The position numbers were made by a program, and so were the translations under genes. The notes below the pieces were generated by a model that ran no database searches, was not told where the DNA came from, and saw only the letters and a program-made list of their open reading frames with translations. DNA of 47,374 bases from Omnitrophica bacterium RIFCSPLOWO2_12_FULL_50_11 (GTDB lineage: Bacteria > Omnitrophota > Omnitrophia > Omnitrophales > Danuiimicrobiaceae): the NCBI GenBank assembly GCA_001804315.1, contig MHFT01000044.1, positions 15,576-62,949 on the forward strand, given 5' to 3'. Positions 1-47,374 of this stretch are shown here, one piece after another; positions within the stretch are counted from its first letter, which is position 1; each line of letters starts with the position of its first letter.

Positions 1-31
1 AGTGAGTCGAAGAAAAAAGGGAGCTCACTGA

Positions 32-59
32 TTGACATTTGCTGGCGTAAACGTATACT
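32..59 (+). promoter_or_regulatory. sigma70-type promoter
   Basis: TTGACA (32-37), 16-nt spacer, TATACT (54-59), upstream of the ATG at 116. Confidence 0.6.
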
Positions 60-115
60 TTTGTCGAACGCCTGCTCGGTCAAAGGGAGCAGCAGAGCGA
101 AACGATTTTTCGAGG

Positions 116-757
116 ATGGAAGACCTTCTGAGGTTTGTTGAGGATCAAAAAATTATTGCGGTCATTCGTGTGAGTGACCACAGCGATGCCGAGTGCATTG
201 CGAAAGCAGTGATCGACGGCGGCATCCGGGTGATTGAGATCACGCCTCATGTTTCGCAGTCCACAAAATTAGTCGAAACACTTGCCAAGCAAAGTGACGT
301 CGTGGTCGGTTTAGGTTCCGCAACAGATGGAGAACAAGCTTACCGAGCGATCCAAGTAGGAGCCCGATTCGTAAGCAGTTTGTATCTAGATAACAGCATC
401 TTGACCGTGTGCAAGAACAACAATGCCATGGTCATGCAAGGCGCCTCCACAGTGACAGAAGCGATCGAAGCCTATCATTTTGGGGTGGACCTTGTCCGTC
501 TGTTTCCAGCCGATTTCTTGGGAGGCGCACCCTATGTGAAATGCTTGAGACGTTCATTTCCTTTTCTGAAGGTGGTGCCTACGAGCGGTGTCACGCTTGA
601 CAATTTTCTCGATTACATCAGGGCCGGCGCAACTGCGTGTGCGGTGGGCCGCGGGTTTTACGATGCAAGTATGGTTCGCGGTCACCTTTGGTCTGAAATT
701 ACGGATCGGGCAAAGCAGTTTGCGGAAAGGCTTGAGTCGCTGAAAGTCACTCGCTGA
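116..757 (+). CDS. KDPG/KHG aldolase family protein (Schiff-base Lys replaced by Arg)
   Basis: IIAVIR, GGIRVIEIT, GARFVSS, RLFPA and VPTSGV motifs align with the Eda family. ATG 116 chosen because the TTG at 32 is the -35 box. Confidence 0.8.
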   Translation: MEDLLRFVEDQKIIAVIRVSDHSDAECIAKAVIDGGIRVIEITPHVSQSTKLVETLAKQSDVVVGLGSATDGEQAYRAIQVGARFVSSLYLDNSILTVCKNNNAMVMQGASTVTEAIEAYHFGVDLVRLFPADFLGGAPYVKCLRRSFPFLKVVPTSGVTLDNFLDYIRAGATACAVGRGFYDASMVRGHLWSEITDRAKQFAERLESLKVTR

Positions 758-854
758 ATGAAAAAGGAATCGTGCTTTTTCAATCCAACTTGGGTCTTGT
801 GACTCTTTCTAACATCTCAAAAGTCCAGCGCTGACCCTCTTCCTTTTCCCAGTT

Positions 855-1028
855 TTATGGTTTCAAGACAAACGGAACATGTACGGCAGAGTTTTTTTTC
901 CAGTTTTCGTGCGCTTCTTTGTTCAAAATATGTTTGCGATAAAACTCCGAAAACTCCACATATTGCTCCATAGAAAGCACTGGCGGAGGAAGTGACTCCT
1001 TGATCGTCGGTAGATTTAGCGTTTCCAA
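855..1028 (-). CDS. small hypothetical protein (57 aa) coupled to the nucleotidyltransferase
   Basis: TTG start overlapping the 3' end of the upstream ORF, preceded by GGAGG; protein (M)ETLNLPTIKESLPPPVLSMEQYVEF...VPFVLKP. Confidence 0.6.
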   Translation of the reverse strand: METLNLPTIKESLPPPVLSMEQYVEFSEFYRKHILNKEAHENWKKNSAVHVPFVLKP

Positions 1029-1567
1029 TTCTTTAATGCCTCCAAAATTTTCTTGTAGATTGCTGCTGAACCATATTTGAGGCAAAGGTCTCGAAATTTT
1101 TTCGACCGAAAAGCAATGCGATTTCTTTTAATCAACTCAAGGATATCATAGAGGTCCCGATATTCTCGCTCGTTCGGATTATTTTTAATCGAATGTAGCT
1201 TTAGAGCAAAAAGATGATCCAATGAGGGTATCTTAAACCGATGGCCGCTAATTTTAGCATCCCCTGCATCTTCTATGATCCCTTCAAACGTATTCGGGTC
1301 GACAAAAATAAGGTCTATTTCCATCAACCTTGCCTTTGGTTCGCGAAAGCGGGCGAAGAGAGGATTCTTCCTTTCTTCTCTGTAGCCCGCTCCTTCTAAG
1401 GCAGCACGTGCTGTGTCATAATTTTTCTCGAGGATTAAGACATCAAGATCTGCGGTACCCCGGGTTGCCTTGTAGTAATTAACGGCAAAACCGCCGACGA
1501 GGACGAAAGGGATTTTTGCTTTTCCAAACGCCTCGGCAAGTAGCTCCAGAACATTGGGATATTTCAT
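1016..1567 (-). CDS. nucleotidyltransferase-fold protein
   Basis: LVGGFAVNYY..RGTADLD (GG...DxD) motif, later IDLI and LKLHS..R..RDLYD. Confidence 0.8.
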   Translation of the reverse strand: MKYPNVLELLAEAFGKAKIPFVLVGGFAVNYYKATRGTADLDVLILEKNYDTARAALEGAGYREERKNPLFARFREPKARLMEIDLIFVDPNTFEGIIEDAGDAKISGHRFKIPSLDHLFALKLHSIKNNPNEREYRDLYDILELIKRNRIAFRSKKFRDLCLKYGSAAIYKKILEALKNWKR

Positions 1568-1742
1568 GGGCAATCATTCAGCGTCGACAATCTTTATGTT
1601 ACTTGATTCTTGATTCAGCCGTCTATGAAAATTTGTTACACCGCATTTGGAAGTGAACTGCGTTGTCCCGAGCTTTTTGAGATTTGCATAGCACCGGTGC
1701 ATCGGGTACGCTTTAGTTACCAACCAAGGTGGCCCGGTGGAC

Positions 1743-2522
1743 ATGATTTCGTTTGGTTCCGAGGTATGTCGGAACTTTACGGAAGCGATCAAAAGAGAGT
1801 GGTACCAAACCAACGAGCTCGGCGGATTCGCCGCTTCGACGATCTTGTCACTGAACACGCGCCGTGATCACGGCCTTTTGGTGGCGTCTCTGAGACCACC
1901 GCTTGGCCGTTATGTGCTTTTGAGCGGTCTTGACGAGACCCTCTACATCGATGACGCTGCTTACCCCTTATCGACGCGGATACAAGCGAATACCATTTAT
2001 CCAAATGGATTTCTTTACTTGGATCAGTGCTCGTTGGAACCGTTTCCGAGCTGGATTTATTCGGTCGAAGATCTTTTGTTGGGGAAAAGCGTTGTGCTCC
2101 TACGCGGCGAGCAGACGGTTTTGATCCGCTATCAGATTTTATCAGGTGATGAGGACCTCGTTCGTTTGGAGCTCAGGCCGTTGACCGCTTTTCGCCACGT
2201 TGACGATTTAGCTCGTCGTAACCAGAGTCTCAATACGAAAATGGTGGTGACCAGTGACCGGATCACTTTTGCTGGCATGTACTTTTATCATAATGCCGCC
2301 ATCGTCGAAGAGTCCGGTAACTGGTACCAGCACATTCAATATCCAGAGGATAAGAAGGTTGGTCGTGAGTTCGAAGAAGATCTCTTTGCTCCATTTCGAC
2401 TGATCTACGCCTTTGGCAATCGACGTGAGAATTTTTTGGTTGGTTCCATGATCGGCCGCGAACGGATGGATTTCAAAAGCCTACTTGCGCGAGAGGTAGA
2501 GCGCCGAGCGCGGTCAAGGTAA
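1743..2522 (+). CDS. glycogen debranching enzyme N-terminal domain protein (no catalytic C-domain)
   Basis: REWYQTNELGGFAASTI..NTRRDHGLLVA..PPLGR matches the N-domain of amylo-alpha-1,6-glucosidase-type debranching enzymes; stops after about 260 aa. Confidence 0.8.
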   Translation: MISFGSEVCRNFTEAIKREWYQTNELGGFAASTILSLNTRRDHGLLVASLRPPLGRYVLLSGLDETLYIDDAAYPLSTRIQANTIYPNGFLYLDQCSLEPFPSWIYSVEDLLLGKSVVLLRGEQTVLIRYQILSGDEDLVRLELRPLTAFRHVDDLARRNQSLNTKMVVTSDRITFAGMYFYHNAAIVEESGNWYQHIQYPEDKKVGREFEEDLFAPFRLIYAFGNRRENFLVGSMIGRERMDFKSLLAREVERRARSR

Positions 2523-2597
2523 TCGCCTTAACCGTAAGGCAAATCACGATTTGCGAAAAGAGGATTGAGAACAAGACAGCGTCTTTTTTTACTGCAT

Positions 2598-2626
2598 TTG
2601 ACACACGACATTTCTGATGGTAGAAT
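2598..2626 (+). promoter_or_regulatory. sigma70-type promoter
   Basis: TTGACA (2598-2603), 17-nt spacer, TAGAAT (2621-2626) preceded by an extended -10 TG. Confidence 0.7.
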
Positions 2627-2723
2627 TAACCCTTTTAAACACAAGTACTTACGGTGTTTTCTGCTCGGGTTTCTTCTGAAACGCGGTTTCAAAGAAATAC
2701 AAGACTGGGTTGTAGGGCGTGGG

Positions 2724-3527
2724 ATGAAGCGGAATCGATCGTTTCTTTTTTTGTTCCTTGTCGGTTTCATTTTTGTGTTTGGACAAATGAGCTACACAGC
2801 CTTTTTTGGCGAAGTCAAAACGGGTCTCCAAAACGTCGCAAGTGATCAATATGGATATTCCTTCTATGTCCCACCAGATTACACACCGGATCGAGGTTGG
2901 CCGCTTGTTGTTGTGTTACACGATGAAGGAGACTTAGGGGAGGAATATATCCAAGGGTGGCTTGGTGCAGCGAAGGAACGCGGATTTTTAATATTTTGCC
3001 CGAATTATCCGGTGCCGCGAGATTTCCCTTACGACAGCGAAGCATGGTTGCTCAAGCACAAACGCACGTTCCAAAGCCAATATCACATTGATCCCAACCG
3101 AATTTTAGTGACCGGTTCCGGTTTTGGCGGTCATTACGCGTTGTACTTGGGTCTCCGATATCCTGAGGAATTCGCGGCCGTTGCTTCTGTGGGTAATGCA
3201 ATGAGCGGGAGATTTCAGAGGTTGTTTGCATTCTCGTTTGCTAAAGTGAATCGCTTACCGGTTCTTATCTTGAAGGGGTCGGAGGATAACGCGGACGATT
3301 CGGAGAAAGCGACAGCGGAACTCAAGACGATGCGATCGCGCGGGTATGTAGTGGAAACGGTCGAAGCCAAAACCCGAGAGGAGTTATCTGTTGCAAACGC
3401 GAGCCCTCATATTTTTGAATGGTTTGAGCAAGTGAGTTTGGAGCGGGAAAGTGGCGCACGAAGTCGTTCTTGGAGTCCACGACAGAAGTTTTTCGAGTGG
3501 GCAGATAATTTATTGCGGAATCGTTGA
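2724..3527 (+). CDS. membrane-anchored/exported alpha/beta-hydrolase-fold (esterase-like) protein, degenerate active site
   Basis: N-terminal hydrophobic segment; YVPPDY..WPLVVVLH; IDPNRILVTGSGFGG; YPEEFAAVA. Confidence 0.75.
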   Translation: MKRNRSFLFLFLVGFIFVFGQMSYTAFFGEVKTGLQNVASDQYGYSFYVPPDYTPDRGWPLVVVLHDEGDLGEEYIQGWLGAAKERGFLIFCPNYPVPRDFPYDSEAWLLKHKRTFQSQYHIDPNRILVTGSGFGGHYALYLGLRYPEEFAAVASVGNAMSGRFQRLFAFSFAKVNRLPVLILKGSEDNADDSEKATAELKTMRSRGYVVETVEAKTREELSVANASPHIFEWFEQVSLERESGARSRSWSPRQKFFEWADNLLRNR

Positions 3528-3544
3528 CAAGAGAGGTAAACATT

Positions 3545-5227
3545 GTGGCGGAGCTGACAGGGGCTAAGATCATGATCGAGTGTTTGAAACGTGAAGGAGT
3601 CGAATATCTCTTTGGGCTTCCGGGGGGCGCAATTTTGCCGACTTTCGATGCTCTTTATGATTCAGACTTGAAGTTTATTTTGGTGCGGCACGAGCAAGGC
3701 GCTGCACATATGGCGGATGGATACGCACGTGCGACGGGAAAGCCAGGTGTGTGCCTGGTGACTTCGGGGCCTGGAGCGACGAACACAGTGACTGGCCTTT
3801 GCACAGCATATATGGATTCGGTCCCGTTGGTTTGCATTACCGGCCAGGTTGCGACGCATGTGATTGGCAGCGACGCCTTTCAAGAAGCAGACATTATTGG
3901 GGTAACGCGTCCAGTGACGAAGCACAATTATTTGGTGAGGGACGTAAACGATCTAGCGCGGGTTGTGCGTGAGGCTTTTTACATTGCTACAACGGGCCGA
4001 CCAGGACCCGTTTTAATCGATTTCCCGGTCGATGTCAGCCGCGCGAAAATCGAGTTCGTTTATCCAAAAGAAGTTAACATCCGTGGTTATCGGCCGAAGA
4101 CCGAGGGCCATCCGAAGCAAATTCAAAAGGCTGCGGAACTGATCATGGAAAGCACACGGCCGTGCCTCTATGTGGGTGGGGGAACGGTCGGTTCTGGAGC
4201 ACAAAAAGAGCTGTTTGAACTGGTGGAAAAAACTGGAATTCCGGTGACGACAACGGTTTTAGGACTGGGTATTTTTCCGGAAAATCATCCATCCTCGCTT
4301 CGTATGCTTGGAATGCATGGAACGCATTACGCGAATTATTCGGTACAAAATTCAGATCTTTTGATTGCGGTGGGGGCACGGTTTGACGATCGCGTTACGG
4401 GAAATATCGCAAAATTTGCGCCGCATGCGAAGATCATTCACATTGACATCGACCCGGCCTCGATTTCCAAAACGGTTAAAGTAGATGTTCCCATCGTTGG
4501 AGACATTAAGCCCATCTTGAGGGAAGTGAATAAATTGGTGAAGGACAAGCGGTCACAGATGAAGGAATGGCTCACGCAGATTGAAGGCTGGAAAAAGAAG
4601 CATCCGCTCAAGTATGACAATTCGGGCACTGAGATTAAGCAGCAATATGTGATCCAAAAGATTGGAGAAATGACCGATCACAAAGCGGTGGTCACCACGG
4701 GGGTTGGTCAGCATCAAATGTGGACCGCACAGTGGTATCAGTTTACGGCCCCTCGGAGCATGATTACGTCAGGCGGTTTGGGAACCATGGGGTATGGCTT
4801 TCCCGCAGCGATTGGGGCGCAATTAGGTCGGCCTAAGGAACAAGTGATTTGCATTGATGGAGACGGTTCATTTCAGATGACGATGACCGAACTTTCCACA
4901 GCGTCTTATTACAAAGTCCCAGTGAAAGTGATCATCATGGACAATGCTCATCACGGGATGGTGCGCCAGTGGCAGGAGCTCTTTTACAATCGTCGATACT
5001 CAGGATCGCAGTTGGGACCTTCGAATCCAGATTTTGTGAAAATTGCGGAAGGTTGTGGTGCATTTGGAATTAAGGTATCGAGAAAAGAAGAAGTGGTGGG
5101 TGCGCTTGAGAAAGCGTTCGCGTACAATGGACCTGCCGTCGTTCATTGCGTGGTCGCTCCTGCTGATAATGTATATCCCATGGTGCCAGCAGGCCACGCA
5201 CTTGATCAAGTGCTGGACATGGCGTAA
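3545..5227 (+). CDS. ilvB: acetolactate synthase large subunit (biosynthetic)
   Basis: FGLPGGA, RHEQGAAHMADGYAR, TSGPGATN, GQHQMW, GDGSFQM; GTG start after GAGGT. Confidence 0.97.
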   Translation: MAELTGAKIMIECLKREGVEYLFGLPGGAILPTFDALYDSDLKFILVRHEQGAAHMADGYARATGKPGVCLVTSGPGATNTVTGLCTAYMDSVPLVCITGQVATHVIGSDAFQEADIIGVTRPVTKHNYLVRDVNDLARVVREAFYIATTGRPGPVLIDFPVDVSRAKIEFVYPKEVNIRGYRPKTEGHPKQIQKAAELIMESTRPCLYVGGGTVGSGAQKELFELVEKTGIPVTTTVLGLGIFPENHPSSLRMLGMHGTHYANYSVQNSDLLIAVGARFDDRVTGNIAKFAPHAKIIHIDIDPASISKTVKVDVPIVGDIKPILREVNKLVKDKRSQMKEWLTQIEGWKKKHPLKYDNSGTEIKQQYVIQKIGEMTDHKAVVTTGVGQHQMWTAQWYQFTAPRSMITSGGLGTMGYGFPAAIGAQLGRPKEQVICIDGDGSFQMTMTELSTASYYKVPVKVIIMDNAHHGMVRQWQELFYNRRYSGSQLGPSNPDFVKIAEGCGAFGIKVSRKEEVVGALEKAFAYNGPAVVHCVVAPADNVYPMVPAGHALDQVLDMA

Positions 5228-5237
5228 GTGGGAGAGA

Positions 5238-5293
5238 ACAGAGGTCAGAAGTCAGAGGTCAGAAGTCAGAAGTCAGAGGACAGAAGACGGAGG
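5238..5293 (+). repeat. heptamer tandem array (consensus WCAGARG, 8 units)
   Basis: acagagg tcagaag tcagagg tcagaag tcagaag tcagagg acagaag acggagg. Confidence 0.95.
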
Positions 5294-5306
5294 GAAAAGA
5301 AGAGAA

Positions 5307-5687
5307 ATGAGCGGGACAATTAAAACGGTAAACGACCTCAGGGTTTACGAGAAGGCGTACCCGCTTGCAATGGAGATTTTTGAAATCACAAAGGATTTCC
5401 CGAAAGACGAGACGTATTCCTTGACAGACCAAATCAGGAGGTCGTCAAGATCGGTTGCGATCAATATTCGAGAAGGGTTTGCCAAGAGAAAGTATGAGCA
5501 CGTTCTAACTCGACACTTAAATGATGCGTTAGGATCAGCCGATGAGACAAGGGGGTGGTTATCCTTTGCATTGGATTGCAAGTACATTTCAAGGAAGAAG
5601 TGGGAAGATCTTGATCAGCGGTATGACGAAGTGGGTGCGATGTTGTATTCATTGATGAGTACTTGGCGCAATTTCGCCGATGACTGA
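5307..5687 (+). CDS. four helix bundle protein (23S rRNA-IVS protein / Avd-like family)
   Basis: DLRVYEKA, FPKDETYSLTDQIRRSSRSVAINIREGF, ALGSADET..WL..A..CKYI. Confidence 0.92.
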   Translation: MSGTIKTVNDLRVYEKAYPLAMEIFEITKDFPKDETYSLTDQIRRSSRSVAINIREGFAKRKYEHVLTRHLNDALGSADETRGWLSFALDCKYISRKKWEDLDQRYDEVGAMLYSLMSTWRNFADD

Positions 5688-5873
5688 CATCAGAAGTCAG
5701 ACGTCAGAAGTTAGAAGACAGACGTCAGAAGACAGAAGTCAGACGTCAGAAAATAGATGTTAGAATTTAGAAAATAGAAGTGAGAAAAAAACGAGAAGGC
5801 CTCTGTCTTCTGACTTCTGTCTTCTGACGTCTGTCTTCTAACTTCTGACGTCTGACTTCTGATGTCAGTCATC
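5679..5873. repeat. perfect 65-bp inverted repeat built from heptamer arrays (direct array 5690-5787, inverted array 5800-5862)
   Basis: 5679-5743 is the exact reverse complement of 5809-5873, with a 65-nt spacer. Confidence 0.95.
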
Positions 5874-5891
5874 TGATCATAAGGAGACACG

Positions 5892-6401
5892 ATGAAACAT
5901 ACGATTTCGGTTCTGGTCGAAAATCAGGCTGGCGTGCTCGCACGAATCGCAGGTCTTTTTTCTGCGCGCGGTTTCAATATTGACAGTCTCGCGGTTGGCG
6001 AGACGGAAGATCCGACCGTTTCGCGGATGACGATCGTCACGCACGGCGACGATCGTGTGGTCGAGCAAATTATGAAGCAACTTAACAAGCTGATCGATGT
6101 GATCAAAGTTCAGGATTTGAATGAGGTCGACATGATTGAGCGTGAACTTGTGCTCATCAAAGTCGCAGCCACGGCGAGCACGCGTTCGGAATTGATGCAG
6201 ATTGTGAATACCTTTCGTGCGAAGGTGGTCGATGTGAATCCAAAATCGCTGACGGTTGAAGTGACGGGAAATCAAAGCAAAATCGATGCACTGCTCGAAC
6301 TCGTTCGGCCGTTTGGCATTAAAAGCGTGGCGCGAACGGGTGTGATCGCGCTCACACGCGGGGTAGAGGAGAAAAAACCAGCTGAGAAAGCGAGTGGGTA
6401 A
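5892..6401 (+). CDS. ilvN: acetolactate synthase small subunit
   Basis: HTISVLVENQAGVLARIAGLFSARGFNIDSL ACT domain; AAGGAG RBS. Confidence 0.97.
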   Translation: MKHTISVLVENQAGVLARIAGLFSARGFNIDSLAVGETEDPTVSRMTIVTHGDDRVVEQIMKQLNKLIDVIKVQDLNEVDMIERELVLIKVAATASTRSELMQIVNTFRAKVVDVNPKSLTVEVTGNQSKIDALLELVRPFGIKSVARTGVIALTRGVEEKKPAEKASG

Positions 6402-6442
6402 AGAGATCTCGTAACCGTTAGAAACGGGAAAGGACGAACAAC

Positions 6443-7480
6443 ATGGCAAAAATTTATTACGATCAAGACGCAGATTTGAACGTGTTGAAAGGGAAAAAAG
6501 TTGCGGTCATTGGCTACGGCATTCAGGGCCGAGGGCAAGGTCTTAATTTACGCGATTCTGGGGTCGAAGTGATCGTCAGCCAACGCCGCGGTGGAAAGAA
6601 TTATGAGCTTGCGGTTCAAGATGGGTTTCAGCCGGTCGGTGCCGAAGAAGCAGCCGAGCAAGCGGACATTATCCAAATCCTGACGCAAGACCACTTACAA
6701 GCGGAGATTTATCAGAAATCAGTTGCGCCGCTTTTAAACCCTGGGAAAGCGCTCCTTTTTTCACACGGCTTCAACATTCATTTTGGGTACATTAAACCGC
6801 CCAAAGAGATCGATGTTTTCATGGTAGCGCCGAAGGGCCCTGGCGCTTTGGTGAGGAGTCAGTTCTTGGAAGGTGGCGGTGTTCCGTGTTTGGTTGCGGT
6901 TCATCAAAACCCAACGGGCAATGCATTGAAACTTGCGCTTGCACACGCGAAAGCAATCGGGGGAACTCGTGCGGGTGTCATTGAAACCACATTTAAAGAA
7001 GAGACCGAGACCGATCTTTTTGGGGAACAGGTCGTCCTTTGCGGGGGCCTCAGCGAATTGATTCGTGCGGGATTTGATACGTTGGTAAAGGCCGGATATC
7101 AGCCGGAGCTTGCTTATTTTGAATGTTTGCATGAGGTAAAGCTGATTACGGATGCCATCTTTGCTTCTGGAATCAGCGGAATGCATCGACGTGTCTCTGA
7201 TACGGCCGAGTATGGTGATTACAGCCGGGGCAAACGGATCATTACGAAAGAAACAAGAAAAGAGATGCAGAACATTTTGAGCAAGATTCAGTCTGGGGAA
7301 TTTGCGAAAGAGTGGATTGAAGAGAACAAAAAAGGACGCCCCAATTACAACCGAATGCGTGCCGAGTGCGATGGGCACATGATCGAGCAAGTGGGCGAAA
7401 AGCTTCGACGGATGATGCCGTGGATCGGTGGGTCACTTGAGAAAAAGGCTCATGCGGTTCAGCGTTCGATCGTGTCCTGA
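6443..7480 (+). CDS. ilvC: ketol-acid reductoisomerase
   Basis: [35 protein letters not shown]. Confidence 0.97.
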
Positions 7481-7496
7481 AGGAGAATGAGAATCG

Positions 7497-9047
7497 GTGA
7501 CTACGTCGAAAAGTAGAAAAAAAGTTTACATCTTTGATACGACGCTTCGCGATGGCGAACAGTGTCCGGGCGCGACCCTTACGCCCGAAGAAAAGCTTGA
7601 AATCGCAAAGCAGTTAGAACGTTTGAATGTGGACATCATCGAAGCCGGTTTTCCCGTGGCATCGCCGGGAGAAGTGGAGGCGATCCAGATGATTTCTAAG
7701 GAAGTCAAGCGCCCTGTCATTTGTGGACTTTCACGGATGGCGCAAAGGGACATAGACATCGCACGTGAAGCGCTTAAGTTTGCGTCGAAAAAGAGACTCC
7801 ATGTGTTCTTAGCAACGTCCAAGATCCACAGGGAGTACAAGTTAAAAAAGGGGAAACGTGAGATCTTGAAACTTTCGGTGCAAAACATTAAATATGGGAA
7901 AAAATTTTTTGACGATATCGAGTTTTCACCGGAAGACTCAGCACGCACGGAACGCAATTTCTTGACGGATGTCGTGAGAGCTGGAATTGATGCGGGTGCG
8001 ACGACGGTGAATATTCCAGATACGGTCGGCTACACGATGCCGGATGAGTTTGGTCAATTGATCGCCTTTCTCGTCAAAAAGAATCCCGAGCTTGGGAAAA
8101 CGGTGAATCTTTCCGTGCACTGTCATAATGACTTAGGCTTGGCGGTTGCGAATTCACTAGCTGCGATCAAACATGGAGCTAATCAAGTAGAATGTACCGT
8201 AAACGGAATTGGGGAGCGTGCTGGCAATGCTTCCCTTGAAGAAATTGTGATGGCAATTGACACGCGCCGGGACCTCATGGGTGTGTACACGGATATTCGG
8301 TTGAAGGAAATTACAAAATCGTCACGCTTGGTTTCTCATTTAACCGGCCTTGTTGTTCAACCGAACAAAGCCATTGTTGGACGTAATGCGTTTGCACATG
8401 AATCGGGTATCCATCAGGATGGGATTCTAAAGAAACGGCAGACCTACGAAATTATCGATCCTCAGCGCATCGGATTGGCGGGCAGTGAAATGGTGATGGG
8501 CAAACATTCCGGTCGGCACGCGTTTCGCGAGCGTCTGGCAAAATTGGGCTACGAGTTGAAAGCGGGAGAGCTCGAGCAAGCCTTTGAACGGTTTAAGAAA
8601 CTTTCCGATCAGAAGAAATACGTGTTCGACAAGGATTTGGAAGCGATTGTCGAAGACACGATAAGCAAGGTCCCCGAGATCTGGCGGCTTGAGCATTTGA
8701 AAATCACAAGCGAGACTGGTTTGGCGCCGCGAGCAACTGTGCGTTTGAGCCGGGAAGGGAAAACAGACGAAGCAACCTCGGAAGGCGACGGCCCCGTAGA
8801 TGCTTGTTACAAAGCGATTGAAAAGATTACGGGGCTCAGTCCTAAACTCGTGGGGTACGCGATCCAGTCCGTCACGAGTGGAAAGGATGCCCTTGGAGAG
8901 GTGAATCTTAAGTTGGAAATTGAGGGCAGAGATGTGAGTGGCCGTGGGACGAGTACGGATGTCCTTGAAGCGAGTGTCAAAGCGTATCTTTTCGCGCTCA
9001 ATAAAGTCGGTGCCAAAGTACTCGGCAAGTCCTCTTCTCCAATTTAA
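7497..9047 (+). CDS. leuA: 2-isopropylmalate synthase
   Basis: FDTTLRDGEQCPG, HCHNDLG, GIGERAGNA, HESGIHQDG, GDGPVDA. Confidence 0.95.
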   Translation: MTTSKSRKKVYIFDTTLRDGEQCPGATLTPEEKLEIAKQLERLNVDIIEAGFPVASPGEVEAIQMISKEVKRPVICGLSRMAQRDIDIAREALKFASKKRLHVFLATSKIHREYKLKKGKREILKLSVQNIKYGKKFFDDIEFSPEDSARTERNFLTDVVRAGIDAGATTVNIPDTVGYTMPDEFGQLIAFLVKKNPELGKTVNLSVHCHNDLGLAVANSLAAIKHGANQVECTVNGIGERAGNASLEEIVMAIDTRRDLMGVYTDIRLKEITKSSRLVSHLTGLVVQPNKAIVGRNAFAHESGIHQDGILKKRQTYEIIDPQRIGLAGSEMVMGKHSGRHAFRERLAKLGYELKAGELEQAFERFKKLSDQKKYVFDKDLEAIVEDTISKVPEIWRLEHLKITSETGLAPRATVRLSREGKTDEATSEGDGPVDACYKAIEKITGLSPKLVGYAIQSVTSGKDALGEVNLKLEIEGRDVSGRGTSTDVLEASVKAYLFALNKVGAKVLGKSSSPI

Positions 9048-9050
9048 GAG

Positions 9051-9255
9051 TCATCAGCCGTCAGCTTTCGGTCATCAGCCGTGAAACCTGGGACAGAAAT
9101 GCAAGGCATAATGGGCCGAGCAAAATGCATGACCCTATTTCACTTAAAATGAGCAGCAGGGAAACTGCGGTTACCTTTACGGTTTATGCCTTCTATCGCC
9201 TTCAACGTTTTCAGCTGATAGCTGACGACTGATAGCTGAAAGCTGAGAGCTGATA
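9051..9255. repeat. gene-less element with inverted heptamer arrays (TCAGCYK-like x4 ... GCTGANA-like x6) and an inner 9-bp inverted repeat
   Basis: tcagccg tcagctt tcggtca tcagccg (9054-9081); gctgata gctgacg actgata gctgaaa gctgaga gctgata (9214-9255); aaggcataa (9103-9111) / ttatgcctt (9184-9192). Confidence 0.85.
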
Positions 9256-9258
9256 TTC

Positions 9259-10128
9259 ATGCGGGCAGCGGGTGATCCTGAATTAAAGGTGTACGGCATC
9301 TTTGGCTGGCCGCTGGGCCATACCGTTTCCCCTGTATTCCAGAATCGTGCGTTTGATTATTATCACTTGAAATCGATTTACTTTGCTTTTGAGCGCCCAC
9401 CTTCGCGATTTCGGTTCTTGATGCGGCACCTTAAGTCCTTTATGCTCGATGGTTTTAATGTCACCGTCCCGTATAAGGAGACCGTCATTGCCTATTTGGA
9501 TCGGCTGAGCCCTGAGGCGCGCATCATTGGTTCAGTAAACACCGTCAAGAAAGAAGGGAACCGGTGGGCCGGTTACAACACGGATCTCCACGGATTCTTA
9601 GCGGGACTTCGTGAGGCGAAATTCAGAGCCAGTGGGAAATCCGGCATGGTTTTAGGGGCAGGGGGATCCGCACGGACCGTCGTCTACGCACTGGCGAAGA
9701 GCGGTGCGCGAGACATTGTGATCGCCAATCGAACGTTGTCAAGAGCGCGGCGTCTCGTTAATAGGTTTCAGAGGCAGTTCCCAAAAACCGCGTTGCGTGC
9801 AACCTTTCTTAGAGGGAAAGAATTTGAGCGCGCGATTTCCGAAGTGGATATTTTGGTTAATGCAACGAAAGTCGGTTTGAAACCGAGCGATGGATCGCTC
9901 CTTCAGAAGAAATTATTTCCCAAAAAGAAAATTCTTGTTTACGATCTTATTTATCGGCCGCGACGAACAAAGTTACTTCAGTTAGCGAAGCAGTGCGGAT
10001 ACAAGATTCAGAATGGCGAGACGATGCTCCTCCATCAAGGGGCAAAGGCATTCGAAATGTGGACCGGCAAGCGGGCACCGCTTCGTGAGATGAAAGAAGC
10101 GCTTCATGTGGCTCTCAAATCTCAATAA
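9259..10128 (+). CDS. aroE: shikimate dehydrogenase
   Basis: GHTVSP, GFNVTVPYK, GSVNT, NTD, GAGGSAR, DLIYRP. Confidence 0.95.
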   Translation: MRAAGDPELKVYGIFGWPLGHTVSPVFQNRAFDYYHLKSIYFAFERPPSRFRFLMRHLKSFMLDGFNVTVPYKETVIAYLDRLSPEARIIGSVNTVKKEGNRWAGYNTDLHGFLAGLREAKFRASGKSGMVLGAGGSARTVVYALAKSGARDIVIANRTLSRARRLVNRFQRQFPKTALRATFLRGKEFERAISEVDILVNATKVGLKPSDGSLLQKKLFPKKKILVYDLIYRPRRTKLLQLAKQCGYKIQNGETMLLHQGAKAFEMWTGKRAPLREMKEALHVALKSQ

Positions 10129-10900
10129 TGTTTTTGTATTCCTCTTGGGAGCTGTCGTTGGAAGCTTTTTGAACGTTTGTATTCACCGTTTACCACGTGA
10201 GGAATCAATCGTCTGGCCCTCCTCACGCTGTCCGTTGTGTCACAAACCGATTCGGTGGTATGACAATATCCCGATCGCGAGTATGATTTTGTTAAAAGGC
10301 CGGTGTCGCTACTGTTACGGACGGATTTCTTCGCGTTATCTGGTGGTCGAGTTGTTAACAGCAGTGTCGTTTTTGTGGATTTGGTTAACTTTTGGTCTCG
10401 CGATTCAAACGCTGGTTGTAGCACTTCTCTTTTCACTTTTGTTCATTGCCACGGTCGTCGACTTAGAACATCAAATTATCCCAGACGAAGTAAGTTTAGG
10501 GGGTCTTGGGGCAGGAATCGTGCTGAGCACCGTGGTTCCTTCGTTACATGGTGAGACGATCTGGTTCAAAGGGTCGATTGCGTCGCTCCTTGGTGCTCTA
10601 GTAGGCGGCGCAGTGATTTATGCCACGGGCGTGGTGGGCAAGCTCGTCTTTCGAAAAGAAGCGATGGGGGGCGGTGATGTCAAACTCCTCGCCATGCTGG
10701 GCGCGTTTTTAGGCTGGAAGAAGGTGGTCTTCGTTTATGTTCTAGCGCCCTTTTTTGCGCTTCCTGTGGGTCTCTTTGTGAAATTTGTGAAACGAACCGA
10801 AATCATACCGTTCGGGCCGTTTCTTTCGCTCGCTGGCTGGATTGCTTTTCTATGGGCGGAGCCGATTCTGGCTTGGTATTGGGGCGGGTGGTTCATCTGA
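10106..10900 (+). CDS. pilD: type 4 prepilin peptidase (A24)
   Basis: GSFLNVCIHRLP, two CxxC pairs, MGGGDVKL, PFGPFL. Confidence 0.93.
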   Translation: MWLSNLNNVFVFLLGAVVGSFLNVCIHRLPREESIVWPSSRCPLCHKPIRWYDNIPIASMILLKGRCRYCYGRISSRYLVVELLTAVSFLWIWLTFGLAIQTLVVALLFSLLFIATVVDLEHQIIPDEVSLGGLGAGIVLSTVVPSLHGETIWFKGSIASLLGALVGGAVIYATGVVGKLVFRKEAMGGGDVKLLAMLGAFLGWKKVVFVYVLAPFFALPVGLFVKFVKRTEIIPFGPFLSLAGWIAFLWAEPILAWYWGGWFI

Positions 10901-10921
10901 AACCGCCCGAAGGAGAATCTG

Positions 10922-12040
10922 ATGCTTCAATTCATTACGTGCGGTGAATCGCACGGAAAATACTTATCCGCAATTTTAGAAGGAGTCCCAAGCGGTTTGA
11001 AGGTGGACCTCGAGTTCGTTCAACAGGAGCTCGTGCGGCGGCAGCAAGGTTACGGCCGGGGCGGTCGGCAGAAAATCGAAAAGGATCGCGTCGAACTAAC
11101 CGGCGGCGTTTATCGCGGAATGACCACAGGAGCTCCGATTGGATTTTTACTTCAAAATAAGGATGTCACGATTAATACCTTGCCGCAGCTCGACCGACCG
11201 AGGCCCGGCCACGCTGATTTGGCGGGTGCTTTGAAGTATCGCCAGGGAATCCGGGAGGTGTTGGAGCGCGCAAGTGCGCGCGAGACGACCATGAGAGTTG
11301 CGATCGGTGCCGTTTGTAAATTGTTGCTGTGTGAATTTGGGGTTCACGTGATTGGACATGTGATTCAAATTGGGAAGGCTCGGCTTGAAGAGGAAGTTTC
11401 ATTTGAAGATATTGAAAAACGGCGTGAAGGTTCCCCCGTCAATTGCGTGTCTCGTGAGATCGAAAAGCAGATGGTGGAGGAAATCAATCAAGCCATGAAA
11501 AACCGCGACACGGTAGGAGGGAAATTCGAGATCCGCGTGCATGGCGTACCGATCGGTTTAGGTTCGCATGTTCATTACAAGCGAAAGCTGACGGGACGTA
11601 TTGCGCAAGGTTTAATGAGCATGCAGTCGATCAAGGCAGTTGAATTTGGCCTCGGCGTTTTGGAAGCGCAAACACCCGGTTCCAAGGCTCATGATGAAAT
11701 CTTTTATGATCCAAAAAAAGGATACTATCATAAAACCAACCGTGCGGGCGGTTTCACAGGAGGAATGACAAACGGTGCCGACATTTTGGTGCGGGCAACC
11801 ATGAAACCTATTTCGACGCTCCGCCGTGAGCTGCAGTCGGTCAATATGAAAACGAAGGAGAAAGAAAAAGCGGACTTCGAACGGTCTGACATTTGTGCGG
11901 TGCCGGCCGGAAGTGTCATTGGCGAGGCGGTCGTTGCGTTTGAGGTGGCAGATGCATTTTTAGAAAAATTTGGCGGCGACTCAACGGTCGAGCTCAAACG
12001 CAACTATGACGGGTACCTGAAGCAATTGAAGGAAATGTGA
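10922..12040 (+). CDS. aroC: chorismate synthase
   Basis: TCGESHG, RPGHAD, ERASARET, KPISTL, ERSD. Confidence 0.97.
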   Translation: MLQFITCGESHGKYLSAILEGVPSGLKVDLEFVQQELVRRQQGYGRGGRQKIEKDRVELTGGVYRGMTTGAPIGFLLQNKDVTINTLPQLDRPRPGHADLAGALKYRQGIREVLERASARETTMRVAIGAVCKLLLCEFGVHVIGHVIQIGKARLEEEVSFEDIEKRREGSPVNCVSREIEKQMVEEINQAMKNRDTVGGKFEIRVHGVPIGLGSHVHYKRKLTGRIAQGLMSMQSIKAVEFGLGVLEAQTPGSKAHDEIFYDPKKGYYHKTNRAGGFTGGMTNGADILVRATMKPISTLRRELQSVNMKTKEKEKADFERSDICAVPAGSVIGEAVVAFEVADAFLEKFGGDSTVELKRNYDGYLKQLKEM

Positions 12041-12549
12041 ATAATATTTATCTCGTTGGCATGATGGGATCGGGCAAGTCGTCCAGCGGGCGGGAATTGG
12101 CACGGCTGCTCTCATTTTCCTTTGTCGACCTCGACGAACGGGTCGAGGAGCGTCTTGGGATGTCCATCAACGAAATTTTCAAAACGTACGGAGAGCCTTA
12201 TTTCCGAAAGGTGGAAAGCGAGGTCCTGAGCGAAGTCGCACGCGACTCGGATCAGGTTGTAGCTTCCGGTGGTGGTATTGTATTGAACCCTTGTAATAAC
12301 GAGACGATGCGGAAAACAGGGCGCGCGATTTATTTGAAGACCATGCTTGACGCGTTGTGGGAGCGTGTGAAACATAAGCGGGACAGGCCGCTCCTTCAAA
12401 CGCCGAATCCTAAACAGGTGCTCGCGGATCTTCTGCGCATACGCGGCCCACTTTACGAAGAAACTTCTAGCGGTCAGTTTGTGACGAATGGAAAGTCACC
12501 AGAAGCCGTGGCGCTCGAGATCTACCGAACGTGTTTTAAACAATCATGA
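12037..12549 (+). CDS. aroK: shikimate kinase
   Basis: GMMGSGKS, DLD, GEPYFR, GGG, RPLL. Confidence 0.96.
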   Translation: MNNIYLVGMMGSGKSSSGRELARLLSFSFVDLDERVEERLGMSINEIFKTYGEPYFRKVESEVLSEVARDSDQVVASGGGIVLNPCNNETMRKTGRAIYLKTMLDALWERVKHKRDRPLLQTPNPKQVLADLLRIRGPLYEETSSGQFVTNGKSPEAVALEIYRTCFKQS

Positions 12550-13682
12550 AGCGAATTTACTTACGGTCGTCACAAGGTTGTTATCCTATTCTGATCGGAC
12601 GAAATTTACTCCGCTGCGTTGGCTCTTTGATGAGAAAGGTCGAAGGAGCGCACGGCCGCGCGCCCCAACGGACGAAGGTTTTCATCGTCTCCAATAGGAC
12701 CGTGGCACGATATTATCTTGCGCCAGTCCAACATTCCTTGGAACGCAGTGGTTTTCGTATTTCGCGGTTTCTCTTGCCTTATGGCAGCGAGCGGGATAAG
12801 TCTGAAGGCGTTCTTCGCGGCCTTTGGAGCGAAATGGCTCGAGTTCCGCTTGAGAGGACCAGCACCGTGGTTGCTTTAGGAGGCGGAGTGGTTGGCGATG
12901 TATCAGGCTTAGCAGCCTCGACGTATATGCGCGGCATTTCACTCGTTCATGTGCCGACAACCTTGTTGGCCCAAGTCGACAGCGCGATTGGCGGGAAAAC
13001 CGCAATTAATTTGGCGTTTGCCAAAAACATTATTGGAACGTTTTATCAGCCCAAGATGGTGATCTCAGATGTGGATACTTTGAAAACCATGAGTTTGAGG
13101 GAATGGCGAAATTCGTTCGCAGAGGTGATTAAATATGGTGTGATTGGCGATCCCAAGCTTTTCAGATTGCTTGAGCTACGCGTGGAGTGGTTTTTTTCGT
13201 CGCTTCGGAAGAAGGCCTTTGGATCACGAGTGCTTTCTTTTCTGGAGACCGTCATCTGGCGGTGCGCTCGTGTGAAGGCGACAGTTGTCGAAGGCGATGA
13301 GTATGAAACGAAAGGAATGCGCATGATATTAAACTACGGTCACACCTTTGCTCATGCGCTTGAAGCAGATTCTGGTTATCGTTTGCCTCACGGTGAGGCT
13401 GTGGCAATGGGTATGGTACTTGCGGCGAAAATGGCGTGTCAGAATGGGAGTCTTACAAGCTCTGCGGGCGAGAGGCAGCGACGCTTGCTCGAGAAGATGG
13501 GGCTGCCAGTTCGTCCGAAAAGCGACCGGCTTTCTGTCAGCCGGCTTCTCGCGTTTATGAAGCGTGATAAGAAGGCACGTGGGGGAAAATTAACGTTCAT
13601 CTTACCAAGATCGATCGGCCGTGTCGAAGTACGGCGCGGCATTTCTAGAGAAAGGGTACGTAACATTTTACGCGCATTGTAG
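12546..13682 (+). CDS. aroB: 3-dehydroquinate synthase
   Basis: GGGVVGD, PTTLLAQVDSAIGGKT, LNYGHT, HGEAVA. Confidence 0.96.
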   Translation: MKRIYLRSSQGCYPILIGRNLLRCVGSLMRKVEGAHGRAPQRTKVFIVSNRTVARYYLAPVQHSLERSGFRISRFLLPYGSERDKSEGVLRGLWSEMARVPLERTSTVVALGGGVVGDVSGLAASTYMRGISLVHVPTTLLAQVDSAIGGKTAINLAFAKNIIGTFYQPKMVISDVDTLKTMSLREWRNSFAEVIKYGVIGDPKLFRLLELRVEWFFSSLRKKAFGSRVLSFLETVIWRCARVKATVVEGDEYETKGMRMILNYGHTFAHALEADSGYRLPHGEAVAMGMVLAAKMACQNGSLTSSAGERQRRLLEKMGLPVRPKSDRLSVSRLLAFMKRDKKARGGKLTFILPRSIGRVEVRRGISRERVRNILRAL

Positions 13683-13694
13683 GAGTATATTGTC

Positions 13695-13802
13695 ATGTCT
13701 GCGAAAATTAAGTTGGCGATTGGGGTTGTTGCAGGTCTTTGGATTGCGTATTTCCTCAGGGTTGTCAGCTCCCAGTATCTTTGGATTTTGTTTTACCAGT
13801 AA
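13695..13802 (+). CDS. putative small membrane protein (35 aa), not in the ORF track
   Basis: AGGAG at 13681-13685 overlapping the aroB stop; MSAKIKLAIGVVAGLWIAYFLRVVSSQYLWILFYQ*. Confidence 0.5.
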   Translation: MSAKIKLAIGVVAGLWIAYFLRVVSSQYLWILFYQ

Positions 13803-13820
13803 TCTGGCATCAAGTCAGAT

Positions 13821-14774
13821 CTACCTCGGAATACGGTGTACTGAATCTATAAGCAATTCGTTGAAGATGTGCAAGCGTTCTTGCCAGGTTTTTTCTTCAA
13901 TCGACTTACCGTAAGCGTCGACAGCGTTTAGACGATCGAGCAAACCGATTCTATTTGCAAGTTGAATCGCAAGACCTGGACGGCCGTTCACTTCGAGAAT
14001 CATCGGGCCTCGCAACTTATCGACGACGAAGTCAACGCCGGCATAACCCAGTTGAAATACCGAGTACGTTTTCACAGCTATTTCTACGATGTTTTTCCAA
14101 AACGGTATGCGAATGCCCTTCACCGGCTTTCTCGTATCGGGGTGGATATCCGTGTAGCGTGAGTGATGGACGCCGTGTAAGCTTACGCCCTCGGCCATGT
14201 CGATTCCGACACCGATCGCGCCTTGATGAAGATTTGCTCTGCCATCCGATTCCTTCGTCGGCAGACGAAGCATTCCGGCAACAGGAACGCCACGATAGAC
14301 GAGGATCCGGATGTCAGGAGTACCCTGATAAGTGACCTCTGAAAATACATCATGGCATTCAGTACAATATTCAAAAAAAACTCGGTCGCTCCGTCCGCCC
14401 AGAGAATACAAACCCGCTAAGATGTTGGCAAGGTGCAGCTCCCACTCAAGGCGGGACAACAGCTGGCTATTCTTTTTTCTCCACACGCCATCGGTATGAG
14501 ATTCGATCACTAAAATGCCGCGGCCTTCTCGACCGCGTGCAGGCTTCACCACGAAGCTTTGAGGAAGTTTTGCATCTTGAAAGGACCGAATCTCAAATTG
14601 ATGCTCGATGACGCTGTACGTTTCGGGCACGGGAATCTCTATCTCCTGAAGCATGGCCTTCGCTTTTAATTTGTCGTCTGCGCGAGCCAGGTGCTGGCTG
14701 TCGTTCCAAACAGAGGAATAGGAAGCATTTCGTCTATTGAGTCCAAGCAATCCAGTGGAATTTAACTTTTTCAT
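13821..14774 (-). CDS. alpha-L-glutamate ligase-like ATP-grasp protein (RimK-related)
   Basis: LGLNRRN, DDKL, FVVKPARG..GRGI, PDIRI, ANLHQGA, DFVVD, LEVNGRPGLAIQLAN. Confidence 0.9.
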   Translation of the reverse strand: MKKLNSTGLLGLNRRNASYSSVWNDSQHLARADDKLKAKAMLQEIEIPVPETYSVIEHQFEIRSFQDAKLPQSFVVKPARGREGRGILVIESHTDGVWRKKNSQLLSRLEWELHLANILAGLYSLGGRSDRVFFEYCTECHDVFSEVTYQGTPDIRILVYRGVPVAGMLRLPTKESDGRANLHQGAIGVGIDMAEGVSLHGVHHSRYTDIHPDTRKPVKGIRIPFWKNIVEIAVKTYSVFQLGYAGVDFVVDKLRGPMILEVNGRPGLAIQLANRIGLLDRLNAVDAYGKSIEEKTWQERLHIFNELLIDSVHRIPR

Positions 14775-14797
14775 TTAGTGATGATTGACGTCGTATC

Positions 14798-15574
14798 TTA
14801 TTTTTTCATGAGATCTCGAAACCGGTAATATTCTGTCCATCGAAGGCCGGTGTACCGGCCGAGGAGCAGCAAAAGGCCTGTGATGATGAGAATTGTTTCC
14901 GGATAGAGAAGCAAAAAATGTGAGATCAGATGGAATCTGATGATCCCGTAGATCACGATGGCTACAAACAAGGTGCCAGCAGCCGTTTTAAGGGCCTCAC
15001 GGGTGCCGCTTTCGAGCTGCAATATTGCAAAGCGTTCAATCATCCATGTGATCACGACAATCGATAAAGGAGAAAAGTAATCAAGCGGAACACTGCCTTG
15101 ATGATGAAGCACGAGAACAATGATGAGCATGGAAGTGGCGGCAACCGTCAGTACGATACTTAATGCGGGGATGAGAAGAATATGAAGACGGCTGAGATGC
15201 GACCGTACGAAGCTACCGACGAGTCCAGATGCGATGAGAAAGATAAGACCGAAAATGAGGGACGTTTCCCTCAAGGCAATTGCTAGGAGTACCGGCGTAG
15301 ACGTACCGAATGTGCTGATGCCGACGACATTGCGGAACATGGTAACGACCAGTAACCCCAGCGGGATCAAAACGACAGACGTGACCTGCCCATGCATTTC
15401 GGGAGGGAAGATCGAGGACAGCCATGGACTCGTGACGGCATACGATTCTGATATTATGAATAAGGAGATGAAATGTCGAAAGAAGCCTATCGCTACGGCA
15501 CCGAAAATGAGGATGGCTGCAATTCGGTACACACGGCGGTCCATTAAGTCAGTGTCTTTTTTAATTTTTGCCAT
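14798..15574 (-). CDS. 7TM domain protein (C-terminal domain of the inactive transglutaminase-7TM family)
   Basis: IPLG..VVT.FRNVVGISTFGT.TPVL, ITWMIER, LLLGRYTGLRWTEYYRF; start uncertain. Confidence 0.8.
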   Translation of the reverse strand: MAKIKKDTDLMDRRVYRIAAILIFGAVAIGFFRHFISLFIISESYAVTSPWLSSIFPPEMHGQVTSVVLIPLGLLVVTMFRNVVGISTFGTSTPVLLAIALRETSLIFGLIFLIASGLVGSFVRSHLSRLHILLIPALSIVLTVAATSMLIIVLVLHHQGSVPLDYFSPLSIVVITWMIERFAILQLESGTREALKTAAGTLFVAIVIYGIIRFHLISHFLLLYPETILIITGLLLLLGRYTGLRWTEYYRFRDLMKK

Positions 15575-15618
15575 TGCGAATCTGATTAGAACTGGTGCAG
15601 TCGGGTGTCTACCACTTG

Positions 15619-15685
15619 ATGCAGTAATCCCCGACGTCATTGCGAGGATGCGTTCCAGGCAGATCCCTCGCAATGACGACTGCAT
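15619..15685. repeat. palindromic element (GTCATTGCGAGG...CCTCGCAATGAC)
   Basis: perfect 13-bp arms at 15635-15647 and 15666-15678, plus outer atgcagt/actgcat. Confidence 0.75.
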
Positions 15686-15899
15686 GGAGTGGTACGCACC
15701 CGTGCAGTCAAAAAAGGTGAACGTTGTCCATGAGTATGCTATCTTATGATGCCGCTGAGTCGATTTGAAGAAAGATGATATCGCGATCGGCAAGGCAACC
15801 GGAAGAGATATTTTCAATGCCTTGTCCCTGTGAGAGGTTTCAAGCAACACTTTTTCCACTACAGGTGAGACCACTGATGTTCACGAGGAGAGAGAAACG

Positions 15900-16496
15900 A
15901 TGAGACATTTTATGGGTCATATTAAGAAATACATTCTGCGCGGGCTCTTTGCCATTATTCCGATAGGTCTTTCGCTGTTTGCGATTAGATTCTTCTATGT
16001 CGCGATTGACCAGAAAATGATGGGGGCCGTCGATGATGTTCTCGGATTTCGTGTCCCTGGTTTTGGTATGCTTCTTTTACTCGTTTTTCTTTACTTACTG
16101 GGAGTCGGAGCAAGCAACGTGATGGGCAAACAGGTGTTTGGCCTCATCGAGCGCATCACCGATCGTATTCCTATTATCAAGACGACCTATCAGGTAGGCA
16201 AGCAAGTCGTATCCGCGTTTTCGCTTCCCGAAAGACAGGTCTTTAAAAAAGTCGTTCTCGTCGACTATCTGAAACCAGGAATTTGGACGATCGGGTTTGT
16301 CACAGGCACGATCATCGATCGTAAAAATAAAGACGACCGGCTACTCAAAGTATTTGTGCCGACACCGCCTAATCCCACATCGGGTACGATGGTCGTTGTC
16401 CGGGAATCACAAACCCGAGATCCAGGATGGACGATTGAAGAAGCGATGCGGTGTGTTATTTCCGGCGGTATCATCGGGCCCGACGAAATAAGGTAA
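15900..16496 (+). CDS. DUF502 family membrane protein
   Basis: RIPIIKTTY, VVLVDY..PG.WTIGFVT, VFVPTPPNPTSG, ISGG. Confidence 0.9.
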   Translation: MRHFMGHIKKYILRGLFAIIPIGLSLFAIRFFYVAIDQKMMGAVDDVLGFRVPGFGMLLLLVFLYLLGVGASNVMGKQVFGLIERITDRIPIIKTTYQVGKQVVSAFSLPERQVFKKVVLVDYLKPGIWTIGFVTGTIIDRKNKDDRLLKVFVPTPPNPTSGTMVVVRESQTRDPGWTIEEAMRCVISGGIIGPDEIR

Positions 16497-16517
16497 GGAA
16501 ACCAGCCCCTTCTCAAC

Positions 16518-17198
16518 ATGCGGATCTGGATCGGTTGGCTTTTTTTGTTCCTCACCCTTTTACTCCTCGCGTTTGGATCGTTCTCGCTGTACAGGGGCGT
16601 TGAAGAAAATCGGATCTTAACCGCGGTGATCGAACGCCTGTCGGCCGATGCTCGTGTGGCCGAAGTTGTCGTCACTGAGAGTTCCTATGATGAGAAGGAA
16701 GAGAATGTCGAAACCACGATTAAGTTTCTCGAATTTGACGCACTCGGAAAACCCCTTACCCCCAAATACTTCACCTTTAAGGGCAATACCATTCAATTTC
16801 AGGCGCTTGTGATTCGGTTTGAGGATGAGCTCGTTAAAAACGGTGACAAACTCCGAGGCAGAAGCGCATATCTCTTTCTCCGCGCGTTTGCGCTCAATCA
16901 TGAAGAAGGTGCCCAGATCTTTGACATTACGAAGGTTAAAGAGGTGCCCGACGGCTATCGGTTAGCAGGAACATCAACAGATTTCGAACGCAAACTGTGG
17001 GAAAAATTTTGGTCTTATGTACAGGATGCTAATGCGAGAACAAGCTCACAGGTGAAGAATGCACAGATCGAGGCGCCTGGTTCCATCTTCGTGCCCGGCT
17101 TGATTTACAAGATTCGTATTGAACATGACGGTGGACTTAGGGTTGACTCAGAACCGATGCCGGAAATCTTGAAAGTGGAATTTTATGGCAAAGATTAG
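16518..17198 (+). CDS. hypothetical membrane-anchored protein
   Basis: 226-aa ORF with an N-terminal hydrophobic helix, directly after the DUF502 gene. Confidence 0.75.
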   Translation: MRIWIGWLFLFLTLLLLAFGSFSLYRGVEENRILTAVIERLSADARVAEVVVTESSYDEKEENVETTIKFLEFDALGKPLTPKYFTFKGNTIQFQALVIRFEDELVKNGDKLRGRSAYLFLRAFALNHEEGAQIFDITKVKEVPDGYRLAGTSTDFERKLWEKFWSYVQDANARTSSQVKNAQIEAPGSIFVPGLIYKIRIEHDGGLRVDSEPMPEILKVEFYGKD

Positions 17199-17268
17199 CG
17201 AGCATTTTTATAAAAATTTTGTGGCAAATGGCGTATAATGTGAAAGAAAAGTTGGTAATTTGTAGCGC

Positions 17269-17328
17269 TAATCCACCACCACTTTAAGGCTCGTCCACTG
17301 CGACATTCCTTAAAGTGGTGGGGGATTA
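17269..17328. repeat. palindromic repeat family C, copy 1 (CCCCACCAC...GTGGTGGGG)
   Basis: 21-bp arms with one mismatch, in the glgB leader; TATAAT at 17234-17239. Confidence 0.8.
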
Positions 17329-17335
17329 AGACCAG

Positions 17336-19660
17336 ATGAATACGAGGGATACAGTAATGGGATTGGATCCATCTAAAAAGAGAAGCCGTGAGAGAGAAAA
17401 CCTAAGAAGTTGGTCGGATGAACTGGTGTCAGATCCGGTGATTCGAGCGGGGATGGATCGGATTCTTGCGTTCGAGGAAAAGGAACCTTGTGACTTTCTT
17501 GGTCCTCACCTGATGGATAAAGAAAATTCTGTGATCGTTCGGGCCTATTTGCCTAGAGCAAGCGAAGCTTGGGTTCAGTGGAATGGAAAGAAAAAAAATG
17601 GAACCATTTCGATGATGCGGGTTCGACCGGAAGGGATATTTGAAGCAATTCTTGAAGGGGAGAATAAACTTTATCCGTACGAAATTGGATTCACAGATGT
17701 GACGGGCGCAAAAGTGCAAGTGCAAGATCCCTACGCTTTTCGCGTCCAGCTGACGGGATCGGATCTCATGTTACTGGGCGAGGGGAATCACCTCAAGAGT
17801 TATGAAATATTGGGCGCCCATGTGAAGGTGATTGACGGTGTCAAAGGCGTTCACTTTGCGGTTTGGGCACCGAACGCCAAGAGCGTTAGCGTCGTTGGCA
17901 ATTTTAACCACTGGCAGCCAGGGACACATGCGATGACCAGAATCTCTTTTTCAGGTTATTGGGCGCTTTTTGTTCCCGGCCTCAAAGAAGGCGATCTTTA
18001 CAAATTTGCGGTGAGAGGGTGCGATGGTGAGATAAAGATCAAATGCGATCCGTACGGCTTTCAATGTGAGTTAAGGCCAAAGACGGCCAACGTAATCGCC
18101 TCGCTGGGGCGCTTCAAGTGGTGCGATGATTCATGGATGAAGAAAAGATTGGAGTGGAATTATGTGCGCGCACCAGTTTCCATTTACGAGGTCCATCTAG
18201 GATCGTGGAAACGTGATGAGAAAAGCGGCTGGGGTTTTATGAATTACCGAGATCTGGCCGAACAACTCGTCGCCTATGTTAAGGAGATGGGCTACACGCA
18301 TATCGAGCTCTTGCCTGTAGCGGAACACCCCTTGGATGAATCCTGGGGATATCAGGTGATAAATTATTTTGCCCCGACCAGTCGTTTCGGACGCCCCGAA
18401 GACTTTATGTACTTCGTCGACTACTGCCATCGCCATAATTTGGGCGTGTTGTTAGACTGGACACCGGGGCATTTTCCGCGTGATGCACATGGCCTCGCTC
18501 ATTTTGATGGTCGCGAGATTTATGGATACGAAGATTGGAAAAAGCGAGAGCATAAAGATTGGGGCACTTTCATTTTTGATTATGGCCGCAACGAAGTTAA
18601 AAATTTCCTCATTTCTAACGCCCTTTTTTGGTTGGATAAGTATCACATGGATGGCTTGCGGGTGGATGCCGTTGCCTCGATGCTTTATCTTGACTATTCG
18701 CGCGGCTCAGGCGAATGGGAGCGAAACGCATATGGAGGTAATGAAAATCTGGAGTCTATTTATTTTCTAAAAAGATTTAATGAAATTGTGCACACGGAAT
18801 ATCCTGGCGTGCTCACCATTGGGGAAGAGTCAACGGCTTGGCCGGGTGTGTCCAGACCCACCTATCATGGCGGCCTCGGCTTCAGCCTCAAGTGGAATAT
18901 GGGGTGGATGCACGATACGCTCTATTATTTTTCGCAAGATCCAATTTATCGAAAATGGCACCAGGGAACGCTGACCTTCTCAGCCTTGTATGCGTTCACA
19001 GAAAATTTTGTACTGCCGATTTCGCATGATGAGGTCGTGCATGGCAAATGTTCGCTCCTTGAGAAAATGCCGGGGGACGATTGGCAAAAATTTGCGGGCG
19101 TCAGGCTTTTTCTGACGTATATGTTTGCTCATCCGGGCAAGAAATTGCTCTTCATGGGCTCTGACTTTGGGCAACGGAGAGAATGGGATTGCAAATATTC
19201 TATTGATTGGCATGTTTTGAATTGGATTGGGCATGAGCAAATTCAGCTGTTAACGAAGGATCTCAACACGTTGTATCGAAAAGAGAAAGCGCTCCATGAG
19301 CTCGACTTTGAAGGCGCAGGTTTTGAGTGGATCGATTTCCAGGATAGCGACTCAAGCGTGATCAGTTTCATTCGGTGGTCGCGAGATCATAGAAACTGTA
19401 TCATTGCCGTGTGCAATATGACTCCTGTGCCGAGGCTTGGTTACCGCATTGGCGTGCCTCATCCTGGTTTTTACCGCGAGATACTAAATAGCGATGCATG
19501 TGAGTATGGGGGGAGCGGTGTGGGCAACCGGGGTGGCTTTGCAGCAGATCACAGTGCTTGTCATGGCAGACCGTATTCTTTAAATTTAGATTTGCCACCA
19601 CTTGGAGCAGTCCTTTTCAGGCATGAAGGTGAGCTCGGAGTCAAAACCGCCCACACGTGA
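17336..19660 (+). CDS. glgB: 1,4-alpha-glucan branching enzyme
   Basis: FAVWAPNA, IYEVHLGSW, WGYQ, DGLRVDAVASM, GEEST, SHDEVVHGK. Confidence 0.97.
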   Translation: MNTRDTVMGLDPSKKRSRERENLRSWSDELVSDPVIRAGMDRILAFEEKEPCDFLGPHLMDKENSVIVRAYLPRASEAWVQWNGKKKNGTISMMRVRPEGIFEAILEGENKLYPYEIGFTDVTGAKVQVQDPYAFRVQLTGSDLMLLGEGNHLKSYEILGAHVKVIDGVKGVHFAVWAPNAKSVSVVGNFNHWQPGTHAMTRISFSGYWALFVPGLKEGDLYKFAVRGCDGEIKIKCDPYGFQCELRPKTANVIASLGRFKWCDDSWMKKRLEWNYVRAPVSIYEVHLGSWKRDEKSGWGFMNYRDLAEQLVAYVKEMGYTHIELLPVAEHPLDESWGYQVINYFAPTSRFGRPEDFMYFVDYCHRHNLGVLLDWTPGHFPRDAHGLAHFDGREIYGYEDWKKREHKDWGTFIFDYGRNEVKNFLISNALFWLDKYHMDGLRVDAVASMLYLDYSRGSGEWERNAYGGNENLESIYFLKRFNEIVHTEYPGVLTIGEESTAWPGVSRPTYHGGLGFSLKWNMGWMHDTLYYFSQDPIYRKWHQGTLTFSALYAFTENFVLPISHDEVVHGKCSLLEKMPGDDWQKFAGVRLFLTYMFAHPGKKLLFMGSDFGQRREWDCKYSIDWHVLNWIGHEQIQLLTKDLNTLYRKEKALHELDFEGAGFEWIDFQDSDSSVISFIRWSRDHRNCIIAVCNMTPVPRLGYRIGVPHPGFYREILNSDACEYGGSGVGNRGGFAADHSACHGRPYSLNLDLPPLGAVLFRHEGELGVKTAHT

Positions 19661-19671
19661 GAAAGTAAGAA

Positions 19672-21705
19672 ATGAGTCCGGTGTCCACTCCTACGAAGCC
19701 TAAGAGGTTGTATCGGAAAGCATCTCTCACGCGTGCTGTGAAAAAGACAGAGCCGCCGCCGCTAGATCTTACTGCAGCAATTGTGATTGAAGACGTTAAG
19801 CCCCAAATCGACGGCGGCCTATATCCTGTGAAGAGCATTGTCGGCCAAGCGATCACGGTTCAAGCCACTATCTACCGTGATGGATGCCAAATTTTGGCGG
19901 CTTGCGTCAAGTTTAAAGAAGCGTCCCAGTCTGCTTGGCAGGAAGTACCTCTCGGGCCACTTGGAGACGATCAATGGCAGGCTACCTTTATTCCAACTAA
20001 GAACGCGCGTTACGTATACACCATTGAAGCTTGGTCGGATTTGATGGCAACGTGGCTGGATCGCACTGAGAAGAAAGGACGATGTGATCTCGCCATTAAA
20101 AGTGAGGCAGAGGAAGGACTTCACCTGTTGACTGAGTTGCAGGAGAAGTTGGAAAAGGAGGACCGACAACAGCTTGCGAAGTGGAGCAAACGCTTGTCTC
20201 GATCAGAGGGGATCAGTGAGGAGGTTCTAAGAATTATTCATGATCCGGAATTCCTTCGTTTGGTCAAGCAAGTGCCGCTCAAAAGCGAGACGAGCTCCTA
20301 TCGAAACTTGGAACTCGTGGTGGACCGTAAGCGGGCGGAGTACGGCTCGTGGTATGAAATGTTCCCACGGTCGCAGGGAACGATAACGGGCAAGAGTGGG
20401 ACGATCCGCGATTGCATCAGACGGCTTCCTGATATTAAGAGAATGGGATTTAATGTGGTTTATTTACCCCCGATTCATCCGATCGGCATGACTCATCGAA
20501 AAGGAAAAAACAACGCACTCACGGCGGACAAAACTTCGCCCGGATCACCCTGGGCGATCGGAAACGAAGAGGGCGGACACAAGTCGATTCATCCGGAACT
20601 TGGGACGATGGAAGACTTTGACGATTTCGTAGAGGCTGCGAACGATTTTGGAATTGAGATCGCTCTCGATTACGCGCTTCATTGCTCTGCGGATCATCCC
20701 TATGTGAAGTTACATCCAAATTGGTTTTACTCGTTGCCAGATGGATCCATCAAATATGCTGAAGATCCTCCCCAGAAGTACCTAGACATTTATCCGTTCA
20801 ATTTTAATTGCGGTGACAGGGAAGCACTATGGATCGAGTTAAAACGAATTCTCGAATTTTGGGTCGCAAAAGGGATTAGAATTTTTCATGTCAGTAATCC
20901 ACACATTAAGCCGCTTCGTTTTTGGCAATGGGTGATTTCTGAAATTCAACGAGATCACCCTGAGGTCATTTTTCTGGCCGAAGCTTTTACGGATCCTCAT
21001 CGGATGAAATTTCTTGCCAAAGCAGGTTTTACTCAGTCCTATACCTATTTTATCTGGCGCACTCACAAGTGGGAGTTGCGGGATTATTTGACCGAGCTGG
21101 TTGGTACCAACATGAGGGATTACTTTCGCGGAAATTTTTTTGTCAATACGCCTGACATCCTTCACGAATACCTCCAACGAGGCGGTCCGAACGCGTTCAA
21201 GATCCGGTTGATTTTAGCGGGTACGTTGTCGTCTTCGTATGGCATTCACAGCGGGTATGAGCTTTGCGAGAATACACCGCGTCAAGAGGCTTCGGAAGAG
21301 TATCTCGATTCCGAAAAATATCAGTACAAAGTCAGGAATTGGAATCGGTCGGGGAATATTAAGGATTTCATTGCGATATTTAATGGCGTGCGTGCTCGTC
21401 AGCCGGCGTTGCAACAATATAGGAACCTCAAGTTCTATCATACGTTAAATGACGACATTTTGGCTTATGGTAAATGGACGCCGGACATGTCCAATATTAT
21501 CGTCACTGTCGTCAACCTCGATCCATTTCATGTTCACGAAGACCTTCTTCATTTCCCTTTTTTGGATTTTGGCCTTCAGTTTTGGCAAACCTACCAGATG
21601 ATTGACCTCCTGACAGGGGCTAAGTATGACTGGAGAGGGGAACGTCAATACATAAGACTTGATCCCTACCATCAACCGGCACATATTTTTTTATTGCGGA
21701 AATGA
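19672..21705 (+). CDS. glgE: GlgE (maltosyltransferase, GH13_3) homologue with the catalytic nucleophile Asp replaced by Ser
   Basis: WYEMFPRS, YLPPIHPIG, GSPWAIG, FLAEAFT, NTPDIL, SEKYQ; but IFHVSNPH instead of IFRVDNPH. Confidence 0.88.
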   Translation: MSPVSTPTKPKRLYRKASLTRAVKKTEPPPLDLTAAIVIEDVKPQIDGGLYPVKSIVGQAITVQATIYRDGCQILAACVKFKEASQSAWQEVPLGPLGDDQWQATFIPTKNARYVYTIEAWSDLMATWLDRTEKKGRCDLAIKSEAEEGLHLLTELQEKLEKEDRQQLAKWSKRLSRSEGISEEVLRIIHDPEFLRLVKQVPLKSETSSYRNLELVVDRKRAEYGSWYEMFPRSQGTITGKSGTIRDCIRRLPDIKRMGFNVVYLPPIHPIGMTHRKGKNNALTADKTSPGSPWAIGNEEGGHKSIHPELGTMEDFDDFVEAANDFGIEIALDYALHCSADHPYVKLHPNWFYSLPDGSIKYAEDPPQKYLDIYPFNFNCGDREALWIELKRILEFWVAKGIRIFHVSNPHIKPLRFWQWVISEIQRDHPEVIFLAEAFTDPHRMKFLAKAGFTQSYTYFIWRTHKWELRDYLTELVGTNMRDYFRGNFFVNTPDILHEYLQRGGPNAFKIRLILAGTLSSSYGIHSGYELCENTPRQEASEEYLDSEKYQYKVRNWNRSGNIKDFIAIFNGVRARQPALQQYRNLKFYHTLNDDILAYGKWTPDMSNIIVTVVNLDPFHVHEDLLHFPFLDFGLQFWQTYQMIDLLTGAKYDWRGERQYIRLDPYHQPAHIFLLRK

Positions 21706-21835
21706 GATTTTTCCCTTTCGTTTCATTGTACCGGTTTGTTTGGACCTTGAGCCGGTCCAGCGTCTCATACCACCGTGTGATTCTGATCGTCTTCAAGGGT
21801 GAGCGATCATGAGTTCTTAAAAACAGGCGAACCGA

Positions 21836-24007
21836 ATGGGTGATGCAGTTCAAGCGATTCAAGATAAAAACGTAAGAGTACGGCCTGGTAGGTCGTATCC
21901 TTTGGGCGCCACTTGGGATGGCAAGGGTGTTAATTTTACTCTTTATTCGGAACATGCAACTGCCGTTGAGCTTTGTCTATTTGAATCTTCATCATCGACT
22001 CAAGAGTTCTGTAAAATACCGCTCATGGAACGAACGGGGCAGGTGTGGCACTGCTATTTGCCGGATGCTCAACCAGGCCAAATTTACGGGTATCGCGTGC
22101 ATGGTCCCTACCGGCCTCGATTGGGCCATCGGTTTAAACCGAATAAACTTTTACTTGACCCTTATGCCAAAGTCATCGTTCGCCCGATGAAATGGTCCGA
22201 CGAGATGTTTGGCTACACGTTTGGCCACCCAAAAGAAGACTTAGCGATGGACAATCGGGACAATGCTTGGTGTGCCCCCCTTGCCGCTGTCTTGGAGACG
22301 GGCAACTTCGATTGGGGCGATGACCGGGCACCTAACGTTCCCTGGCATGCGACCGTTATTTACGAAGTCCATATTCGAGGCTTTACGAAACTTCATCCGG
22401 ATATCCCAGAGCACTTGCGCGGCACTTATGCAGGCCTCGCTTCGGAACCGGCGGTCCGTCACCTGAAGGAACTGGGTGTTACTGCGGTCGAATTGATGCC
22501 GGTCCACTCGATCGTGAATGATCGTGCGCTCGTCGAGCGGGGTCTCAGAAATTATTGGGGATACAATACACTTTCGTTTTTCGCACCGGAACCTTATTAC
22601 CATTCTGGTGACAATCCATTCGATGTCGTGCGAGAATTCAAGCAGACGGTGAAATCGCTTCATGCGTCTGGTATCGAGGTGATTTTGGATGTCGTTTATA
22701 ACCACACGGGCGAGGGCAATCACTTGGGCCCTACTCTTTCGTTTCGGGGAATTGATAACCTCGCTTATTACCGGACGATGCCCAAGCACAAGCGCCATTA
22801 TGAGGATTTTACGGGTTGTGGGAACACACTGAATATGAAAAACCCAAGGGTCCTTCAACTCATTATGGACAGTTTGCGCTATTGGGTTGAAGAAATGCAT
22901 GTCGATGGCTTCCGTTTTGACCTCGCAAGCGCGCTCGCCCGTGAGCTCTATGAAGTGGATCGCCTGAGCTCCTTTTTTGATGTGATGATGCAAGATCCGG
23001 TTTTGTCCCAAGTGAAGCTCATTGCGGAACCATGGGACTTGGGTCCGGGGGGTTATCAGGTTGGAAATTTTCCTCACGGGTGGGCCGAATGGAATGGCAA
23101 GTATCGCGACACATTACGTTCGTTCTGGAGGGGTGACGGTGGAAAGGTAGCTGAATTTGCGACGCGGTTGTGCGGAAGCAGTGACTTATATGAAAGCAGC
23201 GGTCGAAAGCCGAGTGCCAGTATCAATTTTATTACAAGTCACGATGGGTTTAGTCTTAGAGATTTAGTCAGTTACAGCGAGAAGCATAATGAGGCAAATG
23301 GTGCAAACAATCAAGATGGCGAAAATTACAATTTGAGTTGGAATTGTGGTCATGAAGGTCCCGCGGAGGATGCGAAGATTAATGGGCTTAGGTGGCAGCA
23401 GATGCGGAATCTGATCGCAACTTTATTCCTTTCTCAAGGAGTCCCTATGATTCGTGCTGGCGATGAACTAGGTCAGACGCAGAAAGGGAATAATAACGCG
23501 TATTGCCAGGACACTGAAATCAGTTGGATCCATTGGAACTTGGCGCAAGACCAGAAAGATTTTTTGTCTTTTGTGCGGACGATGATTCAAATAAGACGGG
23601 AAAATGCTGTGCTCAGGAGAATGAAATTTTTCCAAGGCATGCCCATCCGGGGATCAGAAGTCAAAGACATCACCTGGTTTGATTCCTTTGGTGCCGAAAT
23701 GAGCGATGAAGATTGGGCTCAAGACTCGGTGCGATATCTTGGAGTCGTGCTTTCGGGTCAAGGGATGACGGAAGTCGATGAGCGAGGGCAACCTATTGCG
23801 GGTGACACATTGCTCTTGCTCCTCAACGCGGCTGAGGATCCCTTGCGGTTTAAATTACCTACCTTACCAGGGTCGGGCCGTGTCACGTGGGAATACAAAC
23901 TGGATACTGCTGTCGACCAACCTGTTCAACAGGTTTACACGAACGGTGATATCTATGATCTAAAAGGACACTCTGTGGTCGTCATGCGTCTCAAGGAAGC
24001 AACGTGA
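21836..24007 (+). CDS. glgX: glycogen debranching enzyme (isoamylase type)
   Basis: YPLGATWDG, NYWGYNT, DVVYNHT, DGFRFDLAS, AEPWD, SHDGF. Confidence 0.97.
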   Translation: MGDAVQAIQDKNVRVRPGRSYPLGATWDGKGVNFTLYSEHATAVELCLFESSSSTQEFCKIPLMERTGQVWHCYLPDAQPGQIYGYRVHGPYRPRLGHRFKPNKLLLDPYAKVIVRPMKWSDEMFGYTFGHPKEDLAMDNRDNAWCAPLAAVLETGNFDWGDDRAPNVPWHATVIYEVHIRGFTKLHPDIPEHLRGTYAGLASEPAVRHLKELGVTAVELMPVHSIVNDRALVERGLRNYWGYNTLSFFAPEPYYHSGDNPFDVVREFKQTVKSLHASGIEVILDVVYNHTGEGNHLGPTLSFRGIDNLAYYRTMPKHKRHYEDFTGCGNTLNMKNPRVLQLIMDSLRYWVEEMHVDGFRFDLASALARELYEVDRLSSFFDVMMQDPVLSQVKLIAEPWDLGPGGYQVGNFPHGWAEWNGKYRDTLRSFWRGDGGKVAEFATRLCGSSDLYESSGRKPSASINFITSHDGFSLRDLVSYSEKHNEANGANNQDGENYNLSWNCGHEGPAEDAKINGLRWQQMRNLIATLFLSQGVPMIRAGDELGQTQKGNNNAYCQDTEISWIHWNLAQDQKDFLSFVRTMIQIRRENAVLRRMKFFQGMPIRGSEVKDITWFDSFGAEMSDEDWAQDSVRYLGVVLSGQGMTEVDERGQPIAGDTLLLLLNAAEDPLRFKLPTLPGSGRVTWEYKLDTAVDQPVQQVYTNGDIYDLKGHSVVVMRLKEAT

Positions 24008-24134
24008 GGATGACGGCGACGACAAAAGCTGCTGGGCACCAAAAAAGAGCAAGAGAGAGGGACCGGTTCGATTGTTGGAACAAAAACTGTCCCCTTTCTT
24101 GTAGGGGTTTACGGCGATGGTATTGACAAAATAG

Positions 24135-25994
24135 AAGCCGGCTTTTACGCGCAAGCAGGATACCTCCGACCGTGATCTCTCATACCGTTTTTTTCTGCGT
24201 TCCCCTTCTGGGAAGCAGTGGCAACGTATCGGGATTAGGCGGCGTTCAGGGGTAGCGACAGCGCTTTTCTCGATCTTTTCCAGGAATTCGATCGGCGTTG
24301 GAGAAATCCCCGACCTTAAATTGCTTATCGATTGGTGCAAGAAGTGTGGTTTAAGTATGGTTCAACTTTTACCCTTAAATGACGTTGGCTTTCATTTTAG
24401 ACCCTACGATGCAGACAGCGCGTTCGCGCTTGATCCTATGTACCTCTCGCTCAAGGACTTAAAGGGGATCACTCTCGACGCCTTTCAGGGAGAGATAGAG
24501 ATTCTCAGGAGGCAGTTTCCAGGTGGCGGGGACAGAGTGAACTACGAAGTCAAAGGAGAAAAGCTGCGCGTGCTTTGGAATATTTTTCTTTTAGCGATTC
24601 AGAGAAAAAACGAAAGGTTTGAAGCGTTTAGAGCTACGGCAAAATATTGGTTGGGTGACTATGTGCTGTTTCGTGTTCTGAAGCAAGTTCACCATCAGAA
24701 AAGCTGGATGATCTGGCCGGAATGTTACCAAGACCGGGATCGTGAAGCGCTTGAGGAATTTCGTAAGCGGCATCGCCGCGCGATCTTATTTCATGAGTGG
24801 CAGCAGTGGCAGCTTTATGAGCAGATGAAGGCGGTTCGGCAATACGCCAGAGAAAATGGCGTCTTCCTCATGGGAGACTTGCCGCTTTTGGTGTCCGCTG
24901 ATAGCGCTGATGTTTGGGCGCATAGGCGTTATTTTGATCTCAGCCGGTTTTCAGGTGCTCCTCCCGATGCTTACTATGTCCAAGGTCAGCGTTGGGGCAT
25001 GCCGATTTACAAATGGTCCGAGATCGAAAAGGACCGCTATGAGTACTTAAAACAGAAACTTAAATATGCCGAAGAATTCTATGACCTTTATCGCATTGAC
25101 CACGCGGTGGGACTATTTCGAATTTGGGCCATTCCGCAAACAGAACCGGCCGATAATTATGGTTTAAATGGCTCCTTTGAGCCTCCGAACGAATCTGACT
25201 GGGAGAGGAACGGGGAGCGTCTTCTCGAACTCATCTTGGCAAGTTCGACGATGCTGCCTTGCGCGGAAGATCTTGGCACAATTCCAGTATGCACCTTTGA
25301 TGTCTTGAAGCGTCTGTGTCTCGCGGGCATGGATGTTCAGCGTTGGCAAAAGGATCCACAGAAAAACTACTCGTTCCTATTGCCGCAAGATTTTAGGAAA
25401 AACTCAATTGCTCTGCTTTCCAATCACGATATGTCCTCTTTTCGCGGCTGGTGGGAGTTTGAAGCGTCCACCGTGGACGAACTCGCTTTCGAGCGCGCTT
25501 GTAAGAAGGCAAATCTTTCCATTTCGGCCACCAAGCGTAAACTGTTTGATCTCGGCCGGTCGCGATACGACCGATTGCGATGGAAAAGCAATGTCAAAGA
25601 TGTAAAGACTTTGTGTGAGCAACTTGGTCTTGATGAGAGCGAAGCGGCCGAATTTATTTCCCTGTACCACCACAGTTTTGATGAGCAGGGCAAATATTGG
25701 CGTTTCTTGAGTATGAAGGGAGAACCCGTTCAGAAATGTTCTCCCAAACTGGTAGAATATGCCCTTAGAAAAGTCAATACGTCCGCTTCAATTTTTAGCA
25801 TCCAATTTCTTCATGATTGGCTTAGCTTGAATCCTGCTTTTAAAGTTGATTCTTGGAAGTTTCGGATCAACTTTCCTGCAACGGTCTGTGACGAGAATTG
25901 GTCAGTTACGATGCCGCTCTCGTTGGAATTGATGATCGGCCTCAAAATCAATGCAAAGATAAAGAAAATCAATGAAGATGCTGGACGCACGTAA
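24135..25994 (+). CDS. malQ: 4-alpha-glucanotransferase (GH77); start codon unresolved
   Basis: QLLPLND, GDLP, GAPPD, QRWGMP, YRIDH, AEDLG, NHD. The frame is open upstream of the ORF-track start, back to 24135, and encodes QWQRIGIRRRSGV..LFSI..IGVGEIPDL. Confidence 0.85.
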   Translation, partial: KPAFTRKQDTSDRDLSYRFFLRSPSGKQWQRIGIRRRSGVATALFSIFSRNSIGVGEIPDLKLLIDWCKKCGLSMVQLLPLNDVGFHFRPYDADSAFALDPMYLSLKDLKGITLDAFQGEIEILRRQFPGGGDRVNYEVKGEKLRVLWNIFLLAIQRKNERFEAFRATAKYWLGDYVLFRVLKQVHHQKSWMIWPECYQDRDREALEEFRKRHRRAILFHEWQQWQLYEQMKAVRQYARENGVFLMGDLPLLVSADSADVWAHRRYFDLSRFSGAPPDAYYVQGQRWGMPIYKWSEIEKDRYEYLKQKLKYAEEFYDLYRIDHAVGLFRIWAIPQTEPADNYGLNGSFEPPNESDWERNGERLLELILASSTMLPCAEDLGTIPVCTFDVLKRLCLAGMDVQRWQKDPQKNYSFLLPQDFRKNSIALLSNHDMSSFRGWWEFEASTVDELAFERACKKANLSISATKRKLFDLGRSRYDRLRWKSNVKDVKTLCEQLGLDESEAAEFISLYHHSFDEQGKYWRFLSMKGEPVQKCSPKLVEYALRKVNTSASIFSIQFLHDWLSLNPAFKVDSWKFRINFPATVCDENWSVTMPLSLELMIGLKINAKIKKINEDAGRT

Positions 25995-26035
25995 CCATGA
26001 ATCAAAGGGCGTAGCGCTGTCGGTACCGAAGATCG

Positions 26036-27742
26036 ATGCAATACATTAGAGACAATCGTAGAAAGATAGCTTATTTTTCAATGGAAATAGGGATCAACCA
26101 GGAAATCCGTACCTACAGCGGTGGTTTGGGTATTCTTGCAGGCGACACGATTCGCTCGGCTGCCGATCTGAGTATTCCCATGGTTGGCGTAACGCTCCTT
26201 TATCGAAAAGGCTATCTTCATCAGCAGCTTGATTCGAATGGGTGGCAAATCGAAGGGCCAGACGAATGGAAGATCGAAGAATTTCTCACCGAGCTTCCGA
26301 ATAGGATTTCACTTCGCATTGAAGGCCGGTATATTTACATTCGAGCTTGGCGTTATGAGGTGACCGGTGTCAGTGGCGATATCGTCCCTGTTTTTTTCTT
26401 GGATGCAGATTTGCCAGAAAACGCAGAGCGTGACAGGTTGTTGACTCATCACCTATATGGTGGCGGTGAGTATGAGCGCCTGGCGCAGGAGAAAATTTTG
26501 GGGATCGGTGGAGTGCGCATGCTCCGAAATCTGGGTTACACCGATATCGAACGGTTTCACATGAATGAGGGCCATTCAAGTCTTTTGACGCTTGAGCTTC
26601 TAGATTTAGAGGCAACCAAAAGAGGATCGAGTGAAATTAATTACAGTGATGTTGACGCAGTCAGGGACAAGTGTGTTTTTACGACTCATACACCCGTCAG
26701 TGCCGGGCACGACATTTTTGGCTTGGAGCTGGTGGAGCAAGTCTTGAGGCGGCAGGAATTCCGGAAGATGCCAGAAGTATTTTGTCATGAGGGGAAGCTC
26801 AACATGACTTATGTGGCCATGAATTTAAGCCGCTATATCAACGGTGTTGCGAAGAAGCATGGCGAAGTATCGAGAACGATGTTCAGCACCCATGACATTG
26901 ATTCGATCACGAATGGGGTTCATGTGAGCTACTGGACGAGTGTTTCTATGCAGGCGGTTTTTGACAAGTATCTGAAAGGGTGGAGAAAAGATAATTATGA
27001 GCTGCGGTACACGTTGAACATCCCGAACGAGGCCATTTGGAAGGCTCATCAAGAGGCCAAAAAAAAGTTGATCGCTCTCATCGGTGAGACCACTTCTCGT
27101 GTTTTCGACGCGGACGTGTTTACGATTGGCTTCGCGAGAAGATTCACGCAATATAAACGCGGTGATTTGATCTTTCATGACATGAATAAGTTGATACGGA
27201 TTGCTGAAGATTCAAAAGGCCTCCAGATCGTTTTTGGTGGAAAAGCTCATCCGCGGGATCAGATGGGCAAAGACATTATTCAAAGGGTGGTTCGTCATTC
27301 GAAAGTGAGAAGCGAGAAACTGAAGATCATTTTTTTGCCCGACTATGATATTGAGCTCGCGAAAATTCTGATCCCCGGCGTGGATTTATGGCTCAACACG
27401 CCGGAAGCACCGCTGGAAGCTTCGGGAACAAGCGGGATGAAGGCTGCCTTAAACGGCGTACCTTCCTTGAGCACGTTAGATGGCTGGTGGATAGAAGGTC
27501 ATGTGGAAGGGATCACCGGCTGGTCGATCGGTGAAGACGATAAGGCAAAGCCTCAAGGGGAGAGCTCACAGCGTCATGCCGAGTCCCTTTATGAGAAGCT
27601 TAAGACTAAAATTCTGCCCTTGTTTTATGGTCGTTTGGCGAATTACCAGCATATCATGCGCAATTCTATTTCTTTGAACGGCGCGTTCTTTAACACACAG
27701 AGAATGTTACAAGAGTACGTGTTGAAAGCATATTACCTTTAG
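26036..27742 (+). CDS. glgP: alpha-glucan (glycogen/maltodextrin) phosphorylase
   Basis: AYFSME, YSGGLGILAGD, HMNEGH, ARRFTQYKR, EASGTSGMKAALNG. Confidence 0.95.
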   Translation: MQYIRDNRRKIAYFSMEIGINQEIRTYSGGLGILAGDTIRSAADLSIPMVGVTLLYRKGYLHQQLDSNGWQIEGPDEWKIEEFLTELPNRISLRIEGRYIYIRAWRYEVTGVSGDIVPVFFLDADLPENAERDRLLTHHLYGGGEYERLAQEKILGIGGVRMLRNLGYTDIERFHMNEGHSSLLTLELLDLEATKRGSSEINYSDVDAVRDKCVFTTHTPVSAGHDIFGLELVEQVLRRQEFRKMPEVFCHEGKLNMTYVAMNLSRYINGVAKKHGEVSRTMFSTHDIDSITNGVHVSYWTSVSMQAVFDKYLKGWRKDNYELRYTLNIPNEAIWKAHQEAKKKLIALIGETTSRVFDADVFTIGFARRFTQYKRGDLIFHDMNKLIRIAEDSKGLQIVFGGKAHPRDQMGKDIIQRVVRHSKVRSEKLKIIFLPDYDIELAKILIPGVDLWLNTPEAPLEASGTSGMKAALNGVPSLSTLDGWWIEGHVEGITGWSIGEDDKAKPQGESSQRHAESLYEKLKTKILPLFYGRLANYQHIMRNSISLNGAFFNTQRMLQEYVLKAYYL

Positions 27743-27814
27743 GAATACTGAACCCCCAACGATTTCTTTCTCCTCCCTTTGATGCCGAAGTAAAGAGTTT
27801 TTTTGAGTGATCAT

Positions 27815-28870
27815 ATGAAGCATCCAGCAGATCAAGAACGTGCACGGGCACGGGCGCTACTTCGATTCTTAAGAAAACATAGGAAAAAGATATCGCCTCT
27901 TTTGATTTTGACACATGATTTTCCTGATCCTGACGCCATCGCAAGCGCTTTTGGCCTCAAGTTTCTTGCCGCAACATCTGGGATTTCCGCTCGAATTGCC
28001 TACGGAGGCATGATCGGCCGTATGAATAATCGGGCTATGGTGGACGTGCTTAAAATTAAGATGCATAAGCTGAAGCCAATCGATCTTAGGAAATATTCAA
28101 ATGTCGCCCTTGTCGACACGCAGCCTGAATTCGGGAATAACCCTTTTCCATCCCGTGAGAAAGCGACTCTCATCGTCGATCAGCACAGTTCGATTCGAAA
28201 ACCATCAGCGGATTTCGTCATGATTGATACGGAATGCGGTGCGACGTCTGTCTTGATTGCACAGGCACTCCTTGGAATGAGAAAAAGAATTCCTAAGGAC
28301 GTCGCGACAGCAATCGCTTACGGAATTATCACCGATACGCTCGATCTTTATAGGGCCAAGAAAAAAAGCACGATCGACGCCTATTTAAAGATTTTGTCTT
28401 TTTCTGACATCCGAGATTTAGCCCGAATTCAAAACCCAGTGAATCAGAGAAGATTTTACGTCACCTTGCAAAAAGGGATGCAAGTTGCTCGGTCCGGCCG
28501 TGGGCTTATTGTTTCTCATCTTGGATTCGTCAAAAGCCCTGAACTGGTTTCCCAAGTTGCAGATTTCTTACTTGCCTGCCAGGATTTTCGATGGAGTTTC
28601 GTGACGGGTCGATATGGTAAGAAACTTTACATTTCTCTCAGAAGTAAGAAATCGAAGCTAGATGCCGGTGGGGTGCTTCGTGACATGGTACTTGATCCTA
28701 AAGATGCGGGAGGTCATGGTTCCGTTGCGGGCGGGAGCGTTCGTGTGAGCGGGAGAAGGACAGATAAAGCATGGCAGCGGATCGAGAGTATGATGATGAC
28801 GGCGCTTAAAAAGCGGCTCCGGATACCAGTGGGCAAAGAATTTCGACCTTCTTTCGCTGAAAGAAAATGA
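27815..28870 (+). CDS. DHH/DHHA1 family phosphoesterase
   Basis: THDFPDPDAIASA, VDTQP, VDQH (DHH variant), GIITDT, GGHGSVAGG. Confidence 0.85.
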   Translation: MKHPADQERARARALLRFLRKHRKKISPLLILTHDFPDPDAIASAFGLKFLAATSGISARIAYGGMIGRMNNRAMVDVLKIKMHKLKPIDLRKYSNVALVDTQPEFGNNPFPSREKATLIVDQHSSIRKPSADFVMIDTECGATSVLIAQALLGMRKRIPKDVATAIAYGIITDTLDLYRAKKKSTIDAYLKILSFSDIRDLARIQNPVNQRRFYVTLQKGMQVARSGRGLIVSHLGFVKSPELVSQVADFLLACQDFRWSFVTGRYGKKLYISLRSKKSKLDAGGVLRDMVLDPKDAGGHGSVAGGSVRVSGRRTDKAWQRIESMMMTALKKRLRIPVGKEFRPSFAERK

Positions 28871-28879
28871 GGTCGTCCC

Positions 28880-29706
28880 ATGACAGATCCACCTGCTCTT
28901 TTACGAGTCATTCAGAGATATTTTGAGAGAAATCCTGACGCTGCTGCGCATAGTCTGGAAACCATGACAGAAGAAGAAGCGGTCGAGGTTCTAAAATTGC
29001 TTCCGTCTCAGCTGTCTTCCCAAGCAGTGAAGCGGCTTCATGGAGGTTTTGCTGCGCGCGTCTTACAACAGCTTCCGGCAGAACTATTCCGAGATATCGT
29101 GGGGCAGTTGGATCCGGAACATGGTGCCTCAATTTTTTTTCATTTGGCGCTGGCGGAGATGAGCATACGTTTTCGCCTTTTTTGTTCTCACTCAAAAAGC
29201 GGCTTCCGTGGCTTCACGTCAATTTAGCAACCACCTTTCTTGCAGCGGCAGTTGTTGCTCTTTTTGAAGACATGATTGCGAAGATCACCGTGCTGGCAGT
29301 ATTTCTGCCTGTCGTTGCCGGACAAGGCGGGAATGCGGGTGCACAGTCGCTTGCGGTCGTGATGCGCAGCCTTGTGATGCGCGAAGTGCCGTTACAAAAG
29401 GCGAAGATGCTGATTCTGAAAGAAATGAGCCTCGGTGCGGTGAGCGGCCTGATCTTTGGGATCGTCACTGCAGGTGTCTCTTGGTTGTGGCAAGGAAATC
29501 CCTATTTCGGCCTTGTGATGGGACTTGGCATGGTGGCAAATCTGACGGTGGCAGGCTTTGCTGGAGCAGCAATTCCAATCATCATGAAGAAGATCGGCTT
29601 AGATCCAGCACAATGTTCCAATATCATTCTGACGACCATTACAGACGTCATGGGATTTTTTGCTTTTCTCGGATTCGCGGTACTCTTTCAGTCTTATTTG
29701 GTCTAA
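28880..29706 (+). pseudogene. mgtE: mgtE magnesium transporter, internally deleted (CBS pair missing) and frameshifted near 29143
   Basis: MgtE N-domain-like ORF from 28880. A different frame from about 29143 reads FGAGGDE..SPFLFSLKKRLPWLHVNL..GQGGNAGAQ..LDPA..TTITDV. Confidence 0.8.
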
Positions 29707-29785
29707 TCCCCCACCACTTTATCAAATGAGCGATAATTTAAGCTGTTCAAACCACCAAACCAAAATCAAGAGTGGCGGGGGATGA
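29704..29785. repeat. palindromic repeat family C, copy 2 (between convergent genes; possible terminator)
   Basis: taatcccccaccacttt ... aagagtggcgggggatga; same arm sequence as 17269-17328. Confidence 0.7.
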
Positions 29786-29819
29786 ATGCCGGAATTAATA
29801 AGCCGTGCCTTTGTAAGCT

Positions 29820-30452
29820 TCAGCGAGGTGGGAGGCCCATTGTTTGGACAACGCCGTTCAAAATAAATTGGACCGCAATGGCTGTAAGGACAAGGCCCAT
29901 CAATCGTGTGATGATTTTTAATAAGATGACACTGATCGTCTGGCTCCGGATCGCGGTCAAAGCGAGAATTCCAAAAGTGACCGCGCATACCATAAACACG
30001 TTAGTGATCAGTATGAGTTTCTGTGAAATTCCAACCGCCTGAGCGTTGAGCAAGATCGCCGTCGTAATAGCGCCAGGTCCCGCAAGCATTGGGATGGCGA
30101 GAGGCGTGATCGCAATGTCTGATTTGTCGATCCCTTCTTCCTGTTCTTCTTTTGTTTCCTTCACCTGTGTCCTTTTTGCTTGCAGCATGTCGAGTCCGAT
30201 GAGGAGCAGCACAATACCGCCGGCTATTTCGAAGGCTGGTAAGGTCACGCTAAATACGTCAAATATCATTTGGCCAGTGAGGACACAGGTAAGAAGGATC
30301 ATAAAGCTCACGGCACAGGCCAATGCTGCCATTTTGATCCGTTCATTCACTGTATTTTGTGGGGTCATTGCAAGAAATGCCGGGATCAAGCCGATGGGGT
30401 CAACAATAACGAAAAGGGACGCGAAAGAGAGGATGGCAAATTCCAGATTCAT
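29820..30452 (-). CDS. MarC family membrane protein
   Basis: LFVIVDPIG, AFEIAGGIVL, PLAIPMLAGPGAIT, TRLMGL. Confidence 0.93.
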   Translation of the reverse strand: MNLEFAILSFASLFVIVDPIGLIPAFLAMTPQNTVNERIKMAALACAVSFMILLTCVLTGQMIFDVFSVTLPAFEIAGGIVLLLIGLDMLQAKRTQVKETKEEQEEGIDKSDIAITPLAIPMLAGPGAITTAILLNAQAVGISQKLILITNVFMVCAVTFGILALTAIRSQTISVILLKIITRLMGLVLTAIAVQFILNGVVQTMGLPPR

Positions 30453-30572
30453 CTGTTTACTCGATCTTTTCTATGGATTGACGAGGCTGATTGTGTTCAT
30501 TGGCAGTGTCTTTAATAGTTCGGCAAAGCTTTCCTGGTTCTTAAACATTCCATTTGTCGAGGGAAAAACGAT

Positions 30573-30655
30573 GGCACCAAAAAAGGGAACCCGGGCGGGC
30601 AAGCAGGCCTGTTTACGCGCCATGTAGTTTGGCGGGTCCCCTTTTTCGTGGTACC
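30573..30655 (-). terminator. imperfect hairpin downstream of hsp20
   Basis: ggcaccaaaaaagggaacccg ... cgggtcccctttttcgtggtacc. Confidence 0.45.
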
Positions 30656-30686
30656 TTCTCTTTTGTGTCTCCTTTTCGTTTGGCAC

Positions 30687-31139
30687 TCATTTCACTTCTA
30701 CTGTGATTTGTTTCGGCTTAGCGCTCTCGGATTTCGGGAGCACCAGCTCAAGCACGCCGTCCTTATAGGTGGCACGGGCTTTTTGAGCGTCCACTTCCGC
30801 TGGGAGTTGGAAGCTTCTCGAGAAGGCACCATAGCTTCGTTCAGAATAACGGTAGTCCTTCTCGCTGATTTCCTTTTCCTTCTTGCGCTCTCCTTTTAAG
30901 GTGAGTCGGTTACCGAGGATTGTGACTTCCAGATCTTCTTTACGCATCGCAGGAAAATCAGCACCCAGAATGAACTTGTCAGCCTCCTCCCGAATATCAA
31001 TATCAGGGCTGAAAGTCCTTGTCCCGTCATCCCTTCTCGTCAGGGTGCGACCGAATGCTCGGTTCATCTCATCTTGGAAATCCGCAATCATGTGAAAAGG
31101 ATCCCACAAATCGCGGTTTCTTCGTACGATGTGGTTCAT
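30687..31139 (-). CDS. Hsp20/alpha-crystallin small heat shock protein
   Basis: PDIDIRE, LTLKGER, ERSYGAFSRSFQLP, ATYKDGVLELVLPK; GGAGG RBS. Confidence 0.95.
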   Translation of the reverse strand: MNHIVRRNRDLWDPFHMIADFQDEMNRAFGRTLTRRDDGTRTFSPDIDIREEADKFILGADFPAMRKEDLEVTILGNRLTLKGERKKEKEISEKDYRYSERSYGAFSRSFQLPAEVDAQKARATYKDGVLELVLPKSESAKPKQITVEVK

Positions 31140-31169
31140 AGCCATCACCTCCATTCAAATTCAAAGATG

Positions 31170-31184
31170 TCAACTTCCGTGCCA
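31170..31184 (-). promoter_or_regulatory. possible sigma54 (-24/-12) promoter for hsp20
   Basis: minus strand TGGCAC-GGAAG-TTGA (consensus TGGCAC-N5-TTGC, one mismatch). Confidence 0.35.
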
Positions 31185-31350
31185 GTTTTGTAGAGCTTTA
31201 ATCGAACGAAAGACGTACCACATACTGGTGCCTTTTGATACACTGTTGTGCCAGACAGCGCAGTTTTGAAAGAACAAGAAGCTCAATTAAATGAGGGATC
31301 GGGGAGTTTCCCGACCCCTCAGTGAAACAACAGACGGAGGATTTACAATC

Positions 31351-31671
31351 ATGACTGTCCAAACCGAAAAAAAAGTCACGATTAAACCATTGCATGACCG
31401 AGTCCTCGTGGAACTTCTAGAAGCTGAAGAAAAGACAACGGGAGGAATTATTCTCCCGGATACAGCCAAAGAAGAAAAAGCAGAAGGCAAAGTCGTTGCT
31501 GTGGGAAGCGGTAAAAGACTCAAAGACGGCACACTTCAGCCCTTTGAAGTCAAAAGAGGAGAACGGGTGATTTTTGGCAAATATGCAGGTGATGAACTTG
31601 AAATCAATGGCAAGAAACACAAGGTCTTGAAGGAAGACGAAATTCTAGCAATTGTTAAGTCGTCCAGATAG
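31351..31671 (+). CDS. groES: co-chaperonin GroES (no adjacent groEL)
   Basis: IKPLHDRVLV, TTGGIILPDTAKE, VVAVGSG, FGKYAG; GGAGG RBS. Confidence 0.95.
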   Translation: MTVQTEKKVTIKPLHDRVLVELLEAEEKTTGGIILPDTAKEEKAEGKVVAVGSGKRLKDGTLQPFEVKRGERVIFGKYAGDELEINGKKHKVLKEDEILAIVKSSR

Positions 31672-31847
31672 TGTTGGAATAGTAGGGGCGCCGACAGCAA
31701 GGGATCGTATTGATTCAGTCTCAGAATCAGATATAATACGCGCTACGCACGAACACAATTTCCTTCCCGCAGGTGATTGTTCCTCCCGCAATTGGCTTGT
31801 CACAAGCAAGGTGTGTTTTACGCCTGTTATATCAGCGAGAATACAAA

Positions 31848-32186
31848 ATGAAAAGTTTGGTCTCCCAAGAGGTGATAGAGGAGAGAATCTTTTCAATCCG
31901 TGGGCATAAGGTTATGATCGATCGGGATCTCGCCAAATTATATGGCGTGGAAACAAAGTATTTAAACCGACAGGTGAAGCGCAATCGGGCACGGTTTCCA
32001 GAAGAATTTATGTTCCAGCTTACGAGAGAAGAGAAAAGCGAACTGGTGACAAATTGGCACCGGTTCAAACGGATGAAGCATTCCTCTTCTCTGCCCCGTG
32101 CGTACACCGAGCATCGAATTGGTAGCCCTGCAACCACCAAAACGCCGGATTGGTTTTCACCATGCGTTAACACAGCAGTGACATGA
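31848..32186 (+). pseudogene. ORF6N-domain DNA-binding protein, internally deleted/frameshifted
   Basis: IRGHKVMIDRDLAKLYGVETKYLNRQVKRN..RFPEEFMFQL..PRAYTEH then breaks; the +1 frame 32116-32181 carries a PPKRRIGF tail. Confidence 0.75.
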
Positions 32187-33274
32187 CCAGGGTCATCTGG
32201 ACTCTGAGTCGAATACCAGGTTTTGGAATTCAAAAGTTCCGCCGATTGCGCGAAATGGTCCCGCCAGGCGATGGGTTTTTAAGCGAGAAAATCCTGGCCA
32301 TCGTGCGCGAGGAAGAGGATTGGGGGCGGGACTTTGTCCTCCAGTTTGAGGAAGCGTTTGCTTCTGGTGAGTTTGAACAGGAGATGGACCGGTGCGTCGA
32401 GAAGGGGATCGAGGTCGTGAACGTTTTTGACCCCGTCTATCCGAAACGGCTAGCTGCGATTTATGATCCGCCGTTAATTTTGTACGTCAAAGGGACACTG
32501 GTTCCAGAAGATGAAGCAGCTGTTGCGATCGTCGGCACGAGGCGGCCTACCCTTTATGGGCTGCGAACGTCAGAACGTTTTGCTTCTGAGCTTGCGATGC
32601 GGGGTGTGACCATCGTTTCCGGTATGGCAAAAGGAATTGACAGTGAAGCCCATCGAGGCGCCCTGCGAGCGAAGGGAAGAACAATCGCGGTCTTGGGATC
32701 CGGGCTCGATGTGATCTATCCAAAGGAAAACGTCTCGCTTTACAAAGAGGTAACGCAGCACGGTGCTGTCGTGAGTGAATTCCCTTTGGGAACAGCTCCT
32801 GTTCCTTTTAACTTCCCGAAACGTAACCGCTTGATCAGCGGACTTTCTATGGGTGTCGTGGTGATCGAAGCGAATCAAAAAAGCGGCTCCTTGATCACGG
32901 CTGCTTGTGCACTTGAAGAGGGACGGGAAGTCTATGCGGTTCCGGGCCCCATCGATTCTGTGACGTCGATTGGAACCAATCAGTTGATACAAAAAGGAGC
33001 GAAATTAACGATTTGGCCGCAAGATATCCTTGAGGATTTAGCGCCGCAGATTCATGCTTGTCTCAACGAGACGGGACCCGCACCGCAAAGGGCACCGGCT
33101 GGCGATTCCGCAGGCGAGATCGTCCTCAAGGTATTGAAAGGCAATCCTCTTTATTTCGACGAGATTCTGATGCAAACGTCCCATCATCCTGCCGAACTCC
33201 ATGAGAAACTGACCCGCCTCGAACTTGAAGGCGTCATCCGCCGCGAAATTGGCGGCCGTTACTCGCTCACCTAA
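32183..33274 (+). CDS. dprA: DNA-processing protein DprA
   Basis: YDPPLILY, VAIVGTR, VSGMAKGID, FPKRNRLISGLS, SGSLITA. Confidence 0.96.
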   Translation: MTRVIWTLSRIPGFGIQKFRRLREMVPPGDGFLSEKILAIVREEEDWGRDFVLQFEEAFASGEFEQEMDRCVEKGIEVVNVFDPVYPKRLAAIYDPPLILYVKGTLVPEDEAAVAIVGTRRPTLYGLRTSERFASELAMRGVTIVSGMAKGIDSEAHRGALRAKGRTIAVLGSGLDVIYPKENVSLYKEVTQHGAVVSEFPLGTAPVPFNFPKRNRLISGLSMGVVVIEANQKSGSLITAACALEEGREVYAVPGPIDSVTSIGTNQLIQKGAKLTIWPQDILEDLAPQIHACLNETGPAPQRAPAGDSAGEIVLKVLKGNPLYFDEILMQTSHHPAELHEKLTRLELEGVIRREIGGRYSLT

Positions 33275-33292
33275 AATGCTTTGCACCTTGGG

Positions 33293-33321
33293 TTGAAAAA
33301 CCGCTCAACCTCAGTTATACT
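33293..33321 (+). promoter_or_regulatory. sigma70-type promoter
   Basis: TTGAAA, 17-nt spacer, TATACT. Confidence 0.6.
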
Positions 33322-33352
33322 TAGCCGATCTAATCAGAAAGGAGTGTCAGAA

Positions 33353-33949
33353 ATGGTGAATGGAGAATCTACTGTTGTTGGGGGGTCACAGCCGCAAGAA
33401 CATCAGCCGGCGCCAAAAGGAAGACGATTTGCGTCTGTGCTCATTGATCTTTTGGTCATTCCAATCGTCCTAGGTGTGATAGCGGGCGTTTCTTTGTGGG
33501 CGGTTCGAGATGACATTCGTAACGGGATTTTGATTGCAATTAATATCGGGTGGCTTCTTTTCAGAGACCTTGTATTTTCACCTGGCCGCAAGATGGTCGG
33601 TTTGAAGCTTAAGAGTACGGTGGGAGACCGTGTTACGCTGTTGCAGGTGGTCGTTCGTAACCTGACGATCGCTGCTCCAATTGCCCTCAGTACCGGTTAC
33701 CCCTGCGAGATTGCTAGAGTTTTTTTTCCGGCATTACTCTGGAGAAGGATCTGGTATTCATTTATCTTCTTGCTTGCCCTAATCGGCGGCGTTTCTCTCT
33801 TAGTATCTGCTCAGCATCTTCTTCTGAAGTTTGGTGCGGTCTTAGCGATTTTGATTCCACCCCTTTTCCTCGTCAAAGATAAAGAAAACTTGCCGGCGGG
33901 AGATCGGTTGATGGATGTGTTCGCGAAGACGCGTGTTGTATCCGAATAG
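33353..33949 (+). CDS. RDD family membrane protein
   Basis: RRFASVLID, SPGRKMVGL, RLMDVFAKTRVV; AAGGAG RBS. Confidence 0.8.
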   Translation: MVNGESTVVGGSQPQEHQPAPKGRRFASVLIDLLVIPIVLGVIAGVSLWAVRDDIRNGILIAINIGWLLFRDLVFSPGRKMVGLKLKSTVGDRVTLLQVVVRNLTIAAPIALSTGYPCEIARVFFPALLWRRIWYSFIFLLALIGGVSLLVSAQHLLLKFGAVLAILIPPLFLVKDKENLPAGDRLMDVFAKTRVVSE

Positions 33950-33955
33950 TTCAGC

Positions 33956-35086
33956 GTGAACAATCAACCGAACGTTGGCGATGTCATCAGCTTTGCTTGG
34001 TTGAAAACCAAGCAGATCTTGTTTCCCATCCAGTTCAAGCGCTGGCTTAAAATCTTCTTCATTGTCTGGCTGGCGGGTCAGGCTGGCGGTTTTAATTTCA
34101 ACATACCTAATCTGCCAGAAAGGAAAGAAGAAGTAGCCGAGGAACAAACGGTCGGCGAGCGTGCTACTGATGAGCCAACGGAAGAATCGGAACAGGGTAC
34201 CGGAACAGGCACGCAAAGTGGGGAAGAGCTTGACGACACGACCGGCATTCCTCAAACAGCTCCGACGACCCAACCTGAAACGGGCGTTACCGACGAAACG
34301 CAGGTTCCTCCCATTCCACTGGGTGTGTGGTTTGTTTTGATCCCGCTGGCTTTGGCTGTAGGTCTCCTTTTCGCGTGGCTCAGCGCCCGATTTAATTTCA
34401 TTCTGCTTGAATTGATGCAGAACCGCGACGTCCTTCTAAAAACTTCTTTTCGAATTCATAAACTGGCCGGAAATTCTTATTTTCTGTGGGCGCTTTGCTT
34501 TGGTTTGGTCGCGATTGTAAGTACCCTAGCAATTGTACTTTTGATCGGACTGTCTGCGACGTTCCTGAAAGCACTTTTGTGGTTGACTGTTCCTCTAGCT
34601 TTAGCGTTGATTATTGCACTGGTAATTATTGGTGTGCTCGTTATGGATTTCGTGCTTCCCATTATGTATCAGGATAAAATTCGGTGCATGGAAGCCTGCC
34701 GGAAATTTCTTGCCTTAAAGCCAGCCGTCGGATCCGTCGCCATTTATTTCGTAGTGAAAATCGCACTCGGTATTGTTGCGATGATCATTGCTTTTATAGT
34801 TGCCTTTGTGACAGCCTTAGCCTTTATCATTCTGGGCATCTTAATCGGGGTTTTAGGAGCACTTCTTGCGGCGGCGGTTACTTTTTTAAAGCCGGTATTG
34901 ATTGTGCTTGGAATCTTACTTTTAATTCCTGTGGTTTTGGCGATGTTAATTCTTATTGGTATCATTCTGTTGCCGATCCCGATTTTCTTCCGCGCCTTCG
35001 CGCTTGCCTATTTAGCAAAACTGATTTCCCAATACGACCTCTTGGGTTTTTCACCTCCGACCTCTGACGGACCCCTTGCAGCATGA
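33956..35086 (+). CDS. hypothetical multi-pass membrane protein with an acidic Thr/Glu-rich linker
   Basis: 376-aa ORF with many hydrophobic helices and a low-complexity segment at about residues 55-120. Confidence 0.75.
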   Translation: MNNQPNVGDVISFAWLKTKQILFPIQFKRWLKIFFIVWLAGQAGGFNFNIPNLPERKEEVAEEQTVGERATDEPTEESEQGTGTGTQSGEELDDTTGIPQTAPTTQPETGVTDETQVPPIPLGVWFVLIPLALAVGLLFAWLSARFNFILLELMQNRDVLLKTSFRIHKLAGNSYFLWALCFGLVAIVSTLAIVLLIGLSATFLKALLWLTVPLALALIIALVIIGVLVMDFVLPIMYQDKIRCMEACRKFLALKPAVGSVAIYFVVKIALGIVAMIIAFIVAFVTALAFIILGILIGVLGALLAAAVTFLKPVLIVLGILLLIPVVLAMLILIGIILLPIPIFFRAFALAYLAKLISQYDLLGFSPPTSDGPLAA

Positions 35087-35103
35087 ACGTCCGATAAACC
35101 TCC

Positions 35104-35132
35104 TTTACAAACTTCTTGCTGCTTCTTATAAT
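35104..35132 (+). promoter_or_regulatory. sigma70-type promoter
   Basis: TTTACA, 17-nt spacer, TATAAT upstream of thiS-topA. Confidence 0.65.
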
Positions 35133-35149
35133 TGCGTACACATCTTCTT

Positions 35150-35200
35150 CCCCACCACGATTAACGTTCAATTGTTGCGACGGTTCTTAACGTGGTGGGG
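35150..35200. repeat. palindromic repeat family C, copy 3
   Basis: ccccaccacgattaa ... ttaacgtggtgggg in the thiS leader. Confidence 0.7.
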
Positions 35201-35218
35201 GTGCAGAAAAGGGAAGCT

Positions 35219-35419
35219 ATGATGGTTTGTCTGAACGCGAGCAAGCGCGAGGTACCACTTCGGTCGACACTTGAATCTTTAATCGAACTTCTTCATTTGG
35301 GGAAGAATTCGATTGTCATTGAGCTTAACCGTAAGGTGGTCGAGCGGACTGCTTACGCATCCACTGAACTCCACGAAAATGACGTTATCGAGATCGTTGG
35401 ATTTGTCGGGGGAGGATAA
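35219..35419 (+). CDS. thiS: sulfur carrier protein ThiS
   Basis: about 66 aa, IVIELN, DVIEIVGFVGGG C-terminus. Confidence 0.88.
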   Translation: MMVCLNASKREVPLRSTLESLIELLHLGKNSIVIELNRKVVERTAYASTELHENDVIEIVGFVGGG

Positions 35420-35424
35420 GCAAA

Positions 35425-37488
35425 GTGGCGAAGAATTTAGTTATCGTTGAATCACCTGCAAAAGCAGGTACCCTTCATAAATTTTTGGGGCCGGGTTATC
35501 AAATCGAAGCTTCCTATGGACATGTCCGCGACCTGCCGAAAAGCAAAATGGGGGTAGACCTCGAAAATGGTTTTAAGCCCCATTACGTCATTCCTCAGAA
35601 GTCTAAAAAAGTGGTCCATCGCCTCCAGCAGCAAGCGAAGAAGGCGAGAGCAATTTACTTAGCACCCGATCCCGACCGAGAGGGTGAAGCGATCAGTTGG
35701 CATTTAGCGCACTTGTTCGCGGAGAATTCTAAAGCGATCTGGCGCGTGGCATTTAATGAGATCACGCGAGACGCAGTCCTGCAGGCGTTCGAACAGCCGC
35801 GCCGTATCGACCAAAAGTTGGTGGATGCGCAACAGGCGCGCCGCGTGCTCGATCGGATTGTGGGGTATGAATTAAGCCCTCTGCTTTGGAAAAAAGTAGG
35901 ACGCGGTTTAAGCGCAGGGCGTGTTCAATCCGTTGCGCTCCGTTTGATCGTTGAACGAGAGCGCGAAGTCAGGAAATTCAAGCCGGAAGAATATTGGTCC
36001 CTCGAGGCGCGGCTTTCCTCAGTGCAGCCCGCCGAGCGGGAAAAAGTTTTCAAAGCAAGGCTCGATCGAATCGGAAAAGCAAAAGTAGAACTTAAAAATG
36101 AGGCGGAAACACTTGAGCTCAAAGCTTTCATCGAGAAACAAGTGTTCCGCGTCGTCTCGATCCGGAAAAACGAGCGCCGGCGCCGGCCGCAAGCCCCGTA
36201 CAGCACCAGCAAAATGCAGCAGGAGGCTTATGGGCGGCTGGGATTTTCAGCGGCGAAGACGATGAGAATAGCACAGCAATTGTATGAGGGCGTTTCCTTG
36301 GGCGAAGAAGGAAGCATTGGGTTGATCACCTATATGCGTACCGATTCGGTGAACATCGCTCAATCTGCGCGTGAAGAAGCGCGGCGATACATTGGGGAAC
36401 ATTTTGGCCGTGACTATCTTCCTAAGATCCCGAATGTCTATCGTTCAAAGAAAGGAGCGCAAGAAGCGCACGAAGCCATTCGGCCGACTTCTGTCTATCA
36501 GCATCCGGACAAGATCAAGCGTTATCTTAATCCCGATCAATTCAAATTGTATGACTTAATTTGGCGCAAGTTTGTGGCATCACAAATGACCGTTGCCGTT
36601 GATCTTGTCACCTCCATTGAGATCCTGGCAGGAACCGAACATTTCTTCAAGGCGACCGGTACACGAAATTTATTTTCTGGTTTTTCAGCCGTTTTTGGCG
36701 ATTTGAGCAAAGCAGTCAAGAAGGACCAGAAACGAGATGAGGAAGAGAGCGCTCAGGAATTTCCTGAGCTCGTGCAAAATGAGGAGCTCAAGTGCCATGA
36801 ATTGATTGGCAATCAGCATTTTACGAAACCGCCTCCGCGCTTTAACGACGCAAGTCTCGTGAAAGTCCTCGAGGAAAAAGGAATCGGACGGCCGAGTACT
36901 TATGCGCCGATTATCTACACGCTCCTTACGCGTGGTTACGTCGAGCGCAAAAGCGGGGCGCTTATCCCGATGGAACTGGCGGAGATCGTGATCACGCTTT
37001 TGGTAAAGCATTTTCCGTCTATTTTGGATGTGAAGTTTACCGCTTTGATGGAAGAGGAACTCGACAAAATCGAAGAAGGGATGGTCGACTGGGTGAAGGT
37101 ACTGGAAAACTTCCACAAACCCTTTCGCGAGCGGCTTGCCGAAGCGAAAGAAATGATGAAAAACGTGAAGCGCGAAGCGGTTCCGGCTCATGAGGACTGT
37201 AAGGAATGCGGAAAGCCCATGCTGATCAAATGGGGCCGTTTCGGCAAGTTTATTGCCTGTTCTGGTTTTCCAAAATGCCGGAATACAAAGCCAATTTCGA
37301 CGGATGTACCGTGCCCGAAAGACGACTGCGGCGGTTATTTGGTCAAACGGAGGGGTAAAAAGGGGCGAAGTTTTTACGGTTGTTCCAAATATCCGGGTTG
37401 TAATTTCACGGCGAACCAACTTCCCGCGAGGGCTCCTTCCGGAAATGAGAAACCGCCAGAAGCCGATGAGATCGATGAAAATGTTTAA
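35425..37488 (+). CDS. topA: DNA topoisomerase I
   Basis: LVIVESPAKA, DPDREGE, SAGRVQS, ITYMRTDS, GIGRPSTYA, C-terminal Zn ribbons. Confidence 0.98.
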   Translation: MAKNLVIVESPAKAGTLHKFLGPGYQIEASYGHVRDLPKSKMGVDLENGFKPHYVIPQKSKKVVHRLQQQAKKARAIYLAPDPDREGEAISWHLAHLFAENSKAIWRVAFNEITRDAVLQAFEQPRRIDQKLVDAQQARRVLDRIVGYELSPLLWKKVGRGLSAGRVQSVALRLIVEREREVRKFKPEEYWSLEARLSSVQPAEREKVFKARLDRIGKAKVELKNEAETLELKAFIEKQVFRVVSIRKNERRRRPQAPYSTSKMQQEAYGRLGFSAAKTMRIAQQLYEGVSLGEEGSIGLITYMRTDSVNIAQSAREEARRYIGEHFGRDYLPKIPNVYRSKKGAQEAHEAIRPTSVYQHPDKIKRYLNPDQFKLYDLIWRKFVASQMTVAVDLVTSIEILAGTEHFFKATGTRNLFSGFSAVFGDLSKAVKKDQKRDEEESAQEFPELVQNEELKCHELIGNQHFTKPPPRFNDASLVKVLEEKGIGRPSTYAPIIYTLLTRGYVERKSGALIPMELAEIVITLLVKHFPSILDVKFTALMEEELDKIEEGMVDWVKVLENFHKPFRERLAEAKEMMKNVKREAVPAHEDCKECGKPMLIKWGRFGKFIACSGFPKCRNTKPISTDVPCPKDDCGGYLVKRRGKKGRSFYGCSKYPGCNFTANQLPARAPSGNEKPPEADEIDENV

Positions 37489-37497
37489 GACGCACTG

Positions 37498-38370
37498 ATG
37501 GAAACATCCATTAACCGGTTCTTGAGGTTTCTCGACGCTGAGAAGAACGCCTCGCCTCATACGATTAAAAATTATGGCAGTGACCTGAGAGAATTTAACC
37601 GATTTGTTGGAAAAAAGTCGCCCGCCGAAATCGATTATCTGACGGTTCGCAGATTTTTAGCTTACCTCCGGGAAAAGAACGCTTTGAAAAGTACGATCTC
37701 ACGGAAGCTCGCATGCTTAAAGTCGTTCTTTAAATATCTCACACGTGAGCGCGTGTTAGAATCAAATCCGGCAAGCGGAATCGCGACACCTAAGCGGGAG
37801 CGACGGTTGCCCGCAGTTCTCGATGTGAGCGAAGTGGAGCAGTTGATTGAAGCGATAACGGGTGATTCCTGGGAAATCAAACGGGATCGAGCGATTCTAG
37901 AGGTCCTTTACGGATCGGGGATACGGGCTGGCGAGCTCGTCGGATTAGACGTGGAGGATATTGATTTGCTCAGTGGCATGGTTAAAGTTCGCGGCAAGGG
38001 TAAGAAGGAACGAATGGTTCCCATCGGCTCCTGTGCGGTGGAAGCCGTGAAGTCTTATTTGGATGTCCTCCCGTCCGGTTCGGACGGTCGATCAGGGCCT
38101 TTGTTCGTCAATCGTCGGGGATTACGACTTACCGACCGAAGTGTGCGTCGTATTATTGTCCAATGCGGGAAGAAAGCGGCCTTAAAAAAGGAAATTTCAC
38201 CTCATACGTTGCGGCACACATTTGCAACCCATCTCCTCGACCGCGGCGCCGACCTGCGAAGCGTTCAAGAGCTGCTCGGCCATGTCTATCTTTCAACGAC
38301 TCAGATTTACACCCACGTCTCTGCCAGCCGGCTTCGGGAAGCGTATGTGCACGCTCATCCGCGAGCTTAA
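37498..38370 (+). CDS. xerC: tyrosine recombinase XerC/XerD family
   Basis: SGIRAGE, GKGKKER, PHTLRHTFATH, LLGH, TQIYTH; follows topA. Confidence 0.88.
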   Translation: METSINRFLRFLDAEKNASPHTIKNYGSDLREFNRFVGKKSPAEIDYLTVRRFLAYLREKNALKSTISRKLACLKSFFKYLTRERVLESNPASGIATPKRERRLPAVLDVSEVEQLIEAITGDSWEIKRDRAILEVLYGSGIRAGELVGLDVEDIDLLSGMVKVRGKGKKERMVPIGSCAVEAVKSYLDVLPSGSDGRSGPLFVNRRGLRLTDRSVRRIIVQCGKKAALKKEISPHTLRHTFATHLLDRGADLRSVQELLGHVYLSTTQIYTHVSASRLREAYVHAHPRA

Positions 38371-38418
38371 AGGTTTCCCTTACCTGACCTCGCTTGGTAA
38401 ACGAAGGCGGAAAGGGCT

Positions 38419-39834
38419 GTGAACGTGATGACCCTAGTTTATGATCTTTTGTTTCTTGTGTTTGCTATTCTTTCGATCCCCAAGTTCCTTCTTCGTTTGA
38501 ATCAGGCAGAGGACTGGATCGATATGTTTTCCGAGCGTTTCGGTCGATTCCGAAAATCTTTCGACGATCAATTTTCCGGAAAGAAGGTGGTATGGCTTCA
38601 TGCGGTGAGTGTCGGCGAAGTGATGGCCTTGCGCCGGTGGATCCAGCTTTTTGGCGAGCGATATCCAGACTGGGTGCTGGCGTTGTCCGTGACGACACCG
38701 ACGGGACACGAGATTGCCAGCAAACTCTTTTCTGATCGAGCTGTTCTATTTTATGCGCCGTTTGATATCAGTTTTATTGTGCGGCGGTTTTTGCGCTTGA
38801 TTCAACCTAAGCTGATTTTGCTTATGGAAACCGAGATCTGGCCCAATCTGATTTCCCAAGCAGCACGCGCTGGCGTAACCGTTGGGATTTTGAACGGCCG
38901 GATTTCCGCGCGTTCGTTTCGGCGGTATTCCTTCGTGCGGTATTGGATGAGACCTATTGTCGGGAAACTTACGTTCTGTTTGGTACAGTCAGAACATGAT
39001 CGTGAGCGTTTTTTAAGATTGGGTATGAACAAGAGGCGGACGGCTGTATTGGGAAATATGAAATTTGATCAAATTGGATCGTGCGATCGTCATCCTAAGT
39101 CCTTCGCCGTCATCCTGAGCGGAGCAGCGGCTCAGGACAGGCTCCGCGAAGGATCTCGGACGGGATCCTTCGGCCCTTCGGGCCTCAGGATGACGGCTCA
39201 TGATGACGAGTTGGACACAAGCACCTCGGACCGTTTGGTGATCGTTGCCGGCAGCACGAGCTGGAATGAGGAGCAATTGCTTCTCGGCGTTTTTAAGCGT
39301 CTGCGCCAGTCCTTTCAGCGTTTACAACTTGTTTTGGCTCCGCGTCATCCAGAACAGATTTCTAAAGTACTCCGTGCTGTTAAGGCGGCCCAATTGCCTG
39401 TTCAACTTTTTTCGAAGAGCAGAGGAGCGGAATTTTGTCCGATTCTCCTGGTAGATCAGATGGGTATTTTAGCGTCTCTTTATCGTCGGGCGCACATTGT
39501 GTTCGTTGGGGGCAGCCTGGTTCGCCGCGGTGGTCAGAATCCAATTGAAGCAGCGGTCTTTAGAAAGCCATTGGTTCATGGGCCGCACGTATTTAATTTT
39601 TCCGCCGTTTACCAAGCGCTTGATGAACGAGACGCAGCGATTTGTGTTCATTCGGAGGACGAATTGTTTCAGAAGTTCAAGGTGCTTTTAGAGCAACCCG
39701 AGCTTCGAGAGCGGATGGGGAACGAAGCTTTTCGTGTGGTTCAAACGATGAAAGGAGCTACGATGCGAACCATGGATTTTTTGAGCCGTTGGATACGGTC
39801 TGACGAGCCTGTTCAGACGATGGTGCAGTCGTGA
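38419..39834 (+). CDS. waaA: Kdo transferase with an in-frame palindromic insertion in the interdomain linker
   Basis: WLHAVSVGE, ETEIWPN, GNMKFD, AGST, LAPRHPE, GGQNPIE. Confidence 0.93.
   Translation: MNVMTLVYDLLFLVFAILSIPKFLLRLNQAEDWIDMFSERFGRFRKSFDDQFSGKKVVWLHAVSVGEVMALRRWIQLFGERYPDWVLALSVTTPTGHEIASKLFSDRAVLFYAPFDISFIVRRFLRLIQPKLILLMETEIWPNLISQAARAGVTVGILNGRISARSFRRYSFVRYWMRPIVGKLTFCLVQSEHDRERFLRLGMNKRRTAVLGNMKFDQIGSCDRHPKSFAVILSGAAAQDRLREGSRTGSFGPSGLRMTAHDDELDTSTSDRLVIVAGSTSWNEEQLLLGVFKRLRQSFQRLQLVLAPRHPEQISKVLRAVKAAQLPVQLFSKSRGAEFCPILLVDQMGILASLYRRAHIVFVGGSLVRRGGQNPIEAAVFRKPLVHGPHVFNFSAVYQALDERDAAICVHSEDELFQKFKVLLEQPELRERMGNEAFRVVQTMKGATMRTMDFLSRWIRSDEPVQTMVQS
39088..39195. mobile_element. 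108-bp palindromic element (RPE/REP-like) in frame within waaA
   Basis: GTCATCCT...GAAGGATC/GATCCTTC...CTCAGGATGAC; perfect 14-bp arms at 39106-39119 and 39184-39197; inner hairpins. Confidence 0.75.
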
Positions 39835-40949
39835 CGTGGCGGAATTATTTCCGGCTGCTTGCGGAAGACAAATTGTATTCAAGCCCCTGGACCTGGCTTT
39901 GGAAACCTCTTCTAAAAATTGCGTCCTGGTTCTATGGATTTGGATTTCGTTTACATCAGGGAAGCTACAGCATTGGAATTTTCAAGCGCCGCGCTTTTGA
40001 CCGACCTGTCATCAGTGTAGGAAACGTTGCGTGGGGCGGTACGGGAAAGACACCGTTGGTGGAATATGTGTCGCGTTTCTATCTGGGGCGCAGAAAAGTT
40101 CCGCTCATTCTGGCTCGCGGCTATGGTTCGGATGAAAGTAAAGAGTTGGCACAGAAGCTTCCGGATGCGCAGTTCGGATTTGGAAAAAACCGTCTTGAGG
40201 CGGGGCGAAAAACGTTGGCCGCACATCCAGCGGATGTCATTATTTTAGACGACGGTTTCCAACATTGGCCGATCAAGCGGGATTTGGAAGTTGTCGTCAT
40301 TAATACGCTGAACCCATTCGGTAATGGTTCTTTGGTCCCGCGCGGAATCTTAAGGGAGCCGCTCACATGTTTGCAGCGTGCTTCATTGCTGATCTTGAAC
40401 GACGTGAATTTAGTGGCACGCCAAGAAGTTGAGGCGCTGAAAAGCAAGATTCGCCAGATCGCTCCACAGATCGATTTTGTCGAAGCCTATCATGAGCCGC
40501 TTTATTTTTACCGTCCTCATTCCGGCGAACGGATTTATTTCGACCGCATGGAAGGCAGGCGCGTGACAACCTTTTCAGGAATCGGCACCCCACGCTCCTT
40601 TCAGATTACGTTAAATCGTTTAGACATCAAAGTGATACGGAACTTTGAATTCTCGGATCATCATTTCTTTACGGAACAGGAGTTAAAAGAGATCCGAGAG
40701 ACCAAGGAGCTTAGCGAATCTGAAGAGGTGGTGACCACGGAGAAAGATTACTTTCGGTGCGAAGACAAGATCAAGATCATACTGAGACCGCTGATCTTAA
40801 AAGTTCGGTTGGTTGTGTCATCAAGAGAAGCCCTGCTTCATGAACACTTGGAACGTTTGATTGCAGGTGGATTAGAAATGGAACGTAGGGACGCTGTCTC
40901 TATGCCCAGCGCCGGCGCGGAAAAACACGCTCCATCATCGGGTGAGTAA
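39831..40949 (+). CDS. lpxK: tetraacyldisaccharide 4'-kinase
   Basis: ISVGNVAWGGTGKTP, RGYG, DDGFQH, GILREP, FSDHH, TTEKD. Confidence 0.95.
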   Translation: MTWRNYFRLLAEDKLYSSPWTWLWKPLLKIASWFYGFGFRLHQGSYSIGIFKRRAFDRPVISVGNVAWGGTGKTPLVEYVSRFYLGRRKVPLILARGYGSDESKELAQKLPDAQFGFGKNRLEAGRKTLAAHPADVIILDDGFQHWPIKRDLEVVVINTLNPFGNGSLVPRGILREPLTCLQRASLLILNDVNLVARQEVEALKSKIRQIAPQIDFVEAYHEPLYFYRPHSGERIYFDRMEGRRVTTFSGIGTPRSFQITLNRLDIKVIRNFEFSDHHFFTEQELKEIRETKELSESEEVVTTEKDYFRCEDKIKIILRPLILKVRLVVSSREALLHEHLERLIAGGLEMERRDAVSMPSAGAEKHAPSSGE

Positions 40950-40978
40950 ACGGTGTCAATCGTTAAAACGTCTCGAAG

Positions 40979-42931
40979 ATGAAGCTGCTAGAAGCAGTTA
41001 CTGTCACAGTTCTTCGTAGCTTGAGTCGGTTGGTTCAAGCGATGCCCCTCGAGACGGCCCTCGCGTGTGGCCACGCCGCAGCTCAGGTGATCGCGAGAAT
41101 ACATCCAAGACGCCGCATCGCATACGTCAATTTAAAAGCGGCATTTGGAAACCGCTATTCTGCAAAAGAACGCAAGGTGTTGGTTCAAAAGAACATCGCT
41201 CATCTATCACAAAACGCCGTCGAGATGCTTCGATTCTCCAAAATGGATCTTGACTATTATCGAACGTACATCACCTTCGTGAACCGTGAGCGGTATGAAC
41301 AAGCGATTCGCGATGAGAAGGGCGCGGTCTTGATGACGGCCCATTTTGGGAACTGGGAGCTCACGCAAATTGTTTCTTGCGTCCTTGGGAAGCCGCTCTA
41401 CGTGCTTGCGAGACAGCAGAAGCACGCACAACTGGATGATTTCTTAAACGAGCTGCGTTCGGCCCACGGCTCGGTCGCCATACCAAAAGGGAACCGGGTT
41501 CGGGACCTCGTCCGCGTGCTTCGTGCGAACGGTGTGATTGGCGCTTTAGGAGACCTTTCTGGCGGCCGGGATGGCGCGAGGGTCCGTTTTTTTGGCCGCA
41601 GGACAACAGCCCCTTCAGGTATTTTCTGGATCGCGCAACAGACTGGTTCCTTGATCTTCCCTTGTTTCATGGTTCGAGAAAACGGCGCTCATCACCGACT
41701 CTTTGTTGAGGAACCTTTCGGTTTAGCTTCTTCCGGTGATGAGGAGCGCGATGTTCACGAGAGCCTTCGGAATTATTACCGGTTGCTCGAAACGTGGATT
41801 CTGCGGCATCCGGACCAGTGGTTCTGGCTCTACAAGCGTTGGAAATATTGTTTTACGAAGCGCATCCTCATCCTTCGCGACGATCGGCCCGGCCATCAAA
41901 ACCAAGTAGAAGCGATCGTGCGCGAATTTGAAGAGCTGCGTGCTCGTTTGTCCGAGGACTATGAATTCGAGTTTCAGCGTGTTGATATCAAGTTCAAAAG
42001 TGCTTGGCATCGGAGACTTTTTTTTATCGTTGCTCTTTTCTTTTTACCCTTTGCTCAGTCCCGCCTTCACATTTTGAGTTTTTTTCTCGAACCCGAGTGT
42101 GCTCGAATTTTACGGGACGCGCATGCAGACCTGATTCTTTCCGCGGGATCGAGTCTGGCGCCATTAAATCTCGTGCTCAAGCGCGAAAATCTTGCTCGCT
42201 CGATCGCTGTCATGAAACCTCCTTTTCCGTACGGGCCTCGAGGGTTTGACCTTTCGATTATTCCAGCTCATGACCGGTGGTTTCCGAGTTGTGGCCGCGT
42301 TGTTCGCACGGTGGTGTCTCCGAGCCGCGTCAATGATGAACTGCTTCAAAAATCTGGTGAGGCATTAAAACAGGCAATTAAGCTTAAAGCAGGTGATGTT
42401 TTGCGCATGAGCGTTTTTATTGGGGGGAGTACAGGAGGGTATCGTTTTGAAGCCGCTCAATTTCGAAAATGGTTGGGCGAACTGAAGTCGTGCAGCAAAG
42501 AAGCAGGCTATGATCTGCTCGTAACGACATCACGGCGGACTGATCCTGAAATGAGCGCGATAATCAAAGGCGAGTTAGCTCAATATCCTTCATGCAAGCT
42601 TTTGGTGATTGCCACTGAATCCAATTTGGATCATGTTGTATACGGAATGTTGGCGTTATCAGAGGTGGCCGTCGTCACCGAAGACAGTGTTTCGATGATC
42701 TCCGACGCTGTGCGTGCGGGAAAGCGCATTTTGGTGCTGCAGTTAGGAAATGGTAAGTTATCGAGAAAGCATAAGCGTTTTCAAGAAACGTTGGCATCTC
42801 AGGGCTTAGTCAACGTGGCCAATGTTTCAAATTTCCGCACGCAGCTCGAAGCGGTCTATAGTGCCAAAATCGAAAATGTCACACGTCACGAGTCAAAGCA
42901 TATTCAGGAATCACTGCGGAGCTTGCTATGA
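40979..42931 (+). CDS. fusion: lipid A late acyltransferase (LpxL/HtrB family) + ELM1-like putative glycosyltransferase
   Basis: N-half TAHFGNWE and PDQWFWLYKRWK; C-half DDRPGHQNQ, IIPAHD, IGG, TTSRRT, VTEDSVSMISDA. Confidence 0.85.
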   Translation: MKLLEAVTVTVLRSLSRLVQAMPLETALACGHAAAQVIARIHPRRRIAYVNLKAAFGNRYSAKERKVLVQKNIAHLSQNAVEMLRFSKMDLDYYRTYITFVNRERYEQAIRDEKGAVLMTAHFGNWELTQIVSCVLGKPLYVLARQQKHAQLDDFLNELRSAHGSVAIPKGNRVRDLVRVLRANGVIGALGDLSGGRDGARVRFFGRRTTAPSGIFWIAQQTGSLIFPCFMVRENGAHHRLFVEEPFGLASSGDEERDVHESLRNYYRLLETWILRHPDQWFWLYKRWKYCFTKRILILRDDRPGHQNQVEAIVREFEELRARLSEDYEFEFQRVDIKFKSAWHRRLFFIVALFFLPFAQSRLHILSFFLEPECARILRDAHADLILSAGSSLAPLNLVLKRENLARSIAVMKPPFPYGPRGFDLSIIPAHDRWFPSCGRVVRTVVSPSRVNDELLQKSGEALKQAIKLKAGDVLRMSVFIGGSTGGYRFEAAQFRKWLGELKSCSKEAGYDLLVTTSRRTDPEMSAIIKGELAQYPSCKLLVIATESNLDHVVYGMLALSEVAVVTEDSVSMISDAVRAGKRILVLQLGNGKLSRKHKRFQETLASQGLVNVANVSNFRTQLEAVYSAKIENVTRHESKHIQESLRSLL

Positions 42932-45045
42932 GAATTGCGCAGATTTTGCCTGAGCTCAACGTCGGCGGCGTTGAGACGGGCACGGTCGATTTGGCGAAGG
43001 CACTTAAAAAACGAGGTCACGAGCCGTTTGTAATTTCAAATGGCGGAACCTTAGTGGATGAATTGGTCAAAGCGGGCATTCCTCATCTTCAGCTTCCGGT
43101 TCACCGAAAGTCGATTGTCTCACTTCGCCTCGTTCGAGAAATTGTCACGTTTATCGAGCGTGAGCGAATTGACGTGATTCACGCACGAAGCCGCGTTCCG
43201 GCTTGGCTTGCTTATCTGTCGGTCAGGAGGACCGACTGCGACTTTGTGACGACGTGCCACGGTTACTACTCGAAGCACTTCTTGAGTCGAGTCATGGGAT
43301 GGGGAAAACGAGTGATTGTGATTTCTCACTCGATCGGGCGCAGGATGATCGACGATTTCGGCGTATCGCCGGGGCGGGTGAGGTTGATCCACCGCGGTGT
43401 TGACCTGAGCCAGTACCGATTCTCGCCTGACAAGTATGATCGGCCGCGTTCCGGGCCTTTTAAGATTATGAATGTGGGACGGATCACGCCGATCAAAGGT
43501 CATGGAGTATTCGTTCGGGCGGTTCATTTGCTCAGTAAGCGCCTTCAGAGTATTGAAGTTTCCATTGTCGGAGGTCCGGATCGGGGCAAAGAATCCTATC
43601 TGCAAGATTTGAAGACCATGGTCACTCGTCTTGGACTGGATTCGCACGTCAAATTTCTTGGTGTCCGGAAAGATGTCCCGGAACTCATCCGAGAAGCAGA
43701 TCTTTTGGTACTCGCATCGACGATTCCGGAAGCTTTTGGCCGTGTCCTGATTGAAGCAGGAGCCGTTGGTACGGCTTGCATGGCGTCACGGATCGGCGGG
43801 ATTTTAGACATTATCGATGAGGAGGAAAACGGTCTTTTATTTTCGCCGGAAAACTTTGAAGAAATGGCGATCACCATGGAACGCCTCCTCAAGGATCGTA
43901 TGCTCGCGAAACGATTGGCTTTGAGGCTCCGCGCCAAAGTTGAGCGTGAGTTCACGCTTGAAAAGATGGTGGATAAAACGTGTCAGGTGTATGAAGAGGT
44001 CAGGCGCGAAAAAAAAGTTCTCATTACCAAATTAGGTGCCATGGGAGATTTGATTCTTGCGGTGCCCAGTTTTCGGATGATTCGACAACGAATTCCACAT
44101 GCCTATATTGCCCTCCTCGTCGATTCGAAACTAATGCCTTTGATTCAGAAATGCCCTTATGTGGATGAATTCATCGCCTATGATCGCTCTCGAACCTCCT
44201 CGAGTTGGAAGAGAATTTCGATGACCGGGAAATGGCTGCGTGGTCGGAGCTTTGACTTGTGTATTGACCTGCAAAATACCTGGAGGACACACGTTCTTGC
44301 TTTCCTAGCACGCATTCCAAAACGTTACGGCTACCGTCGTGGTATGGCAGGGTTTTTACTAACCCATCCGGTCGTGTATTGGGATCATCAGCTCGGTCCT
44401 GTTGCCCATCAATTTCAAGTCTTGAAGCGGGTGGGGATCACGCACATGGATGACCGCATGGAGCTGTGGCTGGAACCGCAGGCGGACAGAGAAATCACGG
44501 AGCGCTTTGAGCGAGCCGGTGTTTTGCACTCGAAGCATCTCGTTGGTTTCGTCTTGGGGGCAAGTCGGCGTTGGCCAACCAAACAGTGGCCGGTCGACTA
44601 TTTTTTGGAATTGTCGAGACGGCTGATCCGCCGATTCGAATGCCACATCGTTTTAATCGGAACGGTTGAGGATCAAAAGCTTGCCGAAGTTTTCTCCGGA
44701 GCACGATCGAATCATGTGCTTAACGAAACAGGCAACACAACGGAGATGCAGCTCGTCAGTTTGATTAAGCGGCTTGATGTCCTGGTGACGGGCGATACCG
44801 CTCCCCTTCATGTCGCAAGTGCTGTCGGCACCAAGACCGTTGCCTTATTTGGTCCTACGGACCCCAAGCGTCATATGCCTTCCGGGAATGGCCACGTTGC
44901 TTTGGTGAAGCGGATCCCATGTCAACCGTGTTACCGCGGGACATGTAAAAATAAGGTACAACTACAGTGCCTTCGCGAAATCACCGTGGATGAAGTTTTC
45001 CATGTAGTGACCCAGCATCTTCGTGAGCCGATCCGTCAGAAGTGA
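42928..45045 (+). CDS. fusion: GT4 glycosyltransferase + GT9 heptosyltransferase-like domain
   Basis: GGVE, HARSRVPAW, GRITPIKG, EAFGRVLIEA; then AMGDLIL, KQWP, DTAPLHVA, ALFGPT. Confidence 0.88.
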   Translation: MRIAQILPELNVGGVETGTVDLAKALKKRGHEPFVISNGGTLVDELVKAGIPHLQLPVHRKSIVSLRLVREIVTFIERERIDVIHARSRVPAWLAYLSVRRTDCDFVTTCHGYYSKHFLSRVMGWGKRVIVISHSIGRRMIDDFGVSPGRVRLIHRGVDLSQYRFSPDKYDRPRSGPFKIMNVGRITPIKGHGVFVRAVHLLSKRLQSIEVSIVGGPDRGKESYLQDLKTMVTRLGLDSHVKFLGVRKDVPELIREADLLVLASTIPEAFGRVLIEAGAVGTACMASRIGGILDIIDEEENGLLFSPENFEEMAITMERLLKDRMLAKRLALRLRAKVEREFTLEKMVDKTCQVYEEVRREKKVLITKLGAMGDLILAVPSFRMIRQRIPHAYIALLVDSKLMPLIQKCPYVDEFIAYDRSRTSSSWKRISMTGKWLRGRSFDLCIDLQNTWRTHVLAFLARIPKRYGYRRGMAGFLLTHPVVYWDHQLGPVAHQFQVLKRVGITHMDDRMELWLEPQADREITERFERAGVLHSKHLVGFVLGASRRWPTKQWPVDYFLELSRRLIRRFECHIVLIGTVEDQKLAEVFSGARSNHVLNETGNTTEMQLVSLIKRLDVLVTGDTAPLHVASAVGTKTVALFGPTDPKRHMPSGNGHVALVKRIPCQPCYRGTCKNKVQLQCLREITVDEVFHVVTQHLREPIRQK

Positions 45046-45107
45046 AATAGGAGAAGGTGCCTGGGGCCTTCTGTTGTGTGGTACAATGATTCGCTCGTTA
45101 AAAGGAG

Positions 45108-45623
45108 GTGAGCGGTCTGACCACGGCAGTCGAGACAGAAAAAGCCTACGTTTTGATCATCGATGACGACCCTCTTCTCACGAAAACCTTAAAAAAGGTG
45201 CTGGGAAGGGAAGGGTATTTTGTGGATACGGCTTCAAACGGTGAGGAGGGGATCAGGAAAGCAAAGAGCGGGTTTTTTCACTTGGTTCTCTGTGACATCC
45301 GGATGCCGGGTTTGGACGGTCTCATGACGATCCAGCACATCAAGGATTTCCAGAAAAAAGCCGGCGTTGGGAAGTCTGGATTTATCGTCATCACCGCCTA
45401 TGACAGTGATGAAAATAGGCAGAATGCCTTCCAACTGGGCGTGACTGATTTCCTCGTGAAGCCTTTTGACCTAGACAAGTTTCTTGGAGTCATAGAGCAC
45501 AATGCGTCGCCGCTGGCACAAGAAACGCCGATTGAGGAAGTCCAGAAACTGAATCAAAGACTGAAGAGGCTTCTTTCCGCCCTCCCTCATTATGATCAGC
45601 CGAAACCAAACCCTAGAACGTAG
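45108..45623 (+). CDS. single-domain response regulator (REC)
   Basis: IIDDD, DIRMPGLDG, ITAY, KPF; AAGGAG RBS; TGnTACAAT upstream. Confidence 0.9.
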   Translation: MSGLTTAVETEKAYVLIIDDDPLLTKTLKKVLGREGYFVDTASNGEEGIRKAKSGFFHLVLCDIRMPGLDGLMTIQHIKDFQKKAGVGKSGFIVITAYDSDENRQNAFQLGVTDFLVKPFDLDKFLGVIEHNASPLAQETPIEEVQKLNQRLKRLLSALPHYDQPKPNPRT

Positions 45624-45624
45624 G

Positions 45625-45660
45625 GGCGGCGCGCGGGGGCCTTGCGCGGCCGCCTTTTTT
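45625..45660 (+). terminator. rho-independent terminator candidate
   Basis: GC-rich stem ggcggc gcgc...gcgc ggccgcc followed by TTTTTT. Confidence 0.6.
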
Positions 45661-45780
45661 GTGGTGGCAGCCCGCCCATCGGCCTTTTTAGAGGGCGTTT
45701 TAACGTGCCCCTCATCCGTACAGAAATGCGGAATTTAGACGATTTATTTGGAAGGACATTTTGCCAGGAGAAAAACGGCT

Positions 45781-46227
45781 ATGGTTGCTAAAAGCAGGAA
45801 GAAGGAGGACGGATCAAAGGTCGGGATCAGGCTCGAAAAACGTCCAAAGATTCTGCGCCAGTATGAACGCGGGCGGCCGATACGCAAGCACGTCCGCGCT
45901 CTGTTTTGCCTCATGTCAGAGTACATCAAGAGAAAAAACGTGTTTGTGTTCTCTGACAATATCTCGACGGGAGGTGTGTTTTTGGAAACATTTGATCCTT
46001 TACCGCCCGGCACTAAGGTCACCCTGCGTTTCCCGTTGAAAAGCGCGCTCCGGCCCATTCAAATTCGGGGTAAGGTTGTTTGGAATCGCGGAGAAATTCA
46101 GGAGCGCAGGCTCGGAAACAAGGCGGCCGGCATGGCGGTCGAATTCCAGTCTTTGAAGAGGCGCGACATGAAGTTTTTGAAGGAATTTCTTGACCACACG
46201 ATGAGCTACGGATGGTTCCTCGAATAA
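45781..46227 (+). CDS. PilZ domain protein
   Basis: RQYER (RxxxR) and NISTGG (D/NxSxxG), GKVVW, GMAVEF. Confidence 0.85.
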   Translation: MVAKSRKKEDGSKVGIRLEKRPKILRQYERGRPIRKHVRALFCLMSEYIKRKNVFVFSDNISTGGVFLETFDPLPPGTKVTLRFPLKSALRPIQIRGKVVWNRGEIQERRLGNKAAGMAVEFQSLKRRDMKFLKEFLDHTMSYGWFLE

Positions 46228-47374
46228 AAAAGACGAAAGTAGATCTGCCGAAAGAGGGCTTAATCGACTGGGCGAGCCTTCAGTGTGAAGATTACACACT
46301 CGCCGATTTCGTCGAAGTTTATAGCACCGATCTATTTGAGAAAGCTCGGGGTGTCAGCGCTTTTGTCAGGGACTACTATGAAAAAAGGTACTACACCTAT
46401 TGCCGCATTTTAATGGGTCCTGCCAAGAATCGTTCCTTGATCTTCGACCGATTCACACAACAGCCAAAAGAGATGATCATGATGGGGTCGAACAACTTTT
46501 TAGGGCTCTCTTATCATCCCGAGGTGATCAAAGCGGGCCAGCAGGCATTAGAGAAGTATGGTTCCGGAACGGGTAGTTATCTGCTCAACGGCTGTTTTGA
46601 TGTTCAGCGACAGCTCGAGGAAAAACTGGCGGATATGAAGGGAACAGAAGCGTGTATTTTATTTTCCTCCGGATACGCTGCAAATATGGGAACGATTTCG
46701 GCACTTGTCAGACGCCATGACGTGGCGATTAATGACCGGCTCAATCATGCGAGTATCATTGATGGGTGCCAGCTGGCGCGGTGCGGCGTGGAAATTTTCC
46801 GGCATAATGATGTCCAGAACTTAGAAGAAATTTTGCAAGGAAGCAAAGGGAAATACGATGGGAAATTAGTGATTGTCGAAGGTGTTTACAGCATGGCGGG
46901 GGATTTGTCTCCCCTTCCTCAGATTTTAAGTTTGGCAAAGAAACACCACGCTCGATTGATGGTGGACGACGCCTACGGGACCGGCATCTTTGGCGCGAAT
47001 GGTCATGGGTCCATTGAACATCATGGTCTAAAAGGCAAAATCGATATTGTTATGGCGACATTCAATAAAGCGTTAGGAAGCGTTGGGGGCTGCATCTGTG
47101 CCTCGAAACACGTGGTGACGTATATTCGTTTTTTTGCGCGTTCCTCATTTTTTTCAGCGTCACCGTCTCCGGTGAATTGCGCGGTGGTTTTGAAGGCGAT
47201 TGACATTATAGAACGCGAGCCCGAGTGGCGGGAGCGTCTTTGGAAAAATCGAGATTACTTTGTTCGTGCGCTTCGATCGTTAGGATTTCATTTAGGGGAT
47301 ACGGGTTCGCCGATCGTTTCATGGATCATTGGCGATGACGACGCACTGCGCAAAATGAGTAAGGAGATTCATGA
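46212..47374 (+). CDS. PLP-dependent alpha-oxoamine synthase family (BioF/Kbl/SPT-like), runs off the window end; not in the ORF track
   Basis: Open frame from ATG 46212: GSNNFLGL, FSSGYAAN, DRLNHASIIDG, FRHND, EGVYSMAGD, VDDAYG, TFNKALG. Confidence 0.88.
   Translation, partial: MVPRIKKTKVDLPKEGLIDWASLQCEDYTLADFVEVYSTDLFEKARGVSAFVRDYYEKRYYTYCRILMGPAKNRSLIFDRFTQQPKEMIMMGSNNFLGLSYHPEVIKAGQQALEKYGSGTGSYLLNGCFDVQRQLEEKLADMKGTEACILFSSGYAANMGTISALVRRHDVAINDRLNHASIIDGCQLARCGVEIFRHNDVQNLEEILQGSKGKYDGKLVIVEGVYSMAGDLSPLPQILSLAKKHHARLMVDDAYGTGIFGANGHGSIEHHGLKGKIDIVMATFNKALGSVGGCICASKHVVTYIRFFARSSFFSASPSPVNCAVVLKAIDIIEREPEWRERLWKNRDYFVRALRSLGFHLGDTGSPIVSWIIGDDDALRKMSKEIH

What the first reader, a model, noticed from the sequence alone, without database searches (positions are those of the whole stretch)
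5238..5876. Four-helix-bundle gene inserted in the ilv operon inside a heptamer-repeat frame: candidate RNA-structured mobile or excisable cassette
Seen: ilvB and ilvN are separated by a cassette of 8 direct heptamers (WCAGARG), a 126-aa four-helix-bundle gene, about 14 further direct heptamers and about 9 inverted heptamers, ending just before the ilvN RBS. The inverted array can pair with the nearby array or with the upstream array, and the second pairing would loop out the whole gene. Known: ilvB and ilvN are normally adjacent. This protein family includes proteins encoded in 23S rRNA intervening sequences (excised from a long stem) and is structurally related to the RNA-binding Avd of diversity-generating retroelements. 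Inference: gene plus repeats may be one unit in which the protein binds the 7-nt periodic RNA or DNA. It could be an mRNA intervening sequence, a non-autonomous mobile element, or an alternative-pairing switch controlling ilvN. No transposase or reverse transcriptase lies nearby.
Basis: partly seen in the sequence, partly recalled or inferred. Interest (0 to 1): 0.85.

Follow-up and report, generated by a model that had tools for sequence, protein, structure and literature searches.

The report
Four-helix gene framed by heptamer repeats
A small gene of unknown function wedged between two subunit genes of an amino-acid enzyme sits in a frame of mirrored 7-base repeats, and the same frame surrounds relatives of this gene across many bacterial and some archaeal groups, tying an orphan protein family to a long-puzzling class of repeats.

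Summary
Between ilvB and ilvN lie 8 direct heptamers, a 126-aa PF05635/TIGR02436 four-helix-bundle gene, 14 more direct heptamers (9 intact, 5 decayed) and 9 inverted ones. The last two arrays form a roughly 70-bp hairpin that ends 18 nt before the ilvN start codon.

The gene and its repeats are one unit, and this holds generally:
- All 3 PF05635 genes of this genome are framed this way, each with a different unit.
- The best upstream period is 7 or 8 in 28 of 30 copies from this order and in 67 of 77 copies from many phyla.
- The flanks are complementary in 83 of 104 loci.

ORF-less heptamer hairpins abound in this genome. In the sampled relatives, period-7 arrays are about six times denser where PF05635 is present. 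The ilvB-ilvN junction is empty in five relatives and holds ORF-less heptamer hairpins in others.

The closest known thing is the ORF-bearing intervening sequence (IVS) of 23S rRNA; the Coxiella one has heptamers too. I read this as an IVS-type selfish cassette lodged in an operon. No RNA data exist, and a G·U-versus-A·C test gives no sign of RNA-level selection. Mobility, RNase III cutting and protein-repeat binding are all inferred. The alternative-pairing switch is disfavoured.

The parts
3524..5227 (+). ilvB, large subunit of acetolactate synthase; the upstream neighbour of the cassette
   Evidence: The three TPP_enzyme domains match, E 7e-57 to 2e-44.
5233..5294 (+). Array A: 8 direct heptamers (CAGARGW register, 5239-5294) preceded by one degenerate unit. 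The last unit carries the GGAGG Shine-Dalgarno sequence of the four-helix gene.
   Evidence: TRF finds 5239-5286, period 7, 6.9 copies, 85% matches. The sequence was read directly.
5307..5687 (+). [quoted passage not shown]
   Evidence: PF05635 scores 113.6 bits against a cut-off of 33.8, and TIGR02436 scores 105.6 against 24. The AlphaFold2 model has pLDDT 95.6 and four helices. The best structural matches are 2gsc and 2rld, then Avd 4dwl.
5679..5750 (+). Left arm of the long hairpin. It holds the last three codons of the gene plus the nine well-kept direct heptamers of array B.
   Evidence: Inverted repeat I1: 72 nt, 97% complementary. Fold energy is -133.8 kcal/mol.
5751..5801 (+). Loop of the hairpin. 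It contains five further direct units that have decayed to A-rich sequence.
   Evidence: Sequence read. TRF reports 5761-5788 with period 14. The stretch is unpaired apart from two small internal stems in the fold.
5802..5873 (+). Array B': 9 inverted heptamers plus 9 non-repeat bases. This is the right arm of the hairpin, and it is also complementary to array A.
   Evidence: Duplex energies are -135.1 kcal/mol with B and -86.3 with A.
5881..6401 (+). ilvN Shine-Dalgarno sequence (AAGGAG, 5881-5886) and ilvN, the small subunit of acetolactate synthase (5892-6401); the downstream neighbour of the cassette
   Evidence: ALS_ss_C E 2.5e-32 and ACT_AHAS_ss E 1.3e-27.

Best explanation
The PF05635 gene and its inverted heptamer arrays are one inherited cassette. 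It is of the same kind as the ORF-bearing intervening sequences of 23S rRNA, but here it is lodged between two co-transcribed genes, ilvB and ilvN.

I read it as a selfish or neutral insertion that depends on host transcription. It has no promoter-like site of its own, and its neighbours run in the same direction.

The canonical form has three parts in order:
- a G-rich array of about 4-5 tandem 7-nt units (sometimes 8-nt);
- about 25 nt containing the ribosome-binding site, followed by the ORF;
- about 9 nt further on, the complementary C-rich array.

The ilv copy carries an extra direct array (B). This array pairs almost perfectly with the inverted array and makes a roughly 70-bp hairpin just before the ilvN ribosome-binding site.

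Inferred steps:
- In the transcript, such stems are cut by RNase III, as in rRNA intervening sequences. The insertion then merely splits the operon mRNA and is tolerated.
- The complementarity of the arms is kept up at the DNA level, by copying between arms, rather than by selection on RNA pairing.
- The protein is a pentameric ring by homology. It acts on the periodic arrays, perhaps one unit per protomer. The many ORF-less heptamer hairpins of the same genomes are then its derivatives or its targets.
For: Shown in this genome:
- All 3 PF05635 genes are framed by inverted 7-nt arrays, each with a different unit. They sit at ilvB|ilvN, gatA|gatB, and between the membrane-fusion and RND-pump genes of an efflux system.
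- They are the only inverted array pairs with more than 300 nt of cargo among the 26 pairs found (the ilv copy is seen).

Shown in homologues:
- The best upstream period is 7 in 26 of 30 copies from the order and 54 of 77 copies from many phyla. It is 8 in 2 and 13 more. Downstream it is 7 in 21 of 30 and 42 of 77.
- The periodicity threshold is reached by 5 of 1070 shuffled flanks and by 33 of 652 distal windows of the same loci.
- Flank complementarity exceeds the 95th percentile of shuffles in 83 of 104 loci.
- The 5' arm has more G than C in 63 loci and less in 13.
- Arrays have a median of 4.3 copies upstream and 3.9 downstream.
- The upstream neighbour is co-directional in 91 of 103 loci and the downstream one in 89 of 104.
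- 15 of 17 copies on viral contigs have a period-7 array on at least one side.

Shown at the ilvB-ilvN junction of 25 relatives:
- Five have tight junctions of 12-25 nt.
- Eight have period 7 as the best period but no gene. All eight are among the 16 PF05635-positive genomes; none is among the 9 negative ones.

Shown genome-wide:
- Period-7 arrays number 6 in 1.09 Mb of 8 PF05635-negative relatives and 38 in 1.14 Mb of 6 positive relatives.
- The window's own genome has 88 in 2.24 Mb.
- Other periods give 9 against 10.

Shown for protein and array together:
- Unit similarity rises with protein identity (rho 0.20; 0 of 300 label permutations reach it).
- Period 8 clusters on the protein tree (7 changes against a shuffled mean of 13.5), including one clade that spans three phyla.

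From papers:
- The Coxiella IVS has a 28-bp terminal stem, an RNase III cut in the middle of that stem, and 3-4 tandem heptamers before its S23p ORF (PMC4990558, passages).
- 18 PF05635 genes were found inside cas operons, one of them between cmr3 and cmr2 (PMC3936711, passage).
Against: - No RNA data exist. None of the 11 runs that hold the locus is RNA.
- Mismatches in the 83 stems split G.U 54 against A.C 57. Nothing therefore indicates selection for an RNA stem, and cutting by RNase III is analogy only.
- In the ilv copy the fold does not enclose the gene.
- No near-identical cassette copies were seen, no consistent target-site duplication, and no contig joining across an empty site at this locus. 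Recent mobility is not shown.
- Only 16% of 119 ORF-less arrays share at least 6 of 7 unit positions with a cassette of their own genome, against 3% with cassettes of other genomes. Most arrays have no cognate cassette.
- The window's protein is slightly acidic (pI 6.1); the family median is 8.9. This is weak support for nucleic-acid binding.
- The genome-level association has exceptions. G023 and G014 are positive with 0.5 arrays per 100 kb; G027 and G030 are negative with 2.0 and 1.6.
- That association rests on 15 related genomes, the negative ones partly incomplete.
Confidence: 0.5

Rival explanations
1. Host regulator. The pentamer is a post-transcriptional or DNA-binding regulator. It reads regularly spaced short motifs in heptamer arrays throughout the genome, in the manner of ring proteins that bind spaced triplets (recalled analogy: TRAP, HutP). 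Its own flanks are autoregulatory operators, and the ORF-less arrays are its regulon.
For: - Arrays lie between genes and just before ribosome-binding sites.
- The typical array has 4-5 units, and the solved relatives are deposited with five chains each.
- The dinucleotide AG occurs in 34 of 42 unit consensus sequences and GT in 29. Their complements CT and AC occur in 11 and 12.
- Genomes with the gene have more arrays.
Against: - The distribution is patchy within one order: 19 of 31 genomes have a match, with 1-7 matches each, some of them broken by stop codons.
- The gene sits at different places in different genomes, and the units differ at almost every locus.
- There is no G.U excess in the stems.
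- Copies occur on viral contigs.
- These features fit an accessory element better than a conserved regulator.
Confidence: 0.2
2. Passenger in pre-existing hairpins. Heptamer hairpins arise from a host property such as polymerase slippage or palindrome dynamics. PF05635 genes merely insert into them, or survive best there. The protein's function lies elsewhere and does not involve the repeats.
For: - ORF-less heptamer hairpins far outnumber the genes. The genome has 133 merged arrays and 26 inverted pairs against 3 genes.
- 84% of ORF-less arrays have no unit match to a cassette of their own genome.
- Polymerase slippage has been proposed in print for the excess of heptamer repeats (PMC4692102, passage).
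Against: - PF05635 is the only protein-coding cargo seen in such frames in this genome.
- The frame travels with the gene across phyla and onto viral contigs.
- The 7-versus-8 period follows the protein tree rather than the host taxon.
- Relatives without the gene have few period-7 arrays.
Confidence: 0.15
3. Alternative-pairing switch for ilvN. The inverted array pairs either with array B or with array A, and that choice sets ilvN translation or mRNA stability.
For: Both pairings are possible: -135.1 and -86.3 kcal/mol. When B is forbidden to pair, B' pairs with 5231-5355. The stem ends 8 nt before the ilvN Shine-Dalgarno sequence.
Against: - The local hairpin is about 49 kcal/mol more stable and is transcribed contiguously.
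- Nothing here would sense a signal.
- The same frame occurs at unrelated junctions such as gatA|gatB and the efflux genes.
- Five relatives do without any insert.
- There is no terminator-like T run.
Confidence: 0.05
4. REPIN-like repeats moved by a Y1 (IS200/RAYT-type) transposase, with the four-helix gene as incidental cargo.
For: The genome has two Y1_Tnp genes. One of them, C77:14040-14363, is framed by a roughly 29-bp inverted repeat that contains tandem TTTACAT units.
Against: - Y1_Tnp does not track the arrays. G002, G004, G006 and G015 have 2-5 matches and no period-7 array in the sample.
- Conversely, G005 has no Y1_Tnp match and 3.1 arrays per 100 kb, and G018 has only a broken copy and 6.0.
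Confidence: 0.03

Closest known systems
ORF-bearing intervening sequences (IVS) of 23S rRNA (Leptospira, Coxiella)
   Same: - The ORF belongs to the same protein family.
- It is enclosed by terminal inverted repeats that form a long stem.
- In Coxiella, 3-4 tandem heptamers lie just before the ORF, their number varies between strains, and an RNase III cut falls in the stem (PMC4990558, passages).
- The element is inserted into a transcribed unit and relies on host transcription.
   Different: - Here the element lies between protein-coding genes of an operon, not in an rRNA helix.
- The arrays are longer (8-14 units).
- An extra direct array turns the downstream part into a hairpin of its own, so that the gene is not enclosed in the minimum-energy fold.
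- Processing has not been tested.
Avd, the accessory protein of diversity-generating retroelements
   Same: Four-helix-bundle fold. The Foldseek match to 4dwl_D has E 8e-3 and TM-scores of 0.74 and 0.86. PHROG 'Avd protein of DGR' matches at E 1.2e-12.
   Different: - Scores fall below both curated Avd cut-offs (NF033474: 40.2 against 80; PF22296: 37.1 against 40).
- No reverse transcriptase or template/variable repeat pair lies nearby. The genome's only RT hits are a group II-intron-type fragment and a weak one, both on other contigs.
Over-represented intergenic heptamer repeats (GGGAATC in Xanthomonas, GGGGAYT in Nostoc, TAACTGA in Beggiatoaceae, cyanobacterial STRR)
   Same: - Tandem 7-nt units in intergenic DNA.
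- Often about four units long.
- Sometimes in inverted pairs.
- Length and sequence vary between close relatives (PMC4692102 and PMC4679880, passages).
   Different: Those papers, in the passages I read and by term counts ('S23', 'intervening', 'four helix' = 0), do not link the repeats to PF05635 genes. Here the link is the main result. Both Xanthomonas campestris (Xcc0516) and Nostoc (alr0549) do carry such genes, but I did not test their flanks.
RAYT/REPIN systems
   Same: The genomic logic is the same: a few protein genes flanked by inverted copies of a repeat that is also dispersed, without a gene, in intergenic DNA.
   Different: - The protein is a small helical bundle with no recognised nuclease fold, not a HUH Y1 transposase.
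- The dispersed copies share periodicity, not sequence.
- Y1_Tnp presence does not track the arrays.

Membership tests
PF05635 / TIGR02436 (23S rRNA intervening-sequence protein, 'four helix bundle protein') | Profile score above the curated cut-off | tested here: met
   PF05635 scores 113.6 bits against 33.8. TIGR02436 scores 105.6 against 24.
PF05635 / TIGR02436 | Four-helix-bundle fold like Xcc0516 (2gsc) and BT_0352 (2rld) | tested here: met
   The AlphaFold2 model has pLDDT 95.6 and four helices. Foldseek gives TM-scores of 0.85 and 0.91 to 2gsc_B and 0.77 and 0.86 to 2rld_B. phmmer gives 3.3e-10 and 2.4e-8.
PF05635 / TIGR02436 | Conserved motif GxxRxxxSxxxNxxE (as given in PMC3936711) | tested here: inconclusive
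   R45, S49, N53 and E56 are present. S49, N53 and E56 are invariant or nearly so in alignment A1, as is E80. The position three residues before R45 is Q42, not G.
PF05635 / TIGR02436 | Homopentameric ring | not tested
   Both solved relatives are deposited with five chains. The pentamer is stated in PMC4990558 citing Lin et al. 2006. No oligomer prediction was run.
DGR Avd | Score above the curated Avd model cut-off | tested here: not met
   NF033474 scores 40.2 bits against 80. PF22296 scores 37.1 against 40.
DGR Avd | Adjacent reverse transcriptase with template and variable repeats | tested here: not met
   No RVT_1 hit lies in contig C44. The genome's hits are on C97 (a group II-intron-type fragment at the contig end) and C52 (weak).
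23S rRNA intervening sequence (IVS) element | Inserted in a 23S (or 16S) rRNA helix | tested here: not met
   The element lies between ilvB and ilvN. The two other copies lie between gatA and gatB and between efflux genes.
23S rRNA intervening sequence (IVS) element | Terminal inverted repeats that form a stem enclosing the ORF | tested here: inconclusive
   Met in 83 of 104 homologous loci and in the genome's two other copies. In the ilv copy the A:B' stem is possible (-86.3 kcal/mol) but is outcompeted by B:B'.
23S rRNA intervening sequence (IVS) element | Excision from the transcript by RNase III | not testable with these tools
   No RNA run holds the locus.
RAYT/REPIN | The flanked gene encodes a HUH Y1 transposase | tested here: not met
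   The gene is PF05635. Y1_Tnp genes lie elsewhere and do not track the arrays.
Intrinsic terminator / attenuator | GC-rich stem followed by a run of T | tested here: not met
   No terminator-like site was found on the + strand in 5000-6000. The stem is followed by CTGATCATAAGGAG.
Rfam RNA families | Match at the gathering score | tested here: not met
   The only match is a sub-threshold hairpin hit: mir-641, 38 bits against 100.

The most novel reading that the evidence does not exclude
PF05635 ring proteins and inverted arrays of tandem 7-nt (or 8-nt) units form a widespread and so far unrecognised genetic system of bacteria, archaea and their viruses. The protein maintains, spreads or uses the periodic arrays.

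This system would be the cause of the long-noted excess of heptamer repeats in prokaryotic genomes. It would also be the origin of ORF-bearing rRNA intervening sequences.
Probability: 0.35. Interest if true: 0.9.

Novelty: new variant of a known kind. Interest (0 to 1): 0.75.

Why it matters
PF05635/TIGR02436 is a very large family with solved structures and no known function. A single-sequence search found 11,153 clusters at 50% identity.

Intergenic heptamer repeats have been noted in print at least since a 2007 survey as an unexplained excess (as cited in PMC4692102 and PMC4679880). Older cyanobacterial reports are from my recall only.

If the two belong together, each gives the other a handle:
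- The protein gets a candidate ligand of defined length and period.
- The repeats get a candidate trans-acting factor.
- rRNA intervening sequences become one special case of a general cassette that lodges wherever a transcript tolerates being cut.

There are also practical consequences. The frame flags these genes as insertions. This matters when they are read as 'associated' with cas or other operons. It also explains why assemblies break at such sites.

Tried and rejected
- **Rfam scan** of 5000-9400 at E up to 1 gave only a sub-threshold microRNA-like hairpin hit.
- **Promoter and terminator scan** of 5000-6000 found no promoter-like site and no + strand terminator.
- **Sequencing runs:** 11 holders were listed, all DNA, and no RNA holder was listed.
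- **Laying contigs of four runs** confirmed the sequence piecewise.
  - It gave no clean joint across an empty ilvB-ilvN site.
  - The many 'joints' come from other loci or organisms that carry the same repeat. The repeat bins reach depths in the thousands.
- **G.U against A.C mismatch test** for strand-specific (RNA) selection came out flat, 54 against 57.
- **Cognate-unit test:** only 16% of ORF-less arrays match a cassette unit of their own genome. One-protein-one-unit specificity is therefore rejected as a general rule.
- **Target-site duplication:** by eye, comparison of filled and empty junctions gave no consistent duplication. A 4-nt TAAG on both sides in this genome may be chance.
- **ORF-less hairpin cargos as remnants of the gene:** the family search of the whole genome found only the 3 genes. 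BLAST of the cargos found other small dispersed repeats instead.
- **Defence-system libraries:** no PADLOC hit.
- **RAYT idea:** rejected.
- **Junction association:** at the strict threshold it is 5 of 16 against 0 of 9, Fisher p 0.12. Only the looser criterion (best period 7) gives 8 of 16 against 0 of 9.
- **Taxonomy** of the organism was not established. It is a metagenome-assembled genome seen in groundwater and soil runs.
- **The tree** is the quick version. The careful search did not finish and many forks are unresolved.
- **Literature:**
  - Searches were.
  - I saw only listings and the passages returned by 'find'.
  - An earlier description of the general rule could have been missed, especially in subscription journals.
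  - Mazel 1990, Elhai 2008, Mrazek 2007, Lin 2006 and Ralph and McClelland 1993 are known to me only by recall or through citations in those passages.
- **Rows dropped before counts:**
  - L048, a 28-residue partial match.
  - The 32 places for which no locus was cut.
  - 3 of the 80 wide loci on each side, for short or N-containing flanks.
  - 6 of 110 loci in the stem test.
  - L007, which has no ilvB end in the locus.
Full report
**What is there.**
- The window carries ilvB (3524-5227), ilvN (5892-6401), ilvC and leuA in one direction. A 664-base insert separates ilvB from ilvN.
- Read in one register, the insert has five parts in order:
  - 8 direct heptamers CAGARGW (5239-5294). The last holds the GGAGG of the next gene.
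  - A 126-aa ORF (5307-5687).
  - 14 further direct heptamers (5691-5788). Nine are well kept and five have decayed to A-rich sequence.
  - 9 inverted heptamers (5802-5864).
  - 9 non-repeat bases complementary to the last codons of the ORF.

**The protein.**
- It scores far above the curated cut-offs of PF05635 (113.6 bits against 33.8) and TIGR02436 (105.6 against 24). It scores below those of the two Avd models.
- An AlphaFold2 model built on 26 sequences has pLDDT 95.6 and four long helices.
- Its best structural matches are Xcc0516 (2gsc) and BT_0352 (2rld). Avd (4dwl) follows at a distance.
- Both solved relatives are deposited with five chains.
- The family is very large. A single-sequence search gave 11,153 representatives at E up to 0.001, and the 150 listed are nearly all stand-alone proteins of about 80-190 aa.
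- There is no PADLOC hit.
- The genome's only reverse-transcriptase hits are a group II-intron-type fragment on C97 and a weak one on C52, both on other contigs.

**Local structure.**
- Arms 5679-5750 and 5802-5873 are 97% complementary over 72 nt with a 51-nt loop.
- As RNA the hairpin has -133.8 kcal/mol, z = -17.7.
- The upstream array can also pair with the inverted array (-86.3 kcal/mol). This is about 49 kcal/mol weaker than the local pairing (-135.1). It appears in a fold only when array B is forbidden to pair.
- The units that lie in the loop have decayed, while those with a partner are kept.
- No T run follows the stem, and there is no promoter-like site.

**The same genome.**
- It holds three PF05635 genes:
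  - between ilvB and ilvN;
  - between gatA and gatB;
  - between the membrane-fusion and RND-pump genes of an efflux system.
- All three have a direct array before the gene and the complementary array after it. The units are unrelated: GTCAGAR, GGTCCAC and AAGSGTA.
- Period 7 is the commonest tandem period in the genome (195 TRF rows; the next is period 9 with 131).
- After merging there are 133 arrays, and 26 adjacent inverted pairs among them.
- Most of these pairs are hairpins with only 7-225 nt between the arms. Only the PF05635 frames carry more than 300 nt.
- One ORF-less frame lies in this window between leuA and aroE (9050-9081 and 9213-9255).

**The junction in relatives.**
- Of 25 relatives with an ilvB-ilvN junction in hand, none has the gene.
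- Five have tight junctions of 12-25 nt (TAAGGAGA...).
- Eight have period 7 as the best period in a 62-105-nt insert. Four of these are clear inverted hairpins with other units.
- The rest have other palindromes or short spacers.
- All eight belong to the 16 genomes in which PF05635 was found; none belongs to the 9 in which it was not.
- At a stricter threshold the split is 5 of 16 against 0 of 9, Fisher p 0.12.
- These genomes are kin, so such counts overstate independence.

**Generality.** I examined two sets of copies:
- 30 copies from the order. These are 27 of the 62 places for which loci were cut, plus the genome's own three.
- 80 copies from a scan of one genome per species. There, 586 of 600 candidates were relatives and the best 80 were kept. 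They include Nitrospirota, Acidobacteriota, Bacteroidota, Cyanobacteriota, Planctomycetota, Chloroflexota, Bacillota, Pseudomonadota, Patescibacteria and two Methanobacteriota archaea.

Counts from these sets (order set first, then wide set):

| Measure | Order set | Wide set |
|---|---|---|
| Upstream 150 nt, best period 7 | 26 of 30 | 54 of 77 |
| Upstream 150 nt, best period 8 | 2 | 13 |
| Downstream, best period 7 | 21 of 30 | 42 of 77 |
| Downstream, best period 8 | 2 | 13 |

- The threshold of 18 of 28 lag matches is reached by 5 of 1070 shuffled flanks and by 33 of 652 distal windows of the same loci.
- The two flanks are complementary beyond the 95th percentile of shuffles in 83 of 104 loci. 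The median stem is 24 nt.
- Arrays have a median of 4.3 units upstream and 3.9 downstream. They end about 25 nt before the gene and begin about 9 nt after the stop.
- The 5' arm has more G than C in 63 loci and less in 13. For an inverted repeat this polarity is the same on both strands.
- Neighbours are co-directional: 91 of 103 upstream and 89 of 104 downstream.
- Of 17 copies on viral contigs, several of them near-duplicates, 15 show a period-7 array on at least one side.

**RNA or DNA?**
- In the 83 stems the pairs are 1763 Watson-Crick, 54 G.U, 57 A.C and 142 other.
- Selection on an RNA stem in the sense strand should favour G.U over A.C, and it does not.
- Complementarity therefore seems to be kept by a symmetric, DNA-level process, or the arms are young.

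**Genome-level link.** With one TRF setting I counted period-7 arrays in sampled DNA:

| Group | Genomes | Period-7 arrays | DNA sampled | Per genome |
|---|---|---|---|---|
| PF05635-negative relatives | 8 | 6 | 1.09 Mb | 0, 2, 0, 0, 0, 0, 4, 0 |
| PF05635-positive relatives | 6 | 38 | 1.14 Mb | 12, 1, 10, 9, 5, 1 |
| The window's own genome | 1 | 88 | 2.24 Mb | |

- Other periods together give 9 against 10.
- There are exceptions both ways, the negative genomes are partly incomplete, and all are related.
- Y1 transposase genes do not track the arrays.

**Protein and array together.**
- Unit similarity rises weakly with protein identity (rho 0.20; 0 of 300 permutations reach it).
- Orthologous loci in two genera keep related units (L042 and L046).
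- On a quick protein tree the 8-nt label needs 7 changes against 13.5 in shuffles.
- Against strict specificity, only 16% of 119 ORF-less arrays match a cassette unit of their own genome, against 3% for foreign ones.

**In print.**
- The Coxiella IVS paper reports a 28-bp terminal stem, an RNase III cut in mid-stem, and 3-4 tandem heptamers before the S23p ORF whose number varies between strains (PMC4990558, passages).
- Heptamer repeats are reported as over-represented in Xanthomonas and Nostoc, sometimes as inverted pairs, and in Beggiatoaceae. In those texts the terms 'S23', 'intervening' and 'four helix' do not occur (PMC4692102, PMC4679880).
- PF05635 genes were noted inside cas operons and in rRNA insertions of CPR bacteria (PMC3936711 and bioRxiv 10.1101/2024.02.27.582315, passages).
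- My nine searches found no statement of the general rule. The library lacks most subscription journals, and supplements are closed.

**Reading.**
- Shown:
  - Gene and inverted periodic arrays are one co-inherited unit across phyla.
  - The ilv copy is a lineage-specific insertion at a junction that is empty in some relatives.
  - Arrays without a gene are common where the gene family is present.
- Inferred:
  - The cassette is a selfish or neutral element of the IVS kind, tolerated because its stem lets the transcript be cut.
  - The ring protein acts on the arrays.
- I put 0.5 on this reading. I put 0.2 on a host regulator that reads the arrays, 0.15 on a passenger in pre-existing hairpins, and little on an ilvN switch or a RAYT system.

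Noticed in passing
window 9050-9081 and 9213-9255: A second frame of inverted heptamer arrays (ATCAGCC/GTCAGCT type against AGCTGAT x6) encloses about 130 nt of non-coding DNA between leuA and aroE. It has no Rfam match and no BLAST relative elsewhere in the genome.
   Followed up: partly
G000 C77:13930-14950 (own genome, outside the window): A Y1_Tnp (IS200/RAYT-like) gene of about 315 aa is framed by a roughly 29-bp perfect inverted repeat that contains tandem TTTACAT units. Further 7-nt repeats lie just outside it.
   Followed up: partly
G000 C89:7877-7964 and at least 14 other contigs: The cargo of one heptamer hairpin contains a dispersed repeat of about 40-60 nt, found at 75-90% identity at many other places in the genome. 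This is a separate family of small repeats.
   Followed up: no
L006, L009, L011, L020, L022, L025 (ilvB-ilvN junctions of relatives): The same junction holds unrelated palindromic inserts of 128-393 nt in other genera, for example arms of the GTCATTGCGAGG type. The site is a general landing place for hairpin elements in this order.
   Followed up: no
window 5213-5326 and 5669-5839, runs X2, X3, X5, X6: Summed contig depth over the GTCAGAR arrays reaches 250-6700, against 4-10 on the flanking genes. This repeat unit is therefore very common in the groundwater and soil metagenomes that hold this organism. Their assemblies break at the arrays.
   Followed up: no
G000 C97:72-890: A reverse transcriptase fragment of group II-intron type (YADD motif) is cut off by the contig end. 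The same contig carries three ORF-less heptamer hairpins (5403-5749, 16972-17186, 27649-27813).
   Followed up: partly
Relatives: G021:C50, G017:C132, G023:C14, G020:C16, G014:C46: Several PF05635 matches are interrupted by stop codons or split in two, so copies decay. L043 (G023) is intact but has no arrays, and that genome has few arrays overall.
   Followed up: no
window 3524-3527: The TTG start of ilvB overlaps the stop codon of the upstream esterase-like gene (2565-3527) by 4 nt.
   Followed up: no
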